From positions 160,001 to 224,000 of the forward strand of contig OZ219856.1 of the NCBI GenBank assembly GCA_964291395.2: a stretch of DNA of 64,000 nt, read 5' to 3'. A program made the translations under genes and the position numbers. The notes below the pieces were generated by a model. The model had not been told where the DNA came from. It saw nothing but the letters and a program-made list of their open reading frames with translations, and did not search any database. The DNA is from Alphaproteobacteria bacterium. GTDB taxonomy: Bacteria > Pseudomonadota > Alphaproteobacteria > UBA2966. Of this stretch, positions 1 through 64,000 are shown one piece after another (within the stretch, counting starts at the first letter, position 1; each line of letters starts with the position of its first letter).

Positions 1-2
1 GC

Positions 3-437
3 AGGTCGTTAGCCGAAACCGTTTCCGACGACACCGATGTCTACATCGTGGATACGCTCGGTGAGCTGGGTCTCATGTATCGTCTGGTTCCGGTGACGTT
101 CATTGGCGGCTCCCTCGTTCCCCACGGGGGTCACAACCTGGCGGAAGCCGCCCGCCTCGATTGCGCCATCGTTTGTGGGCCGCATCTCCACAATTTCGAG
201 GGTATTTCCCGACGCCTCGCCGAGGTCTCGGCCTTGACGACCGTGAACGATCCCGAAAGTCTGGCGACTGAAGTCGGGATGCTGCTGCGGGACCACGAAA
301 TGACGGAAAAGCGCGCCGCGGCCGCCAAGCGCGTTACGCGAGAAGACGCCGCCGCCGGGGAGCGCGTCTTGGCAGACATCGTGGAGACGATTCGACGCGG
401 CTTGCCGCAAGGCTCGGACAAGGCCGGTAATCGATGA
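3..437 (+). CDS. waaA: Kdo transferase, C-terminal part (runs off the window start)
   Basis: DTDVYIVDTLGELGLMY...FIGGSLVPHGGHNLAEAA...GPHLHNF motifs; directly upstream of lpxK. Confidence 0.92.
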   Translation, partial: RSLAETVSDDTDVYIVDTLGELGLMYRLVPVTFIGGSLVPHGGHNLAEAARLDCAIVCGPHLHNFEGISRRLAEVSALTTVNDPESLATEVGMLLRDHEMTEKRAAAAKRVTREDAAAGERVLADIVETIRRGLPQGSDKAGNR

Positions 438-446
438 CCATCGGGG

Positions 447-1493
447 ATGGATCGAACGGTGAAGTCGCCTGAGTTCTGGGAGCGCACGGATTCAATCCTG
501 CCGACGATTCTGGCACCTCTGGGCGGCATCTACGACGCCTGCGCGCGAGCGCGGACCGCCCTGACGTCGCCCCAGAGCGCGCCGGTTCCCGTAGTCTGCG
601 TCGGAAACGCCGTGGTCGGCGGCGCCGGCAAGACGCCCTGTGCGATGGCACTACTCTCGCGTCTGCGCGCTGCGGGCATCGACGCACAAGCGATCAGCCG
701 CGGATACGGCGGGCGCACTACGGGACCGCACCGGGTCGATGCGGGATCCCAGTCGGCGGAGGAGGTGGGGGATGAGCCCCTTCTTCTGGCACGGGTCGCA
801 CCTACCTGGGTGGCCCGCGACAAGGCCGCGGCCGCCCGGGCCGCGGCGGATGACGGTGCGCGGGTGGTCGTGCTCGATGACGGGCTGCAAAATCCAGCCC
901 TGAAGAAGGATCTATCGGTCCTCGTCATCGACTCGTCCGTCGGAATTGGAAACGGCCGCGTCATTCCGGCGGGTCCGCTGCGCGAGCCGCTGACACGGGC
1001 CCTCGATCGGGTTCACGCAGCCATCGTCCTCGACGGCACCGGTGCGGGGGAAACCGGCGGCTGGCCCGAGATGATAGGCCGACTTCATGAAGCGATGCCC
1101 GTCCACTGCGCGAGACTTGTCCCCACCGCAACCGCCTTGTCGTTGCTGGAACGCCCGGTTCTCGCCTTCGCGGGTATCGGACACCCGGCAAAGTTCTTTT
1201 CCTTGCTTCATGGTATGGGCTGCGACCTCGTGGGCACGATTGCATTCCCCGATCATCACCGATACACCCCCGAGGACATCATGGGGGTCGTCGAGGCTGC
1301 GGCTGCCGGTCGGGCGAGGCCGGTCACCACGGCGAAGGACGCCGTGCGGTTGCCGGAGGATGCCCGGGTAATGGTCGACGTCATCGAGGTCATCGTCGAA
1401 TTCCAGGACGAATCCGGTATCGACAGGCTCTTGCAACCCGTCGTGCAGGCAGCGGCCGGCCAAACCGGAGAACCCGGAACGTGTCTTTCCTGA
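447..1493 (+). CDS. lpxK: Tetraacyldisaccharide 4'-kinase
   Basis: VVCVGNAVVGGAGKTP, SRGYGG, VGDEPLLL, LDDGLQ, PAGPLRE and FPDHH motifs. Confidence 0.96.
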   Translation: MDRTVKSPEFWERTDSILPTILAPLGGIYDACARARTALTSPQSAPVPVVCVGNAVVGGAGKTPCAMALLSRLRAAGIDAQAISRGYGGRTTGPHRVDAGSQSAEEVGDEPLLLARVAPTWVARDKAAAARAAADDGARVVVLDDGLQNPALKKDLSVLVIDSSVGIGNGRVIPAGPLREPLTRALDRVHAAIVLDGTGAGETGGWPEMIGRLHEAMPVHCARLVPTATALSLLERPVLAFAGIGHPAKFFSLLHGMGCDLVGTIAFPDHHRYTPEDIMGVVEAAAAGRARPVTTAKDAVRLPEDARVMVDVIEVIVEFQDESGIDRLLQPVVQAAAGQTGEPGTCLS

Positions 1494-2401
1494 CCGCAGA
1501 GGAAATGCGCCGCTGGTCGCGGACCTTCCGCCTGTTACGCAATCTGACGGAGTTCCTGGCGGTGCTGCTGGCGCTCGTGGTCTTCCGCATCCTGCCGACC
1601 GATATGGCGTCCGCTCTGGGAGGCAAGATCGGACGAAGCATCGGGCCGCTACTCCCGGTCTCGAGACGCGCGCGACGGAACCTGACCAGAGCGTTTCCCG
1701 ACAAGTCATCGGGAGAGATCGAGGCGATCGTTTTGGGCATGTGGGAGAACTTCGGCCGCACCGCCGCCGAGTATCCGCACCTTCGGAGGCTCCGATGCTA
1801 CGACAATCCGGCGCGGGTCGAGATCAGAGGCGCGGAGATTCTGGATCGGGTGCGGGACTCCGGCGAACCGCACATCTTCTTCTCAGGACACTTCGCCAAT
1901 CTCGAGCTCGAAGGAACGGCCGTTACCGGGCGTGGCATGCCGCTTACGATCGTCTATCGGGCCGCGAACAACCCGTTCGTCGACTACACGCTCCTGGCGA
2001 TAAGAAAGCACGGAATCGGTGCCGAATTCGTCCCCAAGGGCAAGATAGGGGCTCGGGAATTGATCTCGGCGATTGGGGAAGGCCGCCACGTGGGGCTGCT
2101 CGTCGATCAGAAGATGAACGACGGGATTCCTGTTCCCTTTTTCGGGCGCGAAGCCATGACGGCACCGGCTCTCGCCCAACTCGCCCTGAAGTCAGATCGG
2201 CCGATCGTTCCCTTGCAGATCGAGCGTCTGCAGGGAGCGACGTTTCGGATCACCATTCACCCGCCGTTGACCATGGACCGGACCGGTGATCGGGAGACCG
2301 ATGTGTTCAACCTGATGGTCCGGGTCAACGAGACTCTCGAAACCTGGATTCGACACCGTCCCGAGCAGTGGTTCTGGTTGCACGATCGGTGGAGCGACTG
2401 A
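1481..2401 (+). CDS. lpxL: Lipid A lauroyl/myristoyl acyltransferase (LpxL/HtrB family)
   Basis: GHFANLE, LLVDQK, VPFFG and PEQWFWLHDRW motifs. Confidence 0.88.
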   Translation: MSFLTAEEMRRWSRTFRLLRNLTEFLAVLLALVVFRILPTDMASALGGKIGRSIGPLLPVSRRARRNLTRAFPDKSSGEIEAIVLGMWENFGRTAAEYPHLRRLRCYDNPARVEIRGAEILDRVRDSGEPHIFFSGHFANLELEGTAVTGRGMPLTIVYRAANNPFVDYTLLAIRKHGIGAEFVPKGKIGARELISAIGEGRHVGLLVDQKMNDGIPVPFFGREAMTAPALAQLALKSDRPIVPLQIERLQGATFRITIHPPLTMDRTGDRETDVFNLMVRVNETLETWIRHRPEQWFWLHDRWSD

Positions 2402-2423
2402 AAATCTCCGGCGGTGCTTACGA

Positions 2424-3242
2424 CTACCGCTTCGGCATCTCGGGAACGAGGAGCGCCGGATCCAGCCGCACTTCGAACCAGTTGACGCGCCAATCGAGAT
2501 GCGGCCCCGTGACCCGCCCGGTGGCGCCTACGGTGCCGACGACGTCGCCCTGTCGCACCGGCTGGCCCACGCCAACATCGATGGAATCGAGGTGCGACAA
2601 GACGGTCGTCACTCCAAAGCCGTGATCGATCATCACCGTGCCCCCGGTGAAGTACAGGTCCGCCTCGGCCAGGGCGACGATACCGTCGGCCGGGCTGTGG
2701 ACGGGTGTCCCGGTATCGGCGGCGATGTCGATCCCGTAGTGGGGGCGTCGCGGCTCTCCATTGAGCATCCGGCTGCTGCCGTAAACCCCCGTAATGGTGC
2801 CGATAACAGGCCAGACGAATCCCGTCCGATAGTAGGATTGATCGGTATCCAGTCGCCGGGCGGCAGCGATCCGGGAATTCTCTTGTCGAATACGCGTCAA
2901 GGCTTTCGCGCTCGGGGTCACCATGCGATCGGGCAGGCCATTGATCCGCTGGGTTTCGTATCGCCGTGTTCGCACCTGGAGCGGCATCGCCTCCCGCGAT
3001 CCGTCCGGATAGCGGACATGGAGAGTTGCCTGCGGGGGCGCGTCGCGGCCAAACCCGAAGACGAAACCACCGTCGTCGGCTACCCGCACCGGTCGATCGT
3101 TCAGGCGTATCCCCGTTCCAGGGGGCGCCGATCCAAGGGCGAGACCGCCCTGGATCAGGTTCCCATCGAGCCTGATGCCATTGGCATCGGCGGTGCCGAC
3201 GCAGACCGACAGGATCAGCGCCAGCGCGAGTCGGACTATGAT
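2424..3242 (-). CDS. M23 family metallopeptidase (start uncertain)
   Basis: HYGIDIAA and TGPHLDW motifs; signal-peptide-like VRLALALILSVCVGTADA. Confidence 0.85.
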   Translation of the reverse strand: MIVRLALALILSVCVGTADANGIRLDGNLIQGGLALGSAPPGTGIRLNDRPVRVADDGGFVFGFGRDAPPQATLHVRYPDGSREAMPLQVRTRRYETQRINGLPDRMVTPSAKALTRIRQENSRIAAARRLDTDQSYYRTGFVWPVIGTITGVYGSSRMLNGEPRRPHYGIDIAADTGTPVHSPADGIVALAEADLYFTGGTVMIDHGFGVTTVLSHLDSIDVGVGQPVRQGDVVGTVGATGRVTGPHLDWRVNWFEVRLDPALLVPEMPKR

Positions 3243-3484
3243 CCGGCCTCCCGGTCGGATGCCGCATCCCCAGTCGATGGTTCCCGGCCTCCGGCTTCCG
3301 CGGCCCGTCGGGTGGCGGTCCGCGCGTTCAGGTACGCTTCCTGGCGCTCGAAGCTCCAATAGCGCAGATCCTCGAGCGGAATTCGCTCACCGGTCACGGC
3401 GCAGCGTACATAGGTGCCCGGCATGACGATCTCGAAGTCGCCGGAGCGATAGCGCAATATCGCCTCAGAATCCGATCTCAACAC
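3236..3484 (-). CDS. DUF2093-type small protein
   Basis: GDFEIVMPGTYVRCAVTGERIPLEDLRYWSFERQEAY; usual xseA-M23 context. Confidence 0.8.
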   Translation of the reverse strand: MLRSDSEAILRYRSGDFEIVMPGTYVRCAVTGERIPLEDLRYWSFERQEAYLNARTATRRAAEAGGREPSTGDAASDREAGS

Positions 3485-3498
3485 GCTCTCCGCTTCTC

Positions 3499-4929
3499 CT
3501 ACAGAAGACGTCCCTGTTTGTCGTCCAAGCCAGACTTCGCCGTCGGCCTGCCGTGTCCGGAGGTCCCGCCGGAACCGGTCGCTCCGTCCGCGCTGGCTCC
3601 CACATGACCGTCCACGAACTCGATGTCAAGCACCATGCCCGGCATCACCGCCGCCGCACGGGAGAGAACCGTGTCGTCGCTCCGGACCACGGCGTACCCC
3701 CGATCGAGGACGTTATGGTAGCCGAGGCTGTCCAACAGCCGGCCGAGGGAGTCCCAACGGGTCCGCCGGTCCGCGACATGGCGGGACGCCTCGCGCGCCA
3801 ATTCCCTGGTCAGACGATCCAGGTTGGATCGGGCCTCCGCGGCCAGCCGTTTCACGTGGCGTGCGTCAAGGCGGCGGCGGGCCTCCATCAGCGACCGGCG
3901 CACGTCTTCACGACGCTGACGCCAACCCCGCGTCAGGCGTTCCACGGAGTCGTCGAAGCGCTGGACGGCGAACTGCAGAACGTCCTTCGGACTTCGCAGA
4001 CCCCGGTGCAGCCCTTCCAGATACACCCGATGTTCCCGGAACATCCGATGGACGGCACGGCGGAGGCGTGCCTGCCGATCCTGGACGGAGTCCAGCAACT
4101 CCGCGCGCACGGGCACCGCCATCTCGGCCGCTGCCGTCGGCGTCGGCGCGCGCACGTCCGAGGCAAAATCGATCAGCGTGGTGTCGGTTTCGTGGCCGAC
4201 GGCCGAGATCAGGGGAATGCCGCTGTCCGCCGTGGCCCGGACCACGATTTCCTCGTTGAAGGCCCATAGATCTTCGATGCTGCCGCCGCCGCGCGCCACG
4301 ATCAAAACATCGGGCCGTGGGAGGGGACCATCCTCCGGCGCGTCGTTGAAACCGCGGATCGCCGCCGCGACCTGTTCCGCCGCGCCCTCGCCCTGGACCA
4401 GGACGGGCCACACCAAAACGTGTCGCGGAAAGCGGTCCCGAAGGCGGTGGAGAATATCCCGGATGACGGCACCCGAAGGTGACGTGACCACGCCGATGAC
4501 ATCGGGCAGGAACGGCAGGGGACGCTTGCGATCGCCGTCGAACAGCCCTTCCGCCGTGAGCTTTTTGCGCCGCTCCTCGAGCAGCTTGAGAAGCGCGCCT
4601 TCGCCGGCAAGCTCGATGCTATCGACGACGATCTGATACTTCGACCGCGCCGCGTAGGTCGTGACCCGGCCGGTCGCGACGATCTCGAGACCGTCCTCGG
4701 GCTCGATCGACAGCGATCGCGCCGTACCCCGCCAGCATACCGCGTCGATGACCGCATTCTGGTCCTTGAGACTCATGTAGAGATGGCCGGACGCCGCGCG
4801 CTTGAAGCCCGACACCTCGCCACGCACGCGCACCCGGTCGAAGGTGTCTTCCACCGTTCGCTTCAGCGCGGCGGAGACCTCACTGACCGTGTATTCGGGG
4901 ATGTTGTGGAGACTTGTCTGTTCGCTCAT
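3499..4929 (-). CDS. xseA: Exodeoxyribonuclease VII large subunit
   Basis: [48 protein letters not shown]. Confidence 0.97.
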
Positions 4930-5081
4930 CGACGGGATTTCAGTCCGAAACGGATGCAATGCACGGGATCACCGGCCACGCGTTGTCTTCCATGGTCCCT
5001 ATGATACAAGGAGTGGCAACGGCGCGGAACGGCGCGCCTGGAGCGTATCCTCTCGGGAACCCGCGCGCGGAGATTCATGGA

Positions 5082-6356
5082 TTGAATGTACTCGTCGTCG
5101 GTTCGGGCGGTCGCGAGCACGCGCTGTGCTGGTGTATCGGTGCGTCGCCCCTGGTCGATACGCTTTATTGCGCCCCCGGAAACGGAGGAATCGGGGAGAT
5201 CGCGAACCGGATCGATATCGGGCCGACCGACATCGACGGCCTGCTCGGGTTCTGCCGGAGCGAAACGGTCGACTATGTGATCGTCGGCCCCGAGCAGCCT
5301 CTCGTCGACGGGCTGGTCGACCGGCTGACCGAGGCCGGCATCAAGGCATTCGGACCCCGCGCGAGCGCCTCGGCCATCGAGGGCTCCAAGGGATTCACCA
5401 AGGACCTGTGCGCCAAGTACGGCATCCCGACCGCCGCCTTCGGGCGATTTTCGGAGGTTGAACCCGCCAAGGCTTACATCGCGGCGAACGGCGCCCCGAT
5501 CGTGGTCAAGGCGGACGGACTGGCCGCGGGTAAAGGCGTCACGGTGGCACGGTCGGAAGCAGAGGCGGTGGCCGCGGTGGACGAGGCCCTCGGGGGGCGC
5601 TTCGACGGCGCCGGGCATGAAATCGTCATCGAGGAATTTCTCGATGGCGAGGAAGCGAGCTTCTTCGCGCTCGTCGACGGCAGGTCCGCCCTGCCCTTGG
5701 CCTCGGCGCAAGATCACAAGGCGGTGGGCGACGGCGATACCGGTCCCAACACGGGCGGCATGGGTGCCTACTCCCCTGCGCCCGTCGTGACGCCGGAGAT
5801 GCACGACAAGATCATGACGCGCATCATCGAACCGACCGTGTCCGCCATGGCCGCGGAAGGCCGCCCCTACACGGGATTGCTCTACGCGGGCGTCATGATC
5901 GTGGACGGCGAGCCCCTGCTCCTCGAATACAACGCCCGCTTCGGCGACCCGGAATGCCAGGTGCTGATGCCGCGCCTCAAGTCCGATCTGTTCCCCGCGC
6001 TGCTGGCCGCGACGGACGGGGTGCTCGACCAGGTCGACCTGCGATGGCGGGACGACGTCGCCCTCACCGTCGTTCTGGCGACGCGGGGATATCCGGGCGA
6101 ATACGAGAAGGGAAGCGAGATCCGGAACGTGAAGTCGGCCGAGGAACTGCCTGACGTCACGATTTTCCATGCCGGCACCGAAACACGGAACGGGGCCCTG
6201 GTCGCGACGGGCGGGCGGGTCCTCAACGTAACGGCGCTGGGCAAGAGCGTCGCGGAGGCACAGGCTCGCGCATACGAAGCGGTCGACGTGATCGACTGGC
6301 CGCAAGGGTTCTGCCGGCGCGATATCGGGTGGCGCGCGATGACCCGCGGGGTCTAG
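5082..6356 (+). CDS. purD: Phosphoribosylamine-glycine ligase
   Basis: TTG start then [14 protein letters not shown]; [27 protein letters not shown]. Confidence 0.97.
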
Positions 6357-6362
6357 ACCCCG

Positions 6363-7442
6363 ATGCCGACGCGAACGGAGCTCTTTTCGGGTACGGAGAA
6401 CGTACGGGACGGCTACGAATTCGACGTCGCCGGCCTCGAGCGCTTCATGGCGGAGAACGTCGCCGGGTTCGCGGGACCGGTATCGGTCCGTCAATTCAAG
6501 GGCGGTCAATCCAATCCGACGTACCGGATCGACACGAGCGCCGGCTCCTACACCTTGAGACGCAAGCCTCCGGGGAAACTCCTGCCCTCCGCCCACGCAG
6601 TGGATCGGGAGTACACGGTGATTTCCGCTCTGCATGGGACGGGTGTGCCCGTTCCCGAGACCTACGCTCTCTGCGAGGACGAGGCCGTGATCGGCACGCC
6701 GTTCTACGTCATGGAGTTCGTCGAGGGGCGCGTCTTTTGGGAGCCCCGGCTGCCGGGCATGGAACCCGCCGAGCGAGGCGCCGTCTACGACGCCATGAAC
6801 GCGGTGATCGGGCGGCTTCACGCCGTGGACTTCGAGGACGTGGGGCTTTCGGAATTCGGCCGTCCCGGCGGCTTCGTCGGGCGTCAGATCCGGCGCTGGT
6901 CGCGACAGTACCTGGAAAGCGGGGAAGAACCGATCGAGGAACTGGACCGTCTTTGCGAGTGGCTGCCCGAACACCTTCCCGATCGCGACGAGACGACCGT
7001 CGTGCACGGCGACTACCGCATCGACAACATGATCTTCCACGCCACGGAGCCCCGGGTGGCGGCGGTGCTCGATTGGGAACTCTCGACTCTCGGCGACCCG
7101 ATCGGCGACTTCGCCTACCACGTCATGCAGTGGCGTCTGCCCCAGCACGTCTTCCGCGGATTGCGCGGGAGCGAATTCGACGCGCTCGGGATACCCACGG
7201 AAGAGCAGTATGTCGCCGCATATTGTGAACGGACGGGACGCGACGAGATCCCGCACTGGGACTACTACATGGCGTACTGCATGTTCCGGCTGTCGGCGAT
7301 CCTGCACGGCATCCTGGTGCGTGTGCGCCGTGGAACGGCTGCCAGCGCGCACGGCGCCGAAATGGGCGACCTCGCCCGTCCTATCGCCGAGCTCGCCTGG
7401 GAGCAGGTCGAGATGATCGAAGGCCGCGGGCGGGAGATTTAA
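6363..7442 (+). CDS. APH-family phosphotransferase (ACAD10/11 kinase-domain or LvaA-like)
   Basis: QFKGGQSNPTY, LRRKPPGKLLPSAHAVDREY, HGDYRIDN, VLDWELSTLGDP. Confidence 0.9.
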   Translation: MPTRTELFSGTENVRDGYEFDVAGLERFMAENVAGFAGPVSVRQFKGGQSNPTYRIDTSAGSYTLRRKPPGKLLPSAHAVDREYTVISALHGTGVPVPETYALCEDEAVIGTPFYVMEFVEGRVFWEPRLPGMEPAERGAVYDAMNAVIGRLHAVDFEDVGLSEFGRPGGFVGRQIRRWSRQYLESGEEPIEELDRLCEWLPEHLPDRDETTVVHGDYRIDNMIFHATEPRVAAVLDWELSTLGDPIGDFAYHVMQWRLPQHVFRGLRGSEFDALGIPTEEQYVAAYCERTGRDEIPHWDYYMAYCMFRLSAILHGILVRVRRGTAASAHGAEMGDLARPIAELAWEQVEMIEGRGREI

Positions 7443-7550
7443 CTGCCTGTATCGGTGGAGGTGGAGCGGTTCCCGTCGCTCCCGGCGACGGACCTCCGGA
7501 TCCGTCCGCGATTGACATTCGTTTCCCCATGAGGAACTGTATTCGAAACG

Positions 7551-7571
7551 TTGTTCTACAATGTGGGACAA
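7551..7571. promoter_or_regulatory. Imperfect palindrome, putative IclR-family operator
   Basis: TTGTTCTACA-A-TGTGGGACAA (8/10 arm symmetry) upstream of the IclR gene; TTGACA at 7512-7517; related ACAATGT-centred site near 7609-7625. Confidence 0.55.
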
Positions 7572-7576
7572 GGCGA

Positions 7577-7599
7577 GACTAAGCGGGACTAAGCGGGAC
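7577..7599. repeat. 10-bp tandem duplication
   Basis: GACTAAGCGG GACTAAGCGG GAC. Confidence 0.8.
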
Positions 7600-7658
7600 G
7601 ACGGGTGATTCGAACAATGTTGAACCTCGAGCCGTCACGCGCTTTGCGGCCTTGAGCC

Positions 7659-8528
7659 TTGGCGTCAAGTCAGAGTCCGAAAGTCAAGGTCCTTGACCGA
7701 CAGTTCAGCCTGCTGAAGCTGTTCCTATCCGATCACGCCTCGTGGAGCTTGGCTGAACTCGTCAGAGCGTCCGGCCTCCCCAAATCGACGGTTCACCGTC
7801 TGGTTTCGGTTCTGTGTCAACACGAGCTCTTGTGGCAGGACCCGCAGAATGAACGCTACCGCCTGGGAGGATTCGCCGTGCGCGTCGGCCAACATGCGCT
7901 GGCGCAGCGGGACCTTCGTCGCGTCGCCTGGCCGATACTCAACCGCTTGGCGTCCGAGCTTGGTGAAACCGGGATTCTCGCCACGCTGAATGCCGCGCGC
8001 GATCAGGCCGTCTACGTGGAGCAGATCGAATCCCGGCAAGGGGTCCGCCTCGTACCGCAAATCGGCGTTCAACTCCCTCTGCATGCCGGTGGTGTCGCGA
8101 AGGCGATCTTGGCTCACCTCGATGACGAGGAAATCGACCGGCTGCTGTCACGGCCTCTCAAACGCCTGGCGCGCGGAACCAAGACGGATCCCGAGGCTCT
8201 TCGCCAAGAAATTTATGAGATCCGCAAACTCGGATACGCCCTTTCCTTCGAGGAAACATACGACGGAGCGGCGGGCATGGCCGTCCCCGTCTTCGATCAC
8301 AACGGCCGCATACTCGCCAGTATCGGGATGGCAGGACCTATCTCGCGGGTAAGCCCTCCAAAAGGGTGGACCCGTCCGATGCGGGACGCCGCACGCTGCC
8401 TGGAGGCCGCGCTCGGCGGACGAGGAGCGGACATTCCCGCCGCCGGGGCGCCGAGCGAGTTCGTCGAAAGCACCGCACGCGACGCGACCCCAGCGACGAA
8501 GATCCGGGACGTCGAGAACGTTGGTTGA
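7659..8528 (+). CDS. IclR family transcriptional regulator
   Basis: HTH segment LAELVRASGLPKSTVHRL; C-terminal PLHAGGVAKAILA and AVPVFD. Confidence 0.93.
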   Translation: MASSQSPKVKVLDRQFSLLKLFLSDHASWSLAELVRASGLPKSTVHRLVSVLCQHELLWQDPQNERYRLGGFAVRVGQHALAQRDLRRVAWPILNRLASELGETGILATLNAARDQAVYVEQIESRQGVRLVPQIGVQLPLHAGGVAKAILAHLDDEEIDRLLSRPLKRLARGTKTDPEALRQEIYEIRKLGYALSFEETYDGAAGMAVPVFDHNGRILASIGMAGPISRVSPPKGWTRPMRDAARCLEAALGGRGADIPAAGAPSEFVESTARDATPATKIRDVENVG

Positions 8529-9402
8529 CGCGCTTCAGTTCCTCTTCTCGGGCTTGGTGATCGGCAGCATCTACGGCCTGGCCGGTATCGGCTTCACCGG
8601 CATCTACAACGTGACCGGCGTGGTGAATTTCGCCCAGGGCGACAAGGCGATGATCGGCGCCATGCTTGCCATCACCTTCTCGCAAACGGGTCTCCCGCTG
8701 GTCGTCGCCATATTCCTCGCGGTGGGATTGACCGGCGCCATGGCGGTCGTCATCGAGCGCTTCACGATCCGTCCCATCGGCGACGATGTCTGGCGCGGCA
8801 TCATCGTGACCATCGGCGTCGGAATCGTGCTGCGGGGAATCGCCGTCGTCATCTGGGGAACGGAAGCCCGGGGGCTTCCGGCTTTCTCCGGGGAGGAGCC
8901 GATCGGTTTCCTGGGCGCGACCGTATCCCCGCAATCCTTGTGGGTGATGGGCATCACCGCGGTGCTCGCCGTCGGCCTTGCCCTGTTCTTCCAGTTCACC
9001 TTCATCGGCAAGGCGTTCCGCGCTTGCGCGGTGAATCCGTTCGCCTCCCGTATCGTCGGTATCGAGATACGGACCATGAGCCCGATTGCCTTCGCCATCA
9101 GCGGAGCCCTGGGGGCGGTCGCCGGAATCATCATCGCGCCGATTACGTTGATGCAGTACGACACGGGCCTGCTGATAGGCCTGAAGGGATTCGTCGCCTG
9201 CATCATCGGGGGCTTCGGGAACCCCATGGGCGCTCTCTTCGGCGGCTTGATCCTCGGTGTCGCCGAGGCCTTCTCCGCCGGTTATCTGAGCTCGGGTTAC
9301 AAGAACGCCATCGCCTTCGTTCTCCTTCTAGGCTTTCTGATTTTCCGACCCGAAGGCCTGTTCTGGGAAATCGACAGCAAGCTCACGAAGCAGGAACGAT
9401 GA
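8521..9402 (+). CDS. HAAT (Liv-type) ABC transporter permease, LivH-like
   Basis: GSIYGL, VVNFAQG and IIGGFGN motifs; hydrophobic. Confidence 0.92.
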   Translation: MVDALQFLFSGLVIGSIYGLAGIGFTGIYNVTGVVNFAQGDKAMIGAMLAITFSQTGLPLVVAIFLAVGLTGAMAVVIERFTIRPIGDDVWRGIIVTIGVGIVLRGIAVVIWGTEARGLPAFSGEEPIGFLGATVSPQSLWVMGITAVLAVGLALFFQFTFIGKAFRACAVNPFASRIVGIEIRTMSPIAFAISGALGAVAGIIIAPITLMQYDTGLLIGLKGFVACIIGGFGNPMGALFGGLILGVAEAFSAGYLSSGYKNAIAFVLLLGFLIFRPEGLFWEIDSKLTKQER

Positions 9403-10346
9403 AGACGCTGATCGCCCTGATGTGCCTGTTGATCGTCCCCTTCTCGGGCAGCGAATACCTGACGAATCTGCTGATCGTCGTCATGTTGCACGCCCTGCCG
9501 GCGATCGGCGTGTCGCTGCTGATGGGATACACCGGCCAGATTTCCCTCGGGCACGCGGCGTTCTACGGTCTGGGCGCCTATGGCGCCGCGGCATTCAGCG
9601 TGCACATGGGCGTCAATCCATGGATCAGTATCGTGTTCGCCGTGATTCTGGTCGGCGTGATGTCGTCGTATCTGGGGTGGGTGATCTTCAGGCTTCGGGG
9701 CCATTACCTCGCCGTCGCGACCCTCGGATTCGGCTTCATCGTCAACATCGCGTTCGTCGAATTGCGCGACTGGACGGGAGGACCCAACGGCTTGCCGGGC
9801 ATCCCGCCGCTCGAGATCTTGGATCTTTCATTCCATACGGATCAGACGTTCTTCTACATCGCTTGGGTCGCAGTGATCCTCACCGTCGTAATGGCGCAGA
9901 ATCTGGTGAACGCCCCCGTGGGCCTCGTCATGCGGGGTATCGCCGAGAGCGAGCGTGCGGTGAGTTCATTGGGCAACGACGTCACGGGCCTGAAGCGCAA
10001 GATCCTGGTCATCAGCGCCGTTGTCTCGGCGGTGAGCGGCGGCCTCTACGCTCACTATATCGGCTATATCAGCCCACAGCCCTTCGCCATCGACTTCTCC
10101 ATCAAACTGGTCGTCATCATCGCCATCGGCGGATTCCGGAGCATTCCGGGCGTCCTGTTCGCGACTTTGTTCGTCACGGTCATCACGGAGCCACTTCAGG
10201 AACTCGGCTACTACGATGTCGTCGTCTACGGCCTGTTTCTGACCGTCATCATCGCCTACATGCCGCAAGGCCTGCTGCAAGGGGCCTATGGTCTCGGCCG
10301 CCGCTTGCTCCACGATGCCCGGGCATCCGCGGGAGCCGGGCGATGA
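9399..10346 (+). CDS. HAAT ABC transporter permease, LivM-like
   Basis: GYTGQISLGHAAFYGLGAY, LRGHYLAVATLGF, TGGPNG; ATGA overlap with the upstream gene. Confidence 0.92.
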   Translation: MKTLIALMCLLIVPFSGSEYLTNLLIVVMLHALPAIGVSLLMGYTGQISLGHAAFYGLGAYGAAAFSVHMGVNPWISIVFAVILVGVMSSYLGWVIFRLRGHYLAVATLGFGFIVNIAFVELRDWTGGPNGLPGIPPLEILDLSFHTDQTFFYIAWVAVILTVVMAQNLVNAPVGLVMRGIAESERAVSSLGNDVTGLKRKILVISAVVSAVSGGLYAHYIGYISPQPFAIDFSIKLVVIIAIGGFRSIPGVLFATLFVTVITEPLQELGYYDVVVYGLFLTVIIAYMPQGLLQGAYGLGRRLLHDARASAGAGR

Positions 10347-11959
10347 CGCTGACCGTGTCCGGAGTTGGCATGAGGTTCGGCGGCCTCGAGGCGTTGCGCG
10401 ACATCACCTTCAGCGTCGACGGCGGCGAGCTCGTCGCCATCATCGGACCCAACGGGGCCGGCAAGAGCACGCTGATCAACATCATTTGCGGGAATTACCT
10501 GCCGACCGCCGGTGCGATCGAATTCAAGCAGCGGCGCATCAGCGGCCTGCCGCCGCACATCATGAACCCGCTCGGCATCGTGCGGACGTTCCAGACCATA
10601 GAGCTGTTCAAGGAGCTTACGGTCCACGAGAACGTCATGGCGGGCGGTGTCGCGGGGACGGCGGTGGGTGTCACGCCCAGCCTGATTCGATGGCCCAGCG
10701 TCTCGCGGTCGGAGAAGGCGCTGTCCCGAATGGCCGACGAGTACCTGGAACTCGTCGGTCTCGACCGGCGGCGGGACGTGGCGGCATCGGTCTTGTCGGC
10801 GGGACAGCAGCGATTGCTGATCATCGCGCGGGCGCTCGCAAGCGGCGCGGATTGGCTCTTCCTCGACGAGCCCGGCGCCGGGTTGAACCCGGTCGCCAAG
10901 GAACGACTTGCAGAAGTGATCCTGCGGCTGCGGAACCATGGCAAGACCATCGTGTTCGTCGAGCATGACATGGGTTTCATCGGCAGCGTCGCCGAACGCA
11001 TCATCGTTATCGACCGGGGCCGTGTGATCGCCGACGACGTTCCGGAGAAGATCCGCTCGGACGAACGTGTCATATCCGCGTATCTCGGCGCCAGATCGGC
11101 CTCGGCCAGAGGCAATCGGAAGGTCACGACTCCGACTGCGAAAAAAGAAGCCGCACCCCTCCTGGACATTCGGGGCCTCACGGTCAGGTACGGGGGACTG
11201 ACCGCGCTCGAGGACGCCAATCTCACACTCATGCCCGGCGAGCTCGTCGCGGTCGTGGGAGCCAACGGCGCGGGAAAGAGTACGCTGCTCAAGGCCATCA
11301 TGGGCGAAGCGCCGGTCGCGGAAGGGAAAATTTTCCTCAACGGTCAGGACGCCACCCGTTGGACGCCGCGCCAGTTCGTCACCGCGGGCGTAAGCATGTG
11401 TCCCGAAGGCCGTCAGCTATTCGGCTCGCTGAGCGTCCTCGACAACCTGAAGCTCGGCCGCTATACGCAGGTCGGCACTCTCGAGCGATGGCTGCCGCGA
11501 ATCATGCGCGCCAATCATGGCGTCGGCGATACCGACCGGCTGATCGAAGAGGTGTTCGAGGTTTTCCCCTTGTTGCGCGAGCGCCGGAACCAGCCCGCCG
11601 GAACGCTCAGTGGGGGCGAAGGGCAGGTCCTCGCGGTTGGGCGCGCACTCATGAACACGCCCGGTCTCCTGGTGCTGGACGAGCCCTCTCTGGGGGTGGC
11701 GCCCCGGATGATCGTGGAGATATTCGAACGCCTGATGGTGCTGCAGCAGCGGGGCCTGACAATCTTGCTCGTCGAGCAGAACGCTCGTGCGGCGCTGGAG
11801 ATCGCCGACCGCGGCTATGTCCTCGACTCCGGAAGCATCGTAGCGGAGGGCATGGCCGTCGAGCTGCTGGAGAGCGAGAGCATGGCAGAGGCCTATCTCG
11901 GCGCTTTTCCGATGTCCGGGGAAACGCGGGCCGTGCGAACGGGCGGGGCGCATGCGTAA
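10343..11959 (+). CDS. Fused LivG-LivF double ABC ATPase
   Basis: Two Walker A motifs (GPNGAGKST, GANGAGKST) and two signature motifs (LSAGQ, LSGGE) in one ORF. Confidence 0.9.
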   Translation: MTLTVSGVGMRFGGLEALRDITFSVDGGELVAIIGPNGAGKSTLINIICGNYLPTAGAIEFKQRRISGLPPHIMNPLGIVRTFQTIELFKELTVHENVMAGGVAGTAVGVTPSLIRWPSVSRSEKALSRMADEYLELVGLDRRRDVAASVLSAGQQRLLIIARALASGADWLFLDEPGAGLNPVAKERLAEVILRLRNHGKTIVFVEHDMGFIGSVAERIIVIDRGRVIADDVPEKIRSDERVISAYLGARSASARGNRKVTTPTAKKEAAPLLDIRGLTVRYGGLTALEDANLTLMPGELVAVVGANGAGKSTLLKAIMGEAPVAEGKIFLNGQDATRWTPRQFVTAGVSMCPEGRQLFGSLSVLDNLKLGRYTQVGTLERWLPRIMRANHGVGDTDRLIEEVFEVFPLLRERRNQPAGTLSGGEGQVLAVGRALMNTPGLLVLDEPSLGVAPRMIVEIFERLMVLQQRGLTILLVEQNARAALEIADRGYVLDSGSIVAEGMAVELLESESMAEAYLGAFPMSGETRAVRTGGAHA

Positions 11960-12075
11960 CGAGCTACGGCGTGGAGTGAGTGGCAAAGAGCCGGGCCTGG
12001 GATGGCCCATAACCTGCCAGCCGAGGAGTACCAACCACGATCGGAGGGCGGAGCAACAAGCGACAGGAGGCTGAA

Positions 12076-13221
12076 GTGAAAAGGTGGATAGGTTTAATTG
12101 GAGCGCTTGCCATCATCGTCGGCGGCAGCGCGCAAGCTCAGGACACCATCAGGATCGGATCCCTGTTCGAGACGTCCGGATTCCTTGCGTTCCTGGGCAA
12201 TCAGGGATTGGAGGGCGCAAACCTCGCGGCCGAGGAGATCAACGCGTCTGGCGGCATCGACGGCAAGCAGATCGAGCTCATCAACTTCAACACGGAGAGC
12301 GACGAGACGAAGTCCGTGATCGGTGCCAAGAAGCTGATCGAACGCGACAAGGTCGTTGCCTTGATCGGCGCCATGAACAGTGGCTCCACGTTCTCGATCA
12401 TCGATATCGTCCAGCGTGCCCGGATTCCAATTGTTTCGAACGGCGCCTCGCGCGCCATATCGACGCCGGTGAACGAAAAGAAATGGATCTTCCAGGCGCC
12501 GCTCACCGACGTGCTGGTTATCAACGTGCTCATCGACCACTTCAAGGAACAGGGCATCAGCAAGATCGCGCTCAACAATGCCGATTCCGGATTTGCCACC
12601 AGTGGCATGAAGCAGTGGCAACGGATTGCGCCCGAGCGCGGGATCGACATCGTCATTCAACAGACCTACGGCAACAACGATCCCGATATGACCCCGCAGT
12701 TGACGAATATCCGGGCCGAGAGCGACGTGCAGGCCGTCGTGCAGTGGGGAACCGGAAAGGGCCAGGCGATCGTCGCCAAGAACTACCGGCAGTTGGGTAT
12801 CGACAAGCCGCTCTACTACTCACACGCGGCGAGCGACCCGAACCTGATCAAGCTCGCCGGAGACGCCGCGAACGGAATCATCTTCCCCACGTCCAAGATC
12901 GCCGTGGTGGATGAGTTGCCCGATTCGGACCCGCAGAAGAAGGTCACCGCGAACTTTATCGAGAAGTTCAATGCCAAGTACGGGCGTGGTCCGGCGACGT
13001 TCGCGGGCAATGGCTATGACAGCATGATGATGCTCGCCGATGCCATCCGTCGCGCGGGGAGCACGGATCCCGCGAAGATTCGCGATGCCTTCGAGCAGAC
13101 GACCAACTACCCGGGCGTGACATCCGTTTACACCTATTCGGCGACGGATCACTACGGGGCCCAACCGGAAGGCGTCGCCTTGCAGATGATCAGGGACGGC
13201 GAAGTCCGTTTGTACAAGTAG
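12076..13221 (+). CDS. HAAT ABC transporter substrate-binding protein
   Basis: Signal peptide; EEINASGGIDGKQIEL; DMTPQLTNIR. Confidence 0.92.
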   Translation: MKRWIGLIGALAIIVGGSAQAQDTIRIGSLFETSGFLAFLGNQGLEGANLAAEEINASGGIDGKQIELINFNTESDETKSVIGAKKLIERDKVVALIGAMNSGSTFSIIDIVQRARIPIVSNGASRAISTPVNEKKWIFQAPLTDVLVINVLIDHFKEQGISKIALNNADSGFATSGMKQWQRIAPERGIDIVIQQTYGNNDPDMTPQLTNIRAESDVQAVVQWGTGKGQAIVAKNYRQLGIDKPLYYSHAASDPNLIKLAGDAANGIIFPTSKIAVVDELPDSDPQKKVTANFIEKFNAKYGRGPATFAGNGYDSMMMLADAIRRAGSTDPAKIRDAFEQTTNYPGVTSVYTYSATDHYGAQPEGVALQMIRDGEVRLYK

Positions 13222-13325
13222 TGGGTGTTGCGGCGGGGACGGGGTCGCCCGATCCCGCCCCGCCCGTTGTCGTGCGGCGGTATCGGGGGCCACGCGGGGA
13301 GGGGTAAGGAAGGAGGAGCGGAGCC

Positions 13326-14693
13326 ATGAACGTATTGCAGAAGACAGAGCCGCGGCCGTACTCGGGGTATTATCTGCGCGATGTCCCCGAACCCGACGCC
13401 GAACTGACCCGGACAGGCCCGGGAACGCCCATGGGCGAGCTCATGCGCCGGTTCTGGCAGCCGGTGTGCCTCTCGTCGGAGATCGCCGATCTTCCCCACG
13501 CCGCTCGCATCCTGGGTGAGGACTTGGTGGTCTTCCGCGACCAGCGGGGCGAAGTCGGCGTCCTTCTCCGTCATTGCAGCCATCGGGGTACCTCGCTGGA
13601 GTATGGCATCGTTTCCGAACGCGGCATCCGCTGCTGCTATCACGGCTGGCTCTTCGATATCGACGGGACCGTTCTTGAAACGCCGGGAGAGCCCCCCGAC
13701 AGCGCGATGAAGGATACGCTGCGCCACGGCGCATATCCGGCCCGCGAGTACAAGGGACTGGTGTTCGCCTACATGGGGCCGCCTGACGAGCAACCCGAAT
13801 TCCCGATCCTGGATACTTACGGCAAGCCCGACAATGAAATGGTCCCCTATTCGGTTTGGCACCCCTGCAACTGGCTGCAGGTAAAGGAGAATTTCGTCGA
13901 CCCGGCGCATGCCTACTTCTTGCACAGCACCATCACGACCGTGCAGTTCAGCGATGCCTGGGCCGAAATGCCGACGTTCGACTGGGATGAGACCCCCGAC
14001 CGGCAGGGAATGTACTACATCACCGCGCGCCGGGTGGATGAGCGGGTCTGGATCAGGTCCAATCACATTTGGCTACCGAATGTCGGGCAAGTGGGCGCCC
14101 TGTTGGAAAAAGCGGAGCAGGAGAAATTCTTCAATCGTGTCAGCATCACGCGTTGGACCGTGCCGATCGACGACACGCACGCCTGGATCATCGGCTGGCG
14201 CCACTTCAACAAGGATGTCGATCCGTTTGATGAAGGCCGGCGGGACGAGTGCGGCGCCGGCTCCGTGGATTTCGAAGGCCAGACCGGCAACCGCTCCTAC
14301 GAAGAGAAGCAACGGGTTCCCGGCGATTGGGACGCCCAGGTCAGCCAACGGGAGATCGCCGTCCATGCCTTGGAGCATCTCGGTTACACGGACGGGGGAG
14401 TCGCCATGTGGCGGCGGATCCTGAGACGAGCGGCGCGGGGAGAGATGGACGTCACGGCTCAGCGACCGCGCGCGGGCGGCGACCCGCTGCACACCTACAC
14501 TCACGATACCGTGCTCGAAATCGCCGAGACGCCGGAGGAGGACAGCCATCGCCTGAAGGCCATCGGCCGCGATGTGCTGGGCGCCATTCTGTCCGGCGAC
14601 GCCTACGACGGAGATCCGAGGCAGATCCACATCGAGAAGGCCCTCAACGAGGTGAAGGCCAAGTATGGAGGCTCTGCACGAACTCCCGCGTGA
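13326..14693 (+). CDS. Rieske non-heme iron oxygenase alpha subunit (phthalate dioxygenase/LigX-like group)
   Basis: TGPGTPMGELMRRFWQP; Rieske motifs CSHRG and CCYHGW; mononuclear Fe motif ENFVDPAHAYFLH. Confidence 0.9.
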   Translation: MNVLQKTEPRPYSGYYLRDVPEPDAELTRTGPGTPMGELMRRFWQPVCLSSEIADLPHAARILGEDLVVFRDQRGEVGVLLRHCSHRGTSLEYGIVSERGIRCCYHGWLFDIDGTVLETPGEPPDSAMKDTLRHGAYPAREYKGLVFAYMGPPDEQPEFPILDTYGKPDNEMVPYSVWHPCNWLQVKENFVDPAHAYFLHSTITTVQFSDAWAEMPTFDWDETPDRQGMYYITARRVDERVWIRSNHIWLPNVGQVGALLEKAEQEKFFNRVSITRWTVPIDDTHAWIIGWRHFNKDVDPFDEGRRDECGAGSVDFEGQTGNRSYEEKQRVPGDWDAQVSQREIAVHALEHLGYTDGGVAMWRRILRRAARGEMDVTAQRPRAGGDPLHTYTHDTVLEIAETPEEDSHRLKAIGRDVLGAILSGDAYDGDPRQIHIEKALNEVKAKYGGSARTPA

Positions 14694-14725
14694 TCCGCCT
14701 CGACGCGACCGGCTTGCGGGGAAGT

Positions 14726-14760
14726 GGCCGGTTCATATGGCACCTGAACCGGCCGGTTCA
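14726..14760. terminator. Hairpin/palindrome between convergent genes
   Basis: GGCCGGTTCA-N9-TGAACCGGCC, with an overlapping second GGCCGGTTCA followed by AAATATT. Confidence 0.4.
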
Positions 14761-14886
14761 AAATATTCCATCGGCCGTGCTCCCGGGCTTTCGCCGCCGA
14801 CGATCACCCAGTGGTGCCGTCGAGGTCGAGGTGTTCGACGGATCCGATCAGGGGTTCGACATATCGGTGGCTTATGATTCGGGGTC

Positions 14887-16101
14887 CTAGTTGTATTGCC
14901 GCAGCTCGAGGCGGGCGACCTGGTCGGTGTGCACCTCGTCGGGGCCGTCGGCAAGCCGCAGGGTCCGCGCCCAGGAGTAGGACCACGCCATGTGGAAGTC
15001 GTCCGACACCCCGCCGCCGCCGTGGATTTGAATGGCGCGGTCGATCACCCGGCAGGCCATCTGCGGCGCCACCACCTTGATCATGCCGATGTCCTTGCGG
15101 GCTTCCTTGGAACCGACGGTATCCATGCGCCACGCCGCGTGAAGCGTGAGCAGGCGGGCCTGGTCGATCTCCATGCGCGATTGCGCGATCTGCTGCTTGA
15201 CCACGCCCTGCTCGGCGATCGGCTTGCCGAACGCGACCCGCTCGCGGGCGCGGCGGCAGGCGGCCTCGAGCGCCCGCTCGGCCTGGCCGATGGTTCGCAT
15301 GCAATGGTGGATGCGGCCCGGGCCCAGGCGGCCCTGCGCTATCTCGAACCCGCGGCCGTCGCCGAGCAGCATGTTCGACGCCGGAACCCGGACGTCGGTG
15401 AGCCGGACCTCGCAATGACCGTGCGGCGCGTCGTCGTAGCCGAATACGCTCAACGGGCGGACGACTTCGACGCCCGGCGTGTCCATGGGCACGATGATGA
15501 TGGCGTGTTGCTTGTGACGTTCGGCGTCCGGGTTCGACTTGCCCATGACCAGCAGCAACCTGCAGCGCGGATCGCCGACCCCGCTGATCCACCACTTGTG
15601 GCCGTTGACCACGTAGTCGTCTCCGTTTCGGAGGATGGTGGTCTGGAGATTCGTCGGATCGGACGACGCGACGGCCGGCTCGGTCATGGCGATGGCCGAG
15701 CGGATCTCGCCTTCCAGCAGGGGGATCGCCCATTCCCGCTTCTGCTCTTCCGTGCCGAAGCGCAGCAGGGTTTCCATGTTCCCGGTGTCGGGCGCGGAGC
15801 AGTTGAACGCTTCGGGCGCAATGTGGGAGCGGCCCATGACTTCGCACAGCGGCGCATACTCGAGGATCGTCAGCTCGGCGCCGTAGCCTTCGTAGGCGAT
15901 GTCCGCAGGCAGCCAAAGGTTCCAAAGTCCTTCCGCGCGGGCCTTGTCCTTGATCTCCTCGATGATCGGGGCCGGCTCCCAACGGTCTCCTTTCGCCACC
16001 TGCTCGTGGAAAACGCTTTCGTTGGGATAGACGTGCGCTTCCATGAAGGTGAGAAGACGCTCCTTGAGTTCCCGGGTTCGCGGAGAGAGTTCGAAATCCA
16101 T
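14887..16101 (-). CDS. Acyl-CoA dehydrogenase (ACAD10/11 or LvaC-like)
   Basis: [47 protein letters not shown]. Confidence 0.93.
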
Positions 16102-16167
16102 GTGTCCCGTCCGTCGTCGAGTGTGAGGAATAGGTGCCGGAACGATACCCCGGCGTATCCGCCGAAT

Positions 16168-16626
16168 TTAGCGTCTGTCCCGGAAAAAGTCGCGCAGCAG
16201 CGCCGCGGCGCGCGACTCGTCCATGCCGCCGTAGACTTCCGGAACGTGATGGCAGGTCCGCTGGGCGAAAATCCGCGGACCGTGTTCGACGCCACCGCCC
16301 TTTTCGTCCGGCGCCCCGAAGTAGAGCCGGCGGATCCGGGCGAAAGAGATGGCCTGGGCACACATGGGGCATGGTTCCAGCGTGACATACATGTCCAACC
16401 CCTCGAGACGTTCGCTGCCGGCGGCGCGACAGGCCGCCCGAATGGCCAGCAGCTCGGCGTGGGCGGTGGGGTCCCGGCGTTCGATGACCCGGTTGCCGTC
16501 CGCCGCGATCACACGCCGTTCAACCGGATCGACGATGACGGCGCCGACCGGGACTTCCCGGCGCGCCGCGGCGCGTTCCGCTTCGCTCAAGGCGAGAGGC
16601 ATGAATCCGGCTTGACCTTCCGACAC
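16168..16626 (-). CDS. tadA: tRNA adenosine deaminase
   Basis: EVPVGAV, PTAHAE and TLEPCPMCA zinc-deaminase motifs. Confidence 0.85.
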   Translation of the reverse strand: MSEGQAGFMPLALSEAERAAARREVPVGAVIVDPVERRVIAADGNRVIERRDPTAHAELLAIRAACRAAGSERLEGLDMYVTLEPCPMCAQAISFARIRRLYFGAPDEKGGGVEHGPRIFAQRTCHHVPEVYGGMDESRAAALLRDFFRDRR

Positions 16627-16736
16627 GATTCGAACCCAGATGCAATGCCCGTGCGCGCGATGCAGTCCGACGCGACGGTGAACGAGACCTGGAATATCAC
16701 ATTGTCGCCGGGCTCTGCCCCGCATAAATTCACAAG

Positions 16737-17450
16737 ATGGCGGCACCGACGATCGGCCTCACGCTCGATTCCGAAGAGGCGGGCGGCTATTCGAACCAGC
16801 CATGGTACGCCGTTCGCCAGAACTACTGCGCCAGCGTCGACCGCGCGGGTGGATTGCCCATGCTCTTGCCGCACGCGACCGGGCGGGCGTCCGCATACCT
16901 CGACGCCATCGACGGACTGATCGTCACCGGCGGCCACTTCGACGTCGATCCCGCCCTGTTCGGTGCCGAAGACCGGCACGACACCGTCAAACTCAAGGCA
17001 GCGCGCACCGATTTCGAATTCGCCGTCACCCGCGGCGCGCTCGAGCGCGACATGCCGGTGCTCGGCATCTGCGGCGGCCAGCAGCTCCTGCACGTGGTCC
17101 TCGGAGGCACGCTGATCCAGCACATCCCCGACGAGATCCCGGGCGCCTTGGCTCACGAACAGCCCAATCCGCGGACCGAACCCGGCCACACGGTCCGCAT
17201 CGAGCCGGGGACGTTGTTGCACGGCATCGTCGAGTCCGATGAGCTGGACGTGAACAGCGCGCACCATCAGGCGGCCAAGGACGCGCCCGCCGGAGTCGTG
17301 GTCAACGCGGTCGCACCCGACGGCGTGATCGAAGGGATCGAGGCGCCCGATCACGGGTTCTGCCTGGGCGTGCAGTGGCATCCGGAGTACGACGTCAACC
17401 CCGGAGACGGCAGGATCTTCAAAGCCTTCGTCGCGGCTTGCGGCGGTTGA
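16737..17450 (+). CDS. Gamma-glutamyl-gamma-aminobutyrate hydrolase family (peptidase C26)
   Basis: LGICGGQQ, VNSAHHQA, GVQWHPE. Confidence 0.9.
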   Translation: MAAPTIGLTLDSEEAGGYSNQPWYAVRQNYCASVDRAGGLPMLLPHATGRASAYLDAIDGLIVTGGHFDVDPALFGAEDRHDTVKLKAARTDFEFAVTRGALERDMPVLGICGGQQLLHVVLGGTLIQHIPDEIPGALAHEQPNPRTEPGHTVRIEPGTLLHGIVESDELDVNSAHHQAAKDAPAGVVVNAVAPDGVIEGIEAPDHGFCLGVQWHPEYDVNPGDGRIFKAFVAACGG

Positions 17451-17452
17451 AC

Positions 17453-18193
17453 ATGGGCGCGCCGGTCAGGGAACGCGTCGCCAAACGGCTGTCGATGGCC
17501 GGGGTCTGTTCCCGGCGCGAAGCAGAAAGATGGATCTCCGACGGCCGGGTCGCGGTTGACAGCGTGGTTCTCGAGTCGCCTGCCGTGCTCGTCACGCGCG
17601 AGAACGCGATCACCGTCGACGGCAAGCCGCTTCCCGACGATCCGCCCCCGCGCGTCTGGCGCCTGCACAAGCGCAGAGGACTGATCACGACGCACCGCGA
17701 TCCACAGGGCCGGCCGACGGTGTTCGACTCCCTGCCCGGAGACCTGCCGCGGGTGGTGTCCGTCGGGCGCCTCGACATGAACAGCGAAGGGCTTTTGCTG
17801 CTCACGACCCACGGCCCCTTGGCCAGACGGCTGGAGCTGCCTTCGACCGGCTGGATCCGCCGTTATCGCGTGCGCGTGTTCGGACGCCCCGAGGCCCGGC
17901 AGCTCTCCGCGCTCGCCGACGGCGTGACCGTGGACGGCGTGCGTTACGGTCCCGTCGTCGCGAAGCTCGATCATGCCCGGGGGGCGAACGCGTGGCTCAC
18001 GGTCGCCCTGAAGGAAGGCAAGAACCGTGAAGTGCGCCGCCTGATGGAGCATCTCGATCTCGGCGTCAGCCGGCTGATCCGGACCGCCTTCGGCCCCTTT
18101 CAGCTCGGCCGCCTCCGGCCCGGCGACGCCCGCGAGGTTCCCGGCAAGGTGATCAGGGAGCAACTGGGCGGCCTGATCGAAACCCATCCGTAA
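17453..18193 (+). CDS. RsuA/RluB-family rRNA pseudouridine synthase
   Basis: S4 domain (AKRLSMAGVCSRREAE), VGRLDMNSEGLLLLT, EGKNREVRR. Confidence 0.9.
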   Translation: MGAPVRERVAKRLSMAGVCSRREAERWISDGRVAVDSVVLESPAVLVTRENAITVDGKPLPDDPPPRVWRLHKRRGLITTHRDPQGRPTVFDSLPGDLPRVVSVGRLDMNSEGLLLLTTHGPLARRLELPSTGWIRRYRVRVFGRPEARQLSALADGVTVDGVRYGPVVAKLDHARGANAWLTVALKEGKNREVRRLMEHLDLGVSRLIRTAFGPFQLGRLRPGDAREVPGKVIREQLGGLIETHP

Positions 18194-18205
18194 CGGAGAA
18201 CGCGG

Positions 18206-18799
18206 GTGCGCATCGTCGGCGGCATGTTCCGGGGAAGACGGCTGGCGACGCCGCGGGGGCGGTCGATCCGGCCGACGTCGGACCGGGTTCGCGAAGCGTT
18301 GTTCGACGTTCTCCAGCACGGCCTGCAATCAATCCGACGGGGATCGTGGCCGAAGGATGCCCACGTACTCGACGTCTTCGCGGGAACGGGCGCGCTCGGA
18401 CTGGAAGCCCTGTCGCGCGGCGCCAGCCACGTCACGTTCATCGAGAAGGATTCCGCGGCCTGCCTCGTGATCGAACGCAACGCCAGAACGCTGCGGGTCA
18501 CGGAGCAGGTGACCCTCCTGCGGCGCAACGCGCTGCGCCCCGCGGCGCCGCCTTCGGGCGCGCCCGCCGCCGACATCCTTCTCATGGATCCTCCGTACCG
18601 CTCGGACCTGGCGGCACCCGCCCTGAAAGCGCTGCGTGCCCGCGGATGGATCGCGCGAGACGGCGTTTCCGTAGTCGAGACGGCGGCGGACGAGTCGCTC
18701 GAGCCGCCCCGCGGTTTCGCGCTCGCCGACGAGCGCCGCTACGGCGATACCGTTCTCTCGTTTCTGAGATGCCAAGGGCCGGACAACGCGGCCGTCTAG
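18206..18799 (+). CDS. rsmD: 16S rRNA m2G966 methyltransferase
   Basis: IRPTSDRVREALF, FAGTGALGLEALSRGA, DPPY. Confidence 0.93.
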   Translation: MRIVGGMFRGRRLATPRGRSIRPTSDRVREALFDVLQHGLQSIRRGSWPKDAHVLDVFAGTGALGLEALSRGASHVTFIEKDSAACLVIERNARTLRVTEQVTLLRRNALRPAAPPSGAPAADILLMDPPYRSDLAAPALKALRARGWIARDGVSVVETAADESLEPPRGFALADERRYGDTVLSFLRCQGPDNAAV

Positions 18800-18830
18800 G
18801 GAGGCTCCGGTCGAACCGGAGCCGCTCTAG

Positions 18831-20651
18831 CTAGCGGCGTCCGAACAGCCGCTCGATATCGGAGAGCTTGAGCTCGATGTAGGTCGGGCGGCCGTGATTG
18901 CACTGGCCGGAATGGGGGGTCACCTCCATCTCGCGAAGCAGGGCGTTCATCTCCTCCGCCGAAAGCTGCCTGCCCGCCCGCACGCTGCCGTGGCAGGCCA
19001 TGGTGCTGCATACGTCCGCGAGGCGTTCACGAAGGGCCAGCGCGTCTCCGAGATCGCGAAGACCGTCGACGAGGTCCTTCACCAGGGATGCCGCGTTCAC
19101 CTCGCCGAGAACCGCCGGAGTCTCGCGAACCACCACCGCGTCGGAACCGAACGGCTCGACCGACAGTCCGAGCTCGGAAATCTCGTCGGCGCGCGACCGC
19201 AACCGCGCAACGTCATCCTCGGGCAACTCGACGACTTCGGGCAGAAGCAGCATCTGACGGGCAACTCCGGCATGCGAGAGTTCCTTCTTGATGCGCTCGT
19301 ACACCAGCCGTTCGTGCGCGGCATGCTGGTCCACGATGACGATGCCGTCTTCGGTTTGCGAAAGGATATACGTCGCGTGCACCTGGCCGCGCGCGGTACC
19401 CAAAGGATAGGCGTGCGAGGGGCCGTCATCGCCCGCCACTTCGCCGGCGCCGGGCGGCGCCGAAGGCGCAAAGGCGGTGCCGGCGCCGGTCTCCAGCGGA
19501 CGCTGGAACGCGCCGGCGGCCTCCGCGAATCCCGTTCCGTGACGCGGATCGTGACGGGGGTAGGGTGCCGTGAACGGCCTGTCCTGCGGCGCCCCCGACC
19601 CGGTCCGGGCGGCGCCCAGCGCCGCCTGTCCCACCGTGGTCGACGCCCGGTGTCCCGCTTCGGCGAGACCGTGCCTGAGGGCGGAGACGATCAGGCCCCG
19701 GATCAGCCCCGAATCGCGGAACCGAACCTCCGCCTTCGCGGGATGCACGTTGACGTCGACGTCGCGCGCCGGCAGCTCGAGGAACAGCGCCACGACGGGA
19801 TGGCGGTCGCGGGCGAGCAGATCCTGATAGGCGGCCCGGACGGCGCCGCCGAACAGCTTGTCGCGGACCGGACGCCCGTTCACGAACAGGAACTGCATCC
19901 GGGCGTTGCCCCGGTTGAACGTGGGCAGGCCCGCGTAGCCGGACAACGTGACGCCGTCGCGCTCGGCCTGGATGGGGACCGCGTTCTCCACGAAGTCCCG
20001 GCCGACGATCTCCCCCAACCTGTCGAGGCGGGCGGCGAACAGATCCTCCTGGCGGGCCGCCGCGCGAACGACCTCGCGGGAGCCGTCGCCGACGGAGAAC
20101 GCGATCCCGGGATGGGCCAGCGCCAAGCGCCTGACGGCATCCACGGCATGGCCGAACTCCGTCCGTTCCGTCTTGAGAAACTTGAGCCGCGCGGGCGTCG
20201 CGTAGAACAGGTCCCGCACCTCGATCCGGGTCCCCGGCGGATGCCCGGCCGGCGCCATGTCACCGACCGTGCCGCCCTCGACGGTCAACGTCCAGGCCGC
20301 CGCCGCGTCACCCGTGCGGCTCGTCAACGACAGACGACTGACCGCTCCGATGGAGGGCAGGGCCTCGCCCCGGAATCCCAGGGTCGCGATGTCCAGCAGA
20401 TCGTCGGAGGCGAGTTTCGACGTCGCGTGGCGCTCGACGGCGAGGCGGAGTTCCTCGGGCGTCATGCCGATACCGTCATCGACGACCACGATGCCCGTAC
20501 GTCCGCCGTCGGTCACCGTCACGTCGATCCGCCGGGCGTCCGCATCGATGGCGTTCTCGACGAGTTCCTTGACGGCGGCGCCGGGCCGCTCGATCACTTC
20601 ACCGGCCGCGATGCGGCTGACGAGCGATTCCGGAAGGCGTCGAATGGTCAT
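18831..20651 (-). CDS. mutL: DNA mismatch repair protein MutL
   Basis: [17 protein letters not shown]; endonuclease motifs DQHAAHER and CNHGRP. Confidence 0.97.
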
Positions 20652-20776
20652 GCGAATCGGGAATGCCGGTGTGCGGGGCTCGTGGCGGACGGCCTTCGGT
20701 CCGTCCGGCCGCATCCTACCACGGCGAGAACCGTCATGTACGGATCTGCCGGCACCGGGGAGGCGAGACGAAGCGC

Positions 20777-22156
20777 TCAGCCGTCGTTCCGGACTCCCGC
20801 AGGATCGCCGACGACGACGATCGTAAGGCCGACGCGACCCAGCAAACGTCCGGCGATCCGCCGGATGTCCTCCAGGGTCACGGCATCGATCAGCTCCGAA
20901 CGGCGCCGGATGTAGTCCTTGCCCAGGTCGTCGAGCTGGATGCCCACCAGCGTACGGGCGATCTTGGCGTTGGAATCGAGCTGCAGCGGGAACGACCCGT
21001 TGAGAAACGTCTTGGCGCGTTCGAGCTCGTCCGCGGTGATGCCGTTCGCGGCGACGTCGGCGATCTGGGCCTCGATGATGTCGAGGGAGTCGCCGACCCG
21101 CTCGTTCACGGTGGCCACGCCGCCGAGATAGACGGCGGAATGGTCGTAAGGATGGAGGTACGTGTACACCGAATACGCGAGGCCGCGCTTCTCGCGGACC
21201 TCCTGGTACAGCCGCGAAGCAAATCCGCCGCCGCCGAGCACGTAGTTCATGAGGTAGGCGGCGTAGAAATCGGGGTCGTCGCGCTTGAGTCCGGGGAGCC
21301 CGAACATCACCACGCTTTGTGGAATCGGTTTACGAACGACCGTGACCGATCCTGCGGCCGACGGCATGGTTTCGGCCACCTCGACCGGCCTCGCCGTTTC
21401 CGCGAGGTCGCCAAAGCCGATATCCAACAATCGCTGCAGCTCTTTCGGCGTGACGTCGCCCACCACCCCGATGACGGCGTTGTCCCGGGCGAACCGGTTG
21501 CGGCTGAAAGCCGCGAGATCGTCCCGGGTGATCGTGGCGATGCTCTCCGGTGTCCCGCGGTTCGGCCGTCCATAGGGGTGATCGGGGAACGCCTTGGCGA
21601 ACCAGGTACGGCCGGCGATGCGGTCCGGGTCTTCCGCGTCACGGGCCAGAACGACCCTCAGCTGCTGGCGGATGCGCTCCACGGGCCGCGGATCGTAACG
21701 CGGCGTGGAGAGGGCCATTCCGAGCATGCGGAAGGCCTCGTCGCGGTGCTCGGCCAGCGTCCGAACGCTCAAGCGGAACGTGTCCTTGTTGGCGCGGGCG
21801 GAAAATCCGATGGCGAGCTCCTGCAGCCGTTCCTGAAAGGCGGCCGAGTCGAGATCGCCCGCCCCTTCGTCGAGAAGGCCGGCGACCATGTTGGCCAAGC
21901 CCTCCTTCCCTGCCGGGTCGGTAGCGGAACCGCCGCGGAAGGCGATCTGGACGGAAATGACGGGAATACCGGGCTCGTTGACGAGCCATGCCCTCACGCC
22001 CCTGGCGCTTTCGATTTCGAGGATTTCGGGAGCGGCGAGCGCCTGCGGCGGCGGCAGGGCCGCGACCGCGGCGAGCAGCGCGGCGGCGGCGGCCGATCGA
22101 ACCGTCCGGAGCCCCGACGCCGTGAGGGTGCGGTCGAATCCCCTACCGGGCCGCAT
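20777..22156 (-). CDS. M16 family peptidase, non-catalytic partner subunit
   Basis: [22 protein letters not shown]; no HxxEH motif. Confidence 0.9.
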
Positions 22157-22164
22157 CCGCAGTC

Positions 22165-23556
22165 CTAACCGTCCCGCTGCGGCAACAGGAGACCGGTCAC
22201 CGACGTGCGATCGTCGAACACGTGCCGCGCCGCCGCCAGAACGTCTTCGGCGGTCACGGCGGCGATCAGGTCCGGCCAGGCTTCCACGTCCTGCGCGGTG
22301 CGGCCGACCGCGAGCGCGGCGCCGAAAATGCGCGCCCCGGTCGCCAGACTGTCCCGGGAGAACACGGCTGCGGCCGTCATGCCGGCCTTCGCCCGCCGAA
22401 GCTCTTCCTCCGTGACCCCGGAGTCCAGCAGCTTGCCGATCTCCTCCTCGATCCGCGTTTCGATCGTCTCGAGGTCCCCGCCGGCCCGCGGACTGCCGTA
22501 GAGATAGAACCGCGAGAGGTCCAGCGAGCCGCCGCCGTAAGATGTCCCGGCGCCGCTCGCCACCTTTTCCTCGACGACCAGCCGCCTGTAGAGGCGCGAC
22601 GTCGTTCCGCCGCCGAGAATCTCCGAAAGAACCTGGAGCGGTATCGCATGCCGGGTCTCGCCGGCCGTTCTGCTGGGCGCCAGGTAGGTCCGTCTCCAGG
22701 ACGGCACGCGGACCCGGGGATCGCGCATCACGACGCGCCGGGCGGCCCGCTGCGGCGGCTCGCGCAGACGCTGGCGTGCCGCGACGTCTCGCGCCGGAAT
22801 GGGGCCGTAGTGCCTTTCGGCCAGCGGACGCACCCGGTCCGGGGTCACGTCCCCCGCGACGATCAGCACGGCGTTGTTCGGCGCATAGTACCCGGCATAG
22901 AGATCGAGCAGGTCCTGCCGCGAGAGCTCCGCCACCTCGTGCTCCCAGCCGATCACGGGGCGCCCGTAGGGGTGCGAGTGGAACTGCACGGAGCTCATCT
23001 GCTCGCTCAGCAGACTGCTCGGATCGTTCTCCAGCCGCGAACGGCGCTCCTCCTGAACGACCCCGCGTTCGGCGGCGATATCCTCCTCGCGCACCACCAG
23101 GTTGGTCATGCGATCGGCCTCCAACCGCATCACCGTCCCCAGATGCCGGGAGGCGATCGTCTGGTAGTAGCCCGTGTAGTCGTAACCCGTGAAGGCGTTC
23201 TCGCGGCCGCCGAGGCGGGCCACGGTCCGCGAGAATTCGCCCGCCGGAACGTTCCGCGTCCCCTTGAACATGATGTGCTCGAGGTAGTGGGCGAGGCCGG
23301 ACCTGCCCGGCGGGTCGTCGGCCGCGCCCACCTTGTACCAGATCATGTGGGTGACGACGGGAGCCCGGTGATCCGAAATCACGACGACCTGCAGTCCGTT
23401 GTCGAGGGTGAACTGGCGGGGGTCGAACAGGCCCGCTCGCGTGGCGCCGTGGAGGTCGCCGGCGAGGAGGGCCAGGAACAAGGCCGCGGCGAGGACCGGA
23501 AAACCCGGCCACAGGCGCCGTCCACCCCTGAATTTCCCCGGCACGGTGCGAGCCAT
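22165..23556 (-). CDS. M16 family zinc peptidase
   Basis: GLAHYLEHIMFKGT (HxxEH), NAFT, HPYGRPVIGW. Confidence 0.93.
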   Translation of the reverse strand: MARTVPGKFRGGRRLWPGFPVLAAALFLALLAGDLHGATRAGLFDPRQFTLDNGLQVVVISDHRAPVVTHMIWYKVGAADDPPGRSGLAHYLEHIMFKGTRNVPAGEFSRTVARLGGRENAFTGYDYTGYYQTIASRHLGTVMRLEADRMTNLVVREEDIAAERGVVQEERRSRLENDPSSLLSEQMSSVQFHSHPYGRPVIGWEHEVAELSRQDLLDLYAGYYAPNNAVLIVAGDVTPDRVRPLAERHYGPIPARDVAARQRLREPPQRAARRVVMRDPRVRVPSWRRTYLAPSRTAGETRHAIPLQVLSEILGGGTTSRLYRRLVVEEKVASGAGTSYGGGSLDLSRFYLYGSPRAGGDLETIETRIEEEIGKLLDSGVTEEELRRAKAGMTAAAVFSRDSLATGARIFGAALAVGRTAQDVEAWPDLIAAVTAEDVLAAARHVFDDRTSVTGLLLPQRDG

Positions 23557-23782
23557 ATCGCCTCGTTCTCCCCGTTCGCGGACGTCACGCGCGATCCCTG
23601 GAGAATATGGAGGTGTGAAAGGCGACCGCAAGCGGGGGAACTTCACGCTCCCGTGAATTCGGGGATGCGGACGCGGCAAGGCGACGCCGTGGGCATCTCG
23701 GCGGTCGGAAGCCGCGGGGAATGTGGACGGTCTATCCGCATGGGTGCTTGCGCGCCGGGCCGTGCTCCGCCACAAGGAGGCG

Positions 23783-23975
23783 GTGACGGGAACGAGCGCG
23801 AAACTGACGGCCGCGGTGGAGGCGTATTTCGCCGATCTCGCGCGGGTGCGCGCCTCGGGCGGCGCGACCGGAGAACGGTCGAGCTACGGGCCGCTCGCCA
23901 ACCTGCTCAACGCCGTCGGCGCGGCGCTCAAGCCGAAGGTGTTCTGCGTCGGCGAGCTTGCCGACCAGGGCGGAG
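23783..23975 (+). pseudogene. N-terminal remnant of a fused restriction-modification (N-6 DNA methylase/type ISP-like) enzyme
   Basis: RBS AAGGAGG then GTG; AVEAYFADLARVRASGGATGERSSYGPLANLLNAVGAALKPKVFCVGELADQG resembles such N-termini from recall; the frame stops at 24058. Confidence 0.55.
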
Positions 23976-24024
23976 CGGGATCGCAGGAAAGAGCAGGAAG
24001 CACCGGGGCTGCAAGAGTGCGCGA

Positions 24025-25563
24025 TCAGCCGGCGCGCTCCATTGACCACAGCACCTGATCGGCAATAAATCGCGCGAATGGTTCCATGTCTTGCTGGACG
24101 CTGGCGCGTTCAAGCGCGGCGAGATAGGGATCGCGGTCTTCCACGCGGATTATGCTCCATGGATAGCCGCCGGAGGCCAGCATGGTGTTCATAAGGAAGC
24201 GCGCCATGCGCCCGTTGCCGTCCGGATAGGGATGGATGTAACCGAAGAGCCAGTGCCCCAGGACGGCGCGCACCGACGGTTCGGGTTCGTTTTCCAGCAG
24301 GTCGAACAATGCGGGCATGGCGTCACGCACGGCTTCCCGGCGGGGCGGCACGTGGCGCGATCCGCGCAGGAAAACCGAGTCGTTCCGGTAGCCGGCAAGC
24401 GCCGAGGCTTTGATCAGACCCGCGGCAACAGAGGGCGCAAACATTTCCCGATACCAGTCCCGATGGACGGTACGGGCCAAGACGCCGGGATTCGCGCCGT
24501 CAATCACTTCCCCGACAGTCCTTCGGACAAGCTGAAATGCCTGCCAGTAACCGCGTGCCGCCAGTGCATCGCGGGTCTGGCGGTCGACGTCACGTCCGTG
24601 CGGGTCCCAATCACCTGCGCGCACCTGTTCGATCAGCTCAGGCGTTACACGGTATCCTTCGATCGACAACGAGTGATAGGCGTCATTCCGATAGATGTCA
24701 TCGACGAAGGAGAGATAGGCACTCTTGTCCAGCGGCAATCCGGGGGCTTTCGAGAAAGCCGCGATAACGGGTTCGCGGAAGGCTTTCCACATGGATTGCA
24801 GGCGACCGACAACAGGCGGGCGCACCTGATTGGCGATGGCGAACGTGTTGCCCGATACGAACGGATCGGTCTCGCGTACGTCGTAACCGGCGCGTCTCAT
24901 GACGGTCAGAATCTCGTCAGCCTCAGTGGCTCGGCGAAGTCGGCGAAGGGCACCGGCAAGCCGACCGGCAACGACCGAATGGCCGCCACCAAGGAGCCGG
25001 CCCAGCAGGTCGGCCGCATCGCGGATACCGGAGAGCACCACCTGTGCCTCGACCGGGTAGCGGGCAAAGAACGCTGCGGGGACTCTCGTCACCGCCGCTT
25101 CAGGCACGTAAAGCCTGAGGCCGTTCCGGGTCGTCAGATCTGCGTGAGGAGGCATGCCGTTCTGCTTGAGGTCGTAGAGGGACGTGTCAAACGGCAGCTC
25201 GACCCGGTTGTTGGCGCCTCTCGGTGTATAGACGATGACCTGCCGAGGTATGACGGTGTATTCCGCGTGGAGCAGTAGAGATTGCTCGGGGGACAGGTGC
25301 CAAGCCTCACCGAAGCGATTGCTGCAATAGGAAGCGCAGAATTCCCAGAATGATGCATACCACGGCGTCGTGTCGCCAGGGTCGGCGTCGGGGCTGGACG
25401 AGATCAGCCAGCCCTTCATGACCTCGCGCAGGAAGCCGTTCTTGACCAGGCGCTCCCGGTGAAGTCGCGTCAGCTCAGCGGAGCGGAAGACCCGCCGGCC
25501 TGTTTTCCGGAGCTTCTCGAGCTGCGCCAAGGACGAGGCGAGCTTCTCGTTAGGTGCCGCCAT
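24025..25563 (-). CDS. Large Fic-domain protein
   Basis: C-terminal Fic motif HPYPDGNGRMAR; DAYHSLSIEGY; long N-terminal extension. Confidence 0.92.
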   Translation of the reverse strand: MAAPNEKLASSLAQLEKLRKTGRRVFRSAELTRLHRERLVKNGFLREVMKGWLISSSPDADPGDTTPWYASFWEFCASYCSNRFGEAWHLSPEQSLLLHAEYTVIPRQVIVYTPRGANNRVELPFDTSLYDLKQNGMPPHADLTTRNGLRLYVPEAAVTRVPAAFFARYPVEAQVVLSGIRDAADLLGRLLGGGHSVVAGRLAGALRRLRRATEADEILTVMRRAGYDVRETDPFVSGNTFAIANQVRPPVVGRLQSMWKAFREPVIAAFSKAPGLPLDKSAYLSFVDDIYRNDAYHSLSIEGYRVTPELIEQVRAGDWDPHGRDVDRQTRDALAARGYWQAFQLVRRTVGEVIDGANPGVLARTVHRDWYREMFAPSVAAGLIKASALAGYRNDSVFLRGSRHVPPRREAVRDAMPALFDLLENEPEPSVRAVLGHWLFGYIHPYPDGNGRMARFLMNTMLASGGYPWSIIRVEDRDPYLAALERASVQQDMEPFARFIADQVLWSMERAG

Positions 25564-25582
25564 GCCAAGCCTTCCAGCGCTT

Positions 25583-25640
25583 TCGCAAGTGTAATGCGTT
25601 GTGCTGTTACAAGTATATATTGATGATTTTTGACAAGTCA
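25583..25640. repeat. Three CAAGT-core direct repeats at 24-bp period in the Fic promoter region
   Basis: tcgCAAGTgt, ttaCAAGTat, tgaCAAGTca; cores start at 25586, 25610 and 25634 in an AT-rich patch. Confidence 0.6.
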
Positions 25641-25921
25641 ATGATGCCGTGTCATCGCGCGTGAATCATGACGTATCGATGCGGGTCTTTGTTGGAACGT
25701 CGTCGCACCCTCAGGAGGGAGGTTCCTTCCGGGACGGATGCCTCGCGGTCCAGGGGTGACCAAGTGTTGCACCGGATGCAGAGCCTCAGTGAGGGGCTGG
25801 ACCCGTTCATCGAGGCTTCGATCAAGGGCCGCAAGGCTTTGCGACCAGGGCGGTTTCCACCGCTTCACGCGACGGCGGACACCGGCCGGACGTGCATCGG
25901 CGATGCGTCGGGCGGGACCGA

Positions 25922-26503
25922 TCAGAAAGCGCGCTTGAAGATCGAGTCCCTGCGTTCGATCACGGGCACCTCGCCCTGGGCCGGTGACTGACCCTTCTCC
26001 GCGGCCTCGCGCAGGCGTTCGGCCTCCTTCTCCGCATCGACGAGCGACTCCTCTTCGGAGTCGTCCTGCCAGAACAGCAGGCGCCGGGTAAACGAGGGGT
26101 CCTTTTCCGCCAACGCCGAGGTCTCGCGGCGGAGGACGGCCCGTATCTGCGGATCCGCCTCGTCCGTACCCGCTTTTCTCAGGAAGAGGGTTTCGGCGCG
26201 GCTGCGGGCCGGCTGCGCGCCGGTTTCGCGGGCGGCCGCGGCGCCGGACCGGTCCCGCGCGGCGCCGATCAGCGCGCGCCGGGCCTGTTCGCGTACCTGA
26301 ACGTCCTGCGGTCCGCTCGATCCCGGCCTGGGCGGCCGCAGGGTGAAGTCGGGTGGAATGATGAGCGGCGCCTTCGTGACCACGGTGAATTCGTCCGGGG
26401 CCGACTTCGTCAGCCCGAGCTGCTTCTTGACGCCGGTACAGGAGGACAGCGCCGCCCCCAGCAGAAGAACGGCAAGGCATCGGGAAATCGGTGGGGTCGT
26501 CAT
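25922..26503 (-). CDS. DUF3035-type lipoprotein
   Basis: Lipobox LSSC; APDEFTVVTKAPLIIPPDFTLRPPRPG; follows lspA. Confidence 0.85.
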   Translation of the reverse strand: MTTPPISRCLAVLLLGAALSSCTGVKKQLGLTKSAPDEFTVVTKAPLIIPPDFTLRPPRPGSSGPQDVQVREQARRALIGAARDRSGAAAARETGAQPARSRAETLFLRKAGTDEADPQIRAVLRRETSALAEKDPSFTRRLLFWQDDSEEESLVDAEKEAERLREAAEKGQSPAQGEVPVIERRDSIFKRAF

Positions 26504-26544
26504 CTTCGGGAACCGTTCGCTCGATAAGACACGCTCGACATGAT

Positions 26545-27016
26545 TCAGGCTTCGTCCCGCCGCGCGTGGAAAAATCCATCATACAGCAGCGCGATCACGC
26601 CGGCGACGATGGCCGAATCGGCAACATTGAAGGCGGGCCAATGATACCCCGCCACGTGAAAGATCCAGGAAATCCAGAACGGCACCGAAGGTCAGACGGT
26701 CGAACGTGTTGCCGAGCGCCCCCCCGATGACGAGACCGAGACCGCTCGCCATGACCCGATTCCCGGCCCGGCGCAGCCAAACGATCAATGCCACGACGAT
26801 GGCGAGGGCGAGCCCCGACAACAACAGGGGCGCCAGAGAGGATTGGCTCTGCAGCATTCCGAAGCTCACGCCCGTATTCCAGACGACCCGGACGTCGAAG
26901 AACGGCGCGACCGCATAGTGCGCGGCACCAAGGCCCCAGACGTCGAGGACCAGCCACTTGGTGAGGCGATCACAGGCGAAGACCGCGAACGCGATTCCCG
27001 CGCCCCAGCGCCACAT
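26545..27016 (-). CDS. lspA: Lipoprotein signal peptidase II with an apparent 1-bp insertion frameshift near 26659-26661
   Basis: [17 protein letters not shown] and GAVLDFLD in one frame; [37 protein letters not shown] continues in a shifted frame. Confidence 0.9.
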
Positions 27017-29877
27017 CAGGCATTCGCCACGACGGCCGGCGGCGCGGCATCGACCGCGTTCCCGCACCGCCGACAGAGGTCGGGGTGAACGGGATCGTCG
27101 CCCACCTCCGCCAGCACCTGCCAGCACCGCTCGCACCTGGTCCCGTCGGCCGGGTCCGGCACGACGGTCACGCCCGCCACCTCCTCAAGGCGGAAACCGT
27201 CCTCCGGTCCTTCGGCGACGACGAGCTCGGCCCCCGACGTGATGGCGATCTCGCCCAGGTCGAGTCCTTCGAGGGCCTCCGCGAACTCCGGGGTGACATG
27301 GACTCTGGGCCGGGACTGGAGGCTGGAGCCGATGCGTTTTTCCCGGCGCTCCACCTCGAGGGCACCCGTGACGACCCGCCGCAGGTTGCGGACCTTTTCC
27401 CACTTCCGCGCCAGAGCGTCGTCGCGCCACTCCTCCGGCACGCTCGGGAAGGTCCGGAGATGAACGCTGCCGTCCTCTCCCGGATTTCGGGACAGCCAGG
27501 CTTCCTCGGCGGTGAAACACAGGACCGGCGCGAGCCAGGCCGTCAGGCAATCGAACAAGGTATCGAGCACCGTCCGGGCCGCCCGGCGACGCGGCGAATC
27601 GAGCCTGTCGCAATAGAGCGAGTCCTTGCGGATATCGAAGTACAACGCCGACAGATCCACCGTGCAGAAGTTGTAGAGAGCAACGAACATGCGATGGAAA
27701 TCGAAATCGTCGCACGACCGGCGGACGAGCCGGTCGAGCTCGCAGAGCCGATGCAACACCCAACGCTCCAGCTCGGGCATCCCGCTCGCCGGCACGCGTT
27801 CGGATTCGTCGAACTCCGCGAGGTTGCCGAGCAGGAAGCGCAAGGTGTTGCGGAGCTTCCGGTAGGCGTCCACCTGCGTCTTGATGATCTCGGGGCCGAT
27901 GCGAAGATCTTCGGTGAAATCCGAGCTGACCACCCAGAGCCGCAGGATATCGGCCCCGTGCCGATCCATGATCTCCTGGGGCCCGACCACATTGCCGAGC
28001 GATTTCGACATCTTCCGTCCGTGCTCGTCGAGGACGAAGCCGTGGGTCAGCACCGCGTCGTAGGGCGCCCGTCCGCGCGTGCCGCAGGACTCGAGCAACG
28101 AGGAATGGAACCAGCCCCGGTGCTGATCGGAGCCCTCCAGATAGAGGGACGCCGGCCACGAGAGGTCATCCCGGATCTCGAGCACGAAGCTGTGGGTCGA
28201 TCCCGACTCGAACCACACGTCGACGATGTCGTCGACCTTGTCGTAGTCCGCCGGGTCGTAGTCCGGCCCGAGGAAGCGTTCCGCACCGCTGGTGAACCAG
28301 GCATCCGCGCCTTCCCGCCCGAAGGTCTCGACGATCCGTCGGTTGACCTTCTCGTCCCGCAGCGGTTCGCCGGTCTTCCTGTCGACGAACACGGTGATGG
28401 GAACGCCCCAGGCGCGCTGGCGCGAGATCACCCATTCCGGCCTCTGCTCCACCATGGAGTAGATCCGGGCGTGGCCGCTTTTCGGCACCCATCTCACCTC
28501 GTCGATGGCCTTCAGCGCGGTCTTCCGCAGGTCGTTCTCGGACATGCCGATGAACCATTGCGGCGTATTGCGGAAGATGAGGGGCGCCTTCGACCGCCAT
28601 GAATGCGGATAGGAGTGGGTGATCCTGCCGCGTCCCAGAAGTCCGCCGGCGCCCCGCAGCGCCTCGCACACCGGGTCGTCGGCCTTGAACACGTGGACGC
28701 CGGCGAAGAGCGGCACGTGATCGAAGAAGTTGCCGTCCTCGTCCACGGTGTGCGGCACCTCGATGCCGTTGGCCTGGCCGAGCTCGAAATCCTCCGCGCC
28801 GTGGCCCGGGGCGATGTGCACGAACCCCGTGCCCTGCTCCATGTCGACGAAATCCGCCGGCAGCAACGGCACTTCGAAATCATAGCCCTGGCCGCGGAGG
28901 GGATGTTGACAGAGCGTACCGGCCAGGTCGGCGCCGCTGAACCGTTCCACGACGTCGTGGCCGGCGATGCCCGTCTGTCGGCACACGTCGCCGATCAGCG
29001 CCGCGGCCACCACGATCTCCTCGCCGACGACGGCCAGACTCGCGTCGCCGACCTCGGTTACGCGAATCCGCGCATACTGGACCTTGGGAGAAACGGCGAG
29101 CGCCCGGTTCCCCGGCATGGTCCACGGGGTCGTCGTCCAGATCACGATGCTGGCGCCCGACGCCGCCGTGACCGGCGACGATTCGAGAACGCGGAACCGC
29201 ACGTAGACGGTCGTCGACACATGGTCGTGATACTCGATCTCGGCCTCGGCGAGCGCCGTCTTCTCGACGACAGACCACATGACGGGTTTCGACCCCTTGT
29301 AGAGGCCGCCGTTCATCAGGAACCGGCAGATCTCGTCCGCGATGATGGCTTCGGACTCGCGATGCATGGTGGCGTAAGGGCGCTTCCAGTCGCCGAGCAC
29401 GCCGAGTCTCTGGAACTCCCGGCTCTGGATGCCGATCCATTTCTCCGCGAATTCCCGGCATTCCTGACGGAATCGCACGATCGGCACCTCATCCTTGTCC
29501 CGGCCCGAATCCCGGTACATCTGCTCCACCTGCCACTCGATGGGCAAGCCGTGACAATCCCATCCGGGGACGTAGTTCGCGTCCTTCCCCATCATCTGCT
29601 GGGACCGGTTCACCACATCCTTGAGGATCTTGTTGAGCGCCGTGCCGATGTGGATGTTGCCGTTCGCATAGGGCGGACCGTCGTGGAGGATGAACGCCTC
29701 GCGGCCCTTCGAGGCTTCCCGCAGCCGTGCATAGAGGTCGAGCCCGGCCCAGCGCTCGAGCAGTTCGGGCTCGCGCCTGGGCAGTCCGGCACGCATGGGA
29801 AAATCGGTTTTGGGCAGAAATACCGTCGACCGGTAATCGGCGCCGGAACGATCGGAGGCTTGTTGTTTGGCAGACAT
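27016..29877 (-). CDS. ileS: Isoleucine--tRNA ligase
   Basis: [29 protein letters not shown]; C-terminal CERCW...CRRC. Confidence 0.98.
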
Positions 29878-29929
29878 CGTCAGTGCAACTTTCGCGGACG
29901 GGATGCGAAAAAGGTGAAAAGGCTCGTGG

Positions 29930-30003
29930 CCCGACCCTCAGTGGAGGGCCGGGATCGTAATTCGTTCGCTTCCCGCCGCTCGTTCGTGCATTGCCGACAA
30001 CAT
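29930..30003 (-). promoter_or_regulatory. Putative ileS leader peptide and hairpin (attenuator-like)
   Basis: uORF MLSAMHERAAGSERITIPALH* whose stop lies in the hairpin CCCGGCCCTC-CACT-GAGGGTCGGG; U-rich tracts follow. Confidence 0.5.
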
Positions 30004-30083
30004 CGGCGCCCTTTCTAACAGCGTCTTGATTCGGTGTCGAGCGCCGCGCGCCCGGTCTGCCGGCACCACGGCCCGCCGCGCGC

Positions 30084-31076
30084 CTACCGATTGGGACGGG
30101 GCGGGAAGCGGTCTCCGGAATATGCCGGATCGGCGAGGATAGCCCGGGCGCCCTCGCAGTCGGCCGTGATCTGCGCCTTCAGCGCGTCCAGCACGTCGAA
30201 TTTGCGCTCCGGCCGAAGGAAGTCCAGAAACGCCACGCGCACGTCCCGGTCGTAGATGTCCTCGTCGAAATCGAAGATGTGGACTTCCAGCAGCGTGCTC
30301 TTGCCGTCGAACGTGGGCCTGCGGCCGAGATTGGCAACCCCGCCGTGCCAGGTTTCCGGCTCCTCGCCCTCGACGGCAGCGCGGACGGCGTAGACGCCCA
30401 GAGCCGGCTCCAGATGGTCGTTCAACGCGACGTTGGCGGTGGGAAAGCCCAGGCGACGACCGCGCCGGTCCCCGGGGAGGACCGGGCCGCTGATCTCCCA
30501 CCAGCGGCCGAGGCGATCGGCCGCGGGAAGCGGTTTGCCCGCCATCAGATACTCGCGGATGCGGCTGGAGGCGTAGATTTCTCCGCCTTCGGCGGGGTCC
30601 CCGTGCGTGACACCGTCGATGACGGTCAACCCGTAGCCGCCGTCGTTGGACATGCGCGCGAGAAGCTCGTGATTTCCCGTGCGCCCGCGGCCGAACACGA
30701 AGTCGTAACCGACGACGACCCGCCGAACCTCCAATGCGCCGACCAGGACGTCACGCACGAAATCCTCCGCGGCGATGGACGCGAACTCCCTGTCGAAGCG
30801 AACGGCGACCATGAACTGCGCGCCCAGCTTCTCGACCTGGAGGGCCTTGCTGTGCAGCGGCGTCAGTCGAAAGGACGGGAAATCAGGCTGGAACACCGTG
30901 CGGGGGTGCGGCTCGAAGGTCAGGACCCCGAACGGGATGTCCAGATCCGCGGCCTGGCGGCCCGCCTCGCCGATGACCGCCCAGTGGCCGCGGTGCACGC
31001 CATCGAAGTTGCCGATGGCGACGGCACCGCCGCGCACGTCCCGGGGCAGGCCCGCATACTCGCTGAAGGTGCGCAT
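30084..31076 (-). CDS. ribF: Bifunctional riboflavin kinase/FAD synthetase
   Basis: IGNFDGVHRGH, TFEPHP, GRRLGFPTAN, LEVHIFDF. Confidence 0.97.
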   Translation of the reverse strand: MRTFSEYAGLPRDVRGGAVAIGNFDGVHRGHWAVIGEAGRQAADLDIPFGVLTFEPHPRTVFQPDFPSFRLTPLHSKALQVEKLGAQFMVAVRFDREFASIAAEDFVRDVLVGALEVRRVVVGYDFVFGRGRTGNHELLARMSNDGGYGLTVIDGVTHGDPAEGGEIYASSRIREYLMAGKPLPAADRLGRWWEISGPVLPGDRRGRRLGFPTANVALNDHLEPALGVYAVRAAVEGEEPETWHGGVANLGRRPTFDGKSTLLEVHIFDFDEDIYDRDVRVAFLDFLRPERKFDVLDALKAQITADCEGARAILADPAYSGDRFPPRPNR

Positions 31077-31086
31077 CGACACCGGA

Positions 31087-32142
31087 TCAGACTCGCACGT
31101 CGGGCGCCCGGTGCGCCGACGAAACGTGCCCGTCGGACCGGGGATCGAACCGCGCGCGCCACCGCTCGAGGAGGTCGTCGTCCCCCTCGACGCAGCGCGC
31201 CTGCCGCAGCGCCACCTTGAGCGCGGCGCTGTAGATCGCGCCGCCGCCTTCTCCACCGTGGGCGTCGGGTGGATCGCCTGCCCGAAGCGCCGCGCCGACC
31301 GCGCGTTTCGCTTTCACATAGTCCATCGCACCCCAATCCCCGAGCAGCTTCTGGAACTTCTCGTGCGCGTCCCTGTCGAACGGGGTCCGCTCACCCAGGC
31401 GGTCGAACAGGGGGTTGCGCGGGTAGACCTGCAGGCAGACGGTGTACGCGGGCGGAACGACCGGGGTCCAGGGCGCGTGCCCGTCGCGGCCGAAGAGGTC
31501 CGGCAAGAGGTGCGTATGAGGCCCGTCGAGAAGATCCGTGTCGCCACGCGATTTGGGGATCGGTTGATAGACCTCGATGCGTCCGAGGGCCGAGAGAAAG
31601 ACCCGGTGGGGACCGGCCTCGACGATCGCGCGGCCCAGTTCGCCGCCTTCCGCGAATACGGACGTTCCCGACATCGTTCGGAGGCGTTCGATCAGGTTCC
31701 GATCGCCTGCCCGAATGCAGGCCCTGATACGGTCCGTCGGAAGGCCGAGATCGAACAGCGAGGCGTTTCGGTCCGACCCGCGAACGGCGCCCGCATCGGG
31801 GCCGCGATCCTCGAGACCCTCCGGACCCGCCATGCGCGCATGCTGCGAGGACAACACGGCAACGAGCCCTTGCTGCCAATGATCCCCCCGCTTCGACGGC
31901 GCCTCATAGGCGATCAGCCGAACGCCCGGCTTCAAACGAATGCGCATGGCACCGCGGCCGGTCGCGACGACGAGGTCCTCCGGAGCGTGGACATCATAGG
32001 TGTCCCGCTCGTCGTGAAGGAACTCGGCAATCGCGCCGTGAACCCCCAGGCCCCACCCCGTTTCGGGATGCCGCAGGAGATCCGCCAGGGTCGCCTGAAC
32101 GTCCGGCGCATCGTTCGGCGATCCGTGGCCCGAACCAGTCAA
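31087..32142 (-). CDS. Hypothetical protein
   Basis: 351-aa ORF packed between def and ribF on the same strand; GAIAEF, GRIEVYQPIP and GPHTHLLP segments. Confidence 0.7.
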   Translation of the reverse strand: MTGSGHGSPNDAPDVQATLADLLRHPETGWGLGVHGAIAEFLHDERDTYDVHAPEDLVVATGRGAMRIRLKPGVRLIAYEAPSKRGDHWQQGLVAVLSSQHARMAGPEGLEDRGPDAGAVRGSDRNASLFDLGLPTDRIRACIRAGDRNLIERLRTMSGTSVFAEGGELGRAIVEAGPHRVFLSALGRIEVYQPIPKSRGDTDLLDGPHTHLLPDLFGRDGHAPWTPVVPPAYTVCLQVYPRNPLFDRLGERTPFDRDAHEKFQKLLGDWGAMDYVKAKRAVGAALRAGDPPDAHGGEGGGAIYSAALKVALRQARCVEGDDDLLERWRARFDPRSDGHVSSAHRAPDVRV

Positions 32143-32236
32143 ACCGTCGCCCGCAGATTCGACGTTGCGATCAACGCCTTGCGTACCTGTTCTTCATCGC
32201 CGTGCTCGGCCTTGCGCCCCATCCGGAGACACCCGA

Positions 32237-32812
32237 TCAGCCGTCCGGGGTTCCGTCGAACTCCTCGACGGAGTAGTCGAAGTGCACGACGTCGTCGCCA
32301 AATTCCGAGGCGAAGCTGAACTCCGTCTTCATGTCCTCGATGCGCATCGGGTAAAGGACGCCGTCCAGGTGGTCGCACTCGTGTTGCAGGAGCATGGCGT
32401 GGAACCCGTGGGCGACGCGCTCTTCCTTCGTTCCATCCAGCGTCGAATAAGTGATCCGAATGTCCCGGTGCCGTCTCACCCTGCCGAACAGGCCGGGCAG
32501 CGAGAGGCAGCGTTCCCAGATCATCTGGCAATCGTCGCTCAACGGTTCGATGACCGGATTGATCATGGCGGTCCAGGGCACCGGTGCGGTCGCCGACCCC
32601 TTCGGTATGTGTTCCGCGGGGAGGCGATAGACCACCAGCCTCCGACCGACCGAGACCTGCGGCGCGGCGATCCCCCGGGCGTCGATATCGACCAGGGTAT
32701 CCTTCATGTCCTCCGCGAGACGCGCCACGGCCTCGGCCCTGGCATTTTCCACCGGCGCCGCCGCTTCCCTGAGAATGGGATTGCCCATCAGAACGATCTT
32801 GCGAATTGCCAT
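32237..32812 (-). CDS. def: Peptide deformylase (atypical motifs)
   Basis: GNPILR, ARGIAAPQ, ERCLS, QHECDHLDG. Confidence 0.85.
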   Translation of the reverse strand: MAIRKIVLMGNPILREAAAPVENARAEAVARLAEDMKDTLVDIDARGIAAPQVSVGRRLVVYRLPAEHIPKGSATAPVPWTAMINPVIEPLSDDCQMIWERCLSLPGLFGRVRRHRDIRITYSTLDGTKEERVAHGFHAMLLQHECDHLDGVLYPMRIEDMKTEFSFASEFGDDVVHFDYSVEEFDGTPDG

Positions 32813-32909
32813 CTCTGCGTCTCCTCCGTCCGCCGGGCGACTCCCGTCCACCGGCACCATACACTGCCGCGGTCCTTCTCGGCACGCCTCATGACGGAAG
32901 CGTCGGCCG

Positions 32910-34163
32910 TCAGCCCTGCGCGGCCTGAGACTCGAGGGACGAAGATATGCCGCTCAACTGACGCCACGCCCAGATCAGGGACAACAGCACCAGGAAAGCT
33001 CCGGTAGCCAGCGGCCAGCGCAGCCCGACGCTCTCCGACGCCGCGCCCATGATGAGGGCGCCGAGGGCGGGCACGCCCCGAAACGTCAGGCCGAAGATAC
33101 TCAGGACCCGCCCCCTTACGGAGGCATCGACGGTCAGCTGCATCAGGGTCTGCACGCCGATGCCCGTCATCGTCATTCCCAAGCCCGCGGCCGTGACGGC
33201 GGGAACGGCCACCCAGAGGGAATCGGTGGCGACGAACGCGAACATCGACAAGGCCTGGATGACCGTCGCGATCAGGACGAGCTTCGTCAGGCCTGACGGT
33301 CCGCCGCGCTGCGCGAGCCACAGGCCGCCTACCACGGCGCCGACGCCCGTCGCGCAGGTCAGCACGGCGAGAATGTCCGCTCCTCCTCCGAACACGCGAT
33401 CCGCGAAACCCGGAAGAAGCTCCTGAAACGGTCGGATCCCGAGACAGACCACGATCAGGATCATCAGGATCGGGGCGACTCCGGCGTGGGATGCCACGTA
33501 GCGGACCCCGTCGCCGAACTCGCGGACGAGACCGGGGCGATCTTGCTGGCGCGGAGTCACCGTGTTTTCGATACGAACGCGGCCGAGCGCCCACAGGAAC
33601 ACGGCAAAGCTCAGCGCGTTGAGGCCGAAGGTCGCCCCCGTCCCGAAAGCGAGAATCACCACGCCGGCGAAGGCCGGACCGATGAAACGCGCCAAGTTGA
33701 AAGAGATGGAGCTCAAGGCCACTGCGGTGGGCAGGTATTCGCGGCGAACCAGGCTGGGCACGAGGGCCATCCGCACGGGCTGATGAAACGCAGTGACGAT
33801 GCCGAGAAACAGTGTCAATGCGAACAGGATCTCGATCGTGATCAATCCTGAAACCGTCAGCCCGAAGAGTGCGACGGCTTGCAGAAGAGACAGCATCTGG
33901 TTGATCTTGGTGAGCCTGAGGCGATCCCAGCGATCGGCCGCGGAGCCTCCGATGGGCGCTACCAGGACCGCCGGAAACAGGTCGGCGAAAGCGACCGCCC
34001 CCAGCCAGGCGGCGGATTCCGTCAGTTCCCAGGTCAGCCAACCCACGCCGACCCGCTGCATCCACAGGCCGATCATCGAGACCGACATGCCGGCCATGTA
34101 GACGCCGTAGTTCGGCTGTCCAAGCGCCTGAACGATCCGCGTGAGGCCCGAGAAGCGGATCAT
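32910..34163 (-). CDS. MFS transporter
   Basis: About 12 hydrophobic segments; GSAADRWDRLRL, FNLARFIGPA, RGRVLS. Confidence 0.9.
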   Translation of the reverse strand: MIRFSGLTRIVQALGQPNYGVYMAGMSVSMIGLWMQRVGVGWLTWELTESAAWLGAVAFADLFPAVLVAPIGGSAADRWDRLRLTKINQMLSLLQAVALFGLTVSGLITIEILFALTLFLGIVTAFHQPVRMALVPSLVRREYLPTAVALSSISFNLARFIGPAFAGVVILAFGTGATFGLNALSFAVFLWALGRVRIENTVTPRQQDRPGLVREFGDGVRYVASHAGVAPILMILIVVCLGIRPFQELLPGFADRVFGGGADILAVLTCATGVGAVVGGLWLAQRGGPSGLTKLVLIATVIQALSMFAFVATDSLWVAVPAVTAAGLGMTMTGIGVQTLMQLTVDASVRGRVLSIFGLTFRGVPALGALIMGAASESVGLRWPLATGAFLVLLSLIWAWRQLSGISSSLESQAAQG

Positions 34164-34383
34164 CGGATGTCTTGCTCGGGCGAGATGGGTTCAACAACCA
34201 CAGATGTGCGATACGTTGCGGCCTGCCGGCCTTTCGAGAGGCGTCGACGTCGGCGAACGCCGAGGTCCGATTGCGCTCCGCTGGTCAGTAGGGAGCGTTT
34301 GTGCCACCATCGTACGAGCGACGCAAATCACGCCGCGTGCGGCGCGATGGCGGGCCCCTTCCAGGACAAGCAGGAACGAAGAC

Positions 34384-35178
34384 ATGAGCGACACCGTTTT
34401 GTATGAGACCGACGGCGCCATCGCGACCGTGACCCTGAACCGCCCGGAAAACATGAACACGATGAACAGCGAGCTGCTCGCGGCCGCGGTGGATATCTTC
34501 GAGCGGGTAGCGTCGGACGACACGATTCGGGCCGTCATATTCACGGGCAATGGTCGCGCGTTCTGTGCCGGCGGGGACCTCGGGGGCGGTGCCGGCGGCG
34601 GCGTCTTCGACGAGCGTCCCGTCCAACAGCAGGTCGAGAGCCTGCGCCGCTCGATGCGTACTTCCCAGCTTCTGCACGAGATGCCCAAGGTGACCATCGC
34701 CGCGATCAACGGCGCTTGCGCAGGCGCGGGCCTGTCCTGGGCCTGTGCCTGCGATCTTCGTTACGCTGCGGAATCGGCCAAATTCAACACCGCATTCCTG
34801 TCGGCGGGCGTTTCCGGCGACTTCGGGGGAACCTGGACCCTGCCGCGGATCGTCGGCCCGTCCAAAGCCCGAGAGCTGTACATGTTGTCCGAACGTTTCA
34901 CCGCTGCGGACGCGGAGCGTTTCGGACTCGTAGCGCGGGTTCTGCCCGACGGCGAGCTGGTGCCGACCGTCCGCCAGGTGGCGGAGAAGCTGTCCGGATC
35001 GGCCCCGCTCGCATTACAGCGGATCAAGGCCAATTTCAACGACTCCGAGCGCCTCAGTTTCAGCGAAGCTCTCGACCTGGAGGCAGACCGTCACACGCGA
35101 TGTGCGCTGACAGAGGACGCGACCGAGGCCGCCAGCGCCTTCATGGAGAAGCGAGAGCCCGTATTCAAGGGCCGTTGA
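34384..35178 (+). CDS. Enoyl-CoA hydratase/isomerase family protein
   Basis: TLNRPE, AFCAGGDL, IAAINGACAGAG. Confidence 0.92.
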   Translation: MSDTVLYETDGAIATVTLNRPENMNTMNSELLAAAVDIFERVASDDTIRAVIFTGNGRAFCAGGDLGGGAGGGVFDERPVQQQVESLRRSMRTSQLLHEMPKVTIAAINGACAGAGLSWACACDLRYAAESAKFNTAFLSAGVSGDFGGTWTLPRIVGPSKARELYMLSERFTAADAERFGLVARVLPDGELVPTVRQVAEKLSGSAPLALQRIKANFNDSERLSFSEALDLEADRHTRCALTEDATEAASAFMEKREPVFKGR

Positions 35179-35215
35179 GGCCAGGACGGACGTTCACCCC
35201 ATCCATGAGGCTGCC

Positions 35216-36610
35216 GTGACCAGTGCCGCCGACACCCTCGAGAGGTCGCTCACCAACTCCATGATCGTGGCGGCCTATCGGGAGAAGACGCCGACGTCCG
35301 AACGCCTGGCTGCCGAGGCGCATGCGCTGTTTCCCAGCGGACTGACCCACGACAGCCGGCATCTGACGCCCTACGGCATCTACGTGGAGCGGGCGGAGGG
35401 GTCGCACAAATGGGACGTCGACGGGAACGACTACGTCGACTACTTCGGCGGCCACGGAGCCTTGATCCTGGGCCACGGCCATCCCGATATCCGTGCCGCC
35501 GCCCACGGGGCCCTCGACGACGGTACGCACTTCGGCAGCGGCCACGAGATGGAGATTCGCTGGGCCAAACTTATCACGCGGCTCCTGCCATCGGCGGAAA
35601 AGGTCCGCTTCACGGCTTCGGGTACGGAAGCCACGCACATGGCGCTGCGCATCGCGCGGGCGTTCACCGGCCGGCCAAGGATTCTAAGGTTCCTGGGGCA
35701 TTTTCACGGCTGGCACGACCACATGGCATCCGGTGTCCACGGCCATTTCGACGGATCGCCGACCCCGGGCGTGCTGGATGACGTCGCCAGCGCCGTTACC
35801 CTGTGCCCGCCCGGCAACATCGACGCGGTGAAGAACGCCTTCCAAACGCACGATGACATTGCCGCGGTGATACTCGAACCCATCGGCAGTCAAACGGGCC
35901 AAGTCCCGCATCCTCCAGGATTCCTGACCGAGTTGCGGGAGATCACGCGCGCGTACGACGCGCTCCTGATCTTCGACGAGGTGGTGACGGGGTTCCGCGT
36001 GTCACGCGGGGGTGCCCAGGCGCACTATGGAGTGATGCCGGACCTGACGACACTCGCGAAAATCGTCTCAGGGGGCGTCCCCGGTGGAGCCGTTGCCGGT
36101 CGAGAGGATCTGCTGGAGCTGTTGGACTTTGAAGCGGCCGCACGGAACGGCAGGGCGAAAATCGGCCACCAGGGAACCTACAACGCCAATCCCTTGACGG
36201 CGGCGGCGGGTGTCGCGGCGCTCACCATCATCGCGGAAACGGATGCCTGTGAGCGCGCGAGTCGTTCGGCCGCGTCCCTGAGAAGCTCGCTGAACGCGGT
36301 CATCGAAGATGCGGGCGTGCCGTGGGCGGCATACGGCGAGTTCTCCATGTTCCACATCTTCACGAATCCCAAAGGCCGAGCGATCAAGGCCGGCGAGTTC
36401 GATCCTCTGGACCACGATTTCGAGGAGCTCGCCCTGAAGCCGAAGGAAACGATCCACAAGCTTCGCCTCGCCCTGCTGATAAACGGAGTCGATGTCACCG
36501 GCTGGCCCGGCGGCACCGTGTCGGTCGCCCATGGCGAGGCAGACATGTCGCATACGGCAGAAGCGTTCGCCCGGGCTCTGCACCTGCTCAGGCAAGACGG
36601 CGAGCTCTGA
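35216..36610 (+). CDS. Class III PLP aminotransferase (GSA aminomutase-like)
   Basis: DVDGNDYVD, SGTEAT, LIFDEVVTGFR, TTLAKIVSGG, GTYNANP. Confidence 0.9.
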   Translation: MTSAADTLERSLTNSMIVAAYREKTPTSERLAAEAHALFPSGLTHDSRHLTPYGIYVERAEGSHKWDVDGNDYVDYFGGHGALILGHGHPDIRAAAHGALDDGTHFGSGHEMEIRWAKLITRLLPSAEKVRFTASGTEATHMALRIARAFTGRPRILRFLGHFHGWHDHMASGVHGHFDGSPTPGVLDDVASAVTLCPPGNIDAVKNAFQTHDDIAAVILEPIGSQTGQVPHPPGFLTELREITRAYDALLIFDEVVTGFRVSRGGAQAHYGVMPDLTTLAKIVSGGVPGGAVAGREDLLELLDFEAAARNGRAKIGHQGTYNANPLTAAAGVAALTIIAETDACERASRSAASLRSSLNAVIEDAGVPWAAYGEFSMFHIFTNPKGRAIKAGEFDPLDHDFEELALKPKETIHKLRLALLINGVDVTGWPGGTVSVAHGEADMSHTAEAFARALHLLRQDGEL

Positions 36611-36651
36611 AGCGGTTTCAGTCAAACCGGAACCGCCAAAGGACGGAGTTC

Positions 36652-37077
36652 TCACTTCCGCGACCTGCCCGCCGGAGCGATTCGTTTCCTCAGCTTGACG
36701 AGTTCGGTTCGCTCGAACCGGAGATGACGAAGTTGCTCCGCGCTTCCCTCCCTGGCGGCGATGGTTTTCGATAGCTGCGCGACCACTTCGTCGATAACCT
36801 GGCCGAGCTGGCCTTTCTGGTCTTCCGAGCACTGCAGGACGACGTCGTGGTCCATCATCAGGTCGGCGAAGGCGTCCGCATCGGACTCGCCGAGACGCGT
36901 CAGCGCCCGGTCTACCTCGTCCCAGGACGCACGCCACTCTCGATACAGCCTGTCACGCGGACCCCTTCCCCGGGTTTTGGCCGTTTCCTCGAGACGTACC
37001 ATGATGCGGACGAATTGCCAGACACGGAAAGCGTTCTTGACCGCGGACGCACGAGCGCCGCTCCGGCGGATCGCCAC
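36652..37077 (-). CDS. Hypothetical protein
   Basis: Helical, charged ORF; GTG start inferred. Confidence 0.55.
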   Translation of the reverse strand: MAIRRSGARASAVKNAFRVWQFVRIMVRLEETAKTRGRGPRDRLYREWRASWDEVDRALTRLGESDADAFADLMMDHDVVLQCSEDQKGQLGQVIDEVVAQLSKTIAAREGSAEQLRHLRFERTELVKLRKRIAPAGRSRK

Positions 37078-37118
37078 GCCGGACTCCCCGGGGCGGTTTC
37101 CCAGGCTATCGGTTGGAA

Positions 37119-37319
37119 CTAGCCGATGAGGAACGGAATGACGCGAATAAACAGAAAGCCGAAGATCAGGAAGGACAACAGGATCAGTCCGATTGCGCCG
37201 AAACCGTATATGGCCCAGGTGGTGGGCTCGTTCCAATCCAGCACGATCTTGCGGTCCTGATGGGTGCGGGCATCGAGTACCGCTTGCGCTTCGGTCGTCG
37301 TCGCGTCTTCTTGTGACAT
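37119..37319 (-). CDS. Small membrane protein
   Basis: MSQEDATT... with a C-terminal hydrophobic helix; GGAGG RBS upstream. Confidence 0.6.
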   Translation of the reverse strand: MSQEDATTTEAQAVLDARTHQDRKIVLDWNEPTTWAIYGFGAIGLILLSFLIFGFLFIRVIPFLIG

Positions 37320-37552
37320 CCCTGCCTCCCGCCCGCGCACGCCCCGAGGACGTCGCGGGGTTCAAGCTCTTCGATGGTTTCCGGGGGTTCTCCCGGGTCT
37401 CCGAATCGGCGCTAGTTTACGTTTCTGGACGCGACGCGCAAGTAGGCGCCGGAAAGCGGTTCGGGAGTTTTCACGAGGCCGCGGGAGACTTGCGAAATAG
37501 CCGGGACACTATAGGGTGAGCGCAACTCCTCCATTCTAAGGGCGAGTCGGGC

Positions 37553-38119
37553 ATGGAACGACCCGTGCGCATCTACCTCATGCGCCACGCGAAGACCGCC
37601 GAACCTTGGCGTACGGCCCTGGATGCCCCGCTCGGCGAGGTCGGGCATCGACAGGCCAGGGAGGCCGCGCGCGTTTTGGCACCTCTCGGCCCGCTGCCGC
37701 TGTGGTCCAGTCCCTTGCGCCGGGCACGTCAGACGGCGAATCCTCTTGCCGCGCTCTGGCGTACGGAAATTCATATCGAGCCTCGGATTACCGAGATTCC
37801 CGCACCGGGCACGGATCCCAAGGCGCGGGGTGATTGGCTGATGCGGACGCTCACGTCCCGTTGGCGGGACATGGACGCGGACCTACGTGCGTGGCGCCGC
37901 GACGTGCTCGACACGATCGGTGCGGTCCGCGAAGACACCGTGATGGTGACCCACTACGTCGTCATCAATGCCATCGTGGGCGCGGCGACGAACGACGATC
38001 GCGTGATCTGTTTCCATCCGGACCATACCGACACGACCGTCGTCGAAAGGACCGGCGCCCGATTGACGGTCCTCGACTGCACGTTGAACGAGGTTTCCGA
38101 GGCGGCGCCCTCGACCTAG
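37553..38119 (+). CDS. Histidine phosphatase (phosphoglycerate mutase-like) family protein
   Basis: YLMRHA, SSPLRRARQTA, VTHYVVIN. Confidence 0.85.
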   Translation: MERPVRIYLMRHAKTAEPWRTALDAPLGEVGHRQAREAARVLAPLGPLPLWSSPLRRARQTANPLAALWRTEIHIEPRITEIPAPGTDPKARGDWLMRTLTSRWRDMDADLRAWRRDVLDTIGAVREDTVMVTHYVVINAIVGAATNDDRVICFHPDHTDTTVVERTGARLTVLDCTLNEVSEAAPST

Positions 38120-38209
38120 AGGCCGGCCCGTTCGGCTGGAGCCGCTCCGGCGCCCCTCGTCGCCCGTGGCGACGGACCTCCCATCCGCGCCAAGGGAATT
38201 GGTGCGTCG

Positions 38210-38755
38210 TCAGACGAGGTCGGAAACGCCTCGATAATCTCCCTGGCTGTAGAGCAATGCGTGACCTTCCTCGTGGTCGTGCATCCTGACTTGCACGACG
38301 TCGCCGAAGAATATCGTGTGGGATCCCGATTTGACGGCCTCCCGAATCCGGCAGATCACGTTGGCGCGGGCATCATGGAGTATGGGGGCGCCCGCCGCCG
38401 AATCCGTCCACACGGCGCCACCGGCGGCAAAACGTTCATCCCAATCCGTAATCCCCGCCTGACCGGCGAACGCCTCGGCGATCAGGCGCTGATTCTCGTT
38501 GAGGATGTTGACCGAGAAGCATCGCGCGTCGGCGATCAGGTCGTGTGACGACGACGCCCGGTTCACGCAGATGAGCATCGTCGGCGGGTCGAGCGAAACG
38601 GAGCAGACCGCGGTCATGGTGAGACCGCCGCGCGCGCTTCCGGATCTTGCCGCGACGACCGATACGCTTGCCGCCAACTGACGCATCGCCATGCGGAGGC
38701 CGTCCGCCATCGCCTGGGCAGATTGCGATTCGAAGTCGATCGTGTCCTGGGTCAT
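38210..38755 (-). CDS. Flavin reductase family protein
   Basis: CSVSLDPPTMLICVN, FSVNIL, GSHTIFFGDV. Confidence 0.9.
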   Translation of the reverse strand: MTQDTIDFESQSAQAMADGLRMAMRQLAASVSVVAARSGSARGGLTMTAVCSVSLDPPTMLICVNRASSSHDLIADARCFSVNILNENQRLIAEAFAGQAGITDWDERFAAGGAVWTDSAAGAPILHDARANVICRIREAVKSGSHTIFFGDVVQVRMHDHEEGHALLYSQGDYRGVSDLV

Positions 38756-39211
38756 CGTCTCACGCGCATGTCCCCAAGTGTGGCATAGAGGCGGGCTTCG
38801 AACCAAACCCCGAGGAGGTATGGCAGCAACATGGACACGGATGTGATCATGATTGGCCTCGGCCTCGCAGCGCTTGTGGCTGGCCTGTCGGCTGGCTCAA
38901 GGCGGACATCTCCGGGCTGCGCGGAAATACAGCGGTTGGACGGCCGCTTGCGGCGCCCGCAGCGCGGCCCGATTAACCCAAAGGCCACCTCTCTTGGAGC
39001 GAGCACGCCCTCGAAGGGCGCGGAAATCCTTCGGGTCGTGAGCAATGAGGAGGATTTGAACCGACTAGAAGCCAGCCCGTCCTCGACAGCACGGCCTGGT
39101 GCCTGCTGCGCGGCAGCGAACGTGGACCTTAACCCTCATCAAGTGTCCCTTGGCGCGCGAGCGCTATGGTCGAGCCAGCCGAAACCGGCGATTGAATAAC
39201 GGCAGGGCGGG

Positions 39212-39391
39212 ATGGAGCTGCTCTATTTCACGGTCGTGGCGGTCGCGCTCTACTTCGTCTCCGACTGGATCGTCGATCGCATCGAGCATGCGGCGGGCCG
39301 TCGTTTCGAACACCGTACGCTGCTCTTCTTCGCCGTCATCCTCGCTCTCGGGACTGTCGCCTTCTGGCTGATCCGAACGCTATCGAGTTGA
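39212..39391 (+). CDS. Small two-TM membrane protein (59 aa, absent from the ORF track)
   Basis: MELLYFTVVAVALYFVSDWIVDRIEHAAGRRFEHRTLLFFAVILALGTVAFWLIRTLSS*. Confidence 0.75.
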   Translation: MELLYFTVVAVALYFVSDWIVDRIEHAAGRRFEHRTLLFFAVILALGTVAFWLIRTLSS

Positions 39392-39401
39392 TCTAAATCA
39401 A
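39388..39401. promoter_or_regulatory. FNR/FixK/DNR-type box upstream of the oxidase operon
   Basis: TTGATCTAAATCAA is a perfect TTGAT-N4-ATCAA; -10-like TAGGGT at 39424-39429 fits class II spacing. Confidence 0.85.
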
Positions 39402-39494
39402 TCAGGGCTTTCCACCGGCTTGCTAGGGTGCCCCGGTCGGGCGCCTCTCCCCGACTCGAGCGTGTCGCGGCGAGGCCGAGAGAGGGGACGAATC

Positions 39495-39671
39495 ATGACG
39501 GATACCGGTCAAGACACGAGAGCGTCGGATCAGCCGGCCGAGCGCGTGCCCTTCATGCAGCGCCTGCTGGACAATCCGTTCCTGCTGCTCTTCCTCGGGG
39601 TCGCCGTGCCGGCGGTCCTCTATCTCATGTGGGGGATCATGGAGGTCGCCCAGATCCCCATCGCGCCGTAG
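39495..39671 (+). CDS. Small single-TM subunit (subunit IIa-like) of the heme-copper complex
   Basis: 58 aa; PFMQRLLDNPFLLLFLG...WGIMEV; directly precedes subunit II. Confidence 0.75.
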   Translation: MTDTGQDTRASDQPAERVPFMQRLLDNPFLLLFLGVAVPAVLYLMWGIMEVAQIPIAP

Positions 39672-39686
39672 GCCGGAGGGACCGAC

Positions 39687-40232
39687 ATGGCCATACATCC
39701 GCCCGAAAAACGCATTTGGTGGAACGAGCCCCTCGAAAGATCAGAAGTCACGTGGATCACCATCGCTTTCATCTGGGGCCTGGTGATGTTCTTCACCATG
39801 GTGTTCTGGCACTTCACCGGCGAACAGAACCTCTCCAACGAGGCCTACCGTATCCACCCCGAGACCTTCGCCGAGCGCACCGAGGCGATGGCCGACCAAT
39901 ATACGGTCCGCGAAGAGGGCGACACCGGTATCCCGGTGGTCCATCCGCCGCCGGGAAGCGACGTTTACATGTTGGCGCGCCTTTGGGAATGGTGGCCGAT
40001 CCTCGAACTGGAGGAGGGTAAGGACTATCGCCTGCACCTCTCCTCGATGGATTGGCAGCACGGTTTCTCGCTGCAGCCCGAAAACATCAACATCCAGGTC
40101 CATCCGGGCTACGAGCTCGTGTTGACGCTCACGCCCGAGGGCGTCGGGGAATACGGGGTCGTTTGCAACGAATTCTGCGGGATCGGCCACCACCAGATGG
40201 TGGGAAAGATCTACGTGGTGGAAGCGAAATAG
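39687..40232 (+). CDS. Heme-copper oxidoreductase subunit II (CuA, single TM)
   Basis: DWQHGF and CNEFCGIGHHQM CuA motifs. Confidence 0.93.
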   Translation: MAIHPPEKRIWWNEPLERSEVTWITIAFIWGLVMFFTMVFWHFTGEQNLSNEAYRIHPETFAERTEAMADQYTVREEGDTGIPVVHPPPGSDVYMLARLWEWWPILELEEGKDYRLHLSSMDWQHGFSLQPENINIQVHPGYELVLTLTPEGVGEYGVVCNEFCGIGHHQMVGKIYVVEAK

Positions 40233-40242
40233 GGGGCGCGTC

Positions 40243-41967
40243 ATGGCGAGCATCGCAGATACCGGTACCCTGCCGAGGGCCGCCGAGTTTCGAACGTGTC
40301 CCGACACCGGCCTCAAGATCGACCTCGCGGCCGAGAAGCTAATCCGCTGGAACGCGGTCGTTGCCGTGGTGTTCCTCGCCATCGGCGGTTTTTTCGGCCT
40401 GCTGGTGGCGCTGACCCGCTGGCCAGCGGTCCATCTGTTGCCGGCGGAGTGGTTCTACCTGGCGCTGACGGCGCACGGCGCCGACGTGCTGCTGTTCTGG
40501 GTCATCTTTTTCGAGATCGCCATCCTCTACTTCGCTTCGGCGGTTCTGCTCAACAGTCGCCTCGCGACCCCGCGGATCGCTTGGCTCGGGTTCTGGCTCA
40601 TGCTGGCCGGCGCCCTTCTCGCCAACGTGGCGGTGCTACAAGGCGAGTCGAGCGTCATGTTCACGTCCTATGTGCCCATGCAGGCGGCGCCCCACTTCTA
40701 TCTAGGCCTGATCCTCTTCGCCGTCGGGGCTTTGGTTGCCGTCGCCGTGTTCTTCGGCACGCTGGTCATCGCGAAGGATGAGGGCACCTACGAGGGATCG
40801 GTGCCATTGGTCACATTCGGTGCCATCGCCGCGGCGGTTATCGCGGTCTTCACCATCACCTCGGGTGCCATCATTCTCATTCCCACCTTCTTCTGGTCGA
40901 TCGGCATCATCAGTCACATCGATCCGGTGATGTACAAGGTCGTGTGGTGGGGCATGGGCCACTCCTCGCAGCAGATCAACGTCTCGGCCCACGTCGCGGT
41001 GTGGTATGCCATCGCCGCCATGGTGCTGGGCGCCAAGCCGCTATCGGAGAAGGTGAGCCGTTTCGCCTTCCTCATGTACATCCTGTTCCTGCAGATCGCC
41101 GCGGCGCACCACCTTCTGGTGGAACCGGGTATCAGTTCGGAATGGAAGATCTTCAATACGAGCTACGCGCTCTACCTTGCCGTGCTCGGCAGCCTCATCC
41201 ACGGCCTCAGCGTCCCCGGTGCCATCGAGGCGGCCCAGCGCCGCCGTGGCTTCACCAAGGGCGTGTTCGAATGGTTGCGCAAGGCGCCGTGGGGTAATCC
41301 GGCCTTCTCCGGGATGTTCCTGTCGCTCGTCATGTTCGGTTTCCTCGGCGGCATCTCCGGCGTGGTGCTCGGCTCGGAGCAGATCAACCTGATCCTGCAC
41401 AACACCATGTACGTGCCTGGTCATTTCCACGGCACCGTCGTTGCCGGAACGACGCTCGCCTTCATGGCCATCACCTATCTCGTGGTGCCGCTGATTTTCC
41501 GCCGCGAGATCATGTTCAAGAAAGTCGCCCAGTGGCAGCCGTACGTCTTCGGTCTCGGCGTCGCAGGCATATCGCTGTTCATGATGGGGGCGGGTACGCT
41601 CGGCGTCAGTCGGCGCCACTGGGACATCACCTTCTCCGATGCCCCCGTGACCTTCGACTATCCCGGCACGGCTTTCCTGATGATGGGGCTGAACGGCGTG
41701 TTCGGCGTCCTCGCGGCTTTGGGTGGCCTGATGTATGTCGTGGTCGTGGTCTGGTCCGTCTTCTTCGGGGAACGACGAACCGAGGAGAAAGCGCGGGCCG
41801 AGCCGTTGCTGCCCCAGGACGGCGCGGCGGCGGTTGCGACCTACGGCAGCGAGGGCACCCTCAAGCTGCCGGGCACGATCACGCTTGTCGCGGTCTTCTT
41901 CGTGGCTTTTGTCCTCTACTACTTCGTCAACTGGAAGTTCCTGTCGGAAGTCTGGCCCTTGAGTTGA
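40243..41967 (+). CDS. Heme-copper oxidoreductase subunit I, probable eNOR-type nitric oxide reductase
   Basis: Six His ligands present (TAHG, GHSSQQ, AHHL, GHFHG); Gln at the position of the cross-linked Tyr. Confidence 0.8.
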   Translation: MASIADTGTLPRAAEFRTCPDTGLKIDLAAEKLIRWNAVVAVVFLAIGGFFGLLVALTRWPAVHLLPAEWFYLALTAHGADVLLFWVIFFEIAILYFASAVLLNSRLATPRIAWLGFWLMLAGALLANVAVLQGESSVMFTSYVPMQAAPHFYLGLILFAVGALVAVAVFFGTLVIAKDEGTYEGSVPLVTFGAIAAAVIAVFTITSGAIILIPTFFWSIGIISHIDPVMYKVVWWGMGHSSQQINVSAHVAVWYAIAAMVLGAKPLSEKVSRFAFLMYILFLQIAAAHHLLVEPGISSEWKIFNTSYALYLAVLGSLIHGLSVPGAIEAAQRRRGFTKGVFEWLRKAPWGNPAFSGMFLSLVMFGFLGGISGVVLGSEQINLILHNTMYVPGHFHGTVVAGTTLAFMAITYLVVPLIFRREIMFKKVAQWQPYVFGLGVAGISLFMMGAGTLGVSRRHWDITFSDAPVTFDYPGTAFLMMGLNGVFGVLAALGGLMYVVVVVWSVFFGERRTEEKARAEPLLPQDGAAAVATYGSEGTLKLPGTITLVAVFFVAFVLYYFVNWKFLSEVWPLS

Positions 41968-41982
41968 GCGGAGGCGCTCGGC

Positions 41983-42849
41983 ATGGTAGCGGTTGTCAGG
42001 GAGCTTTACGGTGTCTTCAAGCTGCGTATCGGATTCGCGATCGCGCTGAGCGCGGCGGCAGGTCTCGCGGCGACGCCCGGACCATCCATCCCGTTCTGGA
42101 ACGCTACGGCTCTCGTCCTGGCCGTGTTGCTCGCAGCCGCGAGCGCCGGCGCTTTCAACCAATTCGCCGAGCGCGATCTCGATGCGCGCATGGTCCGCAC
42201 CCGCGGACGGCCCTTCGTCTCGGGCCGGTTTACCGCCGGGCCTTTCTGGCTTGCCATCATCGGTGGACTGCTTGTGTTTTCGGTGATGCTGGCCGCCTGG
42301 GCCACCAACGTAGTGGCCGCCACGCACGTGTTCCTCGGCGCCTTCGTGTACGGCGTCGTCTACACCGTGTGGCTCAAGCGCCGCACCTGGCTCAACATCG
42401 TCGTCGGAGGTCTGTCGGGAAGTTTCGCGGTGCTGGCCGGTGCAGCGGCCGTCGATGCGAATCTCTCCGCCGTGCCGGTCTGCCTCGCAATCGTTCTGTT
42501 CCTCTGGACGCCTCCGCATTTCTGGAGCTTGGCGATGGCGCTGCGCGAGGACTATGCCCGGGCCGAGGTGCCCATGCTGCCGATCGTTGTCGGCGATGTA
42601 CGGGCGGCCAAGGTCATTCTTGCCCATACGGTGGTGCTCGTCGCCTTGTCGTTGATGCCTTTCATCTACGGGCTTGGCCTCGTCTATCTCGCGTTGGCGG
42701 TGATCGGCGGCTGGGTTTTCGTCGAGAAGAGCATCGCCCTCGTACGCACACCCGGACCTGCGGCGGCGCGCGCGAACTTCAAAGCCTCGCTGCTGCAGCT
42801 CTCGTTGATTCTGGTCGGCGCCATGGCGGACGCATGGTTGCCCTTGTAA
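41983..42849 (+). CDS. ctaB: Protoheme IX farnesyltransferase (heme O synthase)
   Basis: ERDLDARMVRTRGRP, YTVWLKRRT, FLWTPPHFWSLA. Confidence 0.93.
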   Translation: MVAVVRELYGVFKLRIGFAIALSAAAGLAATPGPSIPFWNATALVLAVLLAAASAGAFNQFAERDLDARMVRTRGRPFVSGRFTAGPFWLAIIGGLLVFSVMLAAWATNVVAATHVFLGAFVYGVVYTVWLKRRTWLNIVVGGLSGSFAVLAGAAAVDANLSAVPVCLAIVLFLWTPPHFWSLAMALREDYARAEVPMLPIVVGDVRAAKVILAHTVVLVALSLMPFIYGLGLVYLALAVIGGWVFVEKSIALVRTPGPAAARANFKASLLQLSLILVGAMADAWLPL

Positions 42850-43661
42850 GTCGCTGCGCTTCGCGGGTCTTGACTGCGTTGTGCCTGTTCGCAGCCGTCC
42901 CGGGGCTGGCGGCACCGACAGCTCCCACCGCCTTCGATCCTGATCGGGCGCTCGCGGATAGCCAAGCGGCTCTGGGACGCACGCTCTCGGGCTACGAATT
43001 TCGTGACGCTTCGTTCCGACCGCTGACGCTTTCGGAGTTTCGCGGCCGACCGTTGCTGATCAACCTCGTCTATACGAGTTGTGCTTACGACTGTCCGCTT
43101 ATCATCGAGACGTTGGCCGAAGCCATCGATATCGCGCGCGAAGCAGTGGGCCCAGAGAGTTTCCAAGTGCTGACCGTTGGATTCGACACGCGCATGGATA
43201 CGCCGGAACGGATGCGCGAATTTGCCGCCAACCATGGCATTCGCGACGACGGCTGGCGTTTCGCCAGTGCCGAGCACGAGACCATTGCACGACTCTCGAA
43301 GGATGTGGGCTTCTTGTTCTTCCCTTCGGCAAAGGGCTTCGACCATATCGCTCAGACTACGCTCGTCGACGCCGACGGCGTCATCTACCGCCAGGTCTAC
43401 GGCGCTGGGTTCGATCCGCCCTTTCTGGTGGAGCCGCTGAAGGATCTGGTTTTCGGGCGCGAGAGCGTGCCGACGTCGCTCGAGGGGCTGATCAACCGCA
43501 TCCGCTTCTTTTGCACCATCTACGACCCGTCGAGCGGCCGCTACCGGTTCGACTACTCCCCCTTCATTGCCATCGCTGTCGGTATCGCCTCCCTCGGCGG
43601 GTTGGGCTTCGTCGTCGTGCGCGGTTGGCTCCGTCAGCGTCGCCCTCACGCGCGGTCCTGA
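42834..43661 (+). CDS. SCO1/SenC copper chaperone with C-terminal TM
   Basis: YTSCAYDCP (CxxxC), DTPE, FDH. Confidence 0.88.
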   Translation: MVALVSRCASRVLTALCLFAAVPGLAAPTAPTAFDPDRALADSQAALGRTLSGYEFRDASFRPLTLSEFRGRPLLINLVYTSCAYDCPLIIETLAEAIDIAREAVGPESFQVLTVGFDTRMDTPERMREFAANHGIRDDGWRFASAEHETIARLSKDVGFLFFPSAKGFDHIAQTTLVDADGVIYRQVYGAGFDPPFLVEPLKDLVFGRESVPTSLEGLINRIRFFCTIYDPSSGRYRFDYSPFIAIAVGIASLGGLGFVVVRGWLRQRRPHARS

Positions 43662-43679
43662 CGGGGCGAGGGCGGGCGT

Positions 43680-45269
43680 GTGACGGCGCTGCAGCATATC
43701 CTGCGGCCGGCCCTCTGGCGCTTCGACGATCTGTTGTCGCGTATTTTTGGGCCGGCCTGGAACCCCCTCTACAACCTCGGAGCGCTGGGTTTTTTCTTTT
43801 ACTGGATCGTCGCGATCAGCGGCATATACATCTACATCTTCTTCGATACCGGCGTTACCGAGGCTTACGACTCCGTCGCCTACATGACGGAGGACCAGTG
43901 GTACCTTGCCGGCGTGATGCGGAGCCTGCACCGCTACGCCTCGGACGCCCTGGTCGTCGTCATGGTGCTGCATCTGATCCGCGAGTTCACCTATGACCGC
44001 TACCGAGGCGCGCGTTGGTTCAGCTGGCTTACTGCCGTCCCGATAATTTTGTTCGTCCTCGCGGCCGGCATCACGGGCTACTGGCTGGTCTGGGACCAGC
44101 TTGCGCAGTACGTCGCCATTGCCACCACGGAATGGCTCGACTGGCTGCCCATCTTCGGTGAGCCCATCGCCCGCAACTTTCTGGCGCCCGACGCGCTCGA
44201 TGACCGTTTCTTCACTTTGCTCGTGTTCCTGCACATCGCCGTGCCGTTGCTGTTGCTGCTGGCATTGTGGATCCACCTGCAACGGGTGAGTCGGCCACGC
44301 GTCAACCCGCCGCGCGGTCTGGCCGCGGGTAGCTTCGCGGCGCTTCTCGCGCTCTCGTTCGCCATGCCGGCGACCAGTCACGCCCCCGCCGATCTGGCGA
44401 AGGTACCCACGGTCCTCGACCTCGACTGGTTCTACCTCGGGTTCCACCCGTTGATGGACGTGTGGTCCCGCGGCACGGCGTGGGCCACGGCCGCCGTGCT
44501 GACGCTGACGATTGCCGTCATGCCCTGGTTGCCTCCCTTTCGCCGCCCCGCGGCGGCGCGGGTCGATCTCGACAACTGCAACGGGTGTGCCCGCTGCGCC
44601 GAGGACTGCCCCTTCAACGCGATCTCGATGGAGCGCCGCAGTGACGGCAAACCGTTCGACCGGGAAGCGGTCGTCAAGAGCTCGCTGTGCGTGAGTTGCG
44701 GAATTTGCGCGGGGGCCTGTCCGACAGCGACTCCCTTCCGCCGCACCGGCGCCCTGGTCCCGGGGATCGAGCTGCCCCACGCCACGCTGGTGAGCCTGCG
44801 GGACGCACTCGATCGAAAGGCGGATACCGGTGGCCAACAGGTCTACCTCATCGCCTGCGAGCATGGGGCCAGGCGGGAGACGATCGGCCACCCGGACCTT
44901 GCCGTCGCCACGGTACCTTGCATCGGCGCCCTACCACCGTCGTTCATCGACTACCTGTTGAGCCGTTGCGGCGCGGCAGGCGTCTACCTGGCCGGATGCC
45001 CGCAGGGCAATTGCCACTTCCGCCTCGGCAACGCATGGACCGAGGCACGCCTCGAGGGACGGCGCGACCCGATCCTGCGCAAACGGGTTCCACGCGAACG
45101 GGTGTGCTGGGGCTGGTTCGCGCCCCATCAGTCGTCGGGGCTGTGGCGGTCCGTCGAGACGTTCCTCCGCGATGTTCGCGGTTTGCCTCCTCAGGAGGCT
45201 CCGTCCGTCCGACAGCTCAGCACCCGCTTCGACCGGTCGCGGGAAGAGGGAGGCGTTGGCGGTCCATGA
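43680..45269 (+). CDS. Cytochrome b + 2x[4Fe-4S] ferredoxin + MvhD/FlpD-like [2Fe-2S] fusion protein
   Basis: His pairs RSLH...VLH and FLH...WIH; GITGYWLVWDQ; CNGCARCAEDCP and CVSCGICAGACP; IACEHG...PCIG...GCPQGNCHFRLGN. Confidence 0.85.
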   Translation: MTALQHILRPALWRFDDLLSRIFGPAWNPLYNLGALGFFFYWIVAISGIYIYIFFDTGVTEAYDSVAYMTEDQWYLAGVMRSLHRYASDALVVVMVLHLIREFTYDRYRGARWFSWLTAVPIILFVLAAGITGYWLVWDQLAQYVAIATTEWLDWLPIFGEPIARNFLAPDALDDRFFTLLVFLHIAVPLLLLLALWIHLQRVSRPRVNPPRGLAAGSFAALLALSFAMPATSHAPADLAKVPTVLDLDWFYLGFHPLMDVWSRGTAWATAAVLTLTIAVMPWLPPFRRPAAARVDLDNCNGCARCAEDCPFNAISMERRSDGKPFDREAVVKSSLCVSCGICAGACPTATPFRRTGALVPGIELPHATLVSLRDALDRKADTGGQQVYLIACEHGARRETIGHPDLAVATVPCIGALPPSFIDYLLSRCGAAGVYLAGCPQGNCHFRLGNAWTEARLEGRRDPILRKRVPRERVCWGWFAPHQSSGLWRSVETFLRDVRGLPPQEAPSVRQLSTRFDRSREEGGVGGP

Positions 45270-45766
45270 CCAGTGCTTTCCGATATGTGGGCCAGGCCGC
45301 CGTGCTCGTCGCCTTTGCCGGGGTGGTCGGGTTCTTTTCCGGCGCTCCTTCTTTTCGCCATTTTCCCGAGGGGCAGGCCCTACTCAAGGTGAGCTTCGCG
45401 CATGGTGGCGCCCGTAGGGCGGAATGCCGGAAACGGACGCGGCGGGAGCTTGCGGAGATGGCGGCGAACATGCGGAAGGAGATGGATTGTCCTCGTGGAC
45501 GGGTAGACCTGAGGCTCGAGATCGACCTCGATGGAGCACCGCTCTACCAGGCGACGCTGCCGCCGACGGGGCTTGCGGGGGACGGCCCATCGCGCGTCTA
45601 CGAACGGTTTATGCTCCCCGCGGGTCGCCACGTTCTCCATCTTCGCTTGCGCGATTCCCGTCGGAATCAGGGGTTCGATCACGTCACGCGGAAGGTCGTG
45701 GAGCTCGCTGCCGGACAAAGTGTCGCCGTCGATTTCCACGTCGGCGAGGGATTCATCGTCCGATGA
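45266..45766 (+). CDS. Uncharacterised membrane-anchored protein with two Cys
   Basis: N-terminal TM; ECRKR...MDCPRGR; ATGA overlap with the upstream gene. Confidence 0.8.
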   Translation: MTSAFRYVGQAAVLVAFAGVVGFFSGAPSFRHFPEGQALLKVSFAHGGARRAECRKRTRRELAEMAANMRKEMDCPRGRVDLRLEIDLDGAPLYQATLPPTGLAGDGPSRVYERFMLPAGRHVLHLRLRDSRRNQGFDHVTRKVVELAAGQSVAVDFHVGEGFIVR

Positions 45767-45803
45767 CCGCTGGGCCAGGCAGGACTGTCGAGGGAGGTCC
45801 ATC

Positions 45804-46211
45804 ATGGCGCTGATCCCGTGGCGAGAGGCGTTCGAGATCGGGATCGAGTCGGTCGATCACGAGCACCGCGAGTTGATAGACCTTATCAACCAACTCCATG
45901 ACCGGCTCGATCATAGTGCCGCGCCGGAGATCGTCGCCGGTTTTCTCGGTGAGATCTATGCGCGCATCTCCGCGCATTTCGCCCTCGAGGAAAGAGTCAT
46001 GCGCGAGCTCGAGTACGACGACTACGCGGATCACAAGGATGACCATGAAGCCCTGCTGGACGATATCAGGGACATCATGGATGTCTTCGACGAGGGCGGC
46101 TATGTGGACTTGCAGGAGGATTTGGGAGACCAACTCGAAACGTGGTTCGGTGGACATTTCCGCACGAAAGACGCCCGCCTTCACACCTTCCTCGAAGACA
46201 GGGGCGCTTGA
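45804..46211 (+). CDS. Bacteriohemerythrin (single domain)
   Basis: WREAFEIGIESVDHEH, HFALEE, HKDDH, WFGGHFRTKD; GGAGG RBS. Confidence 0.92.
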   Translation: MALIPWREAFEIGIESVDHEHRELIDLINQLHDRLDHSAAPEIVAGFLGEIYARISAHFALEERVMRELEYDDYADHKDDHEALLDDIRDIMDVFDEGGYVDLQEDLGDQLETWFGGHFRTKDARLHTFLEDRGA

Positions 46212-46221
46212 TCGAAATCAA
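46208..46221. promoter_or_regulatory. Second FNR-type box at the 3' end of the operon
   Basis: TTGATCGAAATCAA, perfect consensus, overlapping the hemerythrin stop codon. Confidence 0.7.
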
Positions 46222-46338
46222 GGATGGCGGCGCGCCCCGCATCCATGAATGGAGCGTCGCCCGATGCTCCGGGTGCGCTGGATTGTAGTGGTGGAAGAAA
46301 CCGTCACGGGAGTGGCACAACATGTCGCAGCCGCCTCT

Positions 46339-46366
46339 TTGACACACCGGCGACGAACGGGATAAT
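46339..46366 (+). promoter_or_regulatory. Putative sigma70 promoter
   Basis: TTGACA-N16-GATAAT, 36 bp upstream of the ATG at 46403. Confidence 0.55.
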
Positions 46367-46402
46367 GCCGCTTCACCCTTCGTTCGCACGGGAGACAGTC
46401 AA

Positions 46403-47326
46403 ATGACGGACAAGGTTGCCATCGTTGTCGCACCGACCGGGGCGCTCAACACGCGCGAATCGGCGCCTTACATGGCCTATACCGTTGAGGAGCAGGCTGT
46501 AGAAGCGAGGAACTGTGAAGACGCCGGCGCGTCCATCTATCACGTCCACGTCAGGGACGAGCGGGGCGCGAATTCGGGTGATCCCGAGATCTACGGCCGA
46601 CTGGTCGAGCACGTGAGAACGAAGTCCGATTTGCTCATTCAAATCGGCGGGGCGCTCGGACCCGTCCGCGACCCCGACACCGGCATCATCGGCTATCCCT
46701 TCACCGAGGAAGACCGGCTGCACGCTCTCGAGACGAAGCCGGCGCCGGACATGTTCACGGTGAAAATCGGCGCGGTCGAGCTTCGGGTTCCGGCCAAGAA
46801 CTATGAAACCATCGGCCTGCGGAACTCGCCCAAATTCCTGCGCCAGGCGATTCCCTACGTCATGGAACGGGATATGTGCCTGGAGCTGGAAATCTTCGAT
46901 GTCGGCTGTCTGTACAACGCCAAGATCCTGGAGGAAGAGGGGCTTTTCGGACCTGCGGGACTGAGCTCTCCCGGGTGCTACCTGCACTTCGTGATGGGCC
47001 ATGGCGGCCAGCCGGCGACGATGAAGCAGCTGATGTATCTCCATGAAGAGTCGCTGAAACTGTTTCCCGATGCGGAAATCTGCGTAAGCGCCGCGGCGGA
47101 CGAATGCTATCGCATCATCACGACCGCGATGCTTCTGGGCTGCAACATGGTGCGGTGCGGCATAGAAGACAGCCGGCACCTGTCGAACGGCCGGCGCGCC
47201 GAAAGCAACGTTCAAATCGTCGAAAACGTCGTGAGGATCGCGCGGGAGATCGGACGGGACGTGGCCTCGGTCAGCGAAGCGCACGAGATGCTGATGCCGA
47301 GGACGTCGGCCCAGCGCGCCGCCTGA
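46403..47326 (+). CDS. Beta-keto acid cleavage enzyme (BKACE/DUF849) family
   Basis: VAPTGA, AGASIYHVHVRD, ELEIFDVG, VRCGIEDS, ESNVQIV. Confidence 0.9.
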   Translation: MTDKVAIVVAPTGALNTRESAPYMAYTVEEQAVEARNCEDAGASIYHVHVRDERGANSGDPEIYGRLVEHVRTKSDLLIQIGGALGPVRDPDTGIIGYPFTEEDRLHALETKPAPDMFTVKIGAVELRVPAKNYETIGLRNSPKFLRQAIPYVMERDMCLELEIFDVGCLYNAKILEEEGLFGPAGLSSPGCYLHFVMGHGGQPATMKQLMYLHEESLKLFPDAEICVSAAADECYRIITTAMLLGCNMVRCGIEDSRHLSNGRRAESNVQIVENVVRIAREIGRDVASVSEAHEMLMPRTSAQRAA

Positions 47327-47552
47327 CCGCGCTCGATCCATTTGAGGTCTACCTGCTATCGGTAGCAGGGGACCCGGTCGCGACGGAGTACTCCATCGGG
47401 AGGCCGTTGAGGAGAACGACCGGACCTATCTTTCCCTCGGTGGCTTTGTATCGATAGGCCGTAAGCCGGGCCGGAAATGCCGGCGCGCCTCACGCGCCTC
47501 GCCGACAGGGCGGTTCGAACGGTATTCAACAACGGGGACGGGGAGACATGAC

Positions 47553-48341
47553 ATGGACATGGGCCTTGACGGCAAAGTGGCCCTGGTAACGGCGGCCAGC
47601 AGGGGCATCGGTCGCGCCGTCGCGCAAGAGCTCGCCGCCGAAGGCGCGAACGTCGCCATCGCATCGCGTAGCGACGATGCCCTGAAGGCGGCCGCGGAGA
47701 CCATCAAGCAGGAGACGGGCAAGGACGTCGCCGCCTATGTGACGGATTTGCTCAACGATGCCGAGGTCCGGAAACTGGCCGATGACGTCGAGAAGGATCT
47801 GGGCCCCATCGAGGTTCTGGTCAACAGCTCGGCAGGACCGCCCACCAAACCGTTCGAGGAGCTCTCCGACGAGGATTGGCGGGAGGCCCTCGACATCAAG
47901 TTTCTGGCGCAGATGCGGCCCTCGCGCGAGATCCTCCCGCGCATGAAGAAGCGCGACGGGGGGCGCATCATCAACATCATCGGCAGCCACGGCCGCTACC
48001 CGCACGCCTATGCCATCACCGCGGGTGTGGTGAACGCCGCGCTGCTCAACCTGACCAAGGCGCTGGCGGAGGAAGGCGCACCGCACAACGTCCTGGTGAA
48101 TGCCATCAATCCCGGGCTGACGGACACCGAACGGGTGACCTATCTCGCCAACCTCAAGGCTGAAACCCAGGGCATCACTTACGATGAAGCCGTCGCGGAG
48201 ATGTGCCAGGACACTCTCCTCAAGCGGCTCGCCGCGCCCACGGAGATCGCCTCGATGGCCGTTCTGATGGCGTCCTCTCGCGGCGGGTTCATCACGGGAT
48301 CGATGATCGACGTGGACGGCGGCATGACGCCGTGCATCTGA
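47553..48341 (+). CDS. Short-chain dehydrogenase/reductase
   Basis: VTAASRGIGRA, VNAINPG; no canonical YxxxK Tyr. Confidence 0.88.
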   Translation: MDMGLDGKVALVTAASRGIGRAVAQELAAEGANVAIASRSDDALKAAAETIKQETGKDVAAYVTDLLNDAEVRKLADDVEKDLGPIEVLVNSSAGPPTKPFEELSDEDWREALDIKFLAQMRPSREILPRMKKRDGGRIINIIGSHGRYPHAYAITAGVVNAALLNLTKALAEEGAPHNVLVNAINPGLTDTERVTYLANLKAETQGITYDEAVAEMCQDTLLKRLAAPTEIASMAVLMASSRGGFITGSMIDVDGGMTPCI

Positions 48342-48367
48342 ACGCCGACGATTAGGGCGCCAAAACG

Positions 48368-50782
48368 CTAGTTGACGGCGGCGCCGCCGGGTTCGCCAAA
48401 TCGGCGCAGCCGCACCTCGGCAACGGCGTCGATCAGTGCGTCGGTATCGATGCCGTAGGTCCGATAGAGGTCCGCGACGCTCCCCGACTGCCCGAAATGA
48501 TCGACGCCCAGCGGTGCGATCGGGTGCCCGAGGACGGAGCCCAACCAGCTCAGCGTTGCGGGATGGGCATCGATGACCGTGACGATCGACGCTTCGGCCG
48601 ACAGGACGCCCAGCAACCGTTCCACGTGACTGAGGGCCCCGCGTGCCCCGGCATTGCGCTCCCGCATCGTGGTGCGCCAGTCCGTATGGAGCCGGTCGGC
48701 CGACGTGATCGCGAGCAGTCCCGCGTCAGGAATGTCGTCGATGAGGCTGGCGTGCGCCTCGACGGCTTCCGGCGCCACGGCGCCTGAGAACACGATCGCG
48801 AGATCGGCGTCCGGTCCGGGCTCCCGGTACCAGTAGCCGCCGGCCAGGATGTCCTTCTCCAATGCCGGCGTCATGGCCCGTTGGGGCTGTTCCAGCGGTC
48901 GCGTGGAGAGGCGCAGGTAGACCGAAGTCCCGTCGGGCTTCTGGATGTGCTCCATGGCCCAGCGCATGCTGACGGCGAGTTCGTCGACGAAGGCCGGCTC
49001 GAACGTGAGCAAGTTGTCCTGCGCCATGCCGACCAGCGTCGTGCCGACGGATTGGTGAGCTCCGCCTTCCGGCGCGAGCGTAACGCCCGAGGGCGTACCG
49101 ACCAGTATGAAACGGGCGTCCTGATAGCAAGCGTAATTGAGCGAGTCCAATCCCCGGCTGATGAAGGTGTCGTAGAGCGTCCCGATGGGAAGCAGGCGTG
49201 TTCCGAACATGTCCTCGGACAAGCCGAGCATGCAGAGCAGGAGGAACAGGTTGTTCTCCGCGATGCCCAGCTCGATATGCTGGCCGCCGGGGGACGCCTC
49301 CCACTTCTGGGCGGAGGTGATGTGCTCCAGACGGAACTGGTCCGAGCGCGTCTCGCGATCGAACAGGCCCCGTTGATTGACCCAGCCGCCCAGGTTGGTG
49401 GAGACCGTGACGTCCGGTGACGTCGTCACGATGCGGTTGGCCGCGTCGGAATCGCCCCGACCCAGATCGTTGAGGATGCGCCCGAACGATTCCTGAGTGG
49501 ACGTCCACTTGGCCTCGGGCACGGCGATCTCGGGAATGGCGATGACCGCGGGTTCCTGGCGGGTCCGGCGAACGTTGCGGTAGGGCACCGTGTTCAGAAA
49601 TTCGGTCATCTCTTCCGGACCCGGTCCCAGGCCCTCGAAGGGCTCCCACTCGCGGCCCTCCGCGACGTTGTTGGCCTCGCGGAAGCGCTGCATCTGTTCT
49701 CGGTTCATGAGACCGGCGTGGTTGTCCTTGTGGCCCGCAAACGGCAGACCGAGGCCTTTGATCGTGTAGGCGATGAAACACTGCGGCGTATCGTCGTCGA
49801 CCGCCTCGAATGCTCCCAGAACGCTCCTCATGTCATGGCCGGCGAGGTTGGTCATCAGGCGGTGGAGGCTGTCGTCGTCGTGGGAGTCGAGAAACTCCTT
49901 CGACCCCGACGTCCCTCTCAGATCACGCTTGAGATGGTCGCGCCAAGCCGCGCCCCCGGCGAACGTCAGCGCGGAGTACATCGGGTTGGGGCAATCGTCG
50001 ATCCAGCGCCGCAGCGCTTCTCCGGCCGGTCCCTCGAAGGCCTTTTGCAGGCGCGTGCCGTATTTCAGCGTGACGACGTTCCAGCCGACCGAGCGGAAGA
50101 AATCCTCGATCTTTTGGAAGAGGAACATGTTGATGACGCCGTCGAGACTCTGCCGGTTGTAGTCGATGATCCACCACAGGCTTCTGACGTCGTGCTTCCA
50201 ACCCTCCAGCAGCGCTTCGAAGACGTTGCCTTCATCGAGCTCGGCATCGCCCATCAGGGCGATCATGCGTCCCGCCGGCTGATTCGACTCCGCGAGTCCA
50301 TGCATGCGCAGATAGTCCCGAACCATCGACGCGAACAGGGTCGCTCCCACCCCGAGACCGACCGAACCCGTGGAGAAATCGACCGGGCAGGCGTCTTTCG
50401 TGCGCGACGGATACGACTGGGCGCCGCCGAACCCGCGGAACCGCTCGAGATTTTCGCGCGTCTGAAGGCCGAAGAGGTAGTGGATCGCGTGCATGACCGG
50501 CGATGCGTGCGGCTTGACCGCGATCCGGTCTTCCGGCTGCAGGATGCGCGCATAGAGCGCCGTCAACAGTGTGCTTGCGGAGGCACAGGAGGCCTGATGC
50601 CCGCCCACCTTCACGCCATCGTCGTTGGGCCGGATGTGATTGGCGTTGTGGATCATCCACGTGGCCAGCCACAGGACCTTGCGATCGAGCGCCTCAAGTC
50701 GCTGGAGGAGCACGCCGCGCTTCTGATCGGCGCCTCCATCGGACTGCTTCGGCGAGCGGGCCGCCGAACGTCGGGTTGCCAT
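48368..50782 (-). CDS. TPP-dependent AceE/transketolase-like 2-oxoacid dehydrogenase E1
   Basis: KVGGHQASCAS, DFSTGSVGLG, GDAELDEG...N, ELGIAENN, LAPEGGAHQS. Confidence 0.88.
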   Translation of the reverse strand: MATRRSAARSPKQSDGGADQKRGVLLQRLEALDRKVLWLATWMIHNANHIRPNDDGVKVGGHQASCASASTLLTALYARILQPEDRIAVKPHASPVMHAIHYLFGLQTRENLERFRGFGGAQSYPSRTKDACPVDFSTGSVGLGVGATLFASMVRDYLRMHGLAESNQPAGRMIALMGDAELDEGNVFEALLEGWKHDVRSLWWIIDYNRQSLDGVINMFLFQKIEDFFRSVGWNVVTLKYGTRLQKAFEGPAGEALRRWIDDCPNPMYSALTFAGGAAWRDHLKRDLRGTSGSKEFLDSHDDDSLHRLMTNLAGHDMRSVLGAFEAVDDDTPQCFIAYTIKGLGLPFAGHKDNHAGLMNREQMQRFREANNVAEGREWEPFEGLGPGPEEMTEFLNTVPYRNVRRTRQEPAVIAIPEIAVPEAKWTSTQESFGRILNDLGRGDSDAANRIVTTSPDVTVSTNLGGWVNQRGLFDRETRSDQFRLEHITSAQKWEASPGGQHIELGIAENNLFLLLCMLGLSEDMFGTRLLPIGTLYDTFISRGLDSLNYACYQDARFILVGTPSGVTLAPEGGAHQSVGTTLVGMAQDNLLTFEPAFVDELAVSMRWAMEHIQKPDGTSVYLRLSTRPLEQPQRAMTPALEKDILAGGYWYREPGPDADLAIVFSGAVAPEAVEAHASLIDDIPDAGLLAITSADRLHTDWRTTMRERNAGARGALSHVERLLGVLSAEASIVTVIDAHPATLSWLGSVLGHPIAPLGVDHFGQSGSVADLYRTYGIDTDALIDAVAEVRLRRFGEPGGAAVN

Positions 50783-50788
50783 GGTCCT

Positions 50789-51184
50789 TCAATCCGGGAC
50801 TTGGAGGATCCTGTATTCGATGAGATCCCTGAGACTGATGATACCCTCGATCTTACGGTCCTCGATGACCGGCACGTGCCGGAAATGACGTTCCGTCATC
50901 ATCTTGATGACGTCGTTGATATCGTCTTCGAGACCGCAGCTCACGACCGTCGTCGTCATCACTTCCCCGACTTCCATGGAGAGCAGTTTCTCCCGATCCG
51001 AAGCCAGGCCGTGCACCACGTCGCGCTCGGAGAAGATGCCGATGATGACGCCCTCCCAGTTGCGCACCATGACGGCGCCGACTTCCTCCTTGGTCAGCAG
51101 ATCGGCGACTTCCTGCACGGTCTTTTCCGGAGTGGTCGCCACCACCCGAGGTTCGTGCATCGCGAGTACGTCTTTGACTTTCAC
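50789..51184 (-). CDS. CBS domain-pair protein
   Basis: GIFSERDVV, RHVPVIE, GIISLRDL. Confidence 0.88.
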   Translation of the reverse strand: MKVKDVLAMHEPRVVATTPEKTVQEVADLLTKEEVGAVMVRNWEGVIIGIFSERDVVHGLASDREKLLSMEVGEVMTTTVVSCGLEDDINDVIKMMTERHFRHVPVIEDRKIEGIISLRDLIEYRILQVPD

Positions 51185-51369
51185 GTTCCCTTTCGCCCCC
51201 TGGCGTGCACGAGCGATCCAGGCGGTCCCGACCCTGCGCATGCACGGGCAAAACGCGAGCACGCCTTGCTCCGGCGGAATTCTGTCCTCCCTGCGCCCGG
51301 GGAACAAGCCGCCGGCTTCGCCTACTATCGAATACAATATACCATCGGGAACGCGGCCGTGGCCCGCCG

Positions 51370-52209
51370 TTACTCGAGCAGGAACCCCTGCCGGCGGACG
51401 AATGCCCCGAAATCGTCCCGCTCGGGTTTCGAAACCTGCCGGGCCTTGTCCTCGGACCAGCCGTAAAATTCGGCCGTTCCGTAATCTTCGACGTATTTCT
51501 GCTTTTCGTCCGGGATCGCGTAACGGGCATCGCGGCGGTGGTCATAGTCGTCGAGGCCCCGCTCCAGCGCTTCGTCGTCATAGGTATCGACGTGGACCGT
51601 CGCCGACAGGGGCAGGCGCATGCTGACGTGGGCCCGGGCCGACGGATAGCCGAGACACAGTCCCGCCACCGGGAACACCCAGTTCGGCAACTGCAGGGTC
51701 TCGGACACCCGGGTGGCATGATTCCTGATGACGCTGATGGGACAGCAACCGAGGCCCCTGGACTCGGCGGCCGTGATCAGATTCTGCATCACGATGGCCG
51801 CATCGATGGCGGCGTTGAAGAATGCATCGAGATGATCGTTGGCGAACGGGCGGCCCCGCCGCGCGCAAATTCGGCGAATGCGACGGGAGTCGCCGCAAAA
51901 CACCATGAATTCCGGTGCCGCGCCGATCCAGGGCATGCCGGGGATGAGCTCGGCGATGCTCTGCCGTTTATCCTCGTCGATCACCCGCACCACGGTCGCC
52001 TGCTGCAGGTCTGACTTCGAAGGTGCCGAGTACGCGCAAGCCAGCAGCACCTCCATCAGGGCGTCCGGCACGGGATCCGGAAGGAACCGCCGATGGGTGC
52101 GGTGCGAGAGCAATGTCGTGATGACTTCGTTCGCGTCGTCGTCGCCGGACGCGGCGTCCATGTCGTGCCCGAACCGTTGGGTGTATAGCTCCGCGATCGT
52201 CTGCGTCAT
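51370..52209 (-). CDS. NfsA/Frp-type nitroreductase
   Basis: HRTHRRF, SAPSKSDLQ, AAESRGLGCCPI, RLP. Confidence 0.9.
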   Translation of the reverse strand: MTQTIAELYTQRFGHDMDAASGDDDANEVITTLLSHRTHRRFLPDPVPDALMEVLLACAYSAPSKSDLQQATVVRVIDEDKRQSIAELIPGMPWIGAAPEFMVFCGDSRRIRRICARRGRPFANDHLDAFFNAAIDAAIVMQNLITAAESRGLGCCPISVIRNHATRVSETLQLPNWVFPVAGLCLGYPSARAHVSMRLPLSATVHVDTYDDEALERGLDDYDHRRDARYAIPDEKQKYVEDYGTAEFYGWSEDKARQVSKPERDDFGAFVRRQGFLLE

Positions 52210-52322
52210 GCCTGATGGTGCTCCGCCGTAGTCGGCCGGCCGGTTCCGTGCGCCGGTTCATGTCTATTCGCAGGGAGTAAACGCGATGTCATAGTGGGAG
52301 TCACGCGGCAGCAAAGGAGGAC

Positions 52323-52817
52323 GTGATGCAGGACCTGGGATCGATGGCGCAATCCGTGGCCGCCAAGCTCAAGGAACGGGGAGAGACGGTTTCCGTCACC
52401 GAATCGTCCGGCGGAGGCCTGATCTCCGCCGCGCTCCTCTCCATCCCGGGAGCTTCCGCCTACTTCATGGGTGGCGGCGTGATTTACACGCACGAGGCGC
52501 GCCGGGGCTTGCTCGGGGTTCCGGAGGAGGCGATGAGTGGATTGCGTTCGAGCACCGAGCCTTACGCGCACCTGCTGGCGACCCGCATGAACGGGATTCT
52601 CGGCACGACGTGGACCGTGAGCGAGACGGGCGCGTCGGGACCTGCCGGCAATTCCTATGGCGACAAGCCGGGACACTCCTGTATCGCGGTGGTCGGACCG
52701 CTGAAACGGACGATGACGCTCGAGACCGGCGACGACGACCGGGTGGCCAACATGTGGGTCTTCGCGCGGACGGCCCTCGACTTCCTCGAACAGTGCATCG
52801 ACGACACGGCCGATTGA
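52323..52817 (+). CDS. CinA C-terminal/PncC family protein
   Basis: VTESSGGGLIS, PGASAYF, ETGASGP. Confidence 0.88.
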   Translation: MMQDLGSMAQSVAAKLKERGETVSVTESSGGGLISAALLSIPGASAYFMGGGVIYTHEARRGLLGVPEEAMSGLRSSTEPYAHLLATRMNGILGTTWTVSETGASGPAGNSYGDKPGHSCIAVVGPLKRTMTLETGDDDRVANMWVFARTALDFLEQCIDDTAD

Positions 52818-52832
52818 GGACTGAACGGTCCC

Positions 52833-53579
52833 GTGGACCCGTTCGCCGCCCTGTCCCTCGACCCCACGGCCTTCATGTTCGCGGCGGCCATGGCCGCCGC
52901 CGCCGGCTTGATACGCGGTTTCTCGGGATTTGGAGCCACGATGACCCTGGCGCCATCGCTCAGCCTGGTGATGCCGCCGCCGGAAGCCGTCGCGGTCGCG
53001 TTGACGATGGAGGTCGCGGGCGCCTCGCAGTTGTTTTCCCGCGCGGCACGTGAGGCCGACTGGCGGGAGTTCGCGCCGTTGACGCTCGCCGCCTGCGCCA
53101 TCGCTCCGTTCGGAAGCTATCTGCTCGTCACCTTGGACGCAGGCCTCACCAGACGGATGATCGGGGCAACGGTGCTCATCTTCGTTTTCGTCATGCTCTC
53201 CGGGTACCGCTTCAAAGGCCGGCCGAGCATGACCGCCTCCGTTTCCGTCGGCGGCCTCGGAGGCTTGCTGCTCGGCAGCACGGGTGTCGGCGGCCCGCCG
53301 GTCATCCTCTATCTGTTGTCCACGCCGTCGCCGGTCCAGGTCCAACGGGCCAACATCATCATCCACATCGGGCTCACGTCCGCCGCCTTGCTCGTGCTGC
53401 TGTGGCTGCATCAAGCGTTGGGCATCGTGTCCCTGTGGCGAAGCCTCGTGCTGTTTCCCGTCCTGCTCGCCGCGAACTGGGCAGGGGCGCGCCTGTTCGG
53501 GTTTGCCAGTGAAGCCCTGTTCCGGCGCTTCGCCCTGATCTTCCTTGCCTGCGTGGGATTTGTCGCGCTGACCGTATGA
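52833..53579 (+). CDS. TauE/SafE family membrane protein
   Basis: IRGFSGFG and GVGGPP motifs; hydrophobic. Confidence 0.88.
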   Translation: MDPFAALSLDPTAFMFAAAMAAAAGLIRGFSGFGATMTLAPSLSLVMPPPEAVAVALTMEVAGASQLFSRAAREADWREFAPLTLAACAIAPFGSYLLVTLDAGLTRRMIGATVLIFVFVMLSGYRFKGRPSMTASVSVGGLGGLLLGSTGVGGPPVILYLLSTPSPVQVQRANIIIHIGLTSAALLVLLWLHQALGIVSLWRSLVLFPVLLAANWAGARLFGFASEALFRRFALIFLACVGFVALTV

Positions 53580-53587
53580 GAGGCGGA

Positions 53588-54370
53588 TCAGAAAATGCCG
53601 TCTCGCACGCCCGTGGCGATGAAGCCACCGTCGACGTTGAGGACGTGCCCGGTGATCCACGCGGCATCGTCGCTCGCGAGCATGAAGGCGGCATTGGCGA
53701 TGTCTTCCGGCTGACCCAAGCGTCCCATGGGAATGTTGGTGAGATAGCCGGATTCGGCGGCTTCTTCATCGGGATTGGCCGCCAGCCACAGCTCCGTCTT
53801 CACGGGCCCCGGCGCGATCGAATTGATCGTGACACCATGCGGCGAAATCTCCCCGGACATGTGCTTGGTCAGCGCGATCACGGCCCCTTTCGTCGTGCCG
53901 TAGGACATGCGCCGGTCGCCGGAGCGCTGCCCCATGACGGAGGAGACGGTGATGATGCGGCCGGACTTCTGCTTGATCATCTGACGCGCCGCGATTTGGG
54001 CACAGAGGAAGGTGCCCGTCACGTTGACGTCGAGCTGGCGCTGCCAGACCTCGTCGGTGCAGTCCATCGCCGGTCCGAACAGCGCGACGCCGGCGAAGAT
54101 CGCCATGACGTCGATGCGACCGTGATCGTTGACCGTCGACGACACGAGATCCTCGACGTCCGGGCGCTTGGTAACATCCATGACGACCGCGGACGCCCGC
54201 CCTCCGGCGGCTTCGATCTTCCCGGCAACGCCCTCGGCGAGGTCCTTGTCCAGATCCGCCACGATGACGATGGCCCCTTCCCTGGCATAGCGATGGCATG
54301 TGGCCTTGCCCAGCCCGCGGCCGCCCCCGACCACGACGGTTACCCTGTCCAGAAGCCTTTGATCACTCAT
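53588..54370 (-). CDS. Short-chain dehydrogenase/reductase
   Basis: GGGRGLG, YGTTK, NSIAPG, VDGG. Confidence 0.92.
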   Translation of the reverse strand: MSDQRLLDRVTVVVGGGRGLGKATCHRYAREGAIVIVADLDKDLAEGVAGKIEAAGGRASAVVMDVTKRPDVEDLVSSTVNDHGRIDVMAIFAGVALFGPAMDCTDEVWQRQLDVNVTGTFLCAQIAARQMIKQKSGRIITVSSVMGQRSGDRRMSYGTTKGAVIALTKHMSGEISPHGVTINSIAPGPVKTELWLAANPDEEAAESGYLTNIPMGRLGQPEDIANAAFMLASDDAAWITGHVLNVDGGFIATGVRDGIF

Positions 54371-54576
54371 TTCGATTCTCCCCTTCGACATCGTGCTGCG
54401 GCCATCAACCACAACTGCGGGGGTGGCTTCAAGGTTCCGGGCCGAATCGGCCGGTCTCGAAGGTTTGACGCCGGGGCGGTTCCGGTGCAGCTTGCGGGTA
54501 CCCAAGCCGCGGGGTGGGGTGTCGCCGGACATCCCCGCCCGGTAGCTGATCGGATGGCGGAAATGGAGGCCGCGCC

Positions 54577-54882
54577 ATGAGCGGACGCGCACACGGCACT
54601 CTCCGCCTCACCGCCGAGCATGCCGCCTTTGAAGCCAGGGAGATCGAGCGCCTCGGCGAGGAGGCGGCGCGTGAGAAAAGGCGGCGGCAGTGGCGCAAGA
54701 TCTTCGAGGAGCGCGCCCCGCTGGTGGCCCGTCTGCTGGAGGGGCCGACGCCGGACGAGCGCGCCGAGATCTTGCGCCGGATCGGCGAGATCAACGCCGA
54801 AATCCACGCCGAGATCGACGCCGAGAAACGCGCCCAGGAAACGTGGGAGCGGGCGGGACGGCCGGCGCCGGCAGCGGTGTGA
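54577..54882 (+). CDS. Hypothetical helical protein
   Basis: GGAGG RBS; E/R/A-rich; internal INAE-IHAE-IDAE repeat. Confidence 0.55.
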   Translation: MSGRAHGTLRLTAEHAAFEAREIERLGEEAAREKRRRQWRKIFEERAPLVARLLEGPTPDERAEILRRIGEINAEIHAEIDAEKRAQETWERAGRPAPAAV

Positions 54883-55012
54883 GGCCTGAAGGAACAGGTC
54901 GCCAGATCGAGCCTGGAGAACCTCCCGCTCAGAAAAACATACGCGGAACCGGGGACGGCGTGTCGAAGCTTCAGCCGCCTCTATGGTCCAATCCGCCCGA
55001 ACCGCCGGTGAG

Positions 55013-55699
55013 TCAGCCGGCGAGTCTCACGTTCTGCGGGAACATGTGACGCCGGGCCTCGTCATCCATCTCGGTCTTGAACGCATGGCGGTCCCTGAGG
55101 GCGTTCGCCCGCTCGGCCGCGGGGCGCGCACTGATTTCATCCACCAGCCGTTCGAGGTTGGGCATTTTCGGGAAGGCGTCCTCACCCAGGACGAACGGCA
55201 CCATGCGGGCCCAGCCCCACAGCGCCATGTCGACGATCGTGTACGTCTCGCCCAGCATGTAGGAATTCTCTCCGAGATGCCGGTCGAGAATTCCGTAGTG
55301 ACGCTCCGCTTCGAAGTCGTAGCGGTTGATGGCGTAGGGAAGTTCCTCCGGCGCATGATGCTTGAAATGAACGGCCTGTCCCGAATAGGGACCCACGCCC
55401 GTGGCTACGAACATCAGCCAGGACAGCAGCCGGGCCCGCATCTCCGGCGTGTCGTCCGGCAGGAATTTTCCCGTCTTCTCCGCCAGATACAGAAGGATGG
55501 CATTGCTGTCGAACACCGCAACGCCGTCATCGACGATAGCCGGCGCCTTCGCATTCGGGTTGATCGCAAGGTATTCGGGCCGGTGCTGATCGCCGAGGCG
55601 GGTATCGAGCGGCACCGGCTCGTACGCCAAACCCGCCTCTTCGAGGAACAAAGCCACCTTCATCGGATTGGGAGCGGCGTTGTAGTAGAACTTAAGCAT
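55013..55699 (-). CDS. Glutathione S-transferase (YfcG-like)
   Basis: APNPMKV, INPNAKAPAI, FDSNAILLYLAEK, YTIVDM. Confidence 0.92.
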   Translation of the reverse strand: MLKFYYNAAPNPMKVALFLEEAGLAYEPVPLDTRLGDQHRPEYLAINPNAKAPAIVDDGVAVFDSNAILLYLAEKTGKFLPDDTPEMRARLLSWLMFVATGVGPYSGQAVHFKHHAPEELPYAINRYDFEAERHYGILDRHLGENSYMLGETYTIVDMALWGWARMVPFVLGEDAFPKMPNLERLVDEISARPAAERANALRDRHAFKTEMDDEARRHMFPQNVRLAG

Positions 55700-55885
55700 G
55701 TCTGACCTTTCATTTTGCCGGCCCATTTGGACGAAACCGGCGGGTCTCTCAGGATACGCTCGGTCCCTGGGCTCCCCTGGCGGCGCCCAGGCCGCCGGAG
55801 GTAACGGGCACACAACCCTCCAGCGGCTATCAACATCTCTGGACGCGATGTCCGACTTCGACCCCCAGGATCCGTACCGGTACGA

Positions 55886-58483
55886 CTACCAGTAGAGGCC
55901 GCCGCGCAGCATGACGCCACGGTCGGTCGCGCCGCGCGCCCGCCGGCTGTGCACGCCTTCCAGGCTCATGTGTACCGACGGCCCGATGTCGAGCCGCCCG
56001 CCAAGGCTCAGCCGCCGTGACCCTTCCCCCGACAGCGACGCGTCGGTGTAGGGCGTCAGCACGCCTCGACCGGCGTCGATGCCGTAGGCGATCCGCGCAT
56101 TCAGCCGCCCGGCCGCCTGGTTGTCCGGTGCCGCTCCTCCGGTCGCCCCGGCCTCCCACAACCGTTGCACGCCGCTCGCCGTCCGGCCCCACGCCGGCTG
56201 CACGCTGAGCGCAAGCCCCAGGCCCCCCGCGCCGGGATCGAGCCGCACAAGCCCGCTCACACCCCACTCCTCGTAATCGCCGCCATGGGACAGCAGCGTC
56301 CGGGCCCGGCCCTCGAGGGTCAGCCCCGACGCCGCGTCGGCATAACGCAGGCCGCCCCCGGTCTCGACACCGTTGCCGGTCTCGCCGTCTCCGCCGTCAT
56401 GCCGCATGCCGATCTCGAGCGACGGCGTGAACGTTGCCCCTGAGGCGAGTTCCTGGACATGGGACCCTTCCAATGTCAGACGCTGCCGGCTGGCATTCAA
56501 CGTCATGCTCCGGAGGGTCCCCGAGCCATCGATGTCGGCCCGCGTGAACGCCGTCTCGCCTTTCAGCCGCAAGCTCGTGGTGCCGCCCTCGATCACCTGA
56601 TCGCTGGCCATCAGCGGCCCGCTCACGCCCGCCGCCACCATCTGCTGCGTCAGGTCGCTCGCTTCCCTGCCCGTCGAGCCGTCGATTTCAACCTCGCCCG
56701 AGCCAAAGCCGGCCGTGGCCCACAGGTTCATGCCCCCCGGCGACTGCCAGCCCACGTAGGGGTTGACGCTCGTCAGGGTGGTCGTGAGCTCACCCGTCTG
56801 GGCGTCGGTGTCCGTGTAATCCACCGTCCCTTGCGCCCGCGCCACCGACATCCCCGCCAGCAGGTTCGCGCTCAGCCTGGTATCGATCCCGAGGTTGGCG
56901 CTCACCACGTTGCCGTCGTAGTCCACGCTCTGACGGCCGCCGCCGGAGAGGTTGCGGTAGTCCCCGCTTCCCCAGAGCGTCAGGTCTCCGAACGGGCCGT
57001 TCCCCCAGGAACCCGCCGCGTTGAGCGGCAGGGTGAAGGACGAGCCCGCCAGCAGCCGGCTGGGATCGAACGTGCCGATCTGCAGGGCCCGCCCGTGTGT
57101 CAGGAGGATATCGGAGAGGGTGGAGGCGCCGGCGAGTTTGAGCTCTTTGGCCGGCAGGCTGTCCGACGTCGCCTGCCGGATGCGGCCCGAGACGGCGTCG
57201 ACGGTGCTCGCCGTCATGGCCCGCATGACCTGCGGCAGCACAGACTCGATGACCGCGTTTCCGCCCTCCGCGACCGCCTCGGTTGAGCTCCCATAAAATC
57301 CCGACCCGATGATGTAATGGAGTGGGACTACACTTCCGTCCGGCCTCTGGAGTTGACCGGTGAACTCGCGGGCGTAGCCCACTTTGGGGATGTCGGCCCT
57401 GTCGCTGTCGTCGGCGGGGTCGTCCCAGAAATACTCCACGAAGCCGCCCTCGGGGCTGCTCCGTGCCGCCGCGATGACCTGCGGCAGAACGAGTTCTCCG
57501 GTCACGGCGTCTCGGACGGTCGGTATCAGAGGCCGATATTCGAATCTGTCCGGGAACGCTGCGTGAAACGAGATGACGTTGCTGACAGTATCCAGAACGT
57601 AGAGATACACGGAACCGTGCCTCCAGGGCCCGTTCGGATCCCGCAACGCAATCCTGGCTTTTGAGGCAGCGGCTGCATCGCCGGTCCTCACGATTTCAAG
57701 AAAGTAATTTCCTGCTTGCGCGACGAAGGCCTTCAGGGTTTCCCGGTCCACCACGTCCCTGGCGGTTACGGCCGGATCGCCGTAGTCGATCTCTTCTGGA
57801 GCCAGGTGAGATGCGTTGAGATCGAATCCCGCGAGCAACACGATCGGAGACCCAAGCTCAGACGAGACGTAGACGCTGGCGTAGCCGGAGGCACCGGTGA
57901 TGCCCGGCCGCACTCCCGGTATAGGGACGGTGGCGTCGAACGGAGCATCCGGTTCTTGCGACAATGTGGCGATGAGCGCAGCTACGGCGCTGTTGCGCAT
58001 GCCGGGATCGGGAGACGTCAGGTTGGCCAGATCCGTTGGGGAGACGCCCAGCGCAGAGAGAATCTCTGCATAAATCGCGGGGCTGAGTTGCCTGCCCGAC
58101 AGTGCCATGTCCTTCGCGTGAATGAACACCCTGCCGTCGAGCGTCAGGCTCACGAGGTAGGTAGAACCGGAACGCCAGGGCCCGCCCTCCTGCCTTACGA
58201 GACATGCAATATATGGCCCTTGCCCCACGGTCGTGGCCCCCTGGGCATGTTCTCTGGACCGCTCTCTCGCGTCCAGCGCGAAGTCCATCAGGCTGCCGGT
58301 GCCGTTTTCCACCTGTTGCGCCGTCACACGCGGGGCCTCGACAGGAGTCGCGCCGGCGGGGAGTGGGCAAGCTTCCTGCGTCTGCGCAAAGGCGGGGCGC
58401 GTATCGGAAAAGACGCCGGCCAGCACGAAAAGGCCGACAACAAGAACCATCGATGTCGGGGTGGGCAATGTCCCGGTTCTCAT
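55886..58483 (-). CDS. Autotransporter-like outer-membrane protein with two Cache-like passenger repeats
   Basis: Signal peptide ending AFA; repeats GPWRSGSTYL and GPWRHGSVYL, with GGFVEYFWDDP...KVGYA; C-terminal amphipathic beta strands ending in W. Confidence 0.75.
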   Translation of the reverse strand: MRTGTLPTPTSMVLVVGLFVLAGVFSDTRPAFAQTQEACPLPAGATPVEAPRVTAQQVENGTGSLMDFALDARERSREHAQGATTVGQGPYIACLVRQEGGPWRSGSTYLVSLTLDGRVFIHAKDMALSGRQLSPAIYAEILSALGVSPTDLANLTSPDPGMRNSAVAALIATLSQEPDAPFDATVPIPGVRPGITGASGYASVYVSSELGSPIVLLAGFDLNASHLAPEEIDYGDPAVTARDVVDRETLKAFVAQAGNYFLEIVRTGDAAAASKARIALRDPNGPWRHGSVYLYVLDTVSNVISFHAAFPDRFEYRPLIPTVRDAVTGELVLPQVIAAARSSPEGGFVEYFWDDPADDSDRADIPKVGYAREFTGQLQRPDGSVVPLHYIIGSGFYGSSTEAVAEGGNAVIESVLPQVMRAMTASTVDAVSGRIRQATSDSLPAKELKLAGASTLSDILLTHGRALQIGTFDPSRLLAGSSFTLPLNAAGSWGNGPFGDLTLWGSGDYRNLSGGGRQSVDYDGNVVSANLGIDTRLSANLLAGMSVARAQGTVDYTDTDAQTGELTTTLTSVNPYVGWQSPGGMNLWATAGFGSGEVEIDGSTGREASDLTQQMVAAGVSGPLMASDQVIEGGTTSLRLKGETAFTRADIDGSGTLRSMTLNASRQRLTLEGSHVQELASGATFTPSLEIGMRHDGGDGETGNGVETGGGLRYADAASGLTLEGRARTLLSHGGDYEEWGVSGLVRLDPGAGGLGLALSVQPAWGRTASGVQRLWEAGATGGAAPDNQAAGRLNARIAYGIDAGRGVLTPYTDASLSGEGSRRLSLGGRLDIGPSVHMSLEGVHSRRARGATDRGVMLRGGLYW

Positions 58484-58528
58484 CCTGAAGGTCCCTTTGC
58501 TCCGAAAGGCAAACATGTGACTTGCCCC

Positions 58529-58571
58529 TGATCCGCCCCGACTAACCGGTCCGGTTTGAATGTTAGTGCAT
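58529..58571 (-). mobile_element. Isolated IS3-family-like right end, no transposase
   Basis: Minus strand ATGCACTAACATTCAAACCGGACCGGTTAGTCGGGGCGGATCA resembles, from recall, alphaproteobacterial IS407-group 3' ends terminating in CA. Confidence 0.5.
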
Positions 58572-58855
58572 AAAACTGCTTCAGATGGGCAAGGCGTAAC
58601 ATCGGCGTCCCATCATCTCTGCCACCGACCAGTATGATGTAGCCTTCGGCCGATTGCACGCGCCAGCCGTCCGGCCGCCTCGCCCGGTATGGCATCATCG
58701 GGATGAGTGTATCGGTCGGTGGGAGTCTGTCGTCCGCGCCTCCGACCATCCGGTTCCCGGCGCGAGACTTGGCATAAATCCCGAAATTTGGCACACACCG
58801 CCTGCGACCCGACATTATGCCGTGCGCGCGGCATCGCAATCCGGAGACCGAACCC

Positions 58856-60556
58856 ATGAACGTCGCGGAAACCGATCTCGACGAGGGGCCACGCGACTTC
58901 ATCCGAGATATCGTGCGAAGCGATCTGGCCGCAGGGCGCGTGGAGACCGTCGTCACCCGGTTTCCGCCGGAGCCCAACGGATATCTCCATATCGGCCACG
59001 CCAAGTCCATCTGCCTGAATTTCGGCGTGGGGCAGGGCTTCGGTGGCCGCTGCCATATGCGATTCGACGACACCAACCCCACCAAGGAAGAGCACGAATA
59101 CATCGACAGCATCCAGGAAGACGTCCGCTGGCTGGGATTCGACTGGGGCGAACATCTCTATTTCGCGTCGGACCACTTCGAACGCCTGTACGAGTGGGGC
59201 CGGCACCTGATCCGCAACGGCGACGCCTACGTCGACGATCTCTCGGCGAACGAAATCCGCGAATACCGGGGAACGCTGACGGCACCCGGCACCGACAGTC
59301 CCTACCGCGATCGCCCCGTCGACGAGAGCCTGGATCTGTTTGCCCGCATGCGCGCGGGTGAATTCCCCGACGGTGCGCGCGTACTTCGCGCCAGGATCGA
59401 TATGGCGTCGGGAAACATCAACATGCGGGATCCCGTGCTCTACCGCATCCTTCACGCCGAACACCCGCGCACCGGCACGGACTGGTGCATCTACCCGACG
59501 TACGACTTCGCTCACGGGCAGTCGGACGCGATCGAGGGAGTCACCCATTCTCTGTGCACCCTCGAGTTCGAGGATCATCGCCCCCTCTACGATTGGCTGA
59601 TCGAGCGCCTGCCGGTGCCGTACGTGCCCAAGCAGTACGAGTTTGCCCGCCTCAACCTGACCTACACGGTCATGTCGAAACGTGCCCTGATCCGGTTGGT
59701 CCGGGAGGGCCATGTCAGGGGATGGGACGACCCGCGCATGCCCACGCTGAGCGGCATGCGGCGGCGCGGCATCCCTCCCGAGGCGATCCGGGACTTCATC
59801 GGGCGCATCGGCGTGGCCAAGGCGGACAACCTGGTTGACGTGGCCATGCTCGAACATTGCATCCGCGGCCAACTCAACAAGCGGGCGCCGCGGCGGATGG
59901 GCGTGCTCGATCCCCTCAAGGTGGTTATCGAGAACTACCCGGAGGGCGAGGGGGAAGTCCTGGAGGCGGTCAACAACCCGGAAGATCCGGAAGCCGGCAC
60001 CCGCACCGTGCCCTTCGGCCGGGAAATCTTCATCGAGCGCGCCGATTTCATGAAGGATCCGCCCAGGAAGTTCTTCCGGCTGGCGCCCGGCCGGGAGGTG
60101 CGGCTTCGCTACGCCTATTTCATCACCTGCACGGACGTGATCGAGGATGCCTCCGGCGAGGTCGTCGAACTCCGCTGCACGTACGATCCCGAAACCCGGG
60201 GCGGGAATTCGCCGGACGGCCGCAAGGTCAAGGGAACCCTGCACTGGGTCTCGGCGGCGCACGCCGTGGCCGCCGAAATCCGCCTCTACGACCGCCTGTT
60301 CACGCGGTCCGACATGAGCGCGAGCGGCGACTTCGTCGCCGATCTGAACCCGCAGTCCGTCACCGTCCTGGAAGGCTGCCGCGTCGAGCCCGAAGCCCGG
60401 AACACGGCGGAGGGTGCCGTCATTCAGTTCGAGCGCCAGGGCTACTTCTGCGTCGATCCCGATTCGACGGAAGACAACCTGGTTTTCAATCGCACGATCG
60501 GGCTGCGCGATACCTGGGCGAAAATCCAGAGCGCCGAAGGCGGGAGCGGTCCGTAG
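58856..60556 (+). CDS. glnS: Glutamine--tRNA ligase
   Basis: [52 protein letters not shown]. Confidence 0.96.
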
Positions 60557-60704
60557 GCATCGCCGCGCGCTCCGCCGGTGCGCGATGCCCGACACACGTC
60601 GTGCCCGCCTTGTCGTCGGACCGGTATCCGATGCACCATGCCGCCGATGTCTACGGCCGGCACTCGGTGTGGCGGGCCATCGACAGGTTCCGACGGAGAG
60701 CCCC

Positions 60705-61568
60705 TTGGGCCTGAATTACGACGCACTGATGAACCACGAGTTCGAAGAGCTCGTACAGACCTATACGACCGCCGACACGGCGCTCTACGCGCTTGGTGTC
60801 GGTCTGGGTCATGATCCGCTGGACGAGGCCCAGCTGCGGTTCGTGTACGAGGAGAACATGTTGGCGCTGCCCACCATGGCCACGGTTTTGGCGGGCCATG
60901 GGTTCTGGCTCAAGGAGTCCTGGACCGGGGTGGATTGGGTTCAGGTCCTGCACGGAGAGCAGGGATTGCGCCTGCACGGCGTTCTGCCGGCGGCGGCGAC
61001 CGTCAAGGCCCGCATGCGGGTCACCGAGATCGTCGACAAGGGTCCCGACAAGGGCGCATTCATCCATTCCGAGCGCGAACTCAGGGACGAGACGACCGGA
61101 GATCTCCTGTGCACGTTGACCGCGACGGTCGTCGCCCGGGGTGACGGCGGCTTCGGCGGGCCGTCCCGGAGGAGCAGGCCCGTCCATGTCCCACCCGACC
61201 GCGACCCGGATGCGGTGTGCGATCTGCCCACGCTCTCTCAAGCCGCGCTCATCTACCGTCTGTCGGGCGATTTCAATCCCCTCCACGCGGTTCCGTCCGT
61301 AGCGCGAGAGGCGGGGTTCGAGGCGCCGATCCTGCACGGCCTGTGCACGCTCGGCGTCGCCGGCCATGCCGTTCTCAAGACCTGGTGCGGCTACGATCCC
61401 GCCCGATTCAAAAGTCTGGACCTGAGGTTCTCGGCGCCGGTGTACCCGGGCGAAACCATCCGCACGGAGATGTGGCGGGACGACGGGGTCGTATCGTTCC
61501 GGGCACGGGCCATCGAACGCGACGTCGTGGTGCTCGACAACGGCCGGGCCGAGGTGTCGGAGGCATGA
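60705..61568 (+). CDS. MaoC-type double hotdog (R)-enoyl-CoA hydratase
   Basis: LYALGVG, LHGEQ, YRLSGDFNPLH, PILHGLCT. Confidence 0.92.
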   Translation: MGLNYDALMNHEFEELVQTYTTADTALYALGVGLGHDPLDEAQLRFVYEENMLALPTMATVLAGHGFWLKESWTGVDWVQVLHGEQGLRLHGVLPAAATVKARMRVTEIVDKGPDKGAFIHSERELRDETTGDLLCTLTATVVARGDGGFGGPSRRSRPVHVPPDRDPDAVCDLPTLSQAALIYRLSGDFNPLHAVPSVAREAGFEAPILHGLCTLGVAGHAVLKTWCGYDPARFKSLDLRFSAPVYPGETIRTEMWRDDGVVSFRARAIERDVVVLDNGRAEVSEA

Positions 61569-61575
61569 GCGGGGA

Positions 61576-61755
61576 TGGGGACCCGCACACCAGGATGCTA
61601 CGGGAATCGTTGCGGGCAGCCTCGACGAACCCACCCGTCTCGTGAGGATCGGTCAGGTCTTCACGGCGGAGAAGGCGGACTTCGTCGACCTCGCCGAAGA
61701 CGTGCCGACCTTCGCGGGGTCGTCGAAGGGCGCCTTCGACCATGACCATGTCTGA
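61576..61755 (+). pseudogene. C-terminal remnant of a GFA/CENP-V family protein
   Basis: WGPAHQDATGIVAGSLDEPTRLVRIGQVFTAEKADFVDLAEDVPTF; no start codon and no N-terminal Cys motifs. Confidence 0.6.
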
Positions 61756-61790
61756 CGTGCCCTGACGCCCTTGGACACCGTGGGCTGCCC

Positions 61791-62903
61791 ATGCGCGTAT
61801 TGATCTGCGGCGGCGGCGTCATCGGCGCCTCGATCGCCTGTTTCATGAGTGCGCGCGGCGTCGAAACCACCGTGATCGAGCGCACGGGGGTCGCCAACGC
61901 GGCGTCAGGCAAGTCGGGCGGCTTCCTGGCGCTCGACTGGTGCGACGGCTCTCCCGTGGAAGCGCTCGCGCGACGCAGCTTCGCGCTTCACGCGGAACTC
62001 GCCGACAAGACCGATGACGACTGGGGCTATCGGCGCCTCGATACCCTGTCCGTCGTTGCCAGCGCACGCCGCGATGTCGGCATCTATCGGCGGCTCGACT
62101 CTCCGGGCTGGCTGGATGGCGAAACGGCGGTGCGCGCTCGACTCGGCACGACGGAGTCCACCGCGCAGGTCGATCCCGCGGCCTTCACCAAGGGGATGAT
62201 GCGCGCCGCGATCGCGAACGGGGCGCAACTCGTGATGGGGAACGTCACGGGCCTTGCCTTCGCCGGTCCCGGCACGGCGGTGCGAGGGGTCGTGGTGGAC
62301 GACGAGGAGGTGGAGGGCGATGCCGTCGTCATCGCGATGGGACCCTGGTCGGTTCTCGCCTGCCGGTGGCTGCCGCTGCCGGCGGTGTACGGCCTGAAGG
62401 GCCACAGTCTGGTGTTTCGCTACGCACCGCCGGTACGCCCCCATGCGCTGTTCGTGGAGCTCGAGAGCGAAACCGGCGCGGTTGCGTCGCCCGAGGTGAT
62501 ACCCCGCCCCGACGGAACGACTTACGTCTGTGGCCTGTCCAGTGAGGCGCCGCTTCCCGTGGATCCGGGCCGGGTCGCGCCGGACGATGGAGGATGCGAG
62601 AAGCTGCGCGCGATGACCGCCCGATTCGCACCCGAATTGGGCGGCTCGGAAGTTCTCGCTGCCCAGGCGTGCTATCGCCCCGTCGCCCAGGACGGTCTGC
62701 CGCTCATCGGCCCCATATCCGGAGTCGACGGCGCGTTCGTGGCGACGGGCCATGGCGTTTGGGGCATGCTGAACGGCCCCGCTACGGGCGAAGCCGTCAC
62801 CGAATTGATCGTCGATGGGGCTGCCAGCACGGTGAATCTGGCGCCTTTCGACCCGTCGCGATTGGCGCCGCTGGAAGCGACCGCCGTGCGAGCGGAAGCC
62901 TGA
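61791..62903 (+). CDS. FAD-dependent oxidoreductase (DAO family)
   Basis: GGGVIG, ASGKSGGFLA, ACYRP, TGHGVWGMLNGPATG. Confidence 0.9.
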   Translation: MRVLICGGGVIGASIACFMSARGVETTVIERTGVANAASGKSGGFLALDWCDGSPVEALARRSFALHAELADKTDDDWGYRRLDTLSVVASARRDVGIYRRLDSPGWLDGETAVRARLGTTESTAQVDPAAFTKGMMRAAIANGAQLVMGNVTGLAFAGPGTAVRGVVVDDEEVEGDAVVIAMGPWSVLACRWLPLPAVYGLKGHSLVFRYAPPVRPHALFVELESETGAVASPEVIPRPDGTTYVCGLSSEAPLPVDPGRVAPDDGGCEKLRAMTARFAPELGGSEVLAAQACYRPVAQDGLPLIGPISGVDGAFVATGHGVWGMLNGPATGEAVTELIVDGAASTVNLAPFDPSRLAPLEATAVRAEA

Positions 62904-63018
62904 CGCACCGTCTCCGGAAACCCTGTGCGAGCAGCCGGGTATCTGCCCGCTCGGGGTTTCGGCGGTCGCGGGTTCGACGATGGAACCGTCGATCCTGCGG
63001 ATGTAGCCCCGTGGCCGT

Positions 63019-63741
63019 TCAACCTGGGCTTGGACCGCCGGAGAGTCCGCGAGCGGTGGGCTGTTGCGACAATTCCGAAATGTCGGTTCTCAGGACGATG
63101 GTGCTGCCGTCGTCCAGGCGAACCTCCTGAATGAACAGGCGCCGACCGTCACTGAGCACCTGGGAATGCGGGGGCCCGGGGTTGCGGTGCCGCTCGACCC
63201 GCTCGCGCACGAAATCCTCGATCTCCCGGTCCGTTCGATATAGATCGCTTGCCGCCGTGGCGCGGACCATGTCCTCGAACGTCGCGCCCGCAACCATCCG
63301 ATCGGCGACGGCGGGATAGAGACTTTTGTTGGCCGGATTGCACAGGGCCATCCGGTCGGCCCCGTCGTAGACGACCAGGCCCGCGGGAAGGGCTTCGAAG
63401 GTACGGCGCAGCAAATCGGCTTCCGCGCTCGTCGCGCCGCGGCGCCGGAGTGCTATCGCGACGGCCAGCCAGATGGCGACGACGGGACCGGCGCCGCCGA
63501 TCAATCCGCCTCCGGCCGCGCCTGAGCCCCCGACGAACGGGACCAGCACTCCGCCCGTGGCGACCAGACCGAGGACGATGGCGGGCCATCGGCCCGCCGA
63601 CCACAAGGCTCCGAGCACCGCAACGGGATACAGGCAAGCGAGTCCCGGTTGGCCGGGCACGACCGCCTGAAGCGTGAAGACGGCCGCAAGCGCCCCCAGA
63701 CCGACCACGACACCCCGAGTTTCGTGCTTTGTGTCCGACAT
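63019..63741 (-). CDS. Membrane protein with one PAS-fold domain and no output domain (possibly truncated)
   Basis: N-terminal TM helices; FEALPAGLVVYDGADRMALCN...LSDGRRLFIQEVRLDDGSTIVLRTDISEL, then an early stop. Confidence 0.7.
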   Translation of the reverse strand: MSDTKHETRGVVVGLGALAAVFTLQAVVPGQPGLACLYPVAVLGALWSAGRWPAIVLGLVATGGVLVPFVGGSGAAGGGLIGGAGPVVAIWLAVAIALRRRGATSAEADLLRRTFEALPAGLVVYDGADRMALCNPANKSLYPAVADRMVAGATFEDMVRATAASDLYRTDREIEDFVRERVERHRNPGPPHSQVLSDGRRLFIQEVRLDDGSTIVLRTDISELSQQPTARGLSGGPSPG

Positions 63742-63866
63742 TCGAAAACGTCCCTCGATGACGGCGGCGCCTTGTCATGTTTTGACGGCGTCGGGCATTC
63801 TCGCGCCGCAATCCCCAGCCCGACCTGCACCGGGGAGATGATGAGGCACGCGAGAGAGCCCGTGCA

Positions 63867-64000
63867 ATGAGCGGAAAAGCGGCCGGCGACGGGCGCTGGC
63901 ATTTCTGGATCGACCGTGGCGGCACGTTCACCGACGTCGTCGCCCGTTCGCCGGAAGGACGAATCACGACCCGCAAGCTCCTGTCGGAGAATCCGGAACA
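63867..64000 (+). CDS. Hydantoinase/5-oxoprolinase, N-terminus (runs off the window end)
   Basis: [21 protein letters not shown]...KLLSENP. Confidence 0.88.

Follow-up and report, generated by a model that had tools for sequence, protein, structure and literature searches.

An eNOR-type nitric oxide reductase operon with a co-inherited cytochrome b-iron-sulfur module in an alphaproteobacterium

The 64,000-nucleotide stretch analysed here, hereafter the window (contig OZ219856.1 of assembly GCA_964291395.2, positions 160,001 to 224,000), contains an operon for a known type of NO reductase, eNOR (Table 1). An ORF check recovered all nine genes of the preliminary description in place and on the plus strand, and its observation of tight packing from the IIa-like gene onward holds: the successive gaps are 15, 10, 15, -22, 18, -4 and 37 bp, following 103 bp between the microprotein and IIa-like genes. 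A promoter scan upstream of the IIa-like gene returned no sigma-70 consensus site and no convincing terminator.

Table 1. Genes and sequence elements of the eNOR operon, in window positions.
Feature	Position	Strand	Basis or remark
2-TM microprotein, 59 aa	39212-39391	+	hydropathy
Subunit IIa-like single-TM protein	39495-39671	+	in 78/80 loci
eNOR subunit II	39687-40232	+	full CuA motif; TIGR02866 weak match
eNOR subunit I	40243-41967	+	H240-x3-Q244 replacing His-Tyr
Heme O synthase (cyoE/ctaB)	41983-42849	+	TIGR01473 over cut-off
SCO protein	42828-43661	+	PF02630
Cytochrome b + 2x[4Fe-4S] + FlpD/MvhD	43680-45269	+	PF00033, PF00037, PF02662
Two-Cys protein (cytochrome b partner), 166 aa	45266-45766	+	without family assignment
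Bacteriohemerythrin	45804-46211	+	NF033749 over cut-off
Perfect Crp/Fnr-type palindrome TTGAT-N4-ATCAA	39388-39401	no strand	motif scan
Second perfect Crp/Fnr-type palindrome	46208-46221	no strand	overlaps hemerythrin stop codon

Subunit I carries the active-site motif H240-SSQ-Q244, with Gln where the cross-linked Tyr stands in O2 reductases, the metal ligands H289/H290 and the heme ligands H78/H394/H396. This Gln, four residues past the first metal-ligand His, is described as diagnostic of eNOR (PMC8756737). The K-channel set is Y255, S317 and H320, that is Tyr(+11), Ser(+73) and His(+76), and Q244, Y255, S317 and H320 correspond, with equal spacing, to the residues Q245, Y256, S318 and H321 given for the Rhodothermus marinus enzyme. 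The nearest solved relatives are B-family oxidases of the ba3 type, in which the Tyr of the His-x3-Tyr motif aligns with Q244; we therefore rejected assignment as a ba3 O2 reductase. The sNOR, bNOR and nNOR classes were rejected as well, since Dataset S1 gives Asn (sNOR, bNOR) or Glu (nNOR) where this protein has Q244. In trees from quick and FastTree searches, which do not include the R. marinus reference itself, subunit I groups with a haloarchaeal protein in a B-family-derived Gln clade (SH-aLRT 99). Subunit II has the CuA ligands H125, C160, E162, C164, H168 and M171 and, at the entry of the K-channel, Glu20 (eNOR: Glu near position 21), all invariant in 87 sequences. The eNOR identity first proposed for this cluster is supported by all diagnostic residues, the CuA-bearing subunit II and the placement in the Gln clade. 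The eNOR operons of Thermus and Thermomicrobium encode a IIa-like subunit too. Cys19 of subunit I, considered as a module-specific ligand, was discarded because it also occurs in Thermus, Thermomicrobium and Tyr-type relatives.

The genome has only two heme-copper subunit I genes, the eNOR-type gene described here and a much higher-scoring oxidase elsewhere. It also encodes a NirK above the profile cut-off, and the subunit I of this operon is its sole NO-reductase candidate. Among 50 related genomes, 45 carry a nirK or cd1-domain gene, and in the other five we found no nitrite reductase gene. These five genomes, the B-family ancestry of the enzyme and its public annotation as a cytochrome c oxidase would fit a high-affinity reductase of O2, or of another substrate, in a micro-oxic respiration unit; so would an Accumulibacter 'ba3' operon with an FNR motif, which was assigned to the genes that are higher in oxygen (PMC6446978), if, as we infer, it is an eNOR operon. 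We regard this as very improbable, because the cross-linked Tyr required for O2 reduction is replaced by Gln and the R. marinus member reduced NO, not O2 (PMC11214002). The same source reports eNOR in 547 of 47,894 GTDB genomes, and describes its modified heme A and its need for micro-oxia; heme A(s) and conversion of NO to N2O are demonstrated there for the R. marinus enzyme only. A comparison of six related-contig identifiers with the accessions of Murali Dataset S6 gave no match and was uninformative.

The preliminary description placed a perfect FNR box upstream of the IIa-like gene and called the cluster FNR-controlled. The box is real and has promoter spacing: a TG-extended -10-like element, read by eye at about 39421-39429 and missed by the scan tool, lies at class II distance from it. 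The window holds four matches to TTGAT-N4-ATCAA at no more than one mismatch, against 0.53 expected. As the genome has five perfect boxes against about 2.1 expected, one perfect box is by itself evidence of modest weight. It is credible because of its promoter position and its enrichment in relatives (29 of 75 loci versus 67 of 2603 control windows). A box like the second palindrome lies 3' of the hemerythrin gene in five related loci. The attribution to FNR itself is overstated. In this genome (98% complete, 9% contaminated) we found no canonical FNR; the single Crp/Fnr HTH protein that it encodes shares the Cys cluster type of FnrL, but scores 138.7 bits against an FnrL cut-off of 300, and has a non-canonical recognition helix without the usual Glu/Ser. 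The regulators adjoining the operon in 30 of 80 loci are DNR/FtrB-like and have no FNR Cys cluster. In the six closest relatives the box is lost or decayed, and the three of them that were tested have no cNMP-domain protein. The operon is likely switched on through the Crp/Fnr-type box, in many relatives by a NO-responsive DNR-like protein.

A gene-neighbourhood survey shows that the accessory genes do co-occur with the HSSQQ-type subunit I. In 61 untruncated loci, SCO and cytochrome b are present in all and the partner in 60. An all-against-all clustering covered a filtered ORF set from which some real genes are missing, the Arg-rich partner among them. Of 400 sampled genomes, 32 carry eNOR and 32 the cytochrome b-FeS-FlpD gene, with both in 31 (31/32 in either direction); these genomes are kin falling into 11 families, so the counts overstate independence. 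In at least eight of the 31 the two genes lie at separate loci, in one case (G060) 930 kb apart on one contig. A distant branch (50-58% identity, plus some closer loci) has SCO, cytochrome b and a fused two-Cys protein in 31 of 34 loci. The distal genes thus stay with one large eNOR branch even when the operon is split. The plasmid eNOR operons of Thermus and Thermomicrobium have neither SCO nor the module at the locus, nor does L194, a metagenome locus inside the clade, which argues that eNOR can be made without the module.

The SCO protein combines CxxxC and His173 with an extra Cys229 hairpin beside its C-terminal TM helix; C85, C89, H173 and C229 are present in 87 of 87 sequences. In the distant clade the third-Cys module has moved to the N-terminus, a domain permutation across which the Cys is kept in 58 of 59 sequences of the metagenome set. 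Three further SCO-like proteins are encoded in the genome, and in split operons SCO remains with the eNOR core, away from cytochrome b. The heme O synthase is the genome's second copy and, present in 53 of 61 untruncated loci, not an obligatory operon member. The ctaA gene is absent from this operon and has one copy elsewhere in the genome.

The hemerythrin, which the preliminary description counted within the unit, has a complete di-iron ligand set. It belongs to the operon here and in 57 of 61 close loci, but is optional, occurring in 2 of 31 loci of one wider set and in 8 of 34 of another. Together with the modified heme A and micro-oxia requirement of eNOR (PMC11214002), its complete ligands could point to a role of the module in heme or iron maturation, in which it would reduce heme A synthase or the hemerythrin, so that heme A(s), O2 or Fe(II) becomes available to the binuclear site under low oxygen. 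The module is followed 3' by ctaA in five loci of one small-genome family, and the Thermomicrobium operon, which has no module, carries a CtaA-CtaB fusion. Such a role is nonetheless decidedly unlikely: an ordinary heme A synthase is present in 46 of 50 module-bearing genomes, which also leaves the module unsupported as a substitute for that enzyme, genomes whose only oxidase is aa3-type manage without the module (it is absent from 368 of 400), and most wider loci have no hemerythrin.

The two-Cys protein is a TM-anchored beta-sandwich (AlphaFold pLDDT 94), naturally fused to cytochrome b in other loci. Its fold assignment derives from secondary structure and non-significant matches (Ig chain, E 1.5), with carboxypeptidase-regulatory-like and X25 domain matches in 2-3 of 90 members at E > 0.01. 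A role as an obligatory thiol relay was rejected, since Cys54 and Cys75 are dispensable: 3 of 90 sequences have neither, and of the 27 distant fusions only 11 retain Cys54 and only 11 Cys75. They likely form a structural disulfide. The partner has no invariant metal-ligand set, and as a cupredoxin relative of subunit II it gave no profile match (probability 0.2%). The microprotein, found in 43 of 80 loci, is associated more closely with the cytochrome b module than with the eNOR core: among the sampled genomes it is present in 24 of 31 loci with the two-Cys gene, including 13 of 16 fetched around the cytochrome b gene, where it lies on the opposite strand.

The central protein of the module is a di-heme, b6-like cytochrome b fused to two [4Fe-4S] clusters and an FlpD/MvhD [2Fe-2S] domain, and belongs to the PDWF-FeS clade. 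The four heme-ligand His and the Fe-S Cys are conserved. By sequence, the best solved relatives are cytochrome b6 with subunit IV and bc1 cytochrome b; a six-helix topology is predicted from homology, simple hydropathy having called only four helices. ESM Atlas clusters were hypothetical only, apart from one with 33% FlpD members. With Qo and Qi positions assigned by what we take to be the reference numbering, the Qo motif begins with Leu rather than Pro in 79 of 103 sequences, Asp249 and Trp250 are invariant (103 of 103), and the Qo glycine position holds V, I or L in 101 of 103. The Qo Tyr is lost in the distant clade, and the Qi-type residues and the heme ci Cys are absent. The operon contains neither a Rieske nor a c1 gene and the site residues are changed, so we rejected assignment to a Rieske/cytochrome b complex (bc1 or b6f); a normal bc1 cytochrome b is encoded elsewhere in the genome. 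Membership in the CcoG-type cupric reductase family was also rejected, there being no FixG family match. The cytoplasmic part resembles the HdrA ferredoxin-MvhD end (E 7e-20). No cytoplasmic electron donor is encoded in the operon; at one locus (L209) the module adjoins a paralogue whose motifs indicate a terminal ferredoxin and FAD/NAD module, pointing to a cytoplasmic NAD(P)H end.

We propose, with a probability of about 0.45, that the cytochrome b-FeS-FlpD protein and its partner act as a wire that leads electrons outward and serves to assemble or maintain CuA. The eNOR-family heme-copper enzyme, encoded by the first four structural genes, likely reduces NirK-made NO to N2O. With the Fe-S domains predicted inside and the partner and SCO outside, electrons would pass from a cytoplasmic donor through the FlpD [2Fe-2S], the two [4Fe-4S], heme bH and heme bL to the outer face, where SCO Cys229 may accept them, either directly or with a copper site in the remodelled pocket of Qo as intermediate. 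The wire would serve to build CuA or keep it reduced rather than bulk respiration. We prefer it to a bc1-like quinol cycle because the operon has no Rieske or c1 gene, the Qi residues and heme ci Cys are absent and the Qo site is remodelled. Outward electron flow dissipates membrane potential, a loss that suits low-flux maturation. Precedents exist: with TlpA/ScoI, loading has to wait until the CuA cysteines are reduced, and next to cbb3 oxidase lies the gene for CcoG, a membrane-bound Fe-S reductase that has an Ig-like domain in the periplasm (PMC7558416). Against the wire count the invariance of Asp249 and Trp250, with which quinone chemistry is possible, and the persistence of SCO with the eNOR core in split operons. 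The three other SCO-like proteins count against it too, as do the eNOR loci without the module, the lack of a cytoplasmic donor gene in the operon and the fact that, to our knowledge, ordinary CuA assembly needs no such wire.

The invariant Qo residues, with the Qi residues absent, would also suit a Rieske-less respiratory partner, in which quinol is oxidised at the remodelled Qo, one electron going to CuA and the other inward to NAD+ or ferredoxin, so that electrons would flow in reverse within a supercomplex, powered by the reduction of NO. The HdrA-like cytoplasmic part, the NAD-module paralogue at L209 and a co-inheritance as tight as for a subunit point the same way, and this very proposal has been made for Ferrigenium, with all four proteins in the proteome (bioRxiv 10.64898/2026.01.22.701106). 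We consider it rather unlikely for this family, given the bulky residue at the Qo glycine position, the Qo Tyr lost in the distant clade, the missing high-potential cofactor in the partner and the normal bc1 cytochrome b of the genome. The purified R. marinus eNOR gave two bands (figure legend), which would also speak against it if R. marinus carries the module. A more far-reaching form, which we hold to be unlikely, would have cytochrome b-FeS-FlpD, partner and microprotein docked permanently on eNOR and the three-Cys SCO, coupling NO reduction to electron bifurcation at the remodelled Qo with low-potential electrons delivered to cytoplasmic NAD+ or ferredoxin, as a new kind of energy-conserving denitrification supercomplex across many phyla. 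Just as doubtful is an everyday supply of eNOR, with low-potential cytoplasmic electrons moving outward via cytochrome b and reaching CuA without quinone or cytochrome c as intermediates, so that membrane potential is spent for fast NO removal. The same co-inheritance would agree with this, as would the rarity of a cytochrome c gene, no regular operon member (5 of 80 loci), and the nirS, NosR-like and NnrS genes that often flank the module, but it is energetically wasteful for an enzyme that keeps its proton-uptake channel (PMC11214002) and leaves the invariant third SCO Cys unexplained.

Parts of this system have been seen before. With the eNOR family (R. marinus enzyme; Magnetospirillum 'cytochrome a1-like'; Murali et al., 2024, PMC11214002) the operon shares His-x3-Gln, the K-channel Tyr/Ser/His, the subunit II Glu, a CuA subunit II and a heme-modifying gene; unlike those operons it has no ctaA, and it adds SCO, cytochrome b-FeS-FlpD, partner, microprotein and hemerythrin, none of which is discussed in the available text. 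The PDWF-FeS clade of Kao and Hunte (2014, PMC4122944) likewise combines an xDWF Qo motif, 4Fe-4S and MvhD without a Rieske protein; the accessible parts of that study draw no link to eNOR and assign the clade no function. Two genera that it cites as examples, Turneriella and Alicycliphilus, appear among the eNOR representatives of Murali Dataset S4, and PMC11214002 names Magnetospirillum among the carriers of eNOR. The Ferrigenium straubiae operon (bioRxiv 10.64898/2026.01.22.701106) also has eNOR II and I, heme O synthase, sco1 and cytochrome b-[Fe-S], and is the one for which a supercomplex was proposed. Of its two cytochrome b genes, one has FAD/NADH domains; the preprint describes them as unusual and suggests them as a marker for Ferrigenium. 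A single FlpD-type gene is found here and is the rule across the large eNOR clade; the module is not a Ferrigenium-specific marker. The partner, third SCO Cys and microprotein are not described in the preprint text available. The earlier suggestion of an undescribed system goes too far, the fusion having been reported in 2014 and its place in an eNOR operon in a 2026 preprint.

Functionally, the closest comparison is CcoG/FixG of cbb3 assembly, likewise a membrane protein with two [4Fe-4S] and a periplasmic beta-sandwich beside a heme-copper enzyme; we found no sequence homology, CcoG has neither di-heme cytochrome b nor MvhD, and copper reduction by the present module is putative. With cytochrome b6 plus subunit IV and bc1 cytochrome b the module shares the four heme-ligand His, but here Rieske, c1/f, heme ci Cys and Qi residues are missing, Qo is remodelled and Fe-S domains are fused.

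Among the enzymes that make N2O in nature, eNOR is a common one. These data define a small, testable gene set of one large eNOR branch and single out SCO Cys229, cytochrome b Asp139 and Asp249, and partner Arg70, Arg77, Arg79 and Asp106. Should copper loading be the role of the wire, CuA would have a new assembly route, probably needed for active heterologous eNOR; if the module is instead a bifurcating partner, the denitrification energetics of these organisms would be changed.

The operon is real, and its core is an ordinary eNOR. As the preliminary description had it, nine open reading frames lie on one strand; their positions are confirmed, and from the IIa-like gene on neighbouring frames are spaced -22 to 37 bp apart. 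Family scans matched COX1, heme O synthase, SCO, a cytochrome b with two 4Fe-4S motifs and an FlpD/MvhD domain, and bacteriohemerythrin, and assigned no family to the microprotein, the IIa-like protein or the 166-aa two-Cys protein (hereafter the partner). The GC content of the operon is close to that of the remainder of the window. Its nearest public relatives are uncultured Alphaproteobacteria, and sponge and other marine runs contain near-identical sequence. A cultured Defluviimonas strain carries the complete operon in identical order, the microprotein being unannotated, on a 165-kb plasmid (NZ_CP156080.1, locus L095).

The eNOR-type identification was borne out by diagnostic residues, CuA ligands and tree placement. 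In subunit I, H240-S-S-Q-Q244 aligns with the His-x3-Tyr of ba3 oxidase; Q244, Y255, S317 and H320 are spaced identically to Q245, Y256, S318 and H321 of the R. marinus eNOR, and the invariant E20 of subunit II stands against E21 of that enzyme (Murali et al., PMC11214002, accessible text). The CuA ligand set of subunit II is complete. Two trees, one from a quick search and one by FastTree, clustered the window subunit I with Gln-type sequences, including one haloarchaeal protein, separately from Tyr-type relatives. By analogy with the R. marinus enzyme, it would be an NO reductase; that it instead reduces O2 is very improbable. Near the N-terminus of subunit I, the R-x-C-x-x-T-G motif that holds Cys19 does not vary among close eNORs (78/78); distant eNORs have it too, as do some relatives of the Tyr type. 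All 77 close relatives compared share His42 and His117 of subunit II, two histidines that are not CuA ligands.

Apart from the operon, the window's genome encodes only one further heme-copper subunit I, a single heme A synthase and an ordinary bc1 cytochrome b. NirK scored above cut-off there, and neither cd1 nitrite reductase nor NosZ was found. In 50 genomes picked from the 80 related loci, NirK was present in 10, a cd1-domain gene in 38 (matches that include NirN/NirF) and either or both in 45.

The accessory module, formed by the cytochrome b-FeS-FlpD fusion and its partner, is real and clade-wide. The co-occurrence check proposed in the preliminary description revealed linkage of the distal genes to eNOR in close, phylum-wide and distant sets. 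Among the best 80 genome loci, 73 carry SCO, 70 cytochrome b, 67 heme O synthase, 66 the two-Cys gene, 62 hemerythrin and 43 the microprotein. When the 19 loci with less than 4.5 kb downstream are dropped, the remaining 61 give SCO 61, cytochrome b 61, partner 60, hemerythrin 57 (scored at any place in the locus) and heme O synthase 53; at the sole locus missing the partner, the cytochrome b gene is interrupted by an N-run. NosR-like (14/80 loci) and ApbE (13/80) genes flank the eNOR operon, at loci including L007, L014, L025, L026, L035, L040, L052 and L056.

Across 400 genomes sampled from the phylum, subunit I was found in 32, the cytochrome b fusion in 32 and both in 31; the hits are kin, spread over 11 families, none of them in the window's class, and so do not amount to 31 independent events. 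In the genome with eNOR alone, the contig breaks off past SCO; in the one with cytochrome b alone, that gene lies on a 5.3-kb contig, with heme O synthase preceding it. At least 8 of these 31 genomes have a truly split operon, SCO being followed by unrelated genes and cytochrome b lying 12 kb to 930 kb off or on another contig. Around such cytochrome b genes 16 loci were fetched: the partner came next in all 16, 13 also had the microprotein, and nirS was frequently near.

A metagenome scan seeded with a 54%-identical eNOR gave 80 loci, of which the 32 with 5 kb downstream were counted together with two plasmid loci. SCO, cytochrome b and partner occurred in 31 of these 34, the last two mostly as one 650-780-aa fusion, alongside hemerythrin in 8, the microprotein in 5 and a degenerate COX1-like gene in 23. 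Cytochrome b-partner fusions are present in the protein database too. All module-bearing eNORs form one clade with local support of 1.0 (FastTree). The Thermus and Thermomicrobium operons, which have no module, and the haloarchaeal protein fall outside it; one locus, L194, lies inside, yet has no module nearby.

The module had been put forward as an undescribed system, which holds for its function but not for its existence, since it is partly in print. In their accessible portions, Kao and Hunte (2014; PMC4122944) name the fusion the PDWF-FeS clade, not tied to eNOR, and the Ferrigenium preprint places sco1 and two cytochrome b-FeS genes in an eNOR operon and postulates a supercomplex. A bifurcating supercomplex with eNOR is, in our assessment, an unlikely reading of the module. 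The SCO of a Magnetospirillum 'ba3-a1' operon has also been noted (Degli Esposti, 2019; PMC6431628, accessible text). We found nothing on the module in the available parts of the eNOR preprint, PMC8114936 and PMC8756737, and open-access literature listings showed neither a functional study of it nor any reference to the partner or the third SCO cysteine.

The preliminary description also called the operon FNR-controlled. A perfect box does lie ~41 bp ahead of a start that looks plausible by eye, and Crp/Fnr-family control is a clade-level feature, but FNR itself is unproven. Upstream boxes with no more than one mismatch are present in 29/75 related loci (12 perfect; 5 of the 80 were too short), mostly near -300 relative to subunit II, versus 67/2603 control windows (6 perfect). 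A Crp/Fnr gene adjoins the operon in 30/80 loci; its products, which we take to be DNR-like NO sensors, have PET/PES-x-SR helices without the FNR cysteine cluster, and score best as FtrB, below cut-off. In the six closest relatives the box is gone. No cNMP-domain gene was found in the three of these that were tested, and two more distant genomes gave 8 and 10 matches (incomplete assemblies). The only Crp/Fnr HTH protein of the window's genome has an FnrL-like Cys cluster and a non-canonical VHVNR recognition helix, and no box was found upstream of nirK there. Given the box loss, the regulator and nirK, the box in this genome may be a relic. An FNR motif in front of an Accumulibacter 'ba3' operon was already reported (PMC6446978, accessible text). 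The gene for a beta-keto acid cleavage enzyme has a near-consensus sigma-70 promoter (11/12) 130 bp past a second perfect box.

In four marine metatranscriptomes, contigs cover parts of every operon gene and bridge IIa-II, II-I, I-cyoE, cyoE-SCO, cytochrome b-partner and partner-hemerythrin; they also cover flanking genes, are compatible with DNA carry-over and do not establish one transcript.

Coordinates of features in the window, its genome and related loci
Feature	Source	Coordinates
eNOR operon (+)	window	39212..46221
Perfect Crp/Fnr box	window	39388-39401
Subunit II gene	window	39687-40232
Subunit I Cys19 codon	window	40297-40299
Partner gene	window	45266-45766
Second perfect Crp/Fnr box, overlapping hemerythrin stop, through to the sigma-70 promoter	window	46208-46366
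Crp/Fnr HTH protein	G000, contig C3 (window's genome, locus L086)	1246739-1247494
SCO gene with in-frame TGA	L216	11711-12664
SCO gene with in-frame TGA	L219	1557-2510
COX1-like gene	L126	12564-13949
COX1-like gene	L149	179-1624
COX1-like gene	L211	15474-16838
Second cytochrome b adjoining the module; C-terminal plant-type ferredoxin and FAD/NAD-binding reductase (motif reading)	L209	15396-17711

The cytochrome b protein keeps all four heme histidines in 103/103 sequences, both ferredoxin motifs intact, and its FlpD cysteines in 100-103/103, the fourth being variable in the distant clade. The closest solved relatives are cytochrome b6 for the membrane part and HdrA/MvhD for the soluble part. 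On bc1/b6f numbering, it has neither the heme ci cysteine nor the Qi residues. The Qo motif is L-D-W-F with invariant Asp and Trp, V/I/L occupies the Qo glycine position in 101/103, and the Qo tyrosine is missing from the distant clade. Direct respiratory electron supply by the module seems rather improbable. One small-genome family (L104, L125-L129, L145) has two tandem cytochrome b-FeS-FlpD paralogues upstream of the partner gene, which suggests a cytochrome b heterodimer; in five of its loci a COX1-like gene and ctaA follow the partner.

The confident partner model (pLDDT 94, pTM 0.76) consists of one TM helix and a beta-sandwich into which a helical loop is inserted, and at the ends of this loop sit Cys54 and Cys75; strand bridges in the model suggest that these would pair. 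Both cysteines are lost together in 3/90 sequences and each is retained in only 11/27 distant fusions, while Arg70, Arg77, Arg79, Gly102 and Asp106 persist. This pattern fits a docking protein with a structural disulfide better than a thiol relay, a role that we disfavour.

SCO has CxxxC, His173 and, in a hairpin beside its C-terminal TM helix, Cys229 (87/87). In the distant clade SCO is permuted, the cysteine hairpin and membrane helices preceding the SCO domain; among 59 SCO genes adjoining eNOR in the metagenome set, 50 matched the hairpin pattern, 8 were recognized by inspection and one is truncated. Its survival through this permutation offers the strongest hint that the membrane-surface cysteine is the point that matters for function. 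In two metagenome loci, L216 and L219, an in-frame TGA takes the exact place of the second Cys codon of CxxxC in the eNOR-associated SCO gene; predicted hairpins of -22.7 and -15.4 kcal/mol, respectively, follow it, and these loci likely encode a selenocysteine SCO (CxxxU). The hemerythrin has all its di-iron ligands but is an optional member of the operon. That the module serves heme or iron maturation is doubtful, and less probable than direct electron supply. The COX1-like membrane protein (about 460-490 aa; PF00115, 49 bits) is absent from the window and, at a guess, may be what the Ferrigenium preprint calls the 'eNOR scaffold protein'.

Several observations speak against an outward electron wire: SCO and cytochrome b part company when the operon splits, the Qo Asp and Trp are invariant, and some eNORs have no module. 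We nevertheless favour it as the best fit (probability roughly 0.45), because it accounts for the presence of hemes where quinone-cycle residues are lacking, for an Fe-S end in the cytoplasm, for the L209 paralogue with its NAD module, for a partner that is redox-inert and for the third cysteine of SCO. TlpA/ScoI and CcoG offer analogues (PMC7558416, accessible text). We infer the direction of flow, the donor and the acceptor alike: electrons would exit through the cytochrome b module and serve to assemble or maintain a copper site.

Follow-up and report, generated by a model that had tools for sequence, protein, structure and literature searches.

A cytochrome b-ferredoxin-MvhD fusion and its partner protein p166 as companions of eNOR-type nitric-oxide reductase genes

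The open reading frame at positions 43680-45269 of the window, the 64,000-nucleotide stretch of alphaproteobacterial DNA analysed here, encodes an intact fusion of a cytochrome b, a 2x[4Fe-4S] ferredoxin and an MvhD/FlpD domain. Comparison across genomes and metagenomes shows that the fusion represents a large, conserved family and that, together with the protein encoded directly downstream (p166), it accompanies gene sets for eNOR-type nitric-oxide reductase as an accessory. The fusion is a companion of eNOR and not a new thing; the architecture (Kao & Hunte 2014) and the pairing with eNOR (the 2026 Ferrigenium preprint) are already in print. The gene cluster and its flanking regulatory boxes comprise the following features.

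39388..39401, + strand: FNR/CRP-type box, TTGAT-N4-ATCAA, 299 nt 5' of the subunit II start
39495..39671, + strand: conserved membrane protein of 58 aa with a single helix, 5' of subunit II, read from the sequence
39687..40232, + strand: eNOR subunit II, one transmembrane helix and a CuA cupredoxin domain, recognised by its CuA ligands
40243..41967, + strand: eNOR subunit I, haem-copper superfamily, without the Tyr cofactor (PF00115, E 2.5e-66)
41983..42849, + strand: haem O synthase CtaB/CyoE (TIGR01473, 248.6 bits against a cut-off of 210.3)
42834..43661, + strand: SCO1/SenC copper chaperone (PF02630, E 6.6e-12), carrying a CxxxC motif and, at its C-terminus, a hydrophobic helix
43680..45269, + strand: cytochrome b / 2x[4Fe-4S] / MvhD fusion, 529 aa, GTG start, without an internal stop
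45266..45766, + strand: p166, 166 aa, an N-terminal transmembrane helix and a beta-sandwich; its start overlaps the stop of the fusion (ATGA)
45804..46211, + strand: bacteriohemerythrin, the last gene of the cluster (NF033749, 102.3 bits against a cut-off of 84)
46208..46221, + strand: second FNR-type box, which overlaps the stop of the hemerythrin gene; a BKACE-family gene follows 182 nt further on, at 46403

A reading of the cluster as that of an oxygen-reducing oxidase was not sustained, as Gln replaces the catalytic Tyr in the neighbouring enzyme, which by its residues is classed as an eNOR-type nitric-oxide reductase. The spacing of H240, Q244, Y255, S317 and H320 in subunit I is that of Rhodothermus marinus eNOR (Q245, Y256, S318 and H321; Dataset S1, PMC11214002), with a constant offset of -1; Q244 occupies the Tyr-cofactor position and the eNOR K-channel residues are present. 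The CuA ligands of subunit II (H125, C160, C164, H168 and M171) and E20 were invariant in 47/47 aligned sequences, and E20 may correspond, by position only, to the channel glutamate E-II-21 of R. marinus. The matches of subunit II to the CoxB/NosZ CuA region scored under the NCBIfam cut-offs. The sNOR of the norSY-senC-orf1 cluster of ammonia oxidisers was considered and ruled out (sNOR has Asn, N243, at the Tyr position and Glu, E255, next to the channel Tyr, as against Q244 and A256 in the window). The biochemistry of eNOR comes from the R. marinus enzyme only, which reduces NO in isolated form with ascorbate/TMPD; the part of that report available to us names no natural electron donor, and its Table 1 lists 2,709 eNOR metagenome hits (PMC11214002).

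The fusion and p166 are the sixth and seventh genes of an operon behind the FNR-type box. The fusion starts 18 nt past the stop of sco, which itself starts at ATG 42834 or GTG 42867. Two FNR-type boxes were present in the 64-kb window against 0.32 expected, and 30/56 related loci carried such a box 243-575 nt upstream of subunit II (background 0.035 per 500 nt). The 58-aa membrane protein had no Pfam match and is possibly a small eNOR subunit; homologues, all at E <= 1e-3, were found in 59 of the 61 loci whose sequence reaches 300 nt or more 5' of subunit II. A hemerythrin of at least 100 bits was present in 48/80 related loci and missing from the other 32, the Gallionella type included.

The domains assigned initially from the letters of the DNA, namely a di-haem cytochrome b/b6-like membrane domain, two ferredoxin motifs and an MvhD/FlpD-like Cys pattern, were borne out, with hidden Markov models backing both the cytochrome b and the MvhD part. 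Pfam analysis placed Cytochrome_B (PF00033) at residues 27-201 (E 9.7e-22, 78.2 bits against a cut-off of 27.2), Fer4 (PF00037) in two stretches (E 9.4e-11) and FlpD (PF02662) at residues 404-502 (E 6.4e-13, 49.2 bits against 22.3), and Fer4_7 reached 38.5 bits against a cut-off of 27 (ferredoxin families PF00037/PF12838). The parts of the fusion are as follows.

43758..44282, + strand: cytochrome b6-like four-helix di-haem core, residues 27-201 (PF00033; H84, H98, H185, H199)
44313..44528, + strand: helix E, ef loop and helix F, the subunit IV-like part (profile A7 match to b6f subunit IV)
44556..44729, + strand: 2x[4Fe-4S] ferredoxin domain, residues 293-350 (Fer4 families)
44841..45203, + strand: MvhD/FlpD-type domain, residues 388-508, with a presumed [2Fe-2S] cluster (PF02662; C393, C414, C440, C445)

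The haem ligands pair as H84/H98 and H185/H199, the partners of each pair lying 14 residues apart, in agreement with the His pairs (13-14 residues apart) on helices B and D that bind haems bL and bH in the cytochrome b/b6 superfamily, and all four were invariant in the 67/67 aligned family members. The fusion-family profile hit cytochrome b6 (6rqf_I, E 1.3e-39) and, across residues 19-288, yeast cytochrome b. The structure model of the fusion (pLDDT 91.4, pTM 0.89) contained six membrane helices, and therefore the N-terminus and the Fe-S part share one side, which the model predicts to be the cytoplasmic one. Foldseek aligned 285-300 columns of this model with bc1 cytochrome b (E about 1e-7). 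Family members are six-helix di-haem cytochrome b proteins that correspond to cytochrome b6 extended by the first two subunit IV helices.

A DWFY string had been proposed to stand in place of the PEWY motif. The string exists (residues 249-252), but the register was off by one, and the true equivalent is L248-D249-W250-F251 (nt 44421-44432). Family profile A7, which spans helices E and F and the ef loop between them, matched subunit IV of b6f (E 4.9e-5) and set LDWF against PEWY; the family profile was needed for this assignment because the single-sequence match to subunit IV was not significant (E 0.13 in the PDB search with the ef-loop region, ranked under antibody chains). D249 was conserved in 67/67 and W250 in 54/67 aligned members, and the first position was Leu in 52/67. 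The family keeps a Qo-type pocket motif, LDWF.

Both CxxCxxCxxxCP motifs were found, at residues 300-311 (C300/303/306/310-P311) and 337-348 (C337/340/343/347-P348), and seven of their eight cysteines were invariant in 67/67 members, C303 being kept in at least 90%. In the MvhD part, C393, C414 and C440 were invariant and C445 was present in 63/67, while C430 and C476 were variable across the alignment. C414, C440 and C445 align with Cys of solved MvhD chains, and MvhD 9sw2_D was matched by family profiles at E 2.2e-16 and E 2.6e-12.

The fusion and p166 form a genetic unit. Of 150 representative relatives, 67 had p166 fused to the C-terminus of an MvhD-form fusion and two further had it joined to a bare cytochrome b core, and p166 and the fusion remain together where they are unlinked from eNOR. 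Because p166 is fused after the cytoplasmic MvhD domain in the 67 MvhD-form relatives, its beta-sandwich must face the periplasm. The p166 model was of high quality (pLDDT 96.2), and the invariant residues were P28, H46, C54, C75, R77, R79, G102, Y112 and D130. No cofactor motif or cofactor-binding fold was recognised with Pfam, Foldseek, VIA-align or the ESM Atlas. Pfam gave no meaningful match for the window protein and 60 members, Foldseek against the PDB returned nothing at E <= 1e-3, VIA-align found generic beta-sandwiches only (best Z 8.8, the luminal domain of HGSNAT), and the ESM Atlas held 'hypothetical protein' clusters only.

Homologues of the fusion sit overwhelmingly at the same kind of locus and not at unrelated ones. 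Subunit I lay upstream on the same strand in 61/61 related genome loci with at least 4.5 kb of upstream sequence, and the eNOR-position Q/Y/S were present in 69/70 neighbouring subunit I open reading frames, the remaining one being gapped. Among 80 metagenome loci, 34 carried an eNOR-type subunit I (Q in 31/31 where the position was covered) and 43 were too short to judge; 3 of the 37 judgeable loci had at least 6 kb upstream yet no subunit I. In 400 other genomes of the phylum, both fusion and eNOR were present in 48, the fusion only in 4, eNOR only in 1 and neither in 347. Accordingly, eNOR was found in 48/52 fusion genomes and the fusion in 48/49 eNOR genomes, counts that refer to a single phylum (Pseudomonadota) in which related genomes are not independent. 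The exceptions to co-occurrence (4 fusion-only and 1 eNOR-only genomes, and the 3 metagenome loci) are all draft or short records.

In four genomes (G010, G050, G086 and G110) a distance of 13 kb to 927 kb on one contig separates the fusion and p166 from the II-I-(ctaB)-sco set, and sco stays with eNOR; because of this separation, the adjacency of the fusion to SCO is not obligatory. The neighbours of the unlinked pair in G010 are unrelated genes (a radical SAM enzyme, a methyltransferase, a hexapeptide transferase and an aminotransferase) and gave no clue to a partner.

The fusion shares with cytochrome b6 plus subunit IV of b6f, and with bc1 cytochrome b (PF00033), the same four histidines and the four-helix di-haem core. 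It differs in having six helices only, the LDWF motif, a C-terminus that runs on into cytoplasmic Fe-S domains, and no co-encoded Rieske protein, cytochrome c1 or cytochrome f. It scored under the NCBIfam b6 cut-off (87.5 vs 325) and under every named cytochrome b equivalog cut-off, and we infer that it stands outside the bc1 and b6f complexes. The absence of Rieske and cytochrome c partners, claimed at the outset, held: neither domain was found in any of the 7 proteins of the cluster or in 22 open reading frames that flank it between 27 and 58.5 kb. Nor did the cluster and these flanks contain a gene for heterodisulfide reductase, hydrogenase or formate dehydrogenase. The genome does have a canonical Rieske-cytochrome b-c1 operon, at C3:974091-976355; the Rieske hit at C3:976176-976355, beside a cytochrome b, belongs to this separate bc1 operon, and C3:974091-974744 is the sole genome hit to cytochrome c1 (PF02167).

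Residues 290-506 of the fusion match positions 569-775 of the 777-position HdrA2 model, the C-terminal ferredoxin and MvhD end, at E 7.4e-20. Compared with HdrA2 and Mvh-Hdr, the cluster is without the HdrA flavin domain, HdrBC and hydrogenase, and a membrane cytochrome b anchors the module. In the Sulfolobus SoxABCD quinol oxidase, the cytochrome b homologue SoxC, which has no Fe-S domains, supplies a haem-copper enzyme with no Rieske protein involved; the fusion matches the SoxC model at E 1.2e-8, far under its cut-off (34.4 vs 740 bits). In nitrate reductase, NarI/NarH couple a di-haem b subunit to cytoplasmic Fe-S clusters, the NarI fold being unrelated.

Relatives of the fusion show other architectures. 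The Fer4 and MvhD domains are replaced by flavodoxin, FAD and NAD domains in P0159 and by Fer2, FAD and NAD domains in P0160 and L072:5614-7557; in known enzymes, such flavoprotein modules take electrons from NAD(P)H. Two relatives, P0176 and P0247, are without any cytoplasmic module, and therefore a cytoplasmic donor cannot be the general source of electrons. One representative, P0240, is a SCO-cytochrome b-Fer4 fusion. As a single cluster representative from metagenome gene calls it could be two adjacent genes merged, but the link of the family to SCO that it offers cannot be dismissed.

Such architectures correspond to published descriptions. The PDWF-FeS cytochrome b clade was described as having a 4Fe-4S and MvhD-type fusion with no Rieske protein in the cluster, alongside an Alicycliphilus protein in which cytochrome b is fused to ferredoxin/flavin oxidoreductase domains (Kao & Hunte 2014, PMC4122944); in the part of that paper available to us, these architectures equal those of the window fusion and its flavoprotein relatives, and the clade is given neither an eNOR link nor a function. 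The clade motif is PDWF as against LDWF in the window and in 52 of the 67 relatives aligned here. According to the accessible text of the Ferrigenium straubiae preprint (bioRxiv 10.64898/2026.01.22.701106), the eNOR operon of that organism comprises eNOR II, eNOR I, haem O synthase, sco1, a protein of unknown function and cytochrome b-Fe-S genes, the last encoding cytochrome b-[Fe-S] and cytochrome b-[Fe-S]-FAD-NADH; the proteins are in the proteome, and a quinol:NAD+ oxidoreductase coupled to eNOR is proposed. We verified this type of operon layout at the Ca. Ferrigenium bremense locus L072. The window differs in having the MvhD-type copy only; it contains neither a flavoprotein paralogue nor a divergent COX1-like gene, and adds a hemerythrin. 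While the same preprint text calls the cytochrome b genes 'rather unusual' (10.64898/2026.01.22.701106), they accompany eNOR in 48/49 sampled eNOR genomes here. Among the papers found by literature search, none tested the function of the fusion family.

We lean, if only slightly, towards reading the fusion and p166 as a Rieske-less transmembrane electron module dedicated to eNOR, which would deliver electrons to CuA. The electrons would come from a donor in the cytoplasm, by way of the [2Fe-2S] and the two [4Fe-4S] clusters, from quinol bound in the conserved p-side pocket, or from both. The two b haems would then carry them through the membrane to the periplasmic side and the CuA centre of eNOR subunit II, and the p166 beta-sandwich may take the place of a Rieske head. 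A transmembrane wire linking cytoplasmic donors or quinol to the periplasmic side had been proposed in the initial annotation, and the proposal is partly supported: the protein is a single chain without Rieske or c1 partners, the six-helix topology puts its Fe-S domains in the cytoplasm, and the NAD(P)H-flavoprotein swaps in relatives fit such feeding and may hint at the direction of electron flow. Several observations count against the module. R. marinus eNOR is active with ascorbate/TMPD in vitro, which in the portion of the report consulted makes the module dispensable for catalysis (PMC11214002), and the host's canonical Rieske-cytochrome b-c1 operon could feed CuA via soluble carriers. 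Moreover, adjacency to eNOR fails in G010, G050, G086 and G110, co-occurrence has its fusion-only and eNOR-only genomes and eNOR-less metagenome loci, and the cytoplasmic module is missing from P0176 and P0247. An unlikely competitor is a bifurcating Rieske-less quinol oxidase, in which a quinol oxidised at the Qo-type pocket would give one electron to the high-potential eNOR branch and the second via bL/bH and the Fe-S clusters to a cytoplasmic acceptor (ferredoxin, an MvhD-docking partner, or NAD+ in the flavoprotein variants), with NO reduction driving the uphill flow. The invariance of the Qo-motif aspartate (67/67) and the alignment of the ef loop to subunit IV are in keeping with this, the MvhD and HdrA-type ferredoxin domains derive from bifurcating enzymes, and Fer2-FAD-NAD paralogues share the operons at Gallionella/Ferrigenium-type loci; the Ferrigenium straubiae preprint, in its accessible text, proposes the eNOR-coupled quinol:NAD+ oxidoreductase (10.64898/2026.01.22.701106). 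However, no Rieske-equivalent high-potential first acceptor was identified; no cofactor motif was recognised in p166, and its fold matches generic beta-sandwiches only; the MvhD form has no flavin site; and the flanking genes suggest a heterotrophic host without evident need for reverse electron flow.

Position beside the assembly genes is what speaks for a role in maturation, the second option of the initial annotation, in which reducing equivalents carried across the membrane would keep the SCO thiols or copper reduced, or load CuA, non-haem metal or haem into eNOR. The fusion directly follows sco in the common arrangement, haem O synthase and SCO adjoin it, and P0240 joins SCO to the cytochrome b. 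We nevertheless find such a role decidedly unlikely: the pair parts from sco in four genomes while sco stays with eNOR, P0240 is a lone and possibly merged call, and a di-haem, three-cluster chain is elaborate for a chaperone reductant, the known SCO and CuA reductants being thioredoxin-like TlpA proteins. A further reading, resting on the resemblance of the layout to NarI plus NarH, would have quinol oxidised at the periplasmic side and both electrons sent to a cytoplasmic acceptor, such as bacteriohemerythrin or another NO/O2-handling protein, with the gene pair merely co-regulated with eNOR. The hemerythrin that follows p166 in 48/80 loci and the pair's ability to be unlinked from eNOR agree with it, but hemerythrin is missing from the other 32, Gallionella type included, co-occurrence with eNOR in genomes is near-complete (48/52 and 48/49), and the periplasmic domain of p166 would be left without a role; we consider it very improbable.

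Near-identical DNA to that of the window occurs in sponge metagenomes from several studies. Contigs from sponge metatranscriptome RNA libraries match positions 44069-44363 (0 differing letters) and 45108-45396 (3 differing letters), the latter spanning the fusion/p166 junction, and parts of the operon, e.g., 44448-44681, are uncovered by such contigs. These are a weak hint of expression and could be DNA carry-over.

NirK is encoded in the genome, where eNOR and an A-family oxidase are the sole haem-copper enzymes; cd1 NirS, NosZ, NarG and NapA gave no hit in the genome over the family cut-offs. Since no denitrification enzyme other than NirK and the eNOR set was found, the organism would turn nitrite to N2O and then stop. 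eNOR is among the commonest nitric-oxide reductases in environmental data, and its wiring to the respiratory chain decides whether N2O formation conserves energy in these organisms. With two haems and three Fe-S clusters, and present in 48/49 sampled eNOR genomes of the phylum, the fusion and p166 are the obvious candidate for the missing link of eNOR. It is conceivable, though quite improbable, that the pair and eNOR constitute a Rieske-less 'complex III-IV-like' supercomplex, in which the very high potential of NO reduction would draw one quinol electron outward and the second would be driven over the b haems and the cytoplasmic Fe-S clusters to ferredoxin-level or NAD(P)+ acceptors; if true, quinone-based electron bifurcation would gain a new form, powered by NO.

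The cytochrome b/two [4Fe-4S]/MvhD (FlpD) fusion lies in a same-strand cluster with the following features:

39388-39401, +, FNR-type box
39495-39671, +, conserved 58-aa membrane protein
39687-40232, +, CuA subunit II
40243-41967, +, haem-copper subunit I
41983-42849, +, haem O synthase
start 42834 or 42867, end 43661, +, SCO
43680-45269, +, cytochrome b/two [4Fe-4S]/MvhD fusion
45266-45766, +, 166-aa protein (p166), start overlapping the fusion stop (ATGA)
45804-46211, +, bacteriohemerythrin

The haem-copper enzyme is predicted to be of the eNOR type of nitric-oxide reductase. Subunit I carries H240, Q244, Y255, A256, S317 and H320, with a constant offset of -1 from Q245, Y256, S318 and H321 of the Rhodothermus marinus eNOR (Dataset S1, Murali et al. 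2024, PMC11214002). These offset-matched Q, Y, S and H residues point to an eNOR, neither an oxygen reductase nor an sNOR. An sNOR of the norSY-senC-orf1 type was ruled out by Q244 and A256, sNOR having N243 and E255 (with Y254 and T319; same dataset). The CuA ligands and E20 of subunit II were retained in 47/47 aligned sequences. The single-helix 58-aa protein is kept in 59 of 61 related loci, and no Pfam family was found for it; it may be a small eNOR subunit, presumably comparable to subunit IIa of the ba3 oxidases. The SCO protein has ~60 extra C-terminal residues past the SCO1/SenC domain, with a cysteine and a hydrophobic helix. Bacteriohemerythrin also ends the cluster in 48 of 80 related loci, though not in Gallionella-type loci; candidate roles beside an NO reductase include O2/NO binding, iron supply and cluster repair.

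The fusion begins with a GTG codon 18 nt past the SCO stop and runs uninterrupted for 529 residues. The initial annotation had described a three-domain fusion, and Pfam analysis identified all three: Cytochrome_B (residues 27-201, E 9.7e-22, 78.2 bits) and FlpD/MvhD (residues 404-502, E 6.4e-13, 49.2 bits), above cut-offs of 27.2 and 22.3, respectively, and Fer4 in two stretches (residues 294-350). The NCBIfam matches were all sub-threshold (ExtP b-type cytochrome, cytochrome b6, and the C-terminal ferredoxin and MvhD end of HdrA2, with residues 290-506 aligning to model positions 569-775 of 777), so the protein cannot be assigned to any named equivalog. Both of the reported CxxCxxCxxxCP motifs are present; the protein also has the histidine pairs H84/H98 and H185/H199, and its MvhD part contains six cysteines. 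The four histidines, C393, C414, C440 and all but one of the eight Fer4 cysteines are invariant across an alignment of 67 family members, C303 and C445 are retained in at least 90%, and C430 and C476 are unconserved; C414, C440 and C445 line up with solved MvhD chains. The DWFY string previously proposed in place of PEWY is present, but the family profile (helix E, ef loop, helix F) aligned to b6f subunit IV (E 4.9e-5) sets L248-D249-W250-F251 opposite PEWY, that is, LDWF and not DWFY. A single-sequence search with the ef-loop region gave no significant match. Within this motif D249 is invariant, with W250 in 54/67 and F251 in 52/67 members.

An AlphaFold model from the 67-sequence alignment (pLDDT 91.4, pTM 0.89) showed six membrane helices (29-54, 74-104, 110-137, 175-201, 212-228 and 264-283). 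The N-terminus of cytochromes b6 and b is on the cytoplasmic (n) side and, as the number of helices is even, the Fe-S/MvhD part lies on that same side. Foldseek aligned the model to full-length bc1 cytochrome b over 285-300 columns (E ~1e-7), and the family profile reached yeast cytochrome b across residues 19-288. By its helix count and by the Foldseek and profile matches, the protein is a cytochrome b6 joined to the first two helices of subunit IV and running on into a cytoplasmic three-cluster arm.

The fusion forms a genetic unit with p166. The p166 gene is present at 77 of the 80 genome loci and in 69/80 metagenome loci, never missing where the flanks permitted judgement. Of 150 cluster representatives, 109 carry MvhD, and in 67 of these the p166 profile matches the last ~150 residues; it also matches two with the cytochrome b core only, and the remaining 39, many of them fragments, have neither module. 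A single-sequence search for p166 found 58 representatives. The two proteins are part of the same machine. The p166 model (pLDDT 96.2) comprises one transmembrane helix (residues 2-26) and a beta-sandwich, and the invariant residues are P28, H46, C54, C75, R77, R79, G102, Y112 and D130. In the fused proteins p166 comes after MvhD, which is cytoplasmic, so its sandwich has to be periplasmic, presumably where bc complexes have their Rieske head.

Twenty-four unusual representatives were scanned for domains. P0159 has flavodoxin, FAD and NAD domains behind cytochrome b, and P0160 has Fer2, FAD_6 and NAD_1 instead. P0258 fuses cytochrome b with a divergent COX1-like domain, P0240 places SCO ahead of it, and P0176 and P0247 consist of cytochrome b and p166 only. 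Cytochrome b and p166 are the constant core, joined to an exchangeable cytoplasmic module; several variants have a module type that, in known enzymes, oxidises NAD(P)H. The operon of Ca. Ferrigenium bremense (L072) encodes II, I, ctaB, sco, a cytochrome b-Fer2-FAD-NAD protein, p166, a COX1-like gene and a cytochrome b-Fer4-MvhD protein, in agreement with the Ferrigenium straubiae preprint (bioRxiv 10.64898/2026.01.22.701106). The COX1-like gene of L072 falls under the Pfam cut-off, and the HH metal ligands are missing from its relatives at other loci. This divergent paralogue adjoins the fusion in some lineages (L072:8081-9499; L131, L146, L181, L208) and is absent from the window; the haem histidines and H240 are retained in it, but the HH metal ligands are lost. 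Separately, 16 genomes of family f38, among them G381 (C85:1985-5101), have two fusion matches each, three in one, in tandem in G381, G105 and G285; such multi-match genomes are small (1.2-2.3 Mb), and the second match is probably a flavoprotein-type paralogue. In six fusion matches the frame is broken by a TGA codon, or by two (G018:C80, G225:C4, G209:C102, G130:C148, G330:C64, G294:C2); candidate causes are error, decay and recoding.

The family is large. A word-indexed protein search scored 8000 candidates, 5681 of them at E <= 1e-3; the 120 matches listed were all 518-557 aa with the same three Pfam domains, named, where a name was given, 'cytochrome b N-terminal domain-containing protein' or 'hydrogenase iron-sulfur subunit'. 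When cluster representatives were searched exhaustively, 4212 proteins reached E <= 1e-3, of which 1400 reached <= 1e-10 and 530 reached <= 1e-30. Scanning one genome per species matched at least 603 stretches, at least 552 of them encoding relatives. The best 80 loci were kept, and all were from Alpha-, Beta- or Gammaproteobacteria. Homologues mostly at unrelated loci would have spoken against the initial annotation; instead, same-strand subunit I lay upstream of the fusion in 61/61 of these loci whose upstream flank was 4.5 kb or longer, and the other 19 had a partial subunit I (nine) or too short a flank (ten). The eNOR residues Q, Y and S were found in 69 of 70 neighbouring subunit I ORFs (one gapped), and H320 in all 70. 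Among 80 metagenome loci, seeded with a more distant subfamily, 34 had an eNOR-type subunit I (Q in 31/31 with the position covered), 43 were unjudgeable, and three with at least 6 kb upstream (L131, L145, L152) lacked an eNOR-type one.

As the locus sample may favour the standard arrangement, co-occurrence was also counted across an even sample of 400 other genomes of the phylum. The fusion (E <= 1e-20) was present in 52 and eNOR-type subunit I (E <= 1e-60, each at least 584 bits) in 49; 48 had both and 347 neither. Relatedness makes these genomes non-independent; counted by genus, the matches fall in 20 and 21 of the 212 sampled. Four genomes had the fusion without eNOR (G150, G166, G174, G345; 77-96% complete, G174 in 730 contigs), and one had eNOR without the fusion (G090, 360 contigs). 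The two sets need not be adjacent. They share a contig yet lie apart in G010 (927 kb), G050 (13 kb), G110 (15 kb) and G086 (20 kb), where the small protein-II-I-(ctaB)-sco block is intact and the fusion is paired with the p166 gene; the G010 pair is surrounded by unrelated genes. Further draft genomes have the sets on separate contigs, which in drafts is no proof of unlinking.

The architecture is already in print as the 'PDWF-FeS clade' in Kao & Hunte 2014 (PMC4122944), and the placement beside eNOR appears, for one genus, in the 2026 preprint (10.64898/2026.01.22.701106). No functional test of the family was found in the literature searched; it is known yet uncharacterised, and the window protein is a further member. 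The analysis establishes the cofactor-binding residues, the topology, the pairing with p166 as a genetic unit and the link to eNOR; everything further about the mechanism is inferred. We favour, with modest confidence, a dedicated transmembrane electron module serving eNOR. A cytoplasmic reductant would feed in via the [2Fe-2S] cluster and the two [4Fe-4S] clusters, quinol would enter at the conserved pocket on the p side, or both would contribute, and electrons would cross haems bH and bL to the CuA of eNOR. Counted against this are the canonical Rieske-cytochrome b-c1 operon in the source genome (G000), relatives without any cytoplasmic arm, and the activity of isolated R. marinus eNOR with artificial donors (PMC11214002).

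A bifurcating quinol oxidase driving the second electron into the cytoplasm, which the preprint proposes for the NADH variant (10.64898/2026.01.22.701106), is an unlikely alternative to the electron module. We give still less credence to a maturation role toward SCO, CuA or a metal site, and an independent NarI/H-like dehydrogenase merely co-regulated with eNOR seems highly improbable.

The window has two TTGA-N6-TCAA sites (0.32 expected), one 299 nt upstream of subunit II, and such a box lies 243-575 nt upstream of subunit II in 30/56 related loci (background 0.035 per 500 nt). The second perfect FNR-type palindrome (46208-46221) overlaps the hemerythrin stop, 182 nt upstream of a BKACE-family gene (46403-47326); it may regulate that gene or mark where the operon ends. 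Near-identical RNA-library contigs cover 39456-39803 and 44069-44363 (0 differences), 42951-43535 (1 difference) and 45108-45396 (3 differences, spanning the fusion/p166 junction); DNA carry-over is possible, and the contigs are no proof of a single transcript. Near-identical DNA occurs in other sequencing data: apart from the run with the largest share, which may be the source, 13 runs contained at least half of the words sampled from the stretch, and 11 of these, from seven studies, were labelled sponge metagenome. G000 (98.1% complete, 9% contamination) has 69 Rieske-domain matches over the Pfam cut-off, mostly in 340-550-aa open frames and one at window 13455-13697; its repertoire of Rieske-type oxygenases is therefore probably very large. 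Its only two PF00115 genes are an A-family oxidase and the eNOR of the window. NirK was found (485.8 bits), and across the whole genome cd1 NirS, cNOR/qNOR, NosZ, NarG and NapA gave nothing over family cut-offs. On this gene inventory, denitrification in G000, comprising NirK and eNOR, would end at N2O.
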